This document shows, piece by piece, positions 1 through 64,000 of a stretch of DNA of 64,000 nt. This DNA is from Octopus vulgaris (lineage: Eukaryota). Position numbers and translations under genes: made by a program. Numbering within the stretch: position 1 is the first letter of the stretch; the number at the start of each line of letters is the position of its first letter. The notes under the pieces were generated by a model, which saw only the letters and a list, made by a program, of their open reading frames with translations, did no database searches and was not told where the DNA came from. The stretch covers positions 6,262,001 to 6,326,000 of the forward strand of contig OX597821.1 in assembly GCA_951406725.2 (NCBI GenBank), read 5' to 3'.

Positions 1-38
1 AGAGAGGGAGAGAGTAATGGAGTGGGACAGGGAAATCC

Positions 39-80
<42 letters not shown>

Positions 81-229
81 TGAGAGAGGCATGACACGTA
101 TACCTTTCGGTCGGTCGTAATGACTCCTAATTACATCATAAATAATTAAATAAATATAACTAAAAATATCAGCTGCGTCTTGTTTTTTCTTTTTGTAGAT
201 ATTAATATGAAGATATGAAAACATGGATG

Positions 230-438
230 CTATGCTTTGCCTCTCACCCTCTTTCCTACTTCTCTCTTCTTTTCCATCTTTCTCTCCCTGCTTCTTTCAC
301 TTTCACTTTTATTCCCCCTCCTTCGCCTCTGCCTTCTTTGCTCTTCTTTTCTCCCCTTCTTTCTCTTCCACTCTCACTACACCTTTAATGGTTTTCATAT
401 TTTTCCTTACCGTTATTTTATACTCTCTCTCTCTCTTC

Positions 439-472
<34 letters not shown>

Positions 473-2075
473 CTCTATTTCTATCTTCCTCTAATTCTTT
501 GTCCCCTTCCGGTGCCCTCTTTCTTCATCCTACCCATCTCCTGGACGCACTCGCTCGACTTGCTAGAAATAGTTGTCAAATCAACTTGAAATCACACCTT
601 ACTCTCTTACAAAATGATATAATCTTGGGTGCGTTATGCATTGTTAAAAAACGAGATGGTCAAGGCTGGAAATGCCATTGATAACAAGTCTGCTCGATCA
701 GAGATGACCAAGGGCTGAACAACAACAACAGTAAGCCCCTTTAGTGTCTCTCCCTCTCTGCAATTCATTACTGTTGACTCTTCGCGCCTCTCACCCACCT
801 CTGCACCTCCCTAATCTATTATCCAAAGGCCACTTACTCTCTCACCTCTTTCTTTTTCCCTCTCCTTCTCTCTCTGTCTCCATTACTCTCTCTCCATCTG
901 TGACTCCGTGTCTATGTGTCTCTGTGTCTATCTGTTTCTGTCTCTCTCTCGCTCTCTCTCTAACTAAACTCTATCTTTCTCCACCTTTTTCTCTTCTCCC
1001 ACTCTTACTCTTTCATTTTCTCTTTTCAGCTGTTGCTTACACTTTCATTTTACAAGCAACTTTCTTTTACTTTATCGCTCTCCCTCTCCCCCTCTCACTC
1101 CCTCTACTTTTATCCTTCTACCCCTCTCATTCTGTCTCCCTCCTTCTCCACCACTTTCTCTCTTCTCTCCCTCTCTCTCTTCTCTACCCCCTCTCTCTCT
1201 TCTCTCACACTTTCACACTCCTGATTTGTTGTTTGTCACCAACAGTTTCATAATCGAAGCTACTCTCTCCTTATCTCTCACTCACTTACTCCCTCTTTCA
1301 CTTAATTACTCCCTCTCTCTTACGCACATATTGTTTCTCTTTCTTCTGCTTTTTCTACACTCTCCGTCCACTCATCCTCCTCTCACCTCTACCCACTCAT
1401 CCAATCTGTCGTCTGTGAAAGACAAGGTATTCTCAAAGCTCTTTTTTCTGTTCGTCTTTCTCCTACTCTGTCTCTCTCATCCATTCAATCAGCTATTCTC
1501 TCTCTCTCTCTCTCTCTCTCACTCTTACTCTATCATCTGTTACGCTCCATTCCTCTCTCTTACACCATTACCCTTTCTTCGATCTGTTGACTTACCGGCA
1601 ATTTCTTTGTTTCTCTCCTCACTTTCACTTTCTCTCTCTCTCTCAGTCATACTTGCCTTTTACTCACTCATTTACTAAGGTTTTCTCCCTTACTCATTCA
1701 GCTCCCCGAGTTATTTTATTTCATTCAATCAATCTTTCCCCCTATCATTCAATCAATCACTTTCTTAACGAATAACTCTTTCATATTCATTCGAATATTT
1801 ACTTTCTCTCTTAACCAATTACTCTCACGTTTTCTATATTAATCAATTATTCAATCACTCTTTCTCCCTTATCCAATAAATCAACTTCACTCATTCATCT
1901 CACTCAGTCATTCACTCTGTTGTTCTTTCTCTCTCTCTTTCTTCTGCCCCCTCCTACTCTATCATCATCTTTCACTTCATTCTTCCTCCTCTCACTTTTA
2001 CTCTTTCCAGCAACTCCTTCATCTGTCGTCTGCCGCCGACAATTTCCATCGTCTGCCTCTCTCTTTCTCTTCACG
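230..2075. repeat. Long degenerate (CT)-rich polypyrimidine tract
   Basis: Strong C/T strand bias with (CT)n runs. The Leu/Ser/Phe ORFs here are compositional artefacts. Confidence 0.85.
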
Positions 2076-2761
2076 CCTGCAATGTCGGTCACGATGACAA
2101 GAAAGAAGAAAAATAATGAAAAAATATGAAAGAAGATGCAATAACAAATAACAGCATTAAGCCATTAAATATCTTTCCGTAACTAGCAAAAGAAACAACA
2201 TTAACAACATAATTGACAAGCAACAATCCCTCAAAACCATCAAAACAGTCCCCTGACATTATGTTCATGGAAAAAAAACCAAAAAATTCCGGTTTAACAG
2301 AAGCATCAGTTTTAAAAAAAATCGAAGGACAAATCTAGAGAAGTCATGTTTGAACAACAACAAAAGATGTTATGGTCACGCTTGGAATGCCTTTCGTTAT
2401 AAGTCTACTTCTTCCTTGATGTGGTTTGACCCGAGTTTAAACAACTGCAACATTAATTAAAAAAAAAAAAAGCGAATATTAATAATAACAATAATGACAG
2501 CAACAACATTATTAATTATTACTAATTAATTAATTAATTAATTAATTAATTAAAGTAGGAGCAGCAACAACAACAAAGTCACATGCTTGAAACTAACAAA
2601 ACGATATTATTATTAATATCATAAAGATGTTGTACTAATTATTAACCATGACTGTAATGAGAAGAAATAATTATTGTTTTAAAAACAATAACATTGTTAT
2701 TATAATTAAGAGAAACAACAACAATAACAACAACTACGGCAACGAACTAACAAGGGAGTAT

Positions 2762-4300
2762 TTATATGGTCATTTGTCTAGCTAGAAATAGCAGCCAAAT
2801 CTTCAGCTGGCACCCTCCACTGCCTTAAAAAATGGAACGGCACATTGGATAATATTATCCTTAGATAACCATATTAACATTTATATTATTATTATTATTA
2901 TTAGCATCAACACTATCAAATTAAATATTAACAGAATCAGCATTATTTGGAGCTAAAATATCTGAAACTGTTGCAAAGAGGAAGCTTTTACATGGTCACT
3001 TCACTTTGCTGGAAATAGCAGTCACATTGCCCTTAAATCACACTTTACTACCTTGAAAAATATCTCAGACAGGTGTTTCTTAACCCTTTTTTTCCTGTCA
3101 TCCCACTCCCTTACCTGTTCACTGACCTGATTCTACTTATGATAGGTAAAAAGTAAAATTTATATACGACACAATTTATTATTATATAACATCAACAGCT
3201 TTATATAAGTCACAAAAACATAATATTAACGACGTTATAATTAATTTTCCATCAATTAACATCCTTAAAATCAACATTAAGGAAAATGAATTTAACAAAA
3301 ATGGAGTAAAAAATGAAAATGAATTTGTTTTTTAAACTTAAAAACAGTTTCTTCGCTGGAAGAATTTTCCCAGGAATCCAAAAATGAAAGCAGTTTTGTG
3401 GATATGACTGGAAGGAATTTTTCTTTTTCTTTTCATTAAAGGTCTGTCTGGTTTGCTCAATTTGAGACGACCTAGGGCTAAACAACAGCAACAATTGGAA
3501 CATAATTCATTAAATTATCAACATTATCAACATTATGATGTAAAAACAGCATTATTAAGAATGGAGATATTGTAAGAAAAACAACACAGACAAACAATAA
3601 ATTTAAGAACTATATCATTCATTAAATCGAATTGCAATGATGATGATGATGATATTATGATGCCAAACAACATTAACAAGAAGAAGAACAACATTATTGA
3701 CAAAAACATCATTATAAGGAAGAAGAAAAAAGAAGAAAATTTGCAAAGAACAGCTTCAATAAAAACAAGGAGCATTCTAAAAAAATGAAAACCTCATAAA
3801 CAACATCGACAACAATATTATATTATCCAGAAAACTGTAAAAAAAAATCAACATTAACAAGGTCAGAGGAATTCCTGTATATAGGCCTTTGACCTGCTAG
3901 AGATAGCAGCCAAATTACTTTCAAATTAGATTTTGTTATTCCAAGAACAGAAGGACGCATAGAATAATGTAGAATTGGATGCACTATATCCATAATAAAC
4001 AAGTAAGCAAACAATGATAAAACTGGAATATCTTTGATCCAAGGTTTACTCAACCAGTGATAACTTGGGGAAATAATTGACGATGTTATTAGCTCAGAAG
4101 TAGATGTAGCAGCAATGTGAACAACATTATTATTATTGTTGTTGTTGTTATTATTATTATTATTTATTGGCAGCAAAAATTATCAACTAAACTCCCAACA
4201 TTGACCACAGCCGCCTCTACATGGTCTCTTGGTCTGCTAGAAATAACAGCTAAATCTCCCTCAAATCACACATCACCACCTTTCAATGAAGAATAATAAA
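2762..4300 (+). repeat. Cluster of an old ~100-170-bp interspersed repeat
   Basis: Motif tacatggtcacttg.cctgctagaaatagcagccaaat..ctcaaatcacac recurs at ~555, 2762, 2988, 3880, 4218 and 35710. Confidence 0.6.
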
Positions 4301-4604
4301 CACCCTTTATAGTAGTAATAGTAATAGTAGAAATAGCAGTTGTAGAAGTAGTAGTAGTTGAGGTGGGTGGTAGTAGTTGTAGTGGTGGTGGTAGTAATAG
4401 TAGTAGTAGTAGTAGTTGTAATAGTATCAGAAGTAATAGTTGTAGTGGTGGTGGTGGTGATAGTCGTGGTAATATCAGTAGTAACAGTAGTGGTGGTGGT
4501 GGTGGTGGTGGTGGTGGTCGTAGTAGTAAGTTCTAGAAGATTAGGTGAAGGGGGGAATGAAACGACAACAACAACAACAACAGCAAAAACCATAGCTTTA
4601 ACAG

Positions 4605-4943
4605 CAGCAACAGCAACAAGAACAACAGGTTACTGCGATGACAACAACAGGAACGTGCACGGTGGAGGTGGTGGTGGCGACAGCGGCGGCCGAGGCATCG
4701 AAGATGGGGATGACGAAAGAGGAGAGACGTATCGAAGCCGATCATCTGTTTACGACACCTTCAACACCACCGACTACACCTACGACACCGCCAACAACAC
4801 CACCGACACCACCATCAACAACAACAACAGCAACAATCCTCACCACCACTACTACTGCCATTACATCAACAGCAACAATACTCTCGGTGCCAATTTCAGC
4901 ATCGACAGCAACTGCAGCTACACTGAGAAAAGGAAATCCATAG
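4605..4943 (+). CDS. Candidate Thr/Pro-rich coding exon (unverified)
   Basis: CpG-rich open frame after a possible acceptor ctttaacag. NCN codons vary at the third position (TTPSTPPTTPTTPP). No recognisable domain; could be a decayed trinucleotide repeat. Confidence 0.22.
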   Translation, partial: QQQQQEQQVTAMTTTGTCTVEVVVATAAAEASKMGMTKEERRIEADHLFTTPSTPPTTPTTPPTTPPTPPSTTTTATILTTTTTAITSTATILSVPISASTATAATLRKGNP

Positions 4944-4965
4944 AATGATAAAATATATATTAAAT

Positions 4966-5640
4966 TCTTCCATAGGAAACACACACAGTCTTGGATATCA
5001 TCATGGAATGTGAAGCAGTGGCATCTATGCCCTTCTCAAGGACATTATTGTCATGTGTAAATGAAACAAAATGTTAATAATTGAATTGAAAATATCAAAA
5101 GACCTAATGGGATTTTCTTGAAGGTGTCATTATAAAAAAAAAAACTAAAAGTTAAAAATATATAAATATATAAATAAAAGGAAAAGGGAGCCAGTGAAAG
5201 GAACCCTTAAAAAATGTTTGAAACACTTTCTCATATCTGAAAATCTTCGGAAAACTCTATAAGCAGTTAAAGAATCTCTTTAAAGCTTAAGAAATTCTTC
5301 CATAGGAATCACATGCAACTTTGGATCATTATAAAGTGGAGTGTGAAACAGAAGGTTCTGGGGTTTATGCCCCTTTCAAGGACATTAGTGTCATTCATAA
5401 ATGAAATAAAATAATGACTATTGTGTTGGATTGAATTGAAAACATCAAAGGAGATAATGGGATTTTCTTCAATGTAAAAAAAAAAAAAACACACAAAAGG
5501 GGGACTGCACCCTTAAAACTGCATTCAAACACTTTATTATTGCTGAAAAGTTAAAAACTCTAGGAGGTTATGGAATTTCTTTGAAGCCAATGTAATAAGA
5601 ATTATAAAATGTGACTTTGAGATACTTAAACCCTTAAAAT
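4966..5640. repeat. Diverged ~330-bp tandem duplication
   Basis: tcttccataggaa at 4966 and 5296. caaggacatta.tgtcat, ttgaattgaaaa.atcaaa and taatgggattttctt each occur in both units. Confidence 0.75.
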
Positions 5641-6817
5641 ACCTCTTTTGAGCTTTCCTAAAATCATTTAAAAATCCATAAGGAAAAATTTGTGACACCC
5701 TTTTATAAAACAAAGAACAAAATGCAATTATAGATTTTGTGATTATAGAATTAGGAAAAAAAGATATAATTAAAGAAATTCTTTAAGAAACATCCCCTTT
5801 CCAAACCTTCTGAAAATATCTGAATAAACCTTAAAAAAAATTCTGTGAAAATATCTGAAAAACTTTTTACAAATCATGAAGGATATGTTAAAATGATTGC
5901 AAAAACTCCTGAATATATGCTAAAGAAAATAACTGTAAAAAAAAAGAAGATCCCTTTAAATTCAGAAATGTGTTAAAAACCTTGGAAAAAAAAACTGTCT
6001 AGAAATCTAGAAAAGAAACTCCCTACTGAAAAAAAAACAAAAAACAAGCAAAAACTTCCTTCTTTAAAAATTATTGCAGAAAGGAGTACCTTTCAAATCA
6101 ATTTAAATACTTTCTATAAATTTAATAAATCACTTTTAAATTTACCAAAAAAATCTCACAAGTAATCTAAAAAAACAAAACTGAGTAAAACTCCTTACAA
6201 TCTTTTTGTAAAAAAACTCATAAACCTTCTGAAAAAACATTCCACAAACTCATCAAAAACTTTTCCGATAAACTCATTATAAAAATATAAAAAAAAAGGA
6301 CTTCCTTTTATACAAATCTATTAAAAATTCCCTAGTGAAAAATTCCTTTAAGAACATACTGTAAAACTCCCTAAAAACTTGTTGCAAAAATAAATAAATA
6401 AACAAAATAATCAAAGTCCCTATAACTTTCTTCCCCATCCATATAAAAAAAAAAATGTATTAATGTAGTGAGAAAAACTCCCTTGAAAAATTCCCTACAA
6501 ACCCAGCATGAAAAACTCCCTAGTTCTGAACTCCCTTGTCCGAGTATAGTCTTCTTAATACAGTCTGTGAATATTCATAAACAGGATAACTTGAGATGAC
6601 GAGAGAGAAAAGGAGGGATCTGTGAGTACCTTCGGAGACCCTCACCAAAACCACATTGCAGGTAGGGGTCTGCTGTTGTTGTTGTTGAAGTTATTGTTAA
6701 AAGTATTGTTGTTGTTGTTGTTCCATGAATGAAACACATTTTTACAATTCAGGCCCATGGGGGCCATACTACAGCAGCTTGAAATAATAGATAAATATGT
6801 ATGTGAGTAAATATTCC

Positions 6818-6863
<46 letters not shown>

Positions 6864-6948
6864 TACACACACACATCTATATCGGCACGTATATGTATAC
6901 ACAGACAAAATTATTATTTTTTGATTATTATTATTATCATTGTTGTTG

Positions 6949-7001
<53 letters not shown>

Positions 7002-7034
7002 ATGTGAAACCATTATTATTATTATTATTATAAT

Positions 7035-7440
7035 AGGCGTGGGAGTGGCTGTGTGGTAAGTAGCTTGCTTACCAACCACATGGTTTCGGGTTCAGACCCA
7101 CTGCATGGCACCTTAGGCAAGTGTCTTCTACTATAGCCTCGGGCTGACCAAAGCCTTGTGAGCGGATTTGGTAGACGGAAACTGAAAGAAGCCCGTCGTA
7201 TATATGTATATATATATATGTATGTGTGTGTATATGTTTGTGTCCCCTGAACATCGCTTGACAACCGATGCTGGTGTGTTTGCGTCTCCATAACTTAGCA
7301 GTTCGGCAAAAGAGACCGATAGAATAAGTACTAGGCTTACAAAGAATAAGTCCCGGGGTTGATTTGCTCGACTAAAGGCGGTGCTCCAGCATGGCCGCAG
7401 TCAAATGACTGAAACATAAACGATAAAGAGAGTGTAAAGA
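7035..7440 (+). mobile_element. SINE family A (tRNA-like head, internal (TA)n/(TG)n, gtaaaaga tail), near full-length copy
   Basis: Box A tggctgtgtggt, box B ggttcagacc. More than 12 related copies in the window. Confidence 0.85.
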
Positions 7441-7525
7441 ATATTTCAACACACACACACACATCTACAGCTGTATGTTTATGTATACACAGACAAAATT
7501 ATTATTTTTATTATTGTTGTCGTTG

Positions 7526-7557
<32 letters not shown>

Positions 7558-7564
7558 TTCATTT

Positions 7565-9050
7565 AAGGTGGTGAGCTGGCAGAATTGTTGGCACACTGGG
7601 CAAAATGCTTAGCAGTATTTTGCCTGTTACTACGTTCTGAGTTCAAATTCCACCAAGGTTGACTTTACCTTTCGTCCTTTTGGGGTCGATAAAATAAGTA
7701 CCAGTTCAACACAGGAGTCAATGAAATTGACTTATACCCTTCCCCAAAATTGCTGCCCTTGTGGCAAAAATTTGAAACCATTATTATTATCATTATTATC
7801 ATCATCATCATCATTATTATTATATGTTTGACTTTTGCTTTGTATTTGTACAAGTTGACCCTAAGTCTCACCCAGAGACCTCAAGGGACAAGTTAGAAGT
7901 TCAAGTCGGTATTATGCCTATGGTGTCATATATTTGGTTTTGCATTTATTATTATTATTAGTATTATTATTACTGTTGTTGTTGTTGTTGTTGAGCTGGC
8001 AGAATTGTTAGCACGCTGAGTAAAATGTTTAGCAGTATTACATCTGCTGCTTCATTCTGAGATCAAATTCCCCTGAGGTTGATTTTGCCTTTCATCCTTC
8101 CAGGAGTGATAAATCAAGTAAGTACCAGTGAAATACTGAGGTCAATGTAATTGGCTAGTTTCCTCCCTCAAAATTTCAGGTCTTGTGCCTATAGTAGAAA
8201 GGATTATTATTATTATTAAGGCAGTGAGCTGGCAGAATCATTAGCACGCCAGGCACTTGTCTGTCTTCATGTCCTGAGTTCAAATTCTGCCCCGGTTGAC
8301 TTTGCCTTTCATCCTTTCGGGGTCGATAAATTAAGTACCAATGAAACACTGGGGCTCGATACAATTGACTTACTCCTCCCCCAAAATTGCTGGCCTTGTA
8401 CCAAAATGTGAAACCATTATTATTATTACTATTACTCGTAAAGTGGCGAGCTGGCAGAATCATTAGCACGCTGGACGGAATGCTTAGTGGTATTTCGCCT
8501 GTCTTTACATTCTGAGTTCAAATTCCACCTAGGTCGACTTTGCCTTTCATCCTTTCGGGGTCAATAAATTAAGTACCAGTTGCGTACTGGGGTCATTTTA
8601 ATTGACTGGTCCCCTCCCCTTAAGTTTCAGTCCTTGTGCCTATAGTAGAAAGGATTATTATTATTACCTGTATTATTATTATTACAGGCAGTGAGTTGGT
8701 AGAATCGTTAGTGTGTCAAACAAAATGCCTAATAGGCATTTCTTGTGTTTCTTTAGGGTCTGAGTTCAAATTCCACCAAGGAGTTGATAAAATAAGTACC
8801 AGTTGAACATTGAGGTCAATGAATTTGGCAAACACCCTTCCCTCAAAACTGTTGGCCTCGTACAAAAATTTGAAACCATTTTGAAGGGCAGTGGATTAGC
8901 AGGATTGTTAGAATATCAGAAAAAGTGCCTTGAGGCATTTTGTCTGCTTCTTTACATTCCAAGTTCAAATCACACCAAGATCTACTATGCTTTTCATTCT
9001 TTTGGGGGGTCAATAAAATAAAGTATCTGTCAAGTACTGGGTCCAATGGC
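7565..9050 (+). mobile_element. Head-to-tail cluster of six SINE family B copies
   Basis: Unit aaggcggcgagctggcagaat..gagttcaaattc..gtcgactttgcctttcatcctttcggggtcgataaa..aagtaccag starts near 7565, 7990, 8218, 8440, 8686 and 8885, mostly separated by (ATT)n tails. The central segment resembles the Meta domain of MetaSINEs. Confidence 0.82.
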
Positions 9051-9149
9051 TTCAATGAACCTCTCTGCTTTTCCCTAAATTAGAAAACTGTTAATAAAAG
9101 ACAGCAGTCTGGTAGAATCATAAAAGCATCAACTTTGCCCAACCCATTC

Positions 9150-9785
9150 TTATTCTAGGAGCCATTCTCTTAGAGCATCTTCCTTCACTGCTGACTTGGT
9201 CACCTTAGTAAGAGAAGCTATCTACTACTTCTAAGTATCCCACTGGACATTTGAAGAATTCTATTTTCTGTACAGTTCTGTTGTTTAATGTACCCCCACA
9301 TCTGCCACACACAAAGTCCTTCTTTGTTAACCTTTCTCTGATATAGTTGCACCTCTTATGTGTCCAAAGCTTGCACTGGGTACACCTTATGAGGTTTCTA
9401 CCTACACCTTTTCTACATATTGAGCCGAGCCATTTCTATGAAAGGATTTGTGATTTGTCTGTTTTCCTATTTACTAGGTCTTTGCTAAATTAACTCTAAG
9501 GCCCTTTGATTCCTGACCTTGGTTCCACACCTGAAACTTCTTTAGTTCTGGTAGTGATTCAGCTGTATGAACAAGGTTATCAGCAGAGAGGAACACCCAA
9601 CAGTGGCCAGTCTTAAATTCTTATGTTATTGGCCTAGAGGACTATGATGAACAAGAGGGAGCTGAGAATCGATCCTTGGTGAATTCCTACCAGTACACTG
9701 AATTCATTGCTATACTGATTGCCAACCTTCACCCAACTGACAGCATTGTTGTACATTGCTTGTACAGCCCTCATCAACCACTCAT
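9150..9785 (-). pseudogene. Older degraded copy of the same RTE RT
   Basis: EWLMRAVQAMY..VKVGNQYSNEFSVLVGIHQGSILSSLLFIIVL, then SADNLV..AESL..GLRVNLAK. 9345-9430 matches 38403-38490. Confidence 0.85.
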
Positions 9786-10913
9786 CCCTAGCTTCTGCAT
9801 TGACCCCCAGACTGATAGATAGACAAACAGACAGACAGAAAGTATCAAATGACACCATGCAATATGGTGCTGAATTTGACATACATTATACTTTTATATA
9901 ATTATACTTTTACTTTTATACTTTTATTTGTTTCAGTTATTTGACTGTGGCCATGCTAGAGCACTGTCTTTAGTCAAGCAAATCAATCCCAGGACTTATT
10001 CTTTGTAAGCCTAGTACCGCTAAGTTACAGGGACGTAAACACTCTAGCATCGGTTGTCAAGCGATGTTGGTGTGTTTACATATATACATACGTATATGTA
10101 CATACTTACATCTATACGTATATATATCAGCATCGCCTTACTGGCACTTGTGCTGGTGGAACGTGTAAAAACATTCGCGCAAGGTTGTTGCCAGTACCTC
10201 CTGATTGGCCCCCGTGCCGGTGGCACGTAAAAGCACCCACTACACTCTCAGAGTGGTTGGCGTTAGGAAGGGCATCCAGGTGTAGAAACTCTGCCAGATC
10301 AAGATTGAAGCCTGGTGCAGCCATCTAGTTCGCCAGCCCTCAGTCAAATTGTCCAACCCATGCTAGCATGGAAAGCGGACATCCGCGACGAGAGTTCTGC
10401 TACTGTCTTCCTTGAAGTGTGGACGGCATTTCTGTTGCTCCTTTGCCGTTCTCAAAAATAGCGTTCGTAATACTTTTTCTCGTTCAGCTTAACAGCCCTT
10501 CTTGTCTTGTTGTTCTCCTTGTCCTGTCTTTTACTGCTTATATTTTGTACTGTCGTTACTGTCCTGTTTTTGTTACCATTTTTACCCCTCTGCAAAAAGA
10601 TCTCAAATTTTATTTAATTTGCTTTTCGCGGGAAGGAATGTATCTATCGAAGATGCGTATCGCCTTCACCTTCGAAACACAGAGTAAATGAAACCAGAAG
10701 AAGGAGAATTTTCCTTGTGTTATTTGTCCTGTACTCTATTTTTTTGTTGTGTAAGAAAAATGTCCAGTTCCTTGGGTTTGTGTTTATATTTTCGTTTCTC
10801 ATTGTGTTTGAGTTTTTTTGGTCTCCTGTACCCATATATGCGTGTATATATACATGTAGAGGTAGGTACGTACATATATGTATGTATATATGCATATGTT
10901 TTATTTATTAATT

Positions 10914-10951
<38 letters not shown>

Positions 10952-10954
10952 ATA

Positions 10955-10989
<35 letters not shown>

Positions 10990-11241
10990 ATGATGATGAT
11001 GTATGTATGTATGTATAAATATATATATGTATTTATGCATATGTGGCCACAGGATGTCACGAAACATGTACAACAAAAAACACGAAGTACCAGTACATAG
11101 AATATGAACCATTATTTCAAATATGTATGTATATATGCATATATATACATATATACATATATATATATGTATATATATTATTTATATTATTTGATTGAAT
11201 GCCATGCATCCTCTTCCAAGTAAGTTTTATCTATCTATCTA

Positions 11242-11277
<36 letters not shown>

Positions 11278-11474
11278 AATTATATATAAACATCTAGGCA
11301 TAGTGTAAAACCGTAAAGAAAAAATTAGTTGTCACTAATTGTGGCTAAGGGTGCCAAAGCACCTATACTGTTAGTTATAAGAGTTAAAATAACTCTTGAT
11401 GATGTAAGGAGAGCACAATATATATACAATGACAAGGCAGTCAACCGCCCCATGAAAGTCTCTAGAATCACCTG

Positions 11475-11518
11475 ACTAGGCCTAGTTTCGCCTATTTCAT
11501 AGTGACATTGTCAGTAGT
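11475..11518 (-). ncRNA. Decayed minimal hammerhead ribozyme
   Basis: ACTA-CTGACAA-TGTC..GGC-GAAA-CTAG-GCC-TAGT (G8 and U16.1 mutated). Confidence 0.6.
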
Positions 11519-11691
11519 GACTGCTCAAATGGTTGATGGTTTGGCCAACATCATTTGCCAATATATTTTTGCAATAAAAATTTATGGCTGACTTAGTGAA
11601 ATGCTAATGTGTATACTAAAAATCAATATAAACATCTAGGAAAAATTAATATAAACATAAAGGAAAAATTTAATCATCACTAATTGTGACT

Positions 11692-12006
11692 GGTGGAGGT
11701 GCAATGGCCCAGTGGTTAGGGCAGTGGACTTGCGGTCGGAGGATCGTGGTTTCGATTCCCAGGCTGGGTGTTGTGTGTGTTTATTGAGCGAAAACACCCA
11801 AAAGCGCCACGAGGCTCTGGCAGGGGGTGGTGGCGACCCCTGTTCTACTCTTTTGCCACAACTTTCTCTCATTCTCTCTTCTTGTTTCTTGAGTAACGCT
11901 GCGATGGACTGGCATCCCATCCAGCTGGGGGGAACACATACACCACAGAAACCGGGAAACGGGGCCCATGAGCCTGGCTAGGCTTGAAAAGGGTGACAGA
12001 AATATA
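11692..12006 (+). mobile_element. tRNA-derived SINE family C
   Basis: Box A tggcccagtggt, box B gtttcgattcc. 10-bp TSD aattgtgact at 11682-11691 and 12007-12016. Confidence 0.88.
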
Positions 12007-12305
12007 AATTGTGACTGAGGGTGCTGAAACACTTACATTGCTGGGAATAAGAGTTTAAAAAACTCTTGATTTTGTAAGGAGAGCACAATACATATAAACT
12101 GACTTTTATTTATAGCAATGTAGGTGCTTTAGCACTCTTAGTCACAATTAGTGATGATTAAATTTTTCCTGTATGGTATTACAGTGCATCTAGCTCTTTA
12201 TATAAAGTTTTAGTATACACATTAGCATTTTGCTAAATTTTTATGGTAAAAATATATATATACTGGCAGATGAGGTTGGCTGAACTATCGACTGCTTGAG
12301 CACTC

Positions 12306-12347
12306 ACTACTGATGATGTCTCTGGAATAGGCAAAATTAGGTCTAGT
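12306..12347 (+). ncRNA. Decayed minimal hammerhead ribozyme
   Basis: ACTA-CTGATGA-TGTC..GGC-AAAA-TTAG-GTC-TAGT (G12 mutated). The consensus with the 11475 copy restores a full core. Confidence 0.62.
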
Positions 12348-12509
12348 CTGCTGATTCTTCAGACAGTCATGGGGTGGTTGACTCCCCTGTCAGTGTATAT
12401 ATATTGTGCTCTTCTGACAGCATTAAGAGTTTTTTTTTTAACTCTTATTTCTAGTAATGTAGGTACTTTGACACCCTTAGTCACAATTAGTGACAACTGA
12501 ATTTTTCTT

Positions 12510-12560
<51 letters not shown>

Positions 12561-12968
12561 CAAAATGGGTGAGCTAACCAAAACCTTGCGAGTGGGGTTG
12601 ATAGAAAGAAACAGATACCTGCTGTATATAATGTGAGAGTGCTTGTGTGTGTGTGTGTGTATGTGTGTGCTTGTGTATAACTATTCTGTCCACTGATAAT
12701 CACAGCTTTCACCACATGTCAATAAAAATGCACTTAATGCAAACATGTTTCTAGAGCATATATATATATTTTTTAATCTGATAAAATTGACACGTACAAA
12801 ATAGCCATCTTGTTTTTCTCACAGTTCATTGAAATTCAGGAAAAAAAGCGAAAGTATTGGTGAAATATGTAAAAACTGCAAGAATATAGCTAATCTGCTT
12901 ACGATTTTATCAATAAGCCTTGTGTTTTTTTTCTATTGACTCAGTTTCTCAATATCTATCTATCTATA

Positions 12969-13023
<55 letters not shown>

Positions 13024-13143
13024 TTGTTTGCATGTTCATCTTCATTTAAATATACAAATATGTGCAAATTCAAACATGCATATTATATATATATATAAAT
13101 AATCAAAATAATCAAAATAAGCAACAAGGATATCCAGAGGTAA

Positions 13144-13230
13144 TGTAGTACGATCGTTTCATGCAACTCCATTTAATTGAACAATGCAATCACTACGTCA
13201 ATTTAAAATGCAGAGCAATCTTCATCTGCA
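13144..13230 (-). ncRNA. Decayed type I hammerhead ribozyme
   Basis: Minus strand: TGCAG-ATGAAGA-TTGC..GCAT-GAAA-CGATC-GTA-CTACA. Palindromic ACGATCGT stem III, C3 mutated. Confidence 0.55.
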
Positions 13231-13374
13231 CAAAAACAAAGAATTTAATTAACACAAGATGGACACATTAGTATAATTATACCTAAAATCTCCAAGAAGT
13301 TAAGGAGATAGACAAAGAACATGTTGTTCTTACTCCAGTATAGAAGTTACTAAGCTTTTCAAGAAGATATACAT

Positions 13375-13575
13375 TATTACATGCAATTTTTTCTTCCTTC
13401 TTCCTTTTCTTTTAGACTTTCCTATGTCTCCTATTTCCGAAGAAGAGCTTTGCTTGAAACATAAAACAACCACTTTTTCATTCCTTCTCTGAGCATCTTA
13501 TTAATACTATGCATGTACCACGTCCTCACGTTGTTGTTTTGTTCTTGTCTTTTTTCTCCGTTTTTTGATTAATTA
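13375..13575 (+). mobile_element. Short non-autonomous element with decayed minimal HHR (13434-13466)
   Basis: TTT-CCGAAGA-A-GAGC-TTT-GCTT-GAAA-CATA-AAA. Homologous to 33307-33505 (shared ctgagc.tct..taa.acta..c.tgt.ccacgtcctc.cgttgttgt). Confidence 0.55.
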
Positions 13576-13592
13576 TTTGTATATATATATAA

Positions 13593-13960
<368 letters not shown>

Positions 13961-14194
13961 ATATATATATATAACACACCTGTGCTGGTATCACATAAAA
14001 AGTACCCATACCAGTGCTGCATAAAGAGCACCTGTGTCAGTGCTATGTAAGTAGCACCCTGTACAACCTGGAAATTGGTTGGCTTTATGAAGGGCATCTA
14101 GCAATAGAAACCATGTCCAAACAGACAACTAGAGCCTAGTGCAGGCCTCGTGGCTTGCCAGCTCCTGTCAAACTGTCCAAGCCATGGATGTTAA

Positions 14195-14283
<89 letters not shown>

Positions 14284-14284
<1 letters not shown>

Positions 14285-14670
14285 GAGGAGCAATGGCCCA
14301 GTGGTTAGGGCAGCAATACTCACAGTCGTGGGATTGTGGTTTCGATTCTCAAACCGGGCGTTGTGAGTGTTTATCGAGCAAAAACATCTAAAGCTCCACA
14401 AGGCTCTCGCAGGGAGTGGTGGCTAACCCTGCTGTACTCTCTCTCTCTCAACAATTTTCTCTCACTCTTTCTTCCTGTTTCTGTTGTACCTGTATTTCAA
14501 AAGGTCAGCCTCATCACACTCTGCGTCATGCTGAATCTCCCTGAGAACTACGTTAAGGGTACACGTGACTGTGGAGTGCTCAGCCACTTGCGCATTAATT
14601 TCACGAGCAGGCTGTTCCGTTGATTGGATCAACTGCAACTCTCGTCGTCATAACCAACAGGGTGCCACGA
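14284..14670 (+). mobile_element. SINE family C, tail type iii
   Basis: Same tRNA head. 3' part matches 32780-32970 and 25050-25200. Confidence 0.82.
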
Positions 14671-15029
14671 TATATGTATGTATATGTATCTATGTATGCA
14701 TGCGTTTTTATATATATATATATAGATGTATGTATGTATCTATCTATATGTGTGTGATGAGTTTATTGTATTCAGTACTCAGCTGCATTAGATCATGTAT
14801 GTATATGTATAATCACTTGAAATATATGTTGATAACAACAAGTTGATCAATAATTTTTCTGCCAGCTGATGAAACCTACTTATTTTATGTACTATAACAA
14901 TGCTCCAAATTTGAGGACCTCTTCGAAAATGGAATGAATACAAAGGACTATACTATCTTCTGATCTCTTTAAATGATATAGTGTCACAAGAGTCTTTGGG
15001 TAGCACATAAACAGAAGAGGACATACCTG

Positions 15030-15134
<105 letters not shown>

Positions 15135-15269
15135 GCATACATCTATCCATTCATCCATCTATCTGTCCATTTGTCTGTCCATGCATGCATGCATCTATTT
15201 ATCTTTCTATCACATGCACACATACATACATGCATACACATTGACACACACACACACACACACACACAA

Positions 15270-15450
15270 GTACACGGCTGCACACACACACATGGCTGCA
15301 CACACGCACACATGGCTGCACACACACATATGGCTGCACATGCACACACACACACACGGCTGCACACACACATATATGGCTGCACACACGACTGCACACA
15401 CACATACATGGCTGCACATGCACACACACATATGGCTGCACACACACACA
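15270..15450. repeat. Compound (CA)n minisatellite with ggctgcac anchor
   Basis: About 8 repeats of (at)ggctgcaca(ca)n. Confidence 0.8.
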
Positions 15451-15713
15451 CACATGCACACACACACACACACATACACGCGCACACATGCATACATAAA
15501 CATGCACACACACACACACATGCACACTCACACACACAAGCACGCACACACGCACCCACCCTTACATGCACTCTTCCTTATTTTTCCACCGGCCTTCTTC
15601 CTGTCTCCAGCATATACACATCGCAATTTCTCTCTCTCACTCATTCGTTGCCTTTTTTTCTTCTTTTCTTCATTTTCTAATTTACACTGCCCCATCCTTC
15701 CACCCAAATCACG

Positions 15714-15744
<31 letters not shown>

Positions 15745-16069
15745 ACACACGTACAGACCTTTCCCCTCTACATACATCTACATATATACCTACCCAGAAA
15801 CGAACTCCTACAAACACCCACCAAAATATAGAAATGGATTCTGAGAATGACAACAAAAGCAGCAGCAGCAACAATGACAACAACAACAACAACAGCAAAA
15901 ATAATAATGATAATGATGACTGCCCCTTTCCTGCACAGACAGAAGATCCATACACACACACACACACGAGCAAGGTCTCTTGTTCCTTAATTGTTTCTAA
16001 CATCCCTCCTCAACCTGCCGCCCACACAGATTTTGATGAAGTAAAATGTCTTTAAATTCATCTGCAACC

Positions 16070-16200
16070 CTTCTTCTTCTTCTTCTTCTTCTTCTTCTTC
16101 TTCTTCTTCTTCTTCTTCTTCTCCTTCTCCTTCTCCTTCTTCTTTTCCTTCTTCTTCTTCTCCTCCTCCTCCTCCTCCTCCTCCTCCTCCTCCTCCTCCT

Positions 16201-16242
<42 letters not shown>

Positions 16243-16245
16243 TTC
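16070..16245. repeat. (CTT)n(CCT)n(CT)n(T)n compound microsatellite
   Basis: Directly visible. Confidence 0.95.
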
Positions 16246-16490
16246 AGAATGCTGTTGCGAAATATCGGTCAAGAGATGGTTGTTAATACAGTATAAATTA
16301 GCCGACCTGTACTGAAGAGGAGGAGCATGTGAAGGGAGGGAAGACGTTGATGTGTGTGTGTGTATGTGTGTGTGTGTGTGTGTGTATGTGTGTGTGTGTT
16401 GATGGTGAGAGAGTGCTGAGTATAGAGAGGATGAGAGAGGGGATAAGAATTAGAGTGAGAGAAAAAATTAAAAGCTAGAGTGTATATATA

Positions 16491-16532
<42 letters not shown>

Positions 16533-16721
16533 TTATATACACTAATATGTATATATGTATATATATGTGTATCTATCTGTATGTGAGTATCTATATGTAT
16601 GTATCTATATGTATGTGTCTATCTATCTATATATGTATATCTGTATGTGTGTATCTATCTATATGTGTGTACCTATATGTGTGTATCTATCTGTCAATCT
16701 GTCTTTGAGTCTATCTATCAG

Positions 16722-16755
<34 letters not shown>

Positions 16756-16965
16756 CATTTATCTATCTGTCTACATATTTGTCTATCAATCTACCTATCT
16801 ATCTATATACATATGCATGTGTGTGTGTGTGTATGTGCATGTGTGCATGCGTGTGTATGTATGTGTGTATGTGTGTGTATTTATATTTGTAGTCATCTAA
16901 GGAGCCATAAGTCAGGAAAAAACAGGCACTTGTATATTCACCAGCAGAGCAGATATACTAATATA

Positions 16966-16998
<33 letters not shown>

Positions 16999-17686
16999 GT
17001 CAGCCCTTTCACACTTAGCTCATTCAACTCTTCGTTCTTTCATTCTCTTTCGTTCCCCCTCTCTCACATTTCCTGGCCTTCTATTTATGCTCACTTTGCC
17101 TCTTTCATTTCACTGTGTCTCTTTCATTTTACACTTGCTTCTCTTAATTCTTCTATCCCTCTGCCTCTACCTTTCTCCCTTCTCTCCCCACGTGACCAGT
17201 GTTTGGCCAGGCTTGACCTTGCTTTCTTGGTTGGACTACTGTCCGTGCAACATCTATATTCCACCCTGTGTCTGTTAAATCTTATGACTCTGCCGTAAGG
17301 CTTTACTTCCACATGCGCCAGCTTAATTTAATTCGTCCTTAGTCGAAAGACACCTGTTGTTATGTCCTGGTATTTGTATTTGTGTAACATTTCTCTGTTT
17401 TTTTTTTCCGTACTTGTTTTTGTATACATTCGCTGCTTTCTTCCAAGGAATGTAATGCTCTTAGCTTATTTTTTCCTTGGGGCTGGCCATATTGGAGCAA
17501 TCTCGAGTATAACCAGCCGAAATTGCAAAGATAATCTGGAACTCGACTGCGGACAGAAAACTCTGAATGATCCGTCCTTGTTTTCCTTGTATCATCTGTC
17601 TGGATATTTTGTTGCCTCTTCTTTGTTTCACCTAAATGTTTGGATTATTTGCGTTCTTGTCCCATTTTTATATTTCAATATATATA

Positions 17687-18085
17687 TCTTTATATATATA
17701 AAAGTGAGGTTGTATGCTGTCTGTCTCCTATGATTTAGATTCCTAACTACTCCCACATTTTGCGGTGCAGTTTAACCAAAACCGGGTATATTATAGTCGT
17801 AATTCATATCAAGCCCTTCTGGGTATTAGCGCGCATCTATGATGAGACTACGATTTAAAAAAAAATTTACCATCAATTTTTCCCATTTTTAATGCATTTT
17901 TGGCATATATAAGGGAAGTAACTCTTTAAAAATTTATTATTAAATCTCAGAATATAAAAAGCTACGGTAACACCACCCCCTTTGTGGTTAGCCATATTGA
18001 GATGGTTATTATACTTTACATCTCTAAAAATGCTAATATAGTTATTTTCCTTACAAACCCGAGCAACGCCGGGCGATACTGCTAG
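17687..18085 (+). mobile_element. Non-autonomous Helitron
   Basis: A|TC start, GC hairpin cccgagcaacgccggg (18058-18073), CTAG|T end, no TSD. Second copy at 42740-43134. Confidence 0.85.
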
Positions 18086-18367
18086 TATATATATAAAAAT
18101 GAGTAAATATTTCAAATGAATATTCACAAAGATATTATTATTATTATCATTATCAGCAGTAAGTCTAAATAACTGATAATAATCAACACCAATAATATTA
18201 GTGGCAGCAAGCAATGTTAGCATTAAATATCTATACAATAAATTACAATAGAGGGTACACAAAGCACCAGCTTGCTAGAAAGGAGAGTCAAAATCCCTAA
18301 CTTATCCACCAATCTCACTGAAAATATGGTCTGTTGCATCTTTTGCATGTTTTAATTATAATTATGA

Positions 18368-18415
<48 letters not shown>

Positions 18416-18597
18416 AATATTATAGTTCCATTTCAGCTGCTTTTACCAGTCATTTTCTCATATGAGAATTAAGGGAAAGTCCAATACCTGTACTCATCAA
18501 AAGGCGCTTTTGATGAATGATGGCAATGGGATACCAAGAGGTTGCTGTTATGCTACCTCTGAAGAGCATAAAATTACATAACTGGGCAGTTACCTAA

Positions 18598-18637
18598 CAC
18601 TCTGTTGAACCCCTGGTGTGAAACCAATTGGTAAGAT
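18598..18637 (+). ncRNA. Decayed hammerhead-like motif
   Basis: CT-CTGTTGA-ACCCCTGGTGT-GAAA-CCAATTG-GTA-AG. Palindromic ACCAATTGGT stem III, similar to the 52912-52927 motif. Confidence 0.42.
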
Positions 18638-19460
18638 TGGCCATAATGGAAATATAATACCATACACTTCAATTAATATACCCAGATATGCAAGTGCAAT
18701 TAATATACCCAGATACACCCAAATATACAAGTGTGTTTTTTCTTGACTTATGGACTCTTTCATGTGTTACACACACACACATACACACACATCATCATCA
18801 TCATTTAACGTCTGATTTCCTGTCTAATGTGGCATGGTTTCTACAGCTGGATGCCCTTCCTAACACCAACCACTCCAACAGTGTAAATATATATGTTTAA
18901 TATACGTAATACAGTATTTATATATATATAAATCATCATCATCATCATTTAGCATCCGCTTTCCATGCTAGCATGGGTTGGACGGTTCAACTGGGGTCTG
19001 GGAAGCCAGAGGGCTGCACTAGGCCCAGTCTGATCTGGCAATGTTTCTACGGCTGGATGCCCTTCCTAACGCCAACCACTCCGTGAGTGTAGTGGGTGCT
19101 TTTTACGTGCCACCGGCATGGGGGCCAGGCAAGGCTGGCAATGGCCACGATCGGATGGTGCTTTTTACGTGCCACCGGCATGATGATGATGTTATATATA
19201 TATATAACATCATCATCATCGTTTAACATCTGCCATGTTTTACTTTTTCACTTGCTTCAGTCATTAGAGTGCAACCATGCTGAGGCAATGGTTTGAAGAA
19301 TTTTAGTTTAATGAATTGACCCCAATACTTATTTTGCTAATCCTGGTATTTATTCAGTTGGTCTCTTTTGTCAAATCACTAAGTTACAGGAACATAAACA
19401 CACCAACACCAGTTGTCAAGTGGTGGATGGGGGAAGAGCATACATATACATAAACATCTA

Positions 19461-19503
<43 letters not shown>

Positions 19504-19626
19504 ATACATGCACAAATATATATATATATATATATATTTAATTTTACCAATATGTTTGTTTTTTTATACGCTAGCCACTGATATAATCATGTTAATGCTT
19601 ACATCCTCAATTTATATATGTATATA

Positions 19627-20030
19627 TCGTGGCCGTTGCCAGTCTCGCCTGGCTCCCATGCTGGTGGCACATAAAAAGCACCATCCGATCGTGGTCGTTG
19701 CCAGCCTCGCCTGGCTCCTGTGCCGGTGGCACATAAAAAGCACCACCCGATCGTGGCCGTTGCCAGCCTCACCTGGCCCTGTGCCGGTAGCACGTAAAAA
19801 GCACCATCCGACCGTGGCCATTTGCCAGCCTCGTCTGGCAACTGTGCCGGTGGCATGTAAAAATCACCCACTACACTCACGGAGTGGTTGGCGTTAGGAA
19901 GGGCAGCCAGCCGTAGAAACACTGCCAGATCAGACTGGAGCCTGGTGCAGCCTTCTGGCTTCCCAGACCCCTGTTGAACCGTCCAACCCATGCTAGCATG
20001 GAAAGCGGATGCTAAATGATGATGATGATG
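19627..20030 (+). mobile_element. RTE 3'-UTR fragment with four ~62-bp tandem units
   Basis: Matches 37194-37500. Unit cgtggccgttgccagcctcgcctggc..gtggcacgtaaaaagcaccatccgat occurs four times. (GAT)n tail. Confidence 0.82.
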
Positions 20031-20797
20031 ATATATATATATATATATTTATATATATATTGTATACAGTGGACTTTTCTCAGTTTCAGTCCTACCAAAT
20101 CCATCCACAAGGCCTTAGTTGGTGTTGGCTCAATGTTATAGTAGAAGACACTTGCCCACAGTACCACACAGTGGAATTAAACTCAGAAACATGTGGTTGG
20201 GAAGCAAGCTTTTTACCACACAGCCATTCCTGCATAGTCTGACTGTAATTTTCCAAGTTGAAACCAGGACCATTGAGAAACATCTTTCATGAAATATTCT
20301 TATCATTTTTAAAGCTTTCCTCATTTTGTTTCACTTTCCTCAATAAGGTCTTTTTGCACTGCAATATAAATAATAAATACACAGTCTTTTTTGTATTCTC
20401 TTAGATTTAAAATAAGGTTTTGTATTTCTAGTTTAGATATCTACTGCATTGGCGTTATCTTTCTCTGGAGCCTGAAATACTTTTTTGAAATGTTGAGTTT
20501 AAGTTGTCCCCATACAAACCCTAAATACATATCTCTATAATCATTTTCAAAAATTTGTCTTATCAATTTCGGGCAGTGTTTTGGCGACAAATATGTAGAT
20601 GGTTTTTCAACTGCTGGTGCCATTGATAAAAATCTGGTGTGACCATATCATAATAGCATTTTGTATTCCATTCCAGGAAAGTCACAAAATTCTTTTAGCT
20701 ATGATACATGCATGAACTGTGTAAATGTAAAATTTGAAAATTTTTACAATAAGTGCTGAGATTATCAATTGGTAAAAGCATTCACAAAGACAGATAG

Positions 20798-21053
20798 ATG
20801 ATGATGATGATGATGGTGGAGGTGGTGGTGATGATGATGATGGTGGTGGTGGTGGTGGTGATGGTGGTGGTGATGGCGATGATGATGATGGTGGTGGTGG
20901 TGGTGGTGATGGTGGTGGCGGCGGCGGTGGTGGTGATGATGATGATGGTGGTAGAGGGGGTGGTGGTGGTGGCAGTGATGATGATGATGTTGACGATGAT
21001 GATGGTGGTGGTGGTGGCAGTGGTGGTGATGATGATGATTATGATGATAATGA

Positions 21054-21087
<34 letters not shown>

Positions 21088-21165
21088 GGTGGTAGTGATA
21101 ATGATGGTGGTGATGAAGATGATGATGATGGTAATGATGATGGTGATGATGACGATAATGATGTA
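20798..21165. repeat. (GAT/GGT)n compound trinucleotide repeat
   Basis: Directly visible. Confidence 0.95.
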
Positions 21166-21220
21166 AGTTATTCAAATTGCACATTTCGGTGTTCTTCTCC
21201 ATTTCGAGTAAAGAGTAGCT

Positions 21221-21575
21221 TTCAGAAGCAGAAGCGATGCACCATGATTGAGTTCTTGATGAAAGTGAGGAGCAGGCTGTTTGACAACAATGGAAGGCTA
21301 CAGCTTGGTCATCGAAATGGTGTCAATGACAATGTTCACAAATTTGATGGAGAAGTTTAAAGAAGGAGAAACCAGCATTGAAGGCAAACCTGAGAGTGGG
21401 ATACCATCAACTGTAATTACTGGTATGAATCACCAGCAAGTGGATGAATTGATTCCTGTGAACAGACAAGTTCACAATCCAGGAGTTTGCTGTAGTACTG
21501 GACTGTAGCCACAATGCATTACAGAAGATGAAGTGGGGGAGAATCTGGGTATCAAATAATGTGATGAATTGGGTG

Positions 21576-21612
<37 letters not shown>

Positions 21613-22640
21613 GTTTAACGTCCGCTTTCCATGCTAGCACGGGTTGGACGATTTGACTGAGGTCTGGCAAACCAGATGGCTGCACCAGGCTCCGATCTCA
21701 TCTGGCAGAGTTTTTACAGCCGGGTGCCCTTCCTAATGCCAACCACTTTGAGAGTGTAGTGGGTGCTTTTATGTGCTGTCGGTTCGAAGGCCAGTCAGGC
21801 GGTACTGGCAACGGCCACCTCAAATGGTGCTTTTTATGTGCCACCTGCATGGGAGCCAGTCCAGCGGCACTGGCAATGACCTCGCTTGAATGTTTGTTTC
21901 ATGTGCCACCAGCACAAGTGCCAGTAAGGTGACGCAAGTAACGATCATGCTCGAATGTTGCTTTTTACATGCCACCAGCATGGAAGCCAGTTTGTTGCTC
22001 TGGCAACAATCACGCTTGGATGGTACTCTTAGCACTCCACTAGCACCTGATATGAAGGAGAAGGGAAAGAGTGTGCTCTGATCTGCTGGAAGCATTTGAA
22101 GCCAATGTAGACACATTGTTTTCCCATTCTAGTGACAGGGGATGAAACTTGGGTGTATTTTTACGATGCAGAAATAAAGGCTCTGGTCAAGGAATAACAT
22201 TACACCTCTTCTCCCTGGCTTATGAAGTTCAAAAGTCAATGAGAAGCATAGAAAGTCATGGTAACTGCTTTTGCGGGGATAATAAGAGTGGTATTCTCCT
22301 TGGTTTTTCTGGAACATGGATGTACTATGAACAATGAACAGTATAATTGAGACACTCAAAAATTTGAGATCGTTTGGAGGAAGAGATCAAACAAGGATCT
22401 GAGAATGATTCCACATTCACCATTACAATGGGGGATCAAACACATCTTTGGCCACAAATCAGGCAATCGGAAAACTAGGTCGGTCAGTGGTCTCTTATAT
22501 ACTGTAATAGCCCAGATATGATACCCTCTGACTTCTATCTGTTCAGTCCTATGATGGACTGTCTTTGGGGATAATGATTTGATGAGACAGACGAGGTGAG
22601 AATGTGAGTGAAGTGGGTACTATAGTGCAAACCCGAATTG
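21221..22640 (+). pseudogene. Decayed mariner (DD34D) transposase interrupted by an RTE 3' end
   Basis: KFKEGETSIEGKPESGIPST (HTH/GRP region), WV at 21570, LVTGDETWVYFYD (22129-22167), KVMVT, HHYNG, SPDMIPSDFYLF. Many stops and frameshifts. Confidence 0.85.
21576..22040 (-). mobile_element. RTE 3'-UTR fragment (others near 10130+, 13980+, 18935-, 27615-, 28980+, 29868-, 41800+, 46045-, 51825-, 54120-, 55435-, 63650+)
   Basis: (CAT)n-cgtttaacgtccg..ccatgctagcatgggttggacg..gatgcccttcctaacgccaacc, shared with the RT-bearing copy at 37194. Confidence 0.82.
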
Positions 22641-22665
22641 CTTTCCAATGCATTATTAGCTATAC

Positions 22666-23311
22666 CATGGGTTCTCAAAGTGGGTGCTATTGCCCCTAGT
22701 GGGCGCTGGTGTCTAAGGGGGTGCTGTGGGTGGGTGGGGAGTGCGGTAGAGAAAAAGGAGGCATTGGGAGGACGGTAGCAGATTGGGGGATGCTATGAAT
22801 TTATAATATTATTATAGTATTGTATACAAGTTATATATTATATTAAATATTAAATGATTCATAGTATATATAAATTAGTGATCACGTGATCACGTGACCG
22901 ACCAGACCATCAGATGTTGTTACACATCGCTGGTCACAATGCGTTCACATTGTTTTAGCCTTCGAATGACGCCACCCCGCTGGCTAAGCGAGCAGGGCAA
23001 CAGAAGAAAGAGTGAGAGAAAGAGTGATGAAAGAGTACAGTAGGAATCACCACCCCCTGCCGGAGCCTCGTGGAGCTTTTAGGTGTTTTCGCTCAATAAA
23101 CACTCACAACGCCCGGTCTGGGAATCGAAACCGCGATCCTGCGACCGCGAGTCTGCTGCCCTGACCACTAGGCCATTGCGCCTCCAATATATATATATAA
23201 ATTAGTAAAATATAAAATATTTTATTTATACATAAAAAATAGGGGTGGGGGTGCAGAGGGTATTATATGGCCATGATGGGGGTGGTGGCCCAAAAAGTCT
23301 GAGAACTTCTG
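22666..23311. mobile_element. hAT-type MITE with nested SINE
   Basis: Degenerate TIRs catgggttctcaaa / tctgagaacttctg. 8-bp TSD agctatac/agctttac. Confidence 0.7.
22878..23186 (-). mobile_element. SINE family C, tail type ii
   Basis: CpG-rich young copy, near-identical to 45427-45737. Confidence 0.85.
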
Positions 23312-24289
23312 AGCTTTACAGATGATGTTGTTAAGTACTTTTGTAAAGAGGAAAAGTTACTTTACTAACAGGTACAGTTTGAACAACCTATGTTAGTTAA
23401 TAAAAGATGTTATGTCTATTTCTGCATCACTTTCGGCACAATTATGTGTGAGTGAGTGCGTGTGTGTGTGTGTGCATGCATGTGCATGTAAATACTGCTT
23501 CAAATAAGCTCCTTTCTAACCAATACTAGCATGGATAAATGTACATTAAGCAAACAAGTATATACATGTACATGACTACACACACACACACATGTATGTA
23601 TATATATATATATATACATGCATACAAACATATATATATATAATTATTTATATACATACACACATATAAATATATACATATGATTATTCATATATATATA
23701 TACATACATGCAAATGTGTGTGTATACTAGTTTGTTTGTCTAGTTTAACACCCATAAACATATATGAATAATTATATATGCATATATATATATATATATA
23801 TCTGGGTTTGAGTGTGTGTTAACTATACATACATGTGTATATACATACATACATATGTACATACAGATAAACATACATATATATGTACCTACATATACAT
23901 ATGTATGTACATATATGTGTATATATACACATACATGTGTATATATACACATACATATGTATGTACCTACATATATACCTGACTATATTATGCATGCTTC
24001 TGTATGCATGTCATGCTACATTACACTCTTGCCATCATCTCAAATTGCATTATTTATATAAATGCACTGAGGCACACATCTACACTTGAGGTAGATTATA
24101 TAAATGAATGTATACATAAAGAGCGAAAGAGAGAGAGTGAGTGAGAAAGAGAGAGAGAGAGAAAAAGAGAGAGAGAGAGAAAGGGGGTGTATGATGTTTG
24201 ACAGTTGGTTAAAAGGTTAGAAGCATTTTCTGATGATGGATTTTGTCTAGATGTAAGTCATCTGGCTCAGTCTTCTTCGTTTCCTTCAT

Positions 24290-24320
24290 CATAGTTGTCA
24301 TCACCACCACCACAACCATC

Positions 24321-24385
<65 letters not shown>

Positions 24386-24745
24386 CATCATCTTGTTGTT
24401 GTCCTCCTCCTCCTCCCTTCTTCTTCTTCTTCTTCTTCTTCTTCTTCTTCTTCTTCTTCTTCTTCTTCTTCTTCTTCTTCTTCTTCTTCTTCTTGTGCTG
24501 CTTCTGCTTCTTTATCATCTTCATGATTATGAAAATGATGATGATATGAACTCGATCATTCTGATGATGATGATTATAATCATCATAATCATCTTGTTCA
24601 CTTCTATCATCATCATCAATATCATCATTACCTTGTTGTCATCATTGCTGCTGTTTTCGTCATTGAGACTATCACTGTTGTCACTAATATCATCATCTTC
24701 ATCATCATCATTACCACCACCATCATCATCATCACCATCATTATC
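24290..24745. repeat. (CAT)n(CTT)n compound trinucleotide repeat
   Basis: Directly visible. Confidence 0.92.
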
Positions 24746-25439
24746 TAGCTGCATAGCATTACTTGAGTTGGTCACTTGACTTGGTAGCTAATCAATGAAA
24801 ACCTTAAAAAGGGTCAGTGACATGCACTAAGTATGGTAGCAGCTGTAGCCCACTTTATTAAGTCATTCATAATCTCATAAGAATTGTTGAACTAACGTAA
24901 TCAGCTTACCTTCTGATTCAGGGCACAACATGTTTATTTACATCAAGAAGGATGTCACACATACCACGTCTCCTCTATGTCAATGGTTTCCAGCACAGGT
25001 CGGCACAGTTTCTAGCAGTTTCATGACTAAGAGTCTGCAAAGGTTGATGACGGTTCCAATGAAACAAGCCTGCTTGTGAAATTAATGTGCAAGTGGCTGA
25101 GTGCTCCACAGACACATGCACCCTTAATATAGTTCTCAGGAGAATTCAGCATGACACAGAATGTGACAAGGCTGGCCCTTTGAATTACAGGTACTACTCA
25201 TTTTTGCTTGCTGAATGGACTGGAGCAATGTGAAATAAAGTGTCTTGCTCAAGGACACAATGCTGAGAATTGAACTTATGATCTTACAACCATAAGCCAA
25301 ATACCCTAACCACTAAGCCACACACCTTTAGGATATATATGTCTGTGAAATACTCAACCACTTAGTCTTGTATACTACAAGATGGACTATATTTGTAAAT
25401 CAAAGAGCCAATTTTGTCATATATCTGTCACTGATTGAG

Positions 25440-26280
25440 TTCTCATCCAACTTATACTATTCTTAATCCAACTCAGCATATTTTCCTTAATCCAACCCAT
25501 TCTACTTTCTTCAATCCAGCCTGCAGTATTCTCCTTAATCCAACACAAGAAGATCTCTTTAATCTAATTCAACCCTCAGTATTCTTAACCTAACCTATAG
25601 AATTCTTTTTAATCCAACATACAAATTCTCCTTAATCCAATACATCATATCCTCCTTAATCCATCCCACCATATTCTCTTTAATCCAACCCACCACATTC
25701 TTCTTAATCCAACCCACTATATCCTCCTTAATCCACCCTGCCATAGTTTCCTTAACCTAACCCAGCATATCCTCCTAAATCTAACCCACCATATTCTCCT
25801 TAATCCACCCCACCATATTTTCTTTAATCCAACCTACCATATTCTTCTTAATCCACCCACCATATTCTCCTTCATCTAATACACCATATCCTCCAAATCC
25901 AACCCACCATATTCTCCTTGATCCAACCCACTATATCCTCCTTAATCCACCCCACCATATTTTCTTTAATCCAACCTACCATATTCTTCTTAATCCACCC
26001 ACCATATTCTCCTTCATCTAATACACCATATCCTCCTTAATCTAACCCACCATATTATCCTTGATCCAACCCACTATATCCTCCTTAATCCACCCCACCA
26101 TATTTTCTTTAATCCAACCTACCATATTCTTCTTAATCCACCCACCATATTCTCCTTCATCTAATACACCATATCCTCCAAATCCAACCCACCATATTCT
26201 CCTTGATCCAACCCACTATATCCTCCTTAATTCACCCCACCATATTCTCTTTAATTCACCCCACCATCTACTCCTTAACC
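25440..26280. repeat. ~23-24-bp minisatellite with ~142-bp higher-order repeat
   Basis: Monomer aatccaacccaccatattctcctt. A six-monomer block restarts at 25801, 25943 and 26086. Confidence 0.88.
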
Positions 26281-27090
26281 AAACTTACTCTCCCTCCTCT
26301 TCCACCTCCTCCTCTCCTTTTCTCTTTCTCCATCCTTCTTCATCTCCTCTTTTATCCTTCTTAGTCCTCTTTTTTGCCTTTCTTCTTGCTCTTCTTCCTC
26401 CTTCATCTTATCCCCTATTCCTCTCCTTGTTTTCCCCTCTCCCTCTCCCCCGTCTGTCTGTCAATCAATCAGTACCTTCAAGATATTATGTTGGTCAATG
26501 ATTGATGTGTTTAGATTGAGATAATCTCATTCCTTCTCCTCTTTCAGTTCTATTACTAATTCACTAATCACCATCCGATAGGTGTGTATGTCTCTACATA
26601 TTTGGGTGTATGTTTTCTGATGCTTGAGTGTGTGTGTGTGTGTGTTTGTGTGTGTGTATGAATGTATGTGTTGTGTGCATGTGTGTATTTGTATGTATGT
26701 GCTTATGTGTGTATGCATGTGGGCGTGTGTACGTGTGCATGTGTGAGTGTGCGTGCACACGCACATGTGCATATGTGTATATTTGTGTATTTATGTATGT
26801 GTTTATGTATATCTTTTGTCAGTGCTTTGATATATAAATACATATAAGTATAGATATGTGTATATATATATATATATATATAAACACACACAGACATACA
26901 TATATGTATGTATAGAAACACATTGATATTTGTTTGGGTAGGTTTCAGAAGTAATTCAATACTGTATGTTAACACCGATCCTTCTCTAATTCCCTTTTAC
27001 CTTTTTATATATTCATTAATATACAAATTTTGTTTGGGTGTGGGGCAGGTAAGCAGGGCACACGTGCATGTGTCTGTGAGTGCATGTGCA

Positions 27091-27134
<44 letters not shown>

Positions 27135-27198
27135 TCTTCCCTCTTCACTCTCATTATCTTAGCATTACTTGTGCTTTCTCTCTCTGACTCTTACTCAC

Positions 27199-27265
<67 letters not shown>

Positions 27266-27829
27266 GGATGGATGGATGGATGGATGGATGGACGGACGGA
27301 TGAATGGATGGGTAGACAGAAGGATTAAGGAAAAACCTGACTACTTACATATGTCACATTTGTAGGTATGCATTAATCTATCTTTGTTTGTGTGTATGTG
27401 TGCATATACACATTAATCTTTGTATATGTATAAATATGTGTGTGTGTGTGTATACATATACACACTCGTTTACATTAATCTGTTCCACTGCTGTTGTGTG
27501 TGTGTTTGTGTGTGTATATAAATATATATATATATTAACATATATACATATATACATTCATTCATATTAATCTGTCTGTCCATGTCTGTGTGTATATGTG
27601 CATATAATATATATCATCATCATCATCATCATCGTTTAACGTCCGTTCTCCATGCTAGCATGGGTTGGACGGTTCGACTGGGGATCTGGGAAGCCAGAAG
27701 GCTGCACCAGGCTCCGGTCTTACCTGGCAAAGTTTCTACAGCTGGATGCCCTTCCTAACGCCAACCACTCCGAGAGTGTAGTGGGTGCTTTTTACGTGCC
27801 ATATATTTATATATATATATATATATATG

Positions 27830-27869
<40 letters not shown>

Positions 27870-28759
27870 GTATGTATGTATATATGTATGTATGCATGCA
27901 TGCATATGCACACATGCATTAATATGTATGTGTATGTGTTGTGTGTATCTATGTACATTAAAGGTAGTGGTTTGCAGCTTTGTTAGACAAGCAGGTAACA
28001 TGCTTTGACGGGAAGCTAGCAGAGTCATTTGCTCACCAGCACAAAATGCTTGGCAGCATTTTGTATGTCTACATTCCAAGTTCAAATTTTGCCAGGGCTG
28101 ACTTAGCCTCTCATGGTTTCAGTGTCGATAAAATAAGCATGAGTTGAACACTGGGGTCAATGTAATTGACTTACACAACCCAGCCCAAAATTGCTGGCAT
28201 TGTGCCAAAATTTGAATTTAATATTTGTTCCAGCTCTTTGAGCTTTGAGTGCAAATTCTTTCTGCGGTCAGCTTTGGTTTGTATCCTTTTGGAGTTGATA
28301 AATACTTCAAAGTCAACTGCTTTCTCTGCTCTGGATTGTGCTGATTCAATTTGGGATTTAAGGGATACACATCAATGGAATACTCAACCAAATTCATGTT
28401 GATTTCATAGTAATTCAACAGGTCAGATAATTGGATTCTCATCTTCAAGATTGACAGAAAATCCTCTACACATACATTAATCTATGTGAGTGTGTGTGTA
28501 CGATAATCTCTATGAGGGTGTTTAATCTCTGTTTGTAAGTGCCTACATTAATCTCTGAGTGCACCTATGTGTATACATTCATTAGTGAGTGCATGTATGT
28601 ATGTATGTGTGTCTATATACATTAATCCATCTATGTTTATCTCTATCTATGCATGTATTAATGTGTCTGTGTCAGTGTGTATTTCAATTAAATTTTGTGT
28701 GTAGAGTGAGTGTCTATATGTATATACATTAATTTGTATGTGTGTGTGAGAGAGAGAGA

Positions 28760-28823
<64 letters not shown>

Positions 28824-29439
28824 AACCCTCGTGTATAAGGAAACCCCTAATTTTAGGGGCTTAAAATTTGGAAAAACGGTTTTGTAAGAGATCATAATAC
28901 CATCCATGTATAAGAAACTCCCATATTTTTAACCTAATTTTTGACAAAAAGGGGTTCCTTACACATGTTAAAATACATCTGGTGCCGGTGCCATGTAAAA
29001 AGCACCCAGTACACTCAGTTAAGTGGTTGACATGGGGAAGGGCATCCAGCTGTAGAAACCATCCTAAAACAGACGATGGAGTCTGATATGGCTTCTGGCT
29101 TTGCTATCTCCTGTCAAACTGTCCATCCCATGCCAGCATGGAAAATAAACATTAAATGATGATGGTGAGGAAACTGAAAGAAGCCTGTTGTGTTTGTCCA
29201 CCCATCACCGCTAAACAACTGGTGTTGGTGTGCTTATGTCTCCATAACTTAGCTGTTTGGCAAAGGAGGCTGACAGAATAAGTACTAGGTTTAAAAGATA
29301 AATCCTGAGGTTGATTTGTTCGACTAAAACCCTTCAATGCAGTGCTCTAGCATGGCCACAGTCAAATGACTGAAACAAGTAAAAGAATAAAAGAATATAT
29401 GTGTTTATATATATATAATAATTATATATATGTATATAT

Positions 29440-29676
29440 ATTCTTTTATTTGTTTCAGTCATTTGACTTCAGCCATGCTGGAGCACAGCTTTAAAGGGTG
29501 TTAGTTGGAGAAATCTACCCCAAGAGTTAGTCTTTATAAGCCTAACATGTATTCTATCAATCACTTTGGCCGAACTGCTAAGTTATGGGGGACACGTATA
29601 CACCCACATGAATTGTCAAGCAATGGTGGGGGACAAACACAAACACAGAGACACACAAATACATACATACATACAT

Positions 29677-29714
<38 letters not shown>

Positions 29715-29860
29715 GACGGGATTCTTCCAGTTTCCACAGACTTTGGTCGGTCCAAGGCTAAAGCAGAAGACACTTGCCCAAAGTGCCATGCAGTGGGATG
29801 GAACCTGGAACCATGTGGTTGGTAAGCAAGCTTCTTACCACACAGCCACATCTGTGCCTA
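29440..29860 (-). mobile_element. SINE family A
   Basis: Reverse-complement homology to 7035-7440. Confidence 0.8.
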
Positions 29861-30439
29861 TATATATCATCATCATCATCATCATTGTTTAACGTCTACT
29901 TTCCATGCTGGCATGGGTTGGATGGTTTGACTGGGGACTGGTGAGCCAGATGGCTGCACCATGCTCCAATCTGATCTGGCAGAGTTTCTACAGCTGGATG
30001 CCCTTCCTAATGCCAACCACTCCGAGAGTGTAGTGGGTGCTTTTACGTGCCATCGGCATGAGGGCCAGTCAGGTAGTACTGGCAGTATATATATATATAT
30101 ATATCACCGTGATCACCATGACCGACCAGGCTATCAGATGTTGTTACACATCGCTGGTCACAATGCGCTTCGCATTGTTTTAGCCTTCGAATGACGCCAC
30201 CCCGCAGGCTAAGCGAGCAGGCCAATATATATATATGTATATTCATTTTACAATGTGTTTATTATGGTAGTTTTGACTTTAAGAGTCCCTCCTAGTATGA
30301 AGCATTTATGTATAGTAATGCCCTTAATATAAATAAATATATTTAAAGGGTTAAATTAATAAATGTTTCCTTTATGAAGTTTTTCATGCTATCTACTGAT
30401 AAATTCTTATAAAGATTTTATCCTATTTTTTAAATTGTA

Positions 30440-30477
<38 letters not shown>

Positions 30478-30478
<1 letters not shown>

Positions 30479-30890
30479 TCTTTTACTCTTTTTTACTCTT
30501 TTACTTGTTTCAGTCATTTGACTGCGACCATGCTGGAGCACCACCTTTAGTCGAGCAAATCGACTCCAGGACTTATTCTTTGTAAGCCTAGTACTTATTC
30601 TATTAGTTTCTTTTTGCCGAACCACTAAGTTATGGGAATGTAAACACAGACACACAGACAGCGATGGTGGAGGGGGACAAACACAGACACACAAACATAT
30701 ACACACACACACATACATGCATATATATATATGATGGGCTTCTTTCAGTTTCCGTCTACCAAATCCACTCACAAGGCTTTGGTTGGCCCAAGGCTATAGT
30801 AGAAGACACTTGTCCAAGGTACCATGCAGTGGGACTGAACCCGGGACTATGTGGTTGGTAAGCTAGCTACTTACCACACAGCCATTCCCA
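30478..30890 (-). mobile_element. SINE family A
   Basis: Reverse-complement homology to 7035-7440. Confidence 0.82.
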
Positions 30891-31254
30891 AATATTAATC
30901 TGTGTGTGTGTGTGTGTGTGTGTGTATGAGTGTGTGTGCATGTGTATGTTTATGCTTATAGCTATGTATGTACATATTAAGCTGTCAACATGTGCTCCAT
31001 GTATGTGTACACACACACATACACACACACATGCATACACATGTATTTGTATTAATCTCTTTATGTGTTTTTTTAACGCATTTATTCTTCCTGTTTCTCT
31101 CTCTCTCCCTCTTTATCTCTCTCCCTCTCTCTCCCTCTCTCTCTATCTCTTTCACTCTCTCTTTCTTTCCATTAGCCCCTCTCCTCTTTGTTTTCTCAAT
31201 TTACTACTCTTTCTCTATGTAAATACAAGCATATGATAACCTAGCAATAGAGAA

Positions 31255-31405
31255 CACACACATTTAGGCTTATACACCACACACACACACATACATATAG
31301 GCTTATACACCACACACCCACACACACACATACATATAGGCTTATACACCACACACCCACACACACACATACATATAGGCTTATACACCACATACACACA
31401 CACAC
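31255..31405. repeat. Tandem repeat ~36-40 bp x4
   Basis: aggcttatacacca plus (CA)n, repeated four times. Confidence 0.8.
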
Positions 31406-31733
31406 GTATATATGTATATGTGTATGTGGGTGCTAAATCACAAGTCAAGATCAGCTGGGTCGGTAATTAATAGTTTTATAAGCTAAGTCTAAACATCTCA
31501 GTCAGCAGCACCAGGTATAGTAATTAATTAAGAACAAGTAGGAGCCTGGTTTTTAGGATTTTTTGTATTTTTACCTGTGCAAAGGTTCGTATAAAACTCT
31601 GCCTTTCATTTCTTGTTCTGAAAAATGTCTTTTATTGTTATGTAACAATATTCCTTTATTCCTTTTATTTGTTGCAGATAATAACATACACAAAGCTACA
31701 TGCACAGCACAAGCCCATGCACACACACACACA

Positions 31734-31800
<67 letters not shown>

Positions 31801-32118
31801 ACACACACACGTATTTATTTCATGGTTGTTAAGTGACAAATAATAACAAATATGTAAATATGTACTAATAAAAGCAGTCAATAATGGGAATAAAGTAAAA
31901 TTTATATTCCTTGTCAGAAGACTTCAGCACCCCCCCCCCCTCACACATATAAATGCATATATATACGAATGTATGTATATATATATGTGTGTGTTAGAAT
32001 TATATTCATACACACACACACACACACACACGTATATATGTATGTGCATGTATACATATATATATATATATATACACATGCACACACACACATACATATT
32101 TCTATATATTGATTATAG

Positions 32119-32198
<80 letters not shown>

Positions 32199-32471
32199 CG
32201 TGTGTGTTTGTGTTCAGAAATTCAAATATGTTTGTGTATGTTTATGTATTCTGATTTGTATAGCCAAGTATACCATGTCTCTACATTTCATAAGAAGCAA
32301 CTAAAAAGGTCAGTGATAGGAATGACCGGCAGTTGTAAAACACTTTCTCACAAAAACCATCTAACCCAAACTAGTATGGTAAAAAAGAATTACTGTGGTG
32401 TTGGTGGTTGTAATCATGGTCCTGAACATCACCACCACCACCACCACCACCACCACCACACATACACACAC

Positions 32472-32506
<35 letters not shown>

Positions 32507-32507
<1 letters not shown>

Positions 32508-32708
32508 TTTATTTAAAGCAGCAGAAAATTCAACAAAAACTGTTACTCTGAGTTTCCCGTTGCCGTTCATCGGACAGTTTTGGCAACGGGAAACTCAGAG
32601 TAACAGGTTTTGTTGAATTTTCTGCTGCTTTAAATAAAGCATTTTACTCTACCACTGGTATTTGAGTACTCTTTTTTCCACCTTGTTTCACATTTATGTG
32701 TTTACTCT

Positions 32709-32710
<2 letters not shown>
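32507..32710. mobile_element. Palindromic HHR-bearing mini-element in (TA)n
   Basis: Arms 32507-32564 and 32582-32639 are reverse complements (one mismatch in 58 bp) around a 17-nt spacer. Minus-strand HHR at 32537-32580. Confidence 0.75.
32537..32580 (-). ncRNA. Minimal type I hammerhead ribozyme (U4C variant)
   Basis: AAACTGT-CCGATGA-ACG-GCAA-CGG-GAAA-CTCAGAG-TA-ACAGTTT: 7-bp stem I, GNRA-capped short stem II with first pair mismatched, GUA site. Confidence 0.68.
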
Positions 32711-32747
<37 letters not shown>

Positions 32748-32779
32748 GTATGTATATGTATATACATATACATACATAT

Positions 32780-33165
32780 ATCGTGGCACTCAGTTGGATA
32801 TGACAATGTGGGTTCCAACGACAAGATCTGATCAATGGAACAGCCTGCTCATGAAATTAATGTGCAAGTGGCTGAGCACTCCACAGTCACGTGTACCCTT
32901 AACGTAGTTCTCGGGGAGATTCAGCATGATACAGAGTGTGATAAGGTTGGTCCTTTGAAATACAGGTACAACAGAAACAGGAAGAAAGAGTGAAAGAAAA
33001 TTGTGGTGAAAGAGTACAGCAGGGTATGCTACCAACCCCTGCTGGAGCCATGTGGGGCTTTAGGTGTTTTCGCTCAATAAACACTCACAACACCCAGTCT
33101 GGGAATCAAAACCCCAATCCTACAAATGCGAGTCCACTGCCCTAACCACTGGACCATTGCGCCTT

Positions 33166-33166
<1 letters not shown>
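32780..33166 (-). mobile_element. SINE family C, tail type iii
   Basis: Reverse complement of 14284-14670. Confidence 0.82.
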
Positions 33167-33203
<37 letters not shown>

Positions 33204-33261
33204 TATATATATACATATATATATATATGTATGCATGTATGTATGTATGTATGTATGTATG

Positions 33262-33306
<45 letters not shown>

Positions 33307-33500
33307 AAATGTGACCGTGAGTGTACCGTTGGCGATTTTTTTTTGTCCGTCTTCCCTTCTTTGGATCTTTCCTTTTCCTATGTTTTTGACGAAGATCTCC
33401 ACTCGAAACGTTAAACCCTCTTTCTTTCTTTCTTTCCTGAGCGTCTAATAACACTATACTTGTTCCACGTCCTCGCGTTGTTGTATTTTCATGTTTGGAT

Positions 33501-33505
<5 letters not shown>
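33307..33505 (+). mobile_element. Short non-autonomous element with decayed minimal HHR (33382-33416), in (TA)n
   Basis: GTTT-TTGACGA-A-GATCTCCACTC-GAAA-CGTT-AAAC. Palindromic ACGT stem III as in minimal PLE hammerheads. Same family as 13375-13575. Confidence 0.6.
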
Positions 33506-33557
<52 letters not shown>

Positions 33558-33857
33558 GTATATATATATGTATATATATATATATATAGTCATAAATGAC
33601 AGAAATAGTTTGATGGAATTTTTATTCAACAATAAGCAAATTCTAATTTCATGACAAATTGTTTTGTAACTTAGAAACCTATAAATAATTTATATTATTA
33701 TATTTAATAACAAATATATTACTTGTATCGTACTATATATTCTATAAGTTTTGTTGAATGGTATAGTAAAGAACTTTTTCTTAAGTGTACTACCATACTA
33801 CCAGATTACTTGATTTCATATATTGTGACTAAAATATATATTTATATATATATATAT

Positions 33858-34070
33858 ACTCTTTATTCTTTTACTTGTTTCAGTCATTTGACTGTGGCCA
33901 TGCTGGAGCATTGCCTTTAGTCAAGCAAATCGACCCCAGGACTTTTTCTTTGTAAGCCTAGTACTTATTCTATCGGTTTCTTTTGCTGAACCGCTAAATT
34001 ACAAGGACGTAAACACACCCACATCAGTTGTCAAGCGATGTTGGGGTACAAACACAGACACACACACACT

Positions 34071-34110
<40 letters not shown>

Positions 34111-34264
34111 TACGACAGGCTTCTTTCAGTTTCCGTCTACCAAATCCACTCACAAGGCTTTGGTTGGCCTGAGGTTATATAGTAGAAGACACTTACCCAA
34201 GGTGCCATGCAGTGGGAATGAACCCAGAACCATGTGGTCGGTAAGCAAGCTATTTACCACACAG

Positions 34265-34268
<4 letters not shown>
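33858..34268 (-). mobile_element. SINE family A
   Basis: Reverse-complement homology to 7035-7440. Confidence 0.82.
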
Positions 34269-34320
<52 letters not shown>

Positions 34321-34351
34321 ACACACACACACACACACATACACATATATA

Positions 34352-34572
34352 CAAGATTGGCCAAAAGTCACCTGACAGTAAATCAGAACCATTTAATTCC
34401 AAGATTTATTTATGTTTAACAACTGAATGAATTTAATACAAGCATCTGAATAAAAACTGTTCAAACTGAAGTCCTTCTTGAGCAACACATTTTTCCATTT
34501 GAGTCAATACAGAATTTTAGATAGCATTTATGGAATTTTGATTTACTGTTGGGTGACTTTTGGCCAACCCTG
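34352..34572. mobile_element. Tc1/mariner-type MITE
   Basis: ~37-bp TIRs caagattggccaaaagtcacctgacagtaaatcagaa / ttttgatttactgttgggtgacttttggccaaccctg. TA on the left flank. Confidence 0.75.
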
Positions 34573-34631
34573 TGTGTAAGCTGGACATAGTCTTAATTGA
34601 GAAAGAAAACAAACTATGCTGGATCATAGAC

Positions 34632-35020
34632 AGGCGCAGGAGTGGCTGTGTGGTAAGTAGCTTGCTAACCAACCACATGGTTCTGGGTTCAGTCCCAACG
34701 CGTGGCATCTTGGGCAAGTGTATTCTGCTATAGCCCCAGGCCGACCAATGCCTTGTGAGTGGATTTGGTAGACGGAAACTGAAAGAAGCCTGTCGTATAT
34801 ATGTATATATATATATATGTATGTGTGTATGTTTGTGTGTCTGTGTTTCTTCCCCTAGCATTGCTTGACAACCGATGCTGGTGTGTTTACGCCCCCATCA
34901 CTTAGCGGTTCGGCAAAAAGAGACCGATAGAATAAGTACTGGGATTACAAAAAGAATAAGTCCCGGGGTCGAATTGCTCGACTAAAGGCGGTGCTCCAGC
35001 AAGTAAAAGAGTAAAAGAGT
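34632..35020 (+). mobile_element. SINE family A
   Basis: Homology to 7035-7440. Confidence 0.82.
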
Positions 35021-35250
35021 ATAGCATGCCCAGCAGAGAAAAATAAGGGAGACTCTATGTAATCCCTTGACTTGTGTCTAGATTTCCCTTAAAGCACATT
35101 TTACGGTTGTAAAAAGTGTATAGTGCATTGAATAATGTAGTCCTAGGTAAACTATGACTGTATAATAAAACTGACAATCATAACTGGGAAATTTCTGATC
35201 TTTGGTCTGTTTTATCAAAGCAGAATCATTTGGACTGAAAAAAAAAAACA

Positions 35251-35680
35251 AGGAGTGGCTGTGTGGTAAGAAGCTTGCTTCCCAACTATATGGTTCTGGG
35301 TTCAGTCCCACTGTGTGGTACTGTGGGGAAGTGCCTTCTACTATAGCCTTGGGCCAACCAAAGCCTTATGAGTGGATTTGGTAGACAGAAATTGAAAGAA
35401 GCCCATCTTATATATATAGATATATATGTATATATTTGTATATACATATATATACATATATATATTTGTATATGTGTGTGTATGTGTTTATCCCTCCCCC
35501 ACCATCTCTTGACAACTGATGTTGGTGTGTTTACGTCCCTGTAACTCAGTGGTTCAGCAAAAGAGAACGATAGAATAAGTACTAGGCTTACAAAGCATAA
35601 GTCCTGGGCTCGATTTCTTCAAGTAAAGGTAGTGCTCCAGCATGGCCACTGTCAAAGACTAAAACAAGCAAAAGAATAAA
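35251..35680 (+). mobile_element. SINE family A
   Basis: Homology to 7035-7440. Confidence 0.8.
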
Positions 35681-36780
35681 TGTACCATAAGCAAACAAGG
35701 GAACGTTTTCATGGTTGCATCATCTGCTAGAAATTACAGCCTAATTCCTTTCCAATCACTATCTTTTTATAAAGGAAAGGATGAGCTGGATAATATATCT
35801 TAGACACCCTATGACAGTCACCTATGGTTCGTGAGTCTTTGACCTTAGATCTCACCAATCCAAGCAGATCTTGGCTGAACTACAAAACATACACACATGT
35901 GTATCATTTGATTCTTCATTTGTCTTTTGCATTACTTTTCCATTCTAGAATGGCTGAATAAATTTTTGAGGCATTGTTTTAAAACCATATTCTGCTCCTA
36001 TTGTTGTCCCTTGTTCTGATTTTTTATTTTTATTTTTTTTTTCAAATGAGGGGCTTCAAATGAGGCACACATGTTTGAAGGTGTTTAATTAGCGAGTGAT
36101 TCATTGATAAGGAACCTGTTACTCTATATACTGCTTATGTAACTTAGTGACGCTTCAGAGAAGAAGCACAAATTGAAACAGACATACACACATGTGTGTG
36201 TGCGCACACACGCACACACACACATACACACACACACTCACACACACATGAATGTGGACACAGACCCACATGTGGACACAGATGTACACACATGCACATA
36301 ATACTCACATACACATACACACACATGCATGCACACACAGACACACATATGTGACAGGCTTCTTCCAGTTTCCAATTAATAAAACACTAACAAGGCTACG
36401 GTCAACCCAAGCAGAAGACACTTGCTCAAGCTGCTACACTGTGTGACTGAACCCAAAATGACACAAAAGAGATCAATAGAATAAGTACTAGGCTAACAAA
36501 GAATAGGTCGTGGGCTTGATTTGTTCAACTAAAGGTGGTGCTCCAGTATGGTCACAATCAAATGACTGAAGCAAGTAAAAGAATAAAAGAAAAGAATATG
36601 TGTATGTAAGAATGTATGTATGTATGTATGTATGTATGTATGTATGTATGTATATATGTATATATATATATATACATTACACAAATTCTGAACATTCCTT
36701 TTGAATTTTTTTCTGAGATAGGTACTCATATACTCCACTATGTATGATTAAATACACTGATTAAATATTCCTTTACACGT

Positions 36781-36828
<48 letters not shown>

Positions 36829-37193
36829 CCTCCTCCACAAAACAAACAAACCAATAAAAGCACCTTTTTTTGTTTTGGCAGTGACTGTTTTTGATATTGT
36901 TTATGTAGGAACACCCAAACATAGAAAGAAAAATCATTCTCGACTACCTATCTATCTACCTGCATGCAAAGAAATATATTTGAATATACATACATAGTTG
37001 TACAGACATACATGCATACATATATACATATACATATCCATCCATCCACCCATCCATCCATCCATCCATCCATACATGCTTACATGTATACATGCATAGT
37101 TATATACAGGGTGGGCCAAAAGTCAGTCACAAAATAAGTTCAATATACTTTGGAATTATTAAATACATGTTTCACTTTTTCCAAAATTGAAAT

Positions 37194-38627
37194 CATCATC
37201 ATCATCATCATCATCATCGTTTAACGTCCGTTCTCCATGCTAGCATGGGTTGGACGGTTCGACCGGGGATCTAGGAAGCCAGAAGGCTGCACCAGGCTCC
37301 AGTCTTATCTGGCAATGTTTCTACAGCTGGATGCCCTTCCTAACGCCAACCACTCCGTGAGTGTAGTGGGTGCTTTTTACGTGCCACCTGCACAGGTGCC
37401 AGGCGAGGCTGGCAACGGCCACAGTAGGATTGGTGTATTTTATGTGCCACCGGCACAGAAACCAGTCGAGGCGGCGCTGGCATCGGCCACGAGTCAGATA
37501 GTGCTTTTTACGTACCACCAGACCAGGGATCCTGGCTGGTTCAATTCGATTTCGATTTCGCTTGCCCCAACATGTCTTCGCAAGCAAAGGGGGTTGGCAT
37601 GAGTGCCTGTCATCGGATGAGGTTCTATATCGACTTCACTTGCCTCAACAGGTCTTTGTGTCCAAGGGAGGAAAGGCATGCATAAGTGGGCTGGGCTCAC
37701 TTGTCCTGCCGGGTCTTCTCACGTACAGCATATTTCCAAAAGTCTTGGTCGCTGGTCATTTCCTCAGTGAGGCCTAAAGTTCGAAGGTCGTGCTTCACCA
37801 CCTCGTCCCAGGTTTTCCTGGGTCTACCTCTTCCACGGGTTCCCTCAACTGTTAGGGATTGGCACTTTCTCACACACCTATCTTCATCCATTCTCGCCAC
37901 ATGACCATACCAGCGCAATCGTCTCTCTTGCACACCACAACTGATGCTTCTTAGGTACAACTTTTCTCTCAAGGTACTAACGCTCTGTCGAGTATGTACA
38001 CTGACATTACACATCCATCAGAGCATACTGGCTTCATTCCTCACGAGCTTACGCATGTCCTCAGCAGTCACGGCCCATGTTTCACTGCCATGTAGCATGG
38101 CTGTTCGTACACATACATCATACAGTCTGCCTTTTACTCTGAGCGAGAGGCCTTTAGTCACCAGCAGAGGTAAGAGCTCCCTAAACTTTGCCCAGGCTAT
38201 TCTTATTCTAGCAGTTACACTTTCAGTGCACCCACCCCCACTACTGACTTGGTCACCTAGATAACGGAAGCTATCAACTACTTCTAGTTTTTCCCCCTGG
38301 AAAGTGACGGAAGTTGTTTTCTGCAGATTTTCGGAGGTTAATGCTCCCGAGCATCTGCCACATACAAAAACTATCTTCCCAGTTAGCCTACCTTTGACAT
38401 TGCTGCACCTCTTATGTGTCCATAGCTTACACTGGGTACATCTTATAGAGTTTCTACCTACACCTTTTCTACAGATCGAGCAGGGCCATCTTCCTGAAGA
38501 CATTTGTGGATTGTCTACCTTCCTACTTATTAGTACTTTGGTTTTAGCTAGGTTGACTCTAAGGCCCCTCGATTCTAAACTCTCCTTCCACATCTGGAAC
38601 TTCTCCTCCAGTTCTGATAGTGACTCA
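37194..38627 (-). mobile_element. 5'-truncated RTE-clade LINE (RT C-terminal half, 3' UTR, (GAT)n tail)
   Basis: ORFs 38018..38719 and 37697..38014 are in frame across one TGA: GLRVNLAKTKVL, VDSFRYLG, RIRIAWAKF, MLHGSETW, RRLRWYGHVARM, RGRGRPRKTW. 3' UTR 37194-37696 ends in (GAT)n. Possible TSD gaaat (37189-37193 / 38628-38632). Confidence 0.93.
37697..38627 (-). pseudogene. RTE reverse transcriptase fragment with PHD-like insert and one premature stop
   Basis: CSIC-x10-CTQC-x4-H-x2-C-x14-CGRC lies between the KTK and FRYLG motifs. Stop at 38018-38020 is probably CGA>TGA. Confidence 0.88.
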
Positions 38628-38714
38628 GAAATAAATAAAATAATGATGAATGCACACGTGCTTGTGCATGATGGACAAAATGAACAACAACAACAACAAC
38701 AACAATGTACTATA

Positions 38715-39076
38715 AACAAGAGTACTCAGAGAGTGCAAACCTCCACCAAGGCACCTTAACATCCTCTTAATGATTAGCTGGAGATGATTTTTAAAACAAG
38801 AATATCTGAAATAAACTTGACTGCTCTCACAAATGAAAATACTAAAAATGAACCCAACTGCTCTCAAAAATTAAGCAAAAAAACTGGAAAAATAATCCAG
38901 AATCCTTGTCTGGTACCAGATTGATCCCAAAATCTAATCAGTTCTTGCTAGTCATGAGGCCAAACATCCATGAAAATTTCATCCGAATCCATCCAGTGGT
39001 TCTTGAGATATCTTGTCCATGGACAAACAAACAAACAAGCAAAAAAATACCCCTGCCTTCGCTAAGGTGGAGGTAA
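38715..39076 (-). mobile_element. DINE-1/HINE-like (Helentron-associated) non-autonomous element
   Basis: Subterminal inverted repeats acctccacc (38739) / ggtggaggt (39066), short terminal hairpin actc-aga-gagt, aacaagag end, internal (ACAA)n. Same layout as Drosophila DINE-1. Confidence 0.65.
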
Positions 39077-39347
39077 CAAAATGGTAAATGTTTTGGTGCA
39101 TGACTTTTGGCCCTCCTTGTATATATAGCTATTTGGGACAGAAAAAATATTGCATATAGTTGTAGGAGTTATTTGCTCTGCAAATGTGAACATATCTTCC
39201 AAAACCAGTAAGAAAGAATATTTATAGACAGTTCAGCCCCACTGTGTGGCACTTTGGGCAAATGTCTTCTACTAAAGCTTCAGGCTGACCAAAGGTTTGT
39301 GAGCAGATTTTGTAGGCAGAAACTGAAAGAAACCTGTCAAATATATC

Positions 39348-39549
39348 TCTTTTTACTTGCTTCGGTCATTTGGCTGCGGCCATGCTGGAGCACCGCCTTT
39401 AGTCGAGCAAATCGACTCCAGGATTTATTCTTTGTAAGCCTAGTACTTATTCTATCAGTCTCTTTTTGCTGAACCGTTAAGTTACAGGGATGTAAACACA
39501 CCAGCATCAGTTATCAAGTGATGTTGGGAGGACAAACACAGACACACAA

Positions 39550-39635
<86 letters not shown>

Positions 39636-39794
39636 GGCTGCTTTCAGTTTTTGTCTACCAAATCCACTCACAAGGCTTTGGTTGGCCCGAGGCTATAGTA
39701 GAAGACACTTGCCCAAGATGCCATGCAATGGGACTGAACCCAGAACCATGTGGTTGGTAAGCAAGCTACTTACCACACAGCCACTCCTGCGCCT
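39348..39794 (-). mobile_element. SINE family A nested in an oppositely oriented family A copy (~39230-40045)
   Basis: Full minus copy flanked by the 5' part (39230-39340) and 3' part (39800-40045) of a plus copy. Confidence 0.78.
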
Positions 39795-40673
39795 ATATTC
39801 ATGTGTGTGTGTTTTTGTGTCTGTGTTTGTTCCCCACCATTGTTTGACAACTGGTGTTGGTGTGTTTATGTCCCTGTAACTTAGTGATCTGGCAAAAGAG
39901 ATTGATAGAATAAGTACCAGGTTTAAAAATATAAAAAAAAAGATAATAAGCATTGGGGTTAATTTGTTCAACTAAAATTCATCAAGGTGGTGCCCCAGCA
40001 TGGCCACAGCCCAGTTACTGAAAGAAATAAAAGACAAAAGATAACTACTTTGAAATCTGCAGTTCCTCTACCCTGATTACAAATTTACGTTTTTGGTGTA
40101 TTTGAGTCTGTAAAAGCTAGGATTTTCAAGTGAAGTAAGAAATTGGTTAGCATGCACTTTACAAATACAGTCTGTAAGTGGAACCATAAAAGTATGCAAG
40201 ACTTTTCTAAATAAAGTTCAACATGTAATACTTGCCATTGTTATAAAATTCCAGCAATGGAGATTGTTTCTTTGTAAGGAACCAGCTCTGTCCTTACAGA
40301 AAGTATTCTAATACATGGAAAAACCCCCCCAAAAAACACATTCGTACAACCATTATGTTAAATATGCAAATTCGTCTCTTCACTTTACTTTTGTCACTAA
40401 TATCATACAAATATTTGCCAAATTTCCCTCAACTATCCAACTACCACTTGCTTTCTAAAGAATGATACGTTGAATAATGTAGTCCAAGATATGCTAAGAC
40501 ATGTTTGATTTCAGAGTTCAATGTCCTAAGTACTCAAGATTTGTTTGTAAACATTATTTGTATAAGTTTTCCTACTTCCTTCTTCAATGATATCAAACAA
40601 GCAACTGATTCATTGCTCTCCTCAACCCTAAAGCAGGGGTGGGGAGGCTGCAGTGGCTTAAGTCCCTTTAAAG

Positions 40674-41331
40674 CAGGGGTCAATGAACTGGGGTAAATTA
40701 CTCTAAGTGGGGTAAAAATGAAATTCTTGTGGGGTAATGAGGACTCATTAAACGTAAGTAAAATTATATAAAAAACGTGTTCCTTGTTATGACAGAATTT
40801 TTTCTTCTGACAACACTGCATCAGTCCAATGAAATGGATGTGTTTAGGAGACATCACACCATTTTGAACTACAAACAATTTGGTTGTTAAAGCATTGCCT
40901 AGTGACTAAGCATATTATTTGTCAGCTGTCTATTTCCTGCCTTAATCTTATTTTTTGACACAAGTGTTTTTGCTTTGTTTAAGTAGATTTAAATAGTTAT
41001 TCATTTCAACCCTTTAACAAAATTGATTTGACCCTGAAGACTGTATCTAAATTGCTCTGGCATCAAAATGCCCCAATTTTGATGTAATTTCAACAAAAAT
41101 GAAACCTGAAGTGAAAATGTTTCTAGACCAATCCTTTTGTTTCATTATGACGATATTTATTTTATCGTATTTGTTTTATACTTTTTATATTTATAATTGT
41201 ATTCTCCATATAAATAGATTCCATAAAATTTTTGAATTCAAAGAATCTATTATTTTCTTCCTGGTATAAATAACGTTGGTATAAATAAATATATTTTGGG
41301 GCAATTGGTTAAAAAGGTTTCCTGACCCCTG
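40674..41331. mobile_element. hAT (Charlie-like) non-autonomous transposon
   Basis: TIRs caggggtca / tgacccctg. 8-bp TSD ctttaaag/ctctaaag. Confidence 0.75.
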
Positions 41332-42739
41332 CTCTAAAGGATGTGTGTCCCAGCTTCATTTCATAAATGCCATTGTTCAGTAAGCAGCTGTTTAACAATA
41401 CTGAACTCTTAGACCACACCCATACAAAACCTCACCCTATGGCTGAGGAAAATGTGAATAAGTACTCACCAAGACTGAATCAAAATCTATCTGAATTAAA
41501 ATACTATCTAATCAGGATTGACCTGGAGCTAAGCAACAACAAAAATAATGAGATAAACAACAATAGCAATAGAAGTATCTTAAGGCTAACATTTTACAAA
41601 ATTTATAAAAAAGATGCTGTTTAAAAATCATGCTTAAGATCTTTCATGAACAAGAAAAACCACTTCAAATTTAAACCTAAAATAAAGAGAAATTTCAACA
41701 AAAATCAGTTAAAATGATAGCATGTTTTTGGTGTTTGTTAAGTAATGAAATACCTGGGTAAATAGAAAAACAGAGCAGGTGTTTCCAAGTTACTTGGTGA
41801 CCTCGCAAGTGTCATGAAAAAAAGCATCCTGTACACACTAAAATGTGACTGGCATTAGGGAGGGTATCCAGCTATAGAAATGATGCCAGGGCCAACATTG
41901 GAGCTTGATGCAACTCTGTGGCTTGTCAGATCCTGTCAAACTGTAACCCATGCTAGCATGGAAAATGACTGTTAAATGATAACAATGATGATGACGGCGA
42001 CGGTGACGACTGCAATGATGATGATGATGATAAATATGAGGATGATGATGATGATGATGATAATGGTGATGATAATTTAATGACAATGTATATTTAATGA
42101 TATATATATATATATACCATCATTAAAGCAGGGAGCTGGCACAAAAAAGTTAGTACGCCAGGCGAAATGCTTAGTGGTATTTTGTCTGTCTTTACATTCT
42201 GAGTACAAATTCCGCAAAGGTTGACTTTACCTTTCATCTTTTCAGGGTTGATAAATTAAGTACCAGTTGTGTGCCCAAAGTTTCGGGCCTTGTGCCTAGA
42301 GTAGAAAAGGATATATACCATCATCATCATCATCATCATCATCATCATTGTTTTTATGTCTGTTGCAGTCTAATGACTGAAATGACTAACGACTAAAAGG
42401 TAAAAAATAAAAATAATAAAAGAAGCATAAAACATTTTGTACTATAAAAGGCTGAATCAAGAACAAGTGAGATGATTAGACCTGTTTCGTCGTAATAGCA
42501 TGGGTTGAGCAAATTGGTGTCAGTAGCAGATGGTGGTGGTTGTGAAAGCATGTGTTACAATGCAGAACTTACTATTGTGGCTTAAGTATAAATGTGCACA
42601 TCTTTATACAGATTCTGTATATAATACAACTTAAACCTGACTTAATCTTTGTTTCAGAGTATGTGTTATTAGATTTCAAAAACAAATCATGTCCACATTA
42701 TATTAGGATAGTTTAAGAATAGAATTATAATCTAGAAAA

Positions 42740-43134
42740 CTAGCAGTATCGCCCGGCATTGCTCGGGTTTGTAAGGGAAATAACTATATAAGCATTTTTA
42801 GAGAGTTATAGCCAAAAGATAGCAAAAAAATACATTAAAATGGAAAAAAATGATGGTAAATTTTTTTTAAAAATCGTTGACTCATCGTAGACATTTTTAG
42901 GGAGTTACTTCCTTATATAATAGCGAAAAAATGCATTAAAATGGAAAAAAATGATGGTAAATTTTTTTTTAATCATAGACTCATCGTAGACGCGCGCTAA
43001 TACCCAGAAGGACTCGATATGAATCACGACTGTAAGATACCTGAATTTGGTTAAACTGCACCGCAAAATGTGGGAGTAGTTAGGAATCTAAATTGTAGGA
43101 GACAGACACACAACCTTACTTTTATATATAAAGA
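42740..43134 (-). mobile_element. Non-autonomous Helitron (same family), with internal ~100-bp duplication
   Basis: Reverse complement of 17687-18085 termini. The block cattttta..gactcatcgtagac occurs twice. Confidence 0.85.
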
Positions 43135-43219
43135 TTTATCATTTTTGGTGGGTGTGTGATAGCGTTCACTGGACATGCGTAGAATATGCAATTCTGGTCA
43201 GTACTTTATTCACTTTTCT

Positions 43220-43443
43220 TATGTTCATTTAGGTTATTCTGTCAAATGTAATGCATATTTATTCACATTGTTTCGAATTAATCATATATTATCTTGTAAC
43301 TTGGAGATTTTGATGATGTGACTGTTTATATTCTTAGTATGACATAGTAAGGTAGGAATGAGAGTTTGGATCTTGTCAATTTTAACATAACACAGGTAGA
43401 ATATTTAGGCTGGATATGACTGGATTGAATGCTAAAGGGTTAA
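43220..43443 (-). mobile_element. piggyBac-like MITE fragment
   Basis: Reverse-complement homology to 56445-56645. GGG-TTAA terminus. Confidence 0.55.
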
Positions 43444-44419
43444 ATAATGTTGTCAGTGAAACTGAAATTTCAAAGGTAGATTCTAGAATCTGTTGTATAA
43501 ATAAATGATAGGTCTGCTTCGACAATTTGTAACAACAAAAAGTTAGCAAAGATGATGGAGAGTGGGGACTGACGTGAATAACGATATGCTGTGCTTAAGA
43601 AGACCCATCCATCTCAGCAGAATTCAGCCTTCCCCAGACCTCACCTTCTAACACTCACTCTTCCAGCAATCTTCTGAGTTGCCCTATTTCTTTCACTTCC
43701 TCCTCTCCACTGAACTAATATCCTCTGCATCCAACTCATTCCTTATCACTAATCATCTGTCACACTATTTTCACTCACTGCACTTACCTACACATATGGC
43801 TTTTCTACTCATAAAGGAGAGAAGAAATCTAGTGTTTCATGTTGGATCCTTTATTTGAGAGAAATTTCAAAGGTTTAGTTTATCCCAAGTCATCCTTAAA
43901 AATCAGTTTTCTTCCAAGCCATCTTAAAAAGCTAGAACCAATCAGTGTTAAGAACAATGATGAAAATGGGTTTTAGGAACAAGAGAGGTGTTAAGGTTTG
44001 TGAAACTGAGGTTGCAAAGGATGTAGAAATAGATATTAAGGGTTATGTCCCTCCCTTACTGTGAGCTGAAATGTAGGGTAATGCATATAGTGCCACTATT
44101 TCCATCAGTTCTTAAGGGATTGTAATGCTATTTTTTTAAAACTCTGTATACATATCCTTTTGTATTATATCAGTCAAGTCCAGTATAATTCAAAGTTAGG
44201 TTCTGCATCACCATATATTGAAGATATAATGATAAGGCATAACCAGCAGTACTATGTAATTAGTTTGACACTGAAAGGAAGAAACAAAGTAGTTCAACAT
44301 TTCGGATTGTAGTCCTTCATAGTAGTCTTGTTTGATTTTGTTGGTTTTTCATTGTATTTTTGTTCTTGAATACTTTTTTAATATATTTATGTTATATATT
44401 GAACATATATTTATATATG

Positions 44420-44722
44420 TTGTTTGTTCCTTCTTGAGCTACGCCTGGCTCATTAGGGCCAGTTTCCCGGTTTCCTTGGCATATAGGTTCCCCACTTGGA
44501 CGGGACGCCAGTCCGTTGCAGGTGAGCTACAAAATGCAGGAGGAAAGAATGAGAGAAAGTTGTGGCGAAAGAGTCAGCAGAAGTTTTATCATTACCTTCT
44601 GCCGGAGCCGCGTAGAGCTTAGGTATTTCGCTCATAAACACACACATCACCCGGTCTGAGATTTGAACCTGCGATCCCTCGACCGTGAGTCCACTGCTCT
44701 AACCACTAGGCCATGTGCTTCC
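44420..44722 (-). mobile_element. SINE family C, tail type i
   Basis: tRNA head at 44722, (AAC)n tail. Confidence 0.85.
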
Positions 44723-44770
44723 ACATATTTATATATGTATTGTTTGTAATTTGTATATGTAAATAAAGTA

Positions 44771-45085
44771 GGAGGCACATGGCCTAGTGGTTAGAGCAGT
44801 GGACTCGCGATCGAGGGATCATGGGTTCAAATCTCAGACCAGGTGATGTGTGTGTTTATGAGTGAAACACCTAAGCTCCATGCAACTCCGACAGAAGGTA
44901 ATGGCAAACTTCTGCTGACTCTTTCACCACAACTCTCTCTCTCACTCTTTCCTCCTGCATCTAACAGCTCGCATGCAACATACCGGTGTCCCATCCAGGT
45001 GGAGAACCTGTATGCCAATGAAACCAGGAAACTAGTCCTTAAGAACCAGGTATGGCTCAAAAAGGAACAAACAACAACAACAACA
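44771..45085 (+). mobile_element. SINE family C, tail type i
   Basis: Inverted partner of 44420-44722. Confidence 0.85.
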
Positions 45086-45426
45086 ATAAATAAAGTAAAG
45101 TAAAGTAAGCTCCTCTGGATATTACTGCTTCACTTTAGGATTCATAGGGCTAGTCACATGGTTTCCGTGGTGTATAAGTAACCCTGGTCACAACACTACA
45201 TCTGGACGGGATGCCTCTCTGCTGCAGGGTTACTCATTTTGAGCTGAGTGCACATGAAATTATGTGTTTTGCTCAAGAACACAATGCACTGCATGGCTTG
45301 GGAACTGAAACTACAAACTTGCAATTGTTAAGATGTATATCCGCAAGGACATGCACTTTTGCAATTTGTATATATCAAAAGGATGTGTTATAATACTATT
45401 CCACAGCTATACCTACAATCCAATAA

Positions 45427-45737
45427 TCACCGTGATCACCGTGATTGACCAGGCTATCAGATGTTGTTACACATCGCTGGTCACAATGCGCTTCATATTG
45501 TTTTAGCCTTCAAATGACGCCACCCCGCTGGCTAAGTGAGCAGGCCAACAGAAGAAAGAGTGAGAGAAAGTTGTGGCGAAAGAGTACAGCAGGGATCGCT
45601 ACCACCTCCTGCCGGAGGCCCGTGGAGCTTTGGGTGAATTCGCTCAATAAACACACACAACGCCCGGTCTGGGAATCGAAACCGCGCTCCTATGACCGCA
45701 AGTCCGCTGCCCTAACCACTGGGCCATTGCGCCTCCA
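45427..45737 (-). mobile_element. SINE family C, tail type ii
   Basis: Matches 22878-23186. Confidence 0.85.
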
Positions 45738-46328
45738 CATACAATCCAATAATACTGTTCCACATATACAAAAAACAGCCATACCAACAATCTGACATGC
45801 CTCTATCATCAGCTGCCCAACGGATATCATTATGGTTTCAACACAAATAAGATGATATACATCGTTAAATATATGGAATTAGCATAGGATCTTTAATCAT
45901 TAAATTGATATGTAAATCAGTCCTGTTCATATCTATTTGCTATCTTAACTTACTCTATATGTTTGTAAATTTAGCTTTGCGTTATTCAACAAATGATATA
46001 CATGCTCTCTCTTTCTCTTCCTTTCTCTTTACATCTCTCTCGTCATCATCGTCATCATTGTTTAACATCCACTTTCCATGTTGACATGGGTTGGACAATT
46101 TGACTAAGGACTGGCAAGCCAGGAGGCTGCACCAGGCTCCAATCTGATCTGGCAAGGTTTCTATAGCTGGATGTCCTTCTTAATGCCAACTATTCCGAGA
46201 GTGTAGTGGGTGCTTTTTATGTGCCACAGGCATTTGTGTCTTATGATTTATCTTTAGTCATTGACCATTATTCAGTAAATACACATCATCTTTTTGGACA
46301 TTTGCATCATTCAAATGGTCTTTTTTGT

Positions 46329-46379
<51 letters not shown>

Positions 46380-46792
46380 AGTAACAATAGAAAGAAAGAG
46401 CAAGGGTGGGAGAGTAAGGAAGAGACTGCAAGAGAGAGTGAGGATGTGAGCAAGAGAAAATGAGAATGAGGAAGATACTATAAGAGAGAGAGAGAGTAGG
46501 CACAAGATTACAAAGTAGGGTGAGGAGGAGAGTGAGAGAGAGTGAGAGTGAAAGAAAGAGAGAGAAAAAGAGAAAGCCAATGAGACAGGAATAGACAACG
46601 AGAGAAGTAAGAATGACAAAGGAAAAGACAGATGGAGAGAGGTGGAGAGAGAGAAAGCAGTAGAAAGAAAGAAAGAGATAAAAAAAGAGATAGAGAGAAA
46701 GAAAAACATATAAATAGAGAGAAAATACTTTGTTACCAACAATAAATTCTGTAGCCCCAAGTCTTCTCCCACTTCACATCACACCTTTAAAT

Positions 46793-46836
<44 letters not shown>

Positions 46837-47411
46837 TAATCAATCAATCAAATGAGTCATTTATTTCCCAATGCTAAGTAAATAACTTCCTTTTCATTTC
46901 TCCTCAACTTTCAGTTTTCGGCTTACCAATTTCCAGTTTTCTTCAAATCTATTTCATCCATGTCTCAGTCTTCTTTATTTTCTTGTTTCTTTTGCCGTCC
47001 CTCAGAATTCAGTTTGTCAGTTTCTTAACTTACAAGTTATCATGTTTGTTTCCATACTATTACTGAATTTCAAAACTTATAAATAGTTATTTACATAAAC
47101 TTTCATTTGGTGTTCCACAGCTTACTAAATATTCTTGGATTGTAGGAAGGTTTAGTTTTTTCTTCTTTGCTTTCTACTACTTTTATTTCTTCTTGTTTTT
47201 ATAAGAGGATTAAGGTTTGGAGAGATTAAGGAACAGCTTAGAAATAATAATTAGAATTTACTTCTAACTAATCAGCATTTATAGCTAATAATTATTGGAT
47301 TAACTCAAAAATAATCTTGCTCAATAAATCCAACATTTGAATCTCTTCCAATCACTCAAAACTGGAATCAGTCTAGTTTAATCACTGAATTTTTAAGATG
47401 CTCTGTCTGTG

Positions 47412-47484
<73 letters not shown>

Positions 47485-47673
47485 ACACATGTATATGTAT
47501 ATTTATATGTGTATGTGAATGAGAGTGAGGGTGGGGTGTGGTGTGCAGCAGGCATAGCCATGTGGTTAATAAGACTGTTCTGCAACCATGTACTTTAGAG
47601 TTCAATTCCGTTTGGCAGTACTTTGGCAGGTATTTTATTACTATCATTTTGATGGATCAATACATCGAAGGAG

Positions 47674-47890
47674 TAAGGCTGCGAGCTGGCAGAAACGTTA
47701 GCATGCTGGGTGAAGTGCTTAGCGGTATTTTGTCTGTTGTTACATTCCGAGTTCAAATTTGTCGAGGTTGACTTTGCCTTTCATTCTTTCGGGGTCGATT
47801 AAATAAGTATCAGTTACACACTGGGGTGGTTATCGACTTAATCCCTTTGTCCCCTCTATGTTTAGCCCCCTGTGGGCAATAAAGAAATAA
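47674..47890 (+). mobile_element. SINE family B (others at ~28010-28218+, 42125-42312+, 53840-54030-, 60005-60155-)
   Basis: Homology to the 7565-9050 units. Confidence 0.8.
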
Positions 47891-48012
47891 ATACTATGAA
47901 GGAGTTTCTTATTTGTGTGTATGTTTGTATGCGTGTGTGTATGTGTGTGTGTGTGTGTATGTGTGCGTGTGTGTGTTTATGTATGTATGCATGTATGTAT
48001 GTATGTATGTAA

Positions 48013-48103
<91 letters not shown>

Positions 48104-48500
48104 TGTATGTATGCATATGTGTTTTGAGGAGTATGGGACTACTACTTATCCCCTATTTTTCCTAGGTCTACTCTGACCCTTAGTAGCATTTGTCATAATC
48201 CTGGTTATGAGTTAACACACATGTGAGCCAATGGGAGTGAAGGACCCCTATTTCTTGTTAGAGTTCTTTCAAGAAGGTAAACTTGAATAAAATGCCAGAA
48301 GGGCAGGTTGGTCTCTGATCGTCTCAACCTCTGTTGTGCCACTGGTTTTATAGTTGATTGCATTGAAAAGTGGGTTCCATGCTGTGCCAAACACTATCCA
48401 CTCAAAACAAATTCACACACAGGAAGGTTTTGGAGTCTCGGAATGTTTGCAAGGACTTACTGAGTTTAGGAAGGAGTTGTACTTGGTCACAAATGTATTT

Positions 48501-48542
<42 letters not shown>

Positions 48543-48767
48543 GCAATTAAGATTCAAGTGAGTTCCAGTGAATTCACATGAATGCGGTACTTAACTTAGA
48601 TGCACCAGAAATCTTTATGGTGTTAACCATAAAATAATGTGGGGTGATTATAAACAAGAAAAAAGCATTTGCATTTGCTGCAATATTTGCAGCTTTTAAT
48701 AAAGCTGTTCTTCGTATAAAACAATTGTACTGAACAACTAATCCATTCTTGTTGCTTTTTTCTTGTG

Positions 48768-48817
<50 letters not shown>

Positions 48818-49197
48818 TACATGCATACATCTATCTGTGGAATGCTGGCTATCCCCACTCACTTATGTATTTATGTATTTGAAGCCGAGGCTATCCAACA
48901 TTGCTACTCAGGTTTTCATTTGTCTTTCACAGCAACAAAGCTGTGTCAGCTTTGAATAAATTAATACAGTCTACAAATATTGGCTATTCTTTTCCTGGTT
49001 GTAAATCCAAATGCACACATGCATGTGTGCACATGTGTGCAGTTCTATTATTAGAGTTAAAAGTAAACATTGTTTTGTATACACAAGATTTAAATGCAAC
49101 TATTCTAAGTTTCATGCCTCTGATAATATAATGGTTGGATGAGCTTGTATAGCATGCTGTATATTATCAGTCACTCAGTCATGTTCAAAATATTAAA

Positions 49198-49248
<51 letters not shown>

Positions 49249-49929
49249 TATATTACAGCAGTATCAGCACCAAACAGTGTTTAGGCATAAGTGAACTTCA
49301 GGTTAGTTAAAATTACGTTTGTAAAATCCCCATATCTGTTCAGTGCTGCACCCCGACAGATTCCCAGATGCGTTTCTAGCTCTTTAGCCATTACTGATGG
49401 GAAATACTGAAGAGAAGCAACTCTGGACAGACTTATTAAAGCTGTAGCTTTAACTAAAACTCAGACAACAATGTCGACTGAGTTGGAGTTGTGCCATTAG
49501 ACTGCCAAAGCAGACCAATGCAACTTTGTGCAATCCTCTGGCTTACCAGCTCACCAGCTCACCAGCATGGAAGACAGATATCAAATGATGATAAGGATGA
49601 TGATGACATACATACATACATATATATATATGTATGTATGTTTTAGAAGCTCCAAGGAAGCTATAAGGTGGTGCACAAGCACTCAGTTCTGATATATATA
49701 TATGTGTGTGTGTGTGTATCATTATCATCATTTTATGTCCATTTTACCATTGTAATAGGGATTGGATGGATTCATCCAATTTAGTTCTAGTTCAGAGTAA
49801 CCACACTTCTAGATAGTTCTATGTCATGCTCATAAATTCCATTTCTGACATTGTTTTTATGGCTGGATGCCTTTCCTATCACCAACCCTTTTCCCCAATG
49901 CACTGGATGCATGTTTTATCAAAGCACCA

Positions 49930-50090
49930 TCACCAGAGTGTTTGCTTTCTTTCCTATGAAATTAATGTGTCCTTTGTACCTTGTATTCTTCCCAGTTGTT
50001 CATCCATCAGCACCCAGACAGATTGTCTTGTTCCTAATGGCACAAAAGTCTACCCTCTTCTCTGCATTGTCTCCATTCTCTTGTCCTTTC
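49930..50090 (-). pseudogene. Highly degraded RTE APE-endonuclease N-terminal fragment
   Basis: KRVDFCAI..GKNTRYK resembles the RRVDVCCIQE..GK..RYK segment of RTE APE domains. It lies next to an RTE 3'-end-like sequence. Confidence 0.35.
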
Positions 50091-50341
50091 CTTTCGACAT
50101 AATGAGTAGGAAGAAGAAGGAATAATAGAAGAGCTCCAGGATGATACAAGGAGTTAGGGATAGAAGAGAGAGAGAGGGGGGAGTGTGTATGTGTGTGGTA
50201 AACAACCAAATCATTTATAAGTCATTATAAAATTTGTGGTTTTGTGCCAAAGTTAGTCATTTTCTATTATTTATGAAGAGCATTGTTTTAAGTGTTTAAG
50301 TGTCTGTTGCACTCATACATAATATTATTCAGCAGCCAATA

Positions 50342-50381
<40 letters not shown>

Positions 50382-50452
50382 CATATAAATGTGTGTGTGT
50401 ACTTGTGCATGGGTATACATGTAAATGCATGTGTGTATATGTATGTATGTAA

Positions 50453-50525
<73 letters not shown>

Positions 50526-50951
50526 CACACACACATACATGTACACATACACATTCATATATATACATATATACACAAACTCCACAAACCTGTATCTATA
50601 TATGGAAAAAGGATGCTTAGTTGTCTCTCACACTTGTGAGTAAGAACTGGTAGTTTCTATCATGCTTTTGTCAATTGTTCTAGGTGTCCTATACTGTTGT
50701 GAGCAGACACAGACAGACTCTTGACCTTCTCATCTCTGACTCAACAGAACAAAAAGGATGTGATAGCTGGAAGGAGGGAGAGCTGTTGCACAAGATCTCA
50801 GGTGGTGCTCATTTCCAGTTAAGTAGACTGGTACAACATGAAATAATATCCCTTGTTTATGGATATAACATGCTGCCCAGTCCAAGAATTGAAGCTATGA
50901 CTTTACAATCATGAATCCCAGCACCCAACTAGGTCACACACTTTCTTGGCT

Positions 50952-51019
<68 letters not shown>

Positions 51020-51318
51020 TTGAAGTTACTGTCAATATTATTCTTGTTAAAGAATACTAAATAAATTTTTACACTTCAGATTAATGTAAAATTGCTTTAT
51101 TATAATTAAACATAAAAACAAGAATTAATATATGTGTGTGTGTGTGTATATATATACATATATACACATATATATATGTACACACACACACACACATATA
51201 TATATACACATACATATATATACATATATATATGTATGTATATATATATGTATATATGTGTATATGTATATGTATGTATATATCCATATATATATGTATT
51301 TATATATACATATATTAG

Positions 51319-51351
<33 letters not shown>

Positions 51352-51396
51352 GTCTGTGTATATATATATGTGTGTGTATATATCCATATATATGTG

Positions 51397-51435
<39 letters not shown>

Positions 51436-52349
51436 TTTGTATGTAAGTATGTATGTACATACGTATGCATTTGTATATACATGAGTGTATGTGTTGACAT
51501 TTGGCATCCTCACATGAAAAGAGTTGAACAAAAAGCCAGTGACATTTATTGACATTCCCTGCCGATGAATTAATTGTTCCATAGCTTTCTGTGCTTTCAA
51601 AGATGTGTGGAATAAAACTCCATTACTTGAAAAACAGGTATGGATTACTGACAGGAAAAATCATCAAGTTTTAAAGTAATACCTCACTATATATTTGTCA
51701 AACCCAGGCCAGCATGGCAAATGGACATTAAATAAACAAATGAATGATTAACTGAATCTATTGGCCTGTTTGTCCATCTGTCTGTCCTTCTGTCTGTGTC
51801 TCTGTGTATGTGTTTGTTTATATCACCCTCGTCCATTTTCACGCTGGCATGGGTTGGACGGTTTGGCTAGAGTTGGCAAGCTGGAGAGCTGCACCAGGTA
51901 CCAGTCATGTGTTTTGGTTTGGTTTCTACATCTGGATGCCCTTCCTAATGCCAACCCCTTAACAGAGTTTTCTGGATGCCTTTTACATGGCTCTAGCACA
52001 GATGGTTTTTATGTGGTACTGGCACATTTTATGTAAGACTAGCACAGGCGCTTTTTATGTGGCGCTAGCACTGACAGGGCCACTGAGTAACTTGCAAGAC
52101 AAAATCCCCTTCAGCTGGGAAGGGAGCATTAACCAAGGTGGTTTAGATTATCAAGCTGAGAAGGGAGAATTTCTATATAAATTAATGTTTGTTTTTATGT
52201 CATTATATATATTTGGTATTTCTTAGAAGAGTACATTCTTATTAAACTTTTACAAAAAGAGAAGAGGGATGATGACAGTGACCGACTACAAACTTTTGGC
52301 CTGCTAGTCCTTCTTGGACTTTATACCGATATATATATATATATTATTT

Positions 52350-52726
52350 TTTTACTTGTTTCAGTCATGAAACTATGGCTATGTTGGGGCACCACCTACA
52401 GTTGACCCCAGTACTTATTTTTCTGTATTAAACCTGGTACTTTTGGTATCTTTTTACAAACTGCTAAGTTACAGGGATGTAAACACACCGACATTAGTTG
52501 TCAAGCAGTGGGGACAAATACAGATGCAAAGATACACACACACATACACACAGATGCAAGATGCACACACACACATGCATGCACATGTGCAATGTCTACT
52601 GAACCTACTCACAAGGCTTTGGTCAGCCTGAGTAATAGTAGAAGACACTTGCCCAAGGTGCCACCCAGTGGGACTGAATCTGGAACTATGTGGTTGAGAA
52701 GCAAGCTTCTTACAACACTGCTACAC

Positions 52727-52730
<4 letters not shown>
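52350..52730 (-). mobile_element. SINE family A
   Basis: Diverged reverse-complement homology. Confidence 0.72.
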
Positions 52731-52811
<81 letters not shown>

Positions 52812-52847
52812 CACAACAGAGAGTAGTCACTATATTCCCTTCCATAT

Positions 52848-52935
52848 TGGCTAACTCTGATGAGCATAAAGTTATATAATTGGTTTGTTACCTCCATTGT
52901 GTTCTTTACGTCAAACTGATTGGTAAGACCAGCCA
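52848..52935 (+). ncRNA. Decayed hammerhead-like motif in a short island following (TA)n
   Basis: CT-CTGATGA-GCATAAAG..CTTTACGT-CAAA-CTGATTG-GTA-AG, with distal TGGCT/AGCCA pairing. G12 mutated. Confidence 0.45.
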
Positions 52936-53024
52936 TGAAGGATATTTAATACTATAATATACCCATAATAGATCCACTCTACTGACAGATATACGAAACT
53001 TATGGTCTCTTCGATGACTCTTGA

Positions 53025-53055
<31 letters not shown>

Positions 53056-54102
53056 TATGTAGATAGATAGATTGATAGATAGACAGACAGACAGATGGAT
53101 GGACAGACATATGGATGGATTGATGGGTGGATAGATTGATAAATAGATAGATAGATATGTACACACATATATATACTAGTCTAAAGAATCCTAAAATGAA
53201 ACTACCAGTCACTAAAATAAATTGGTTTTTCCAATTCCAATTTCCATTGTTTAATGTACAAGAATACCTCAACTAAATGATTCAATTGCTTCCATACATC
53301 CACTCATTAAGTAAAAGATCATTATGTGAGAAGCAAATTTACGTACAATTAATATTATAAATGGCAGTCATGCTCTTGATTGTAATGACTGGCTATTCTG
53401 GAATTACCAAATCTATTTAGTCCTTAAATTTGCCAGACATTTTATCATGGAGTATAATTAGGCCATCTCATTAAAATTGTAAAACTACTGACAATGAAAA
53501 CCAGTTAGAATACGCTACATCATTTTAAAAATTATCTAGATTTATATCTCTCTACTTGTTAACTATTTTCATTAGCTATGTTACGTTAAATTATGCTAGA
53601 TCTTGCAAGAATTAGCTAAGTTTGTGACCTCAATTGGAAGGGTAAATTACCATATTTGCTGGTGTGTAAGATGCACTTTTTTAGTTTTTCAATTTATCAA
53701 AAAATTGTCATGTGTCTAATGTGGTCGTACTATGGATGGAAGATTGCATGCTGCAGGCTAGAGAAATCAAATAAACATAAGTTTGTTAGGCACAGAAATT
53801 ATCACAATAATGAAGTATTGAAAACTAGTCAAAATGTCCTTTCCCTTATAGGCACAAGGCCTGCAATTTTTTGGAGAAGGGGGCTAGTTGAATCCAGTGT
53901 TCAATTGGTACTTATTTTATTGACCCCAAAAGAATGAAAGGCAAATTTGAACTCAGAACGTAAAGACAGACAAAATACCACTAAGCGTTTTGTCCAGCAT
54001 GCTAACAATTCTGTCAGCTCGCTGCCTTGAAACTAGTCAAAATATTACAGTGTGTTAGTGCAAAAATAATGAAAATTGCTTATGGTATCATCATCCACCA
54101 CC

Positions 54103-54133
<31 letters not shown>

Positions 54134-54499
54134 ACATCATCAACCTTTAACATCTGTTTTCAATGCTGGCATGAGTTGGATGATTTGACCAGAACTGGCA
54201 AACCAGAGAGCTGCAACAGGTTCCAGTCTGATTTGGCATGGTTTCTATGGCTGAATGCCCAACCTAACCCCAGCAATTTTACAGTATGTGCTGGGTGCTT
54301 TTTATGAGGCACCAGAATAAGGACTTTTATGTGGTATACAGGTCGTTATGTGGACAGGTAACATCATCTCATTATACTTTCTTCACCAGCAGACAGAATC
54401 CACACTTGATATGTGTCTTACATTATTTAATAACTGTTACTTTTATCTTTTTTTTTTAACTTGCTTTAGTCATACTGGAGCACTGCCTTGAGGAACTTT

Positions 54500-54798
54500 G
54501 TTGTTGTTGTTTGTTCCTTCTTGAGCCATGCCTGGCTCATAAGGGTTTCCTGGTTTCATTGGCATATAAGTTCCCTACCTGGATGGGATGCCAGTCCATT
54601 ACAAGTGAGCTGCTAGATGCAGGAGGAAAGAGTGAGAGATGTGGCAAAATAGTCAGCAGAAGTTCGCCATTACCTTATGCTCGAGCCATGTGGAGCTTAG
54701 GTGTTTTGCTCATAAACACACACACCTGGTCTGAGATTTGGACCCACAATCCCTTGACTGCAAGTTTGCTGCTATAACCACTAGGCCATGCGCCTCTA
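54500..54798 (-). mobile_element. SINE family C nested in a family A SINE
   Basis: TSD cttgaggaa(c/t)ttt on both sides. Confidence 0.82.
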
Positions 54799-54882
54799 CT
54801 TGAGGAATTTTAGTTGAATGAATTGATTCCAGAACATTTTTTTCAACTCTGGTTCTTAGGCTGTCAGTCTCTTTTGCCGAAC

Positions 54883-55140
54883 AAACAAGCAGCTTTATCA
54901 TGATCTACCCCCAAGTAACTGAGAAGATTCGGCAGAAAAGAGTCAGGCACCTAGAAGAACCTGTGTGTCAGCTGGTCTTATGGCAGTCAGTTGAAGGAAG
55001 AATCAATAGGGGGCAACTTGATTCAGGACAGTGGAATGACAAATGTTGACGAATTAAGAACATGCATGGGGCACCGTGATGGATGGCGTGCTCATGTGAA
55101 ATCATTGAAGCATTTGGGAAGATGGCCAAACTAAACTAGC
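54883..55140 (+). mobile_element. 3' fragment of a second RTE-type LINE family inserted into a SINE
   Basis: Translates to QLYHDLPQVTEKIRQKR..LVLWQ..GRINRG / DSGMTNVDELRTCMGHRDGWR (RTE C-terminus). TSD ttgc(c/t)gaac at 54874-54882 and 55141-55149. Confidence 0.7.
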
Positions 55141-55782
55141 TTGCTGAACCACTAAGTTACTGGGATGTAAGCACACCAACACTGTTGTCAAGTGGTGGTA
55201 TGAGACAAACACAGGCACAAGCACACACACACACAGACACACACACACACACACACACACACAATGGACTTCTTACAGTTCCCATGTACCAAATCCACTC
55301 ACAAAGCTTAAGTTGACCTGAGGCTATAGCAGAAGACACTTTCCCAAGGTACCATGCCGTGGGACTGAACTCAGAACCACGTGGTTGGAAAGCAAGCATC
55401 TTACCATATCACCATGCCTGTGACTACATATATATCATCATCATCATCATTATCATCATCATCATCGTTTAACGTCTGTTTTCCATGCTAGCATGGGTTG
55501 GACAGTTTGACCGGGGTCTGGGAAGCCACGAAGCTGCACCAGGCTCCAGTCTGATCTGACAGTGTTTCTACAGTGAGATGCCCTTCCTAAAGCCAAGCAC
55601 TCCGTGAGTGTAGTGGGTGCCTTTTATGTGCCATCAGCACAGGGGCCAGAGGAGGCTGGAAACGGCCACGATTGGTTGGTGCTTTTTACATGCCACCAGT
55701 ACAGAAATATATATATATATATGCACAAAATCAACATACAAACTAACTGAATGATTTAATGAGCAGAAACAAATACTCATGC

Positions 55783-56201
55783 CAGCACTGGATTAACCCA
55801 TTAAGCACATGCTTAAGGCATCAAGGGATGGGGGCACCACAGAAATGAAAAAGGTTTATGGCACAAAAGAAATCACTTTAAACTTACTGAAATAATATTC
55901 GTAACATCTTATCTCTACTAAGTATAGAAGCAGAAGTTTTACGTAAAATTAATTTTAGCGATATTATCGAACATTTTGCAGTTAAAAAAAATATGGAGAA
56001 AACTTTTTTAAATACAAACAAAGTGGAAGCATACAAAAATAAATATTATTTTCCATCTTACTGTTAGTTTCGTTTCATTTTGGAAAATAAAAATTTATTT
56101 TATGGTTTATCATAGTTTACATTTTGAACTATTTACATATACTTGAGGGCACCAAAGCCTTTTAAGTGCTTAGGGTCTCTATGGGTCTTAATCCGGCCCT
56201 A
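55783..56201. mobile_element. hAT-type MITE
   Basis: TIRs cagcactggattaa / ttaatccggcccta. Perfect 8-bp TSD actcatgc at 55775-55782 and 56202-56209. Confidence 0.8.
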
Positions 56202-56433
56202 ACTCATGCACTCATTATCAAGATGCATTATGGTAATTAAGTTTCAAAGGAATCATTATTAATGTTTAGATATTATTTTGCTTAATTAGCTATTAAGTTT
56301 TTATTCTTATAACTTTTGAAAAACCATCATTAAAGCATAGATCATTAATCAAGAAATTAAGTGAAGTATTGTAAGATGCTTCTTAAGAAAATTTGACTGC
56401 TATTTCCAGAATTCTGAGTGACTTTGAAAAGGT

Positions 56434-56992
56434 TTAACTCTTTAATTCTTTAGCATTTAAACTGGCCAAATCTGGCTCAAGTATTCTACCTGTTTTAAAT
56501 TCAAACAGGCCAGGTCTGGCCTCTCGCACACATCCTACAAAGTCATTTTAAAAATTGAAAATCGCATCATTGAAATCTTGAAGCTATACGATAATGCTTG
56601 ATTAATCCAATGCAATGTGAATAGAATAAGCATTATATTTGACAGGAAGCACCTGGCTCAGTGGTTAGAGCATCAGGCTCACAATCATGAGGTTGTGAGT
56701 TCAATTCCTGGACCAGGCTGTGTGTTGTGTTCTTGAGCAAAACACTTTATTTCATGTTGCTCCAGTTCACTCAGCTGTTGAAATGAGTTGCAACATCTCT
56801 GGTGCCAAGCTGTATTGGCCTTTGTCTTTCCCTTGGATAACATCAGTGGCATGGAGAGAGGAGGCTGGTGTGCATGGGTGACTGCTGGTCTTCCATAAAC
56901 AACCTTGCCCGGACTTGTGCCCCAGAGAGTAACTTTCTAGGGGGCTCTTTTCCCTTTTATATTTGACAGAATAATCTGGATGCTAAGGGGTT
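56434..56992 (+). mobile_element. piggyBac-like MITE with nested SINE
   Basis: Ends resemble ttaaccctttagcat / atgctaaggggtt. Homologous inverted copy at ~43220-43443 ends atgctaaagggttaa. Confidence 0.55.
56646..56956 (+). mobile_element. tRNA-derived SINE
   Basis: Box A tggctcagtggt, box B gagttcaattcc. 13-bp TSD ttatatttgacag at 56633-56645 and 56957-56969. Confidence 0.85.
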
Positions 56993-57394
56993 GTTAGCAA
57001 GTGATTCATTGAAAAATAAGCTGAGCTGTAGAAGGTGTTAAAAAGTGACTTTCTGAGAATCATAAAGTCTTTTTAAAAAAGAAATATGGAAATTCAATTT
57101 ATAAAAACGATTTATTTTGACAATTATTTTCCAACCATTACTGACATATTAATTAACATACCTAAAAGTGTGGTTGTGTGGTTAATAGTTTGTTTCCCAA
57201 CCTTACAGTTTTAGGTTCAGTCTCACTGCATGGTACCTCTAGCAAGTGTCTTCTACTATAGCCCTGGGCCAACCAAAGCCTTGTGAGTGGATTTAGTAGA
57301 CGTAAACTGAAAGAAACCTGTTGTGTGTGTGTGTGTATACATGTGTGTGTGTATACATGTGTGTGTGTGTGTGAGTGTGTATGAGTGTGTGTGC

Positions 57395-57425
<31 letters not shown>

Positions 57426-58566
57426 CGTCTGTGTCTGTGTATGTGTGTCAATGTTACTGTTTCCTTATCTTGACTTTGCCTGGTAGTTGTAAATGAGTGT
57501 CAAAATTATTCAAGCAGTGTCCTTCCTCTCCCATCTTCCAGGGTGGGGGGAACACACCCTGGTCATGGGGAAATGTCACTTTACTTGGAAACAGGTGAAG
57601 ATTGATGACTGGAAAGGGATCCAGCCATAAAAATATCTGCTTTGATGAATTACATCCAACACATGCGAGCATGGAAAAGTGAACATTAAAATGATGTTGG
57701 TGATGATGATGACGATGATGATGATGGTGGTGGTGATGGTGGTGGTGGTGGCAGTGGTGATGGTGATGATGATGAAAGGTTAAAGTTAAAAGGCAGAATA
57801 ATAAAAAGAATGATAATAAAGCAAAAACTGGATGTTCTTATTGAATTGTGAAATGAAAGTTAGAATATCTGCCATCTTCATTTTGATAAAAGTAGAATGA
57901 TTTTCAAAGTGCAAGATCAAATATATAAAATAGATTGCCCTTATTGATTAAATTTGATCTCCTTTATTTTATCGCATACATGTTGTTGTTGTTGAATCCC
58001 ATGTTCTGACTGAACACACTTATGGTCAAAATTGATAGAATAAGTACTAAAATTTTAAAAATATGTACTGGGGTCAATTTATTTGACTAAACCCTTTTGA
58101 AGCAAACAAAAAAGATGTCTCATTCTACATTAGTAAAACTCTATTGTTCTGCTTTTCTCGGTCACCATAATTGGAAACAATGAATTATTTCCTCCTCATA
58201 ATTTACAAGGAAAACAGGAAATATGCAAAAAACAAGCCTTACACGCTCCAGGCTTGAACACTTTCGTATTTGCAAAGCCAAAAAACCATGAAATTTATGC
58301 TAAACATAACTAAATGTCCAGTTTTGGGCATAACTTGTTATGTATGATGTCATGTACAAAAGCAGTTTCCTATTATTACAAGGGAAGCGTGAATCATAAG
58401 CTTTTCAAAGAAAGCAGAGGTTCACGTTGCTAAAATTCATGCCCTACCCATCAGGTTCATATAATGCATTGGTTTCAAATTATGCCACAAGGCCAGAAAT
58501 TTCAGGGAAGGGGTTAGTTTATTACAACAACTCCAGTGTTCAGCTAGCACTTACTTTATCGACCCT

Positions 58567-59864
58567 TTTTTTATATCCTGCCACAGGTTGGTTTATATAG
58601 AATTAGGTAGCAGAGGTTTAATCAATGTGTTCACATGACATACTTCATGAAACTACCAAAATGCTCTCTACTCAACTACTACCAACCTCTACTCTTTATA
58701 AGAGTTTAGCTAGTCCATTCTTCCAGTCCCCCAGGGGTGTCAATGACTCTCACTTTAACATCTCCCCTGTTGAGATTGACTCCTATTTGAAGTTAATATT
58801 ATTATTTTTATTTATTTTTACATTGTCACTGTTACATCCTGATGACTCATTGCCCAGTGTTGTAACATAATTGTTACCCAACTCTTAGGTAGCACTGTTT
58901 GTTTTTTGCACACAGCACAAATTTTCCTTGTACTAAGCCCTCTTGTTAGCACTCTTGTTTTTCGCTCAAATGGATTTTAGTGCAATTTTTTAACCTCAAG
59001 AAGACATCTCCTCTAGCTGGTTAACACTGCACAGCTACAACTAATATATTATGAGCAGGGGAACCAAACCCTTACAAGAATTCTAGCAATAGGACCAACA
59101 CATAGTAATTCAAACAACTACCACCATTACAACAACTTACATGTTCAGTGCAAGTTCAACATGGAACTTACACTGACTCTTACCAGCCTCTAGCAAAACT
59201 CTTCAACCACTTCTACCAACTTGCTGTCTTTACACAGAACATGATAGGTATTTTATTGGTGGTACTTTGGCTGCCAGGTGTGCAGCCTCTACCACCTTTC
59301 ACCAATTTTTCGATGTCCTAGTGCTTGCTACAGGTTGTACAGGGTTATATGTTACCAGTAGAATCCAAAAGGGCAACCTGACCAATACGACAGGTTGTGC
59401 TGGGTTATACTTTCTTCTGGATTATAAGTAAATTCTCCAATTTAATTTGCTACGCTGCCTGACGAGAATGAACCTGAAGTATTTTCAGACTTCTTCATTA
59501 CCTCCAGTAACTGTTGGTATTGTTGCTGCTGTTGTAGTTGTTGTAACTGATGCTGCTGCTGCTGCAACTGTACCATGCAAGCCAACAAATCTTCCATGTT
59601 AAATAATTTTTTCTTTGGTTTTGTACAAAAAAACGAAACATTTAAACATCCTATGCAATATCTCATTGTCACTTTTATATCCTGCCACAGGTTGGTCTAT
59701 ATGAAATTAGGTAGCGGAGGTTTAATCAATGTGTTCACATGACGTACTTTGTGAAACTATCAAAATGCTCTCTACTCGACTACTACTGACCTCTACTCTT
59801 TATAAGAGTTTGGCTAGTCCATTCTTGCAATTCCCCAGGGGTGTCAATGACTCTCGCCACAACA
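58567..59864 (-). mobile_element. Internally deleted Gypsy-type LTR retrotransposon (~1.3 kb) inserted in a SINE
   Basis: Direct repeats ~58568-58760 and ~59673-59864 start TGTT on the minus strand. PPT aacaggggaga abuts the 3' LTR. Degenerate PBS-like gtgacaatgag. gag-like MEDLL..QQQ..SVAN*IGEFTYNPEESIT. TSD accct/actct. The host SINE resumes on both sides. Confidence 0.8.
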
Positions 59865-60638
59865 ACTCTGAAAGAATGAAAGGGAAAGTTGACCTCAGTG
59901 AAGTTTGAAGTCAGAATGTAAAGTCAGATGAGATGCCATTAAGCTTTTTGCCCAGAGCGCTTAAGATTCTGTCACCCCACAGCCTTACTGTTTACAGTAA
60001 TATTCGTTTCAAATTTTGGTACAAGGCCAGCATTTTATTGACCCCTAAAAGAATGAAAGGTAAAGTCGACCTCAGCAGAATTCAAACACACCCCGATGAG
60101 ATGCAGCTAATCATTTTGCCAGGTGTGCTAATGATTCTGCCAGCTTATCGCCATTATATTCATATAATATATTGATAATGTAAATGAAGTGAAATAAAAA
60201 TGATTGGTAAAAGAGACAGAATGTAGATATAGTTCAATGGGAGCTTACCAGATGTTGATCTCTACATCTATCTGTCCTCCTATAGGAGGACATAAGTCCT
60301 ATTTAGAAGATTAGGGAAACATTTAGAATTTACAGTGAACCCTAATGTTTATGTTATCATTGTTGTAGCTGTTTAGCCCTTGTTCAATTCTGACTGAGCA
60401 GACCTATAATCGAAGATGTTCCAACCATGACCATCCCATAAAGTTTTTTCAGACATAATATTTCTCCAACTATATTATCCAGCATATCCTTTGTATCATT
60501 TTTATGGTTGCAGGGCTAAGATTAAGATTTGAAGGATATCAACTTCTTTAATACCGACCTGCCCGAGGCTCCCTTGGCTCTATGATAGAAACTTCTGATT
60601 TTAGAATAATCCAGTACGGCTGCAGTCAAAGTAAAAGA

Positions 60639-60683
<45 letters not shown>

Positions 60684-60777
60684 AAAACGGTAAGATAACA
60701 AAAGAAAGAAAGAGACCTCAATATTATGTAAATAGAGGAAATTTATCTATACAATATGTTACATTACTCGGTAGTCA

Positions 60778-60840
60778 AGATAAAACTCTGAGTTTCAGAT
60801 GCCGAAGTGGAAATCCACAACACCATCTCTTCGGTTATCT
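60778..60840 (-). ncRNA. Type I hammerhead ribozyme, inverted pseudo-LTR copy
   Basis: Reverse complement of 62416-62478. Confidence 0.72.
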
Positions 60841-61231
60841 GGCTATTTGAAAACGTTATGAAAAAATACCGTTAAAAATGAAGGAAATTACTCTGTTATA
60901 ACTCTGCTTTGCCTGCGTACTTATACATCGCTCGCATTTTTCGTCATAAAAATTATATAAAAATACATAAAAATATATAAAAATATATAAAAATATATAA
61001 AATCTTCTTGGGACATAACACAGAAAGCATGTTCTATCCGTTTTCTTTAGGGGACCAAAAACGTAACAGAAATTTAGTCACATGTGGGCATGATCCGAAA
61101 AGTTCTGTCCTTGTATTTAGACATGTGGTAGGGTCTAAGCTGCTTTTCCAGATAAGCCATCTCTCCATGTCGCATAAACCGCACCTTCCGCTGCCGTTAG
61201 TATAGGGCTTACATCTTACACTTCGGACTGT

Positions 61232-62221
61232 ATAACTATAGACACTAACCTGACGGTTGTCAATTTCTTAGACGTTTCCTTAGATCTTAATAATAATATT
61301 TATAAGCCTTATAGGAAGCCCAATGATAGACTAAGTTATATTAATGTAGGTTCATGCCATCCCCCTATATTATTCAAAAATTTAGTTAAAAATATTAGTA
61401 AGAGGATTTCTAGCCTCTCATCTAATGAGGACATCTTCAATAGCGTTGCCCCAGTTTATAATAAAGCTTTAAAAGATAGTGGTTTTAGCGAAAAAATAAA
61501 ATATACACCTATCACCAGCCCAACAATAAGGAAAAGGAATAATAGAAATAGGAAGGTCATCTGGTTTACGCCCCCTTACTCACCCGAGGTGGCCTTCAAT
61601 ATAGGTAAATATTTCCTAGCACTGATAGATAGACATTTTCCAGTTAACCATGCTTATAGGAAACTCTTCAATAGACACAATTTAAAAATTAGTTTTAGTT
61701 CAACTACCAATTTTAAAAACATAATCAATCATAACATACAAAAAACACAAGAAGAAAACAGCTGTTCATGCAGGAATAAAGAATTGTGCCCGCTAAATGG
61801 AGCTTGCATGTCCAAGACCATCATATATGAAGCTACCGTAAACTCTATAACCACTAAAGACACCGTTTTGACGAAGAAATACGTGGGCCTGACAGAGGGT
61901 AATTTCAAGGCCAGGTTCAATAACCACACTTTGAGCTTTAGGCACTGGAACAAAAGAAAAGCGACACAATTATCCAATCATATTTGGTCTTTAAGAGATA
62001 AAGGTGTCGATTATAACATACAATGGAAGATTTTGGCCAGATGTAAGCCCTATACTAACGGCAGCGGAAGGTGCGGTTTATGCGACATGGAGAGATGGCT
62101 TATCTGGAAAAGCAGCTTAGACCCTACCACATGTCTAAATACAAGGACAGAACTTTTCGGATCATGCCCACATGTGACTAAATTTCTGTTACGTTTTTGG
62201 TCCCCTAAAGAAAACGGATAG
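61232..62221 (+). CDS. PLE ORF fragment: end of RT core/thumb, Cys-rich linker and GIY-YIG endonuclease (5'-truncated, frame open to stop)
   Basis: Frame is open upstream of the listed ORF 61589: ITIDTNLTVVNFLDVSLDL..YKPYRKPND..YINVGSCHPP (PLE RT thumb), then IWFTPPYS, CSCRNKELCPLNGAC, IIYEATV..KYVGLTEGNFKARFNNH (GIY-YIG), LSNHIW, CGLC..ER, LNTRTEL..CPH. Confidence 0.92.
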   Translation: MTIDTNLTVVNFLDVSLDLNNNIYKPYRKPNDRLSYINVGSCHPPILFKNLVKNISKRISSLSSNEDIFNSVAPVYNKALKDSGFSEKIKYTPITSPTIRKRNNRNRKVIWFTPPYSPEVAFNIGKYFLALIDRHFPVNHAYRKLFNRHNLKISFSSTTNFKNIINHNIQKTQEENSCSCRNKELCPLNGACMSKTIIYEATVNSITTKDTVLTKKYVGLTEGNFKARFNNHTLSFRHWNKRKATQLSNHIWSLRDKGVDYNIQWKILARCKPYTNGSGRCGLCDMERWLIWKSSLDPTTCLNTRTELFGSCPHVTKFLLRFWSPKENG

Positions 62222-62415
62222 AACATGCTTTCTGTGTTATGTCCCAAGAAGATTTTATATATTTTTATATATTTTTATATATTTTTATGTATTTTTATAT
62301 AATTTTTATGACGAAAAATGCGAGCGATGTATAAGTACGCAGGCAAAGCAGAGTTATAACAGAGTAATTTCCCTTCATTTTTAACGGTATTTTTTCATAA
62401 CGTTTTCAAATAGCC

Positions 62416-62478
62416 AGATAACCGAAGAGATGGTGTTGTGGATTTCCACTTCGGCATCTGAAACTCAGAGTTTTATCT
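62416..62478 (+). ncRNA. Type I hammerhead ribozyme (variant core) in PLE pseudo-LTR
   Basis: AGATAA-CCGAAGA-GATG..CATC-T-GAAA-CTCAGAG-TT-TTATCT: stem I agataa/ttatct, CCGAAGA core (U4C), stem II, quasi-palindromic stem III, GUU site. One extra U before G12. Confidence 0.72.
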
Positions 62479-62531
62479 TGACTACCGAGTAATGTAACAT
62501 ATTGTATAGATATATATATATATATATATAT

Positions 62532-62910
62532 AAAATTTATGAATAACTGAAAGAATGGAGTTGAACGACAAATTAACAAATTTCCTTTATTTTCGACATA
62601 TGTTTCGAAGGCTGCATATTCCTAATTGTGAAAGAATAAGGAGTACATTATGCCGCTTTCTCATCAGGAAAAACAAGGAATTTATGTCAACATCAAGATT
62701 CACAAAAACTTTTAGATGACTGCTCTCCCGGAGTGCATAGCGATAATGTATTCATAAATTTTATAAAAATACACACAAATTTCCACCCGAAAACACGTAG
62801 TCTCTGCCCTAGGCACGTAACTTCAACCGTGCTATTTCTGATGTGAATTTGCTACCCAGGTATCGGTTAAACGAATTATCCATAAAAAGATATTTCATTT
62901 TTCTACTCAA
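62532..62910 (-). mobile_element. Hammerhead-bearing non-coding element (PLE pseudo-LTR fragment or retrozyme-like) in (TA)n
   Basis: Complex CpG-containing 380-bp island between two (TA)n tracts, carrying the canonical HHR. Its terminal 14 bp (aaaatttatgaata, 62532-62545) is an inverted copy of 62749-62762. Confidence 0.65.
62590..62672 (-). ncRNA. Canonical type I hammerhead ribozyme
   Basis: Minus strand: TTTTC-CTGATGA-GAAAGCGGCATA..TATGCAGCCTTC-GAAA-CATAT-GTC-GAAAA. Perfect core, 10/12-bp stem II, palindromic ACATATGT stem III, GUC site. Stem I extends beyond an internal loop (TTCCTT/AAGGAA). Confidence 0.88.
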
Positions 62911-62929
62911 ATATATATATATATATATA

Positions 62930-63132
62930 TTCTTTCATTCTTTTACCTGTTTCAGTCATTAGACTGTGGCCATGCTGGGGCACTGCCTTGAATTTTTAGT
63001 CAAATGAATTGTTCTCAGGACTTATGTTTCTGTTTTTTAAGCTTGATACTTATACTATTGATCATTTTTACCAAAACACTAAGTTACAGGGGCATGAGCT
63101 CACCAGCACCAGTTATCAAGCAGTGGTGGGGG

Positions 63133-63164
<32 letters not shown>

Positions 63165-63375
63165 CACACACACACACACACAGACACACACACACACACA
63201 CACATCACACACTATGATAAGCTTCTTTCAGTTTCCATCCACCAAATCCACTTACAAGGCTTTGGTCAGACCAAGGCTATAGTAGAAGACACTTGCCCAA
63301 GGTGCTACACAGTGGGACTGAACCTGGAACCATCTGGTTGCGAAGCAAGCTTCTTACCACATAGCCACACCTGGC
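62930..63375 (-). mobile_element. SINE family A
   Basis: Reverse-complement homology. Confidence 0.78.
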
Positions 63376-64000
63376 TCTTTTCCCTGTTTCACTGTACCAA
63401 ATTTCACACGTGAAGCATTGATCTGCTTGCAGCTATACTAGAAGACTTACAGCCAACAAAGTCCACATAGTGGGAATGAACCCTGAACCCCATGGTTCTG
63501 TAGCAAAGTACTTGAGCACAAAGTCATACCTGCAGCCAAATATATCTTAGATATATTATCAAATAAAACAAATGGTTTAGTTTTCTATGTTGTAAGATTT
63601 GGTTAAGATCCTTGTCATAACAAAGCTTGTGTTTCTGATGAGGGTAGGTCATGTCTGCTGGTGCCATATTGAAATGCATCCAGTACACTCTAAAGACTGC
63701 TTAGTATTTGAAGGGCATTTAGTTAAAGTAACCATGGCAATAAAAAAAAAAGAAAAAAGAGAAACGGGAAGTATGAGTGAGATGTGGTCTCCAACCTGTC
63801 TAGACCTGTTAGTAACTCTGAATATAAAACTGACTTGGTTCATGATGACCCATCCAGTCTATTACCAGCATGGAAAAAGCTGAGGTAAAAAGATGATGGT
63901 GACGGTGATGATGGTGGTGGTGGTGATGATGATGATGAAGATGGTGGTGGTGGTGTTGGTGTTGGTGCTGGTGATGATGATGATGATGAAGATGATGATG

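Follow-up and report, generated by a model that had tools for sequence, protein, structure and literature searches.

What moved a non-coding, hammerhead-bearing repeat into this position, and from what kind of RNA was it copied? For animal retrozymes in general, both the mover and the template (a circle or a linear multimer) have been proposed and not demonstrated (PMC7229834; 10.64898/2026.07.22.740005). The reading to which we incline, with somewhat more confidence than doubt, is that the locus is a decayed, two-armed copy of a non-coding 340-bp hammerhead repeat, a non-autonomous element that would derive from the pseudo-LTR of a Penelope-like element (PLE) and would have been mobilised in trans by PLE enzymes. 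Elements of this kind are known from many animals. No function is likely for the locus itself.

Anatomy of the insertion

The element lies at about 11278-12510 of the window (the whole 64-kb stretch of DNA analysed here) and is bounded by (CT)n(TA)n and (CA)n(TA)n tracts. Its two arms run outward from about 12102; in the hammerhead sense they stand head-to-head with their 3′ ends pointing out, and the unit contains a small palindrome, at whose 3′ half the right arm begins at the junction (12100-12103). The right arm (12102-12510, + strand) holds about 1.2 units, one of 339 bp and some 70 bp more, and its outer end passes into (CA)n(TA)n. The left arm (− strand) amounts to about 1.45 units, a 345-bp unit and some 155 bp, when a 314-bp insert and its 11-bp duplication are left out. 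Specifically, its 3′ portion (11278-11692; nhmmer matches at 11691-11316 and 11326-11278) contains the full unit and the 3′ repeat and ends outward in (TA)n, and its 5′ portion (12018-12103) is the end of a truncated upstream unit. Compared with the right arm, the left is about 50 nt longer on the 5′ side and about 40 nt longer on the 3′ side, where a “tail” (11278-11315, − strand) continues in unit register past the point at which the right arm stops. The unit thus has a period of 345 bp in one arm and 339 bp in the other, with a GC content of 33–34%, and its longest stop-free stretch is 66 codons over 12 frames in both arms. These values bear out the non-coding unit of about 345 bp in inverted arrangement that a first-pass annotation of this DNA had described. 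That annotation had also counted about 1.2 units in reverse orientation, which stands, and 1.3 in the first stretch, which should be about 1.45; it recognised the partial tandem plus inversion and missed the insert that splits the left arm.

The insert (11693-12006, + strand) is read as a SINE because it has an A-box-like head and because seven more partial copies, at 71–87% identity, lie in the window (at 14282, 23002, 32973, 44443, 44779, 45550 and 54516). ARAGORN found no tRNA gene in it, and strict B-box patterns were also unmatched. Its 11-bp target-site duplication (11682-11692 and 12007-12017) is clean, and presence or absence of the SINE across species could be used to date the element. 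The two arms differ at 62 of 361 aligned sites (83% identity, Jukes-Cantor 0.195), and the insertion is therefore old. Neither blastn nor nhmmer found further copies of the unit in the 64-kb window, the other nhmmer matches having E values of 2.4 or worse. An Rfam match to MIR4416 at 12008-12150 (32.8 bits, the gathering score being 70) was set aside, since it merely reflects the inverted junction. That junction is bridged, with one difference, by one contig of run X1, which may be from the source sample; run X3 has no contigs over 12075-12091, and this single X1 contig is therefore its support. An X3 contig under another organism label covers 12141-12508 with three differences and three gaps.

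This anatomy is that of an endonuclease-bearing (EN+) PLE insertion. In the clades compared (Penelope/Poseidon, Neptune, Naiad and Hydra), such elements are marked by a partial tandem, an inverted 5′-truncated copy, a tail of 30–40 bp at one end and a (TA)n target with no discernible target duplication (Craig et al. 2021, PMC8557442; Arkhipova et al. 2013, PMC3846280). The locus has the inverted 5′-truncated arm, a one-sided tail of about 40 nt and a microsatellite target, and the earlier suggestion of a PLE-style partial-tandem plus inverted insertion is well founded on its arms, its one-sided tail and its (TA)n ends. Unlike EN+ PLEs, it has no reverse transcriptase or GIY-YIG domain, no reading frame joining the two is linked to the unit at the locus, and its hammerhead differs from the Hydra-type motif of Hydra-1_oBim.

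The window also holds a young, 5′-truncated PLE of its own, at 60700-62530, that resembles the Hydra clade. Its frame at 61178-62221 has 33 longer homologs at 39–47% identity, a weak GIY-YIG match (E 0.04, below Pfam’s cut-off) and the CxCX5C linker described for that clade. Its inverted pseudo-LTR arms are nearly identical, the left one alone has a tail, of about 70 nt, and each end of the element is marked by (TA)n. This coding PLE has the layout of the locus and serves as an internal control for machinery and layout, and not as a partner of the locus. A Hydra-type hammerhead-like motif, read by eye and not detected by our type I descriptor, lies at about 62413-62471 (+ strand) with its mirror at about 60792-60849 (− strand); it has a one-base palindromic loop III (compare Hydra-1_oBim) and C for U at core position 4. 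We considered this PLE as the donor of the unit and rejected it, as the DNA similarity is at most marginal: the local scores are 42 and 46, and of 200 simple shuffles 5 and 2, respectively, score as high.

It is also worth considering that the inverted and tandem arrangement arose without RNA steps. A single insertion could later have undergone inverted duplication by DNA repair (a palindrome fold-back), the tandem part being satellite-like. The start of the right arm at half of a small palindrome is what such an event would leave, and a later fold-back would also yield the grouping of repeat copies by position that is described below. We nonetheless regard this as very improbable: the arm ends lie about 40 nt apart, no flank is duplicated and both ends abut microsatellite, the left arm reaches beyond the right on the 5′ side as well, and the layout equals that of the PLE at 60.7–62.5 kb.

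Two decayed hammerhead motifs

Each arm carries one hammerhead relic of type I. In order, the motif comprises a 4-bp helix I, the seven-base core, an extra U, a helix II opening with G10.1-C11.1, GAAA, helix III (two pairs round a three-base loop) and GUC. The right-arm relic (12306-12347, + strand) has CTGATGA, the extra U, a 6-bp helix II, a minimal helix III, GTC and a 4-bp helix I, and its putative cut site would fall after 12343; it reads AAAA for GAAA, with loss of G12, and T for C15.2. The left-arm relic (11475-11518, − strand), also of PLE type, has lost G8 (CTGACAA) and U16.1 (GCC) and keeps G12 intact. The motifs were searched for with our own type I hammerhead descriptor, counting core mismatches, and dinucleotide shuffles of each unit served as controls. 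The right motif is found at one core mismatch, a limit within which 1 of 400 shuffled right units also matches; the left motif is found at two, within which 9 of 400 shuffled left units match. The hammerhead motifs of both arms exceed chance, and the earlier report of two copies broken at different core positions is confirmed at the same coordinates. Over the 64-kb window, the descriptor has no match at zero mismatches and two at one mismatch, namely the right-arm motif and 41439-41507, the latter a loose match that is probably due to chance. A strict core pattern has two matches in the window against 8.65 expected, neither inside the element, and the Rfam hammerhead family is absent among 53 matches at 9000-15000 with E values up to 5. 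Motif scans of metagenome and viral contigs, collections not expected to hold animal repeats, returned no stretches.

The pattern of the damage is informative. At core positions 7-8 the left copy has CA and the right TG, and at positions 11.1-12 the right has CA and the left CG. Since both patterns are those that CG deamination produces and the window is CpG-depleted (observed/expected 0.37), G8 in the left arm and G12 in the right were likely lost by CpG deamination. The mutations had been called complementary; they look like deamination scars and carry no functional meaning. G8 and G12 are the catalytic residues of the hammerhead, and as each motif is missing one of them, both are predicted to be catalytically dead. 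Mutual rescue in trans was rejected by reasoning: in a double hammerhead one strand supplies both CUGANGA and GAAA, each arm here lacks one or the other, and the arms lie on opposite strands.

In type, the motif belongs with those of PLEs. The minimal PLE hammerhead has the consensus NNN CUGANGAH GNNNNN..NNNNNC GAAAN palindrome NUH NNN (PMC4209133, supplement), and its traits are an extra nucleotide, a long helix II, a short helix I, a palindromic helix III and weak, dimer-dependent cleavage (PMC4209133); the layout of the unit’s motif fits both. Animal retrozymes, in contrast, are defined by the canonical type I hammerhead (PMC7229834), which we took to mean a helix I of about 6 bp, a helix II of about 4 bp and no extra nucleotide after position 9; the unit has an extra U, six pairs in helix II and four in proximal helix I. 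Mussel retrozyme hammerheads are also partly atypical, and the non-canonical motif therefore lowers the case for retrozyme membership without excluding it.

Other features can be compared in the same way. Like the metazoan non-LTR retrozymes (Cervera and de la Peña 2020, PMC7229834), the locus presents a low-GC, multicopy, non-coding unit of 150–450 bp that carries a single type I hammerhead, stands in a tandem longer than one unit and is predicted to pair with itself; the GC content lies below the limit of about 45–50% used for that group. Unlike them, it has a minimal PLE hammerhead, one per arm and broken, in an inverted two-arm arrangement with a tail and no visible target duplication. Where retrozymes show at least two tandem units each with a hammerhead, the arms hold 1.45 and 1.2 units with one motif apiece. 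Likewise, the “active” test of Li, Clavereau and Pollet 2026 (10.64898/2026.07.22.740005) looks for two successive complete hammerheads, which the locus does not have. The minimal hammerheads of PLE pseudo-LTRs (Cervera and de la Peña 2014, PMC4209133) include Dwi_HHR2 of Drosophila willistoni, for which up to 85 tandem repeats, each of 450 bp, are given. Unlike those pseudo-LTRs, the locus has no reading frame, its unit is in partial tandem and helix I is predicted to extend into a rod. The element is best called retrozyme-like, that is, a non-coding, multicopy, longer-than-unit hammerhead repeat that would need a helper, and it is at most a candidate member of the retrozymes. Hence the relic of a retrozyme family that was first proposed survives in part: the repeat is multicopy, non-coding, hammerhead-bearing, of retrozyme size and dead, and its hammerhead is of the minimal PLE type and not canonical.

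The PLE type of the hammerhead is also what one would see if the locus were the 3′ end of an autonomous PLE, with its pseudo-LTR tandemly doubled and both arms 5′-truncated beyond the coding sequence. We judge this to be rather unlikely, although several observations speak for it. Minimal hammerheads on opposite strands and 100–700 bp apart have been reported as probable truncated PLEs (PMC4209133), and those at the locus are about 460 bp apart with the SINE excluded; furthermore, axolotl PLEs bear tandem minimal hammerheads (PMC7229834). Against it, a tblastn search with 33 PLE-like proteins gave no match with E of 10 or less starting in 11,000-12,999, and upstream of the unit both arms, and the contigs of other family members, have more unit, unlike the window’s PLE, where an ORF ends there.

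A dispersed family and its predicted fold

The derived, non-autonomous repeat that we favour should be judged together with its relatives. In the family survey, contigs from 4 of 24 listed runs were aligned to 12007-12515 at 80% likeness or more, giving 354 contigs in X1 and 787 in X3, counts that, like summed depth, are not copy numbers. Most are below 95% identity, and the unit is therefore a dispersed multicopy repeat. A single-copy unit, named beforehand as the outcome that would speak against a retrozyme family, is not what these two runs contain. The listed loose ends before 12102 and behind 12507 read on as unit sequence in register (8–39 contigs per row), and for the DNA runs there is no shared non-unit flank among the 24 loose-end rows listed, a listing outside which 433 more rows lie. 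Several joints lead from the 3′ part of the unit to the 5′ copy; with the ends in register, they indicate that other members also exceed one unit, in contigs that are too short to display two hammerheads. Opposite-strand joints at 12106/12437 and 12123/12361 in other contigs suggest further inverted loci.

Variants were compared at 35 rows inside the two-arm alignment, taken from the 40 listed of 109. Among these, the left arm agrees with the family at 18 of the 22 rows with an X3 majority, and both arms have therefore drifted from one family sequence. The hammerhead gains from the family letters in part. C15.2 of the right motif is restored by a C at 12337 in five X3 contigs, and with family letters at 12319, 12322 and 12325 all six pairs of helix II are Watson-Crick, against four of six in the right copy. 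The X3 shares of these three changes are 0.44, 0.35 and 0.62, in which the left arm’s own contig is possibly counted; the left arm lacks the change at 12319, which two X1 and three X3 contigs carry. G12 is another matter, as no G at 12333 appears among the 40 of 109 variant rows listed, each of which reaches a share of about 45% in some run. The “complete consensus” hammerhead of the first-pass annotation was thus the best letter picked from two copies, to which the family contigs add C15.2 and a better helix II and, in those rows, nothing for G12.

Cover over the hammerhead itself (12279-12346) is about one tenth of that of its neighbours (X3 summed depth of 370–470 against 2,400–6,700), and the region 12240-12380 is skipped by many contigs. 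The ribozyme may therefore be missing or strongly diverged in many members of the family. This low cover and the missing G12 both speak against a ribozyme throughout the family: either few members keep the motif, or the motif is too variable to align, or G12 was lost in parallel through CpG decay. The stretch immediately downstream of the hammerhead has about double the cover of the AT-rich part upstream, which would be expected of a stretch present twice per element and is a weak hint in favour of a truncated autonomous PLE. A 30-bp part of the unit within 12432-12465 draws about five times the contig depth of its neighbours and is probably shared with a larger repeat family. From two runs presumed to be RNA came 30 and 6 contigs, respectively; 12262-12346 is covered by none of them, which is neutral on expression.

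The right unit folds below its shuffles (z −3.4, 60 shuffles). A predicted rod (12251-12405, + strand) places the hammerhead at its tip, with 12251-12269 pairing with 12387-12405 through 17 Watson-Crick and two G-U pairs. With family letters at 13 sites, the predicted energy of 12250-12410 falls from −56.3 to −64.1 kcal/mol; 16 of 500 controls with random letters and 1 of 500 with random places get as low. In the consensus fold of the two arms, 1 of 78 pairs has a two-sided change and the hammerhead is missed. Self-pairing was probably stronger in the ancestral unit, as in retrozymes, a modelled trait that is weakly shown.

Template and mobilisation

If the locus were a true non-LTR retrozyme, a monomeric circle of about 345 nt would have been reverse-transcribed beyond one round. 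Size and GC fit such a circle (170–400 nt and low GC, with mussel units of 350–390 bp; PMC7229834), other copies continue in register at both ends, and the predicted rod, which the family letters stabilise further, would keep the cut ends together. The folding signal is uneven, however, for the left unit reaches only z −1.5 and the antisense of the right unit is nearly as stable as its sense strand (z −3.0), and in addition the hammerhead is non-canonical and neither arm has two.

More directly, because the two arms stem from one event, the comparison of their tandem passes is an internal test for a monomer-circle template. Had such a circle been copied for more than one round, the four repeat copies would have been the same at the outset and changed separately thereafter. 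A clean alignment of the four has 69 columns, of which five group the copies by position (5′ versus 3′) and none in either of the other two ways. Two adjacent columns form one CG site, leaving four events, and by our own arithmetic on these the chance of grouping by position is about 0.012 (roughly 1 in 81); a looser alignment with ragged ends gives 6, 0 and 1 of 81 columns. The grouping leans against a monomer circle, short of proof, and toward units that would have diverged beforehand, either in an uncut multi-unit transcript or in a linear element with an imperfect terminal repeat. Two of the four events fall at CpG sites, and arm-to-arm gene conversion within the inverted repeat could mimic the pattern. 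We find the monomeric circle a distinctly improbable template, and the earlier proposal of reverse transcription from one is unsupported. A fixed order of 5′-type and then 3′-type repeat also fits a linear master, as a truncated autonomous PLE would provide. A linear, uncut template is in keeping with PLE biology, since PLE-type motifs cleave weakly and an anole PLE is reported to take unprocessed RNA in vitro and to form its tail through internal initiation at two adjacent sites (PMC11167929).

For the non-autonomous, pseudo-LTR-derived repeat, these observations can be arranged as follows. A donor locus of 1.5 or more units, diverged from one another beforehand, would have been transcribed and its RNA left uncut, because minimal hammerheads of the PLE type cut poorly and mainly as dimers. 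Nicks made by a PLE endonuclease in the two strands of a (TA)n tract would have left two 3′ ends, both of which would have primed cDNA on a linear RNA longer than the unit, from starts about 40 nt apart. What is seen today is the structure that this would leave, two 5′-truncated arms joined head-to-head and one of them with a tail, together with the later arrival of the SINE in the left arm and a drift of the arms to 17% difference. The loss of G8 and G12 can be read directly, with CG dinucleotides as its probable cause, and it leaves the locus predicted to be dead.

That retrozymes are non-autonomous PLE derivatives is a kind of relationship already argued by Li et al. 2026 (10.64898/2026.07.22.740005), whose elements are likewise pseudo-LTR-like hammerhead units without a coding region and with the same proposed origin; their case is built on co-occurrence and phylogeny in 35 species, none of them a mollusc, and ours on insertion anatomy. 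A single old, broken locus cannot settle the template, and young copies could, by the same test. More tentatively, and leaning against it on balance, we raise the possibility of a mollusc family, probably of octopus, intermediate between pseudo-LTR and retrozyme, with a stand-alone tandem, a minimal PLE-type hammerhead on the tip of a long rod and full PLE signatures. Should that hold, its anatomy would be evidence that retrozymes are moved by PLE enzymes, and from linear, uncut RNA of several units and not from circles; intact, expressed donors elsewhere in the genome would give the first retrozyme circles from a cephalopod. Among the papers that our literature searches listed, none treats a cephalopod retrozyme, and supplements or repeat libraries (Repbase, Dfam) may hold one. 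The main text of PMC7229834 contains neither “octopus” nor “cephalop”, and its supplement may list cephalopod examples; short motifs of the unit are absent from the supplement of PMC8557442 and from supplement file 2 of PMC4209133; the main text of the Octopus vulgaris repeat paper (PMC13282606) does not use “hammerhead”, and the giant squid genome paper (PMC6962438) is listed as mentioning it once.

Two other elements of the window can be recorded here. At 37697-38725 (− strand) lies a non-LTR retrotransposon frame that is broken into fragments and matches RVT_1 weakly (E 0.008), and 25462-26282 is a minisatellite with 34 copies of a 24-bp unit and a higher-order period of 285 bp.
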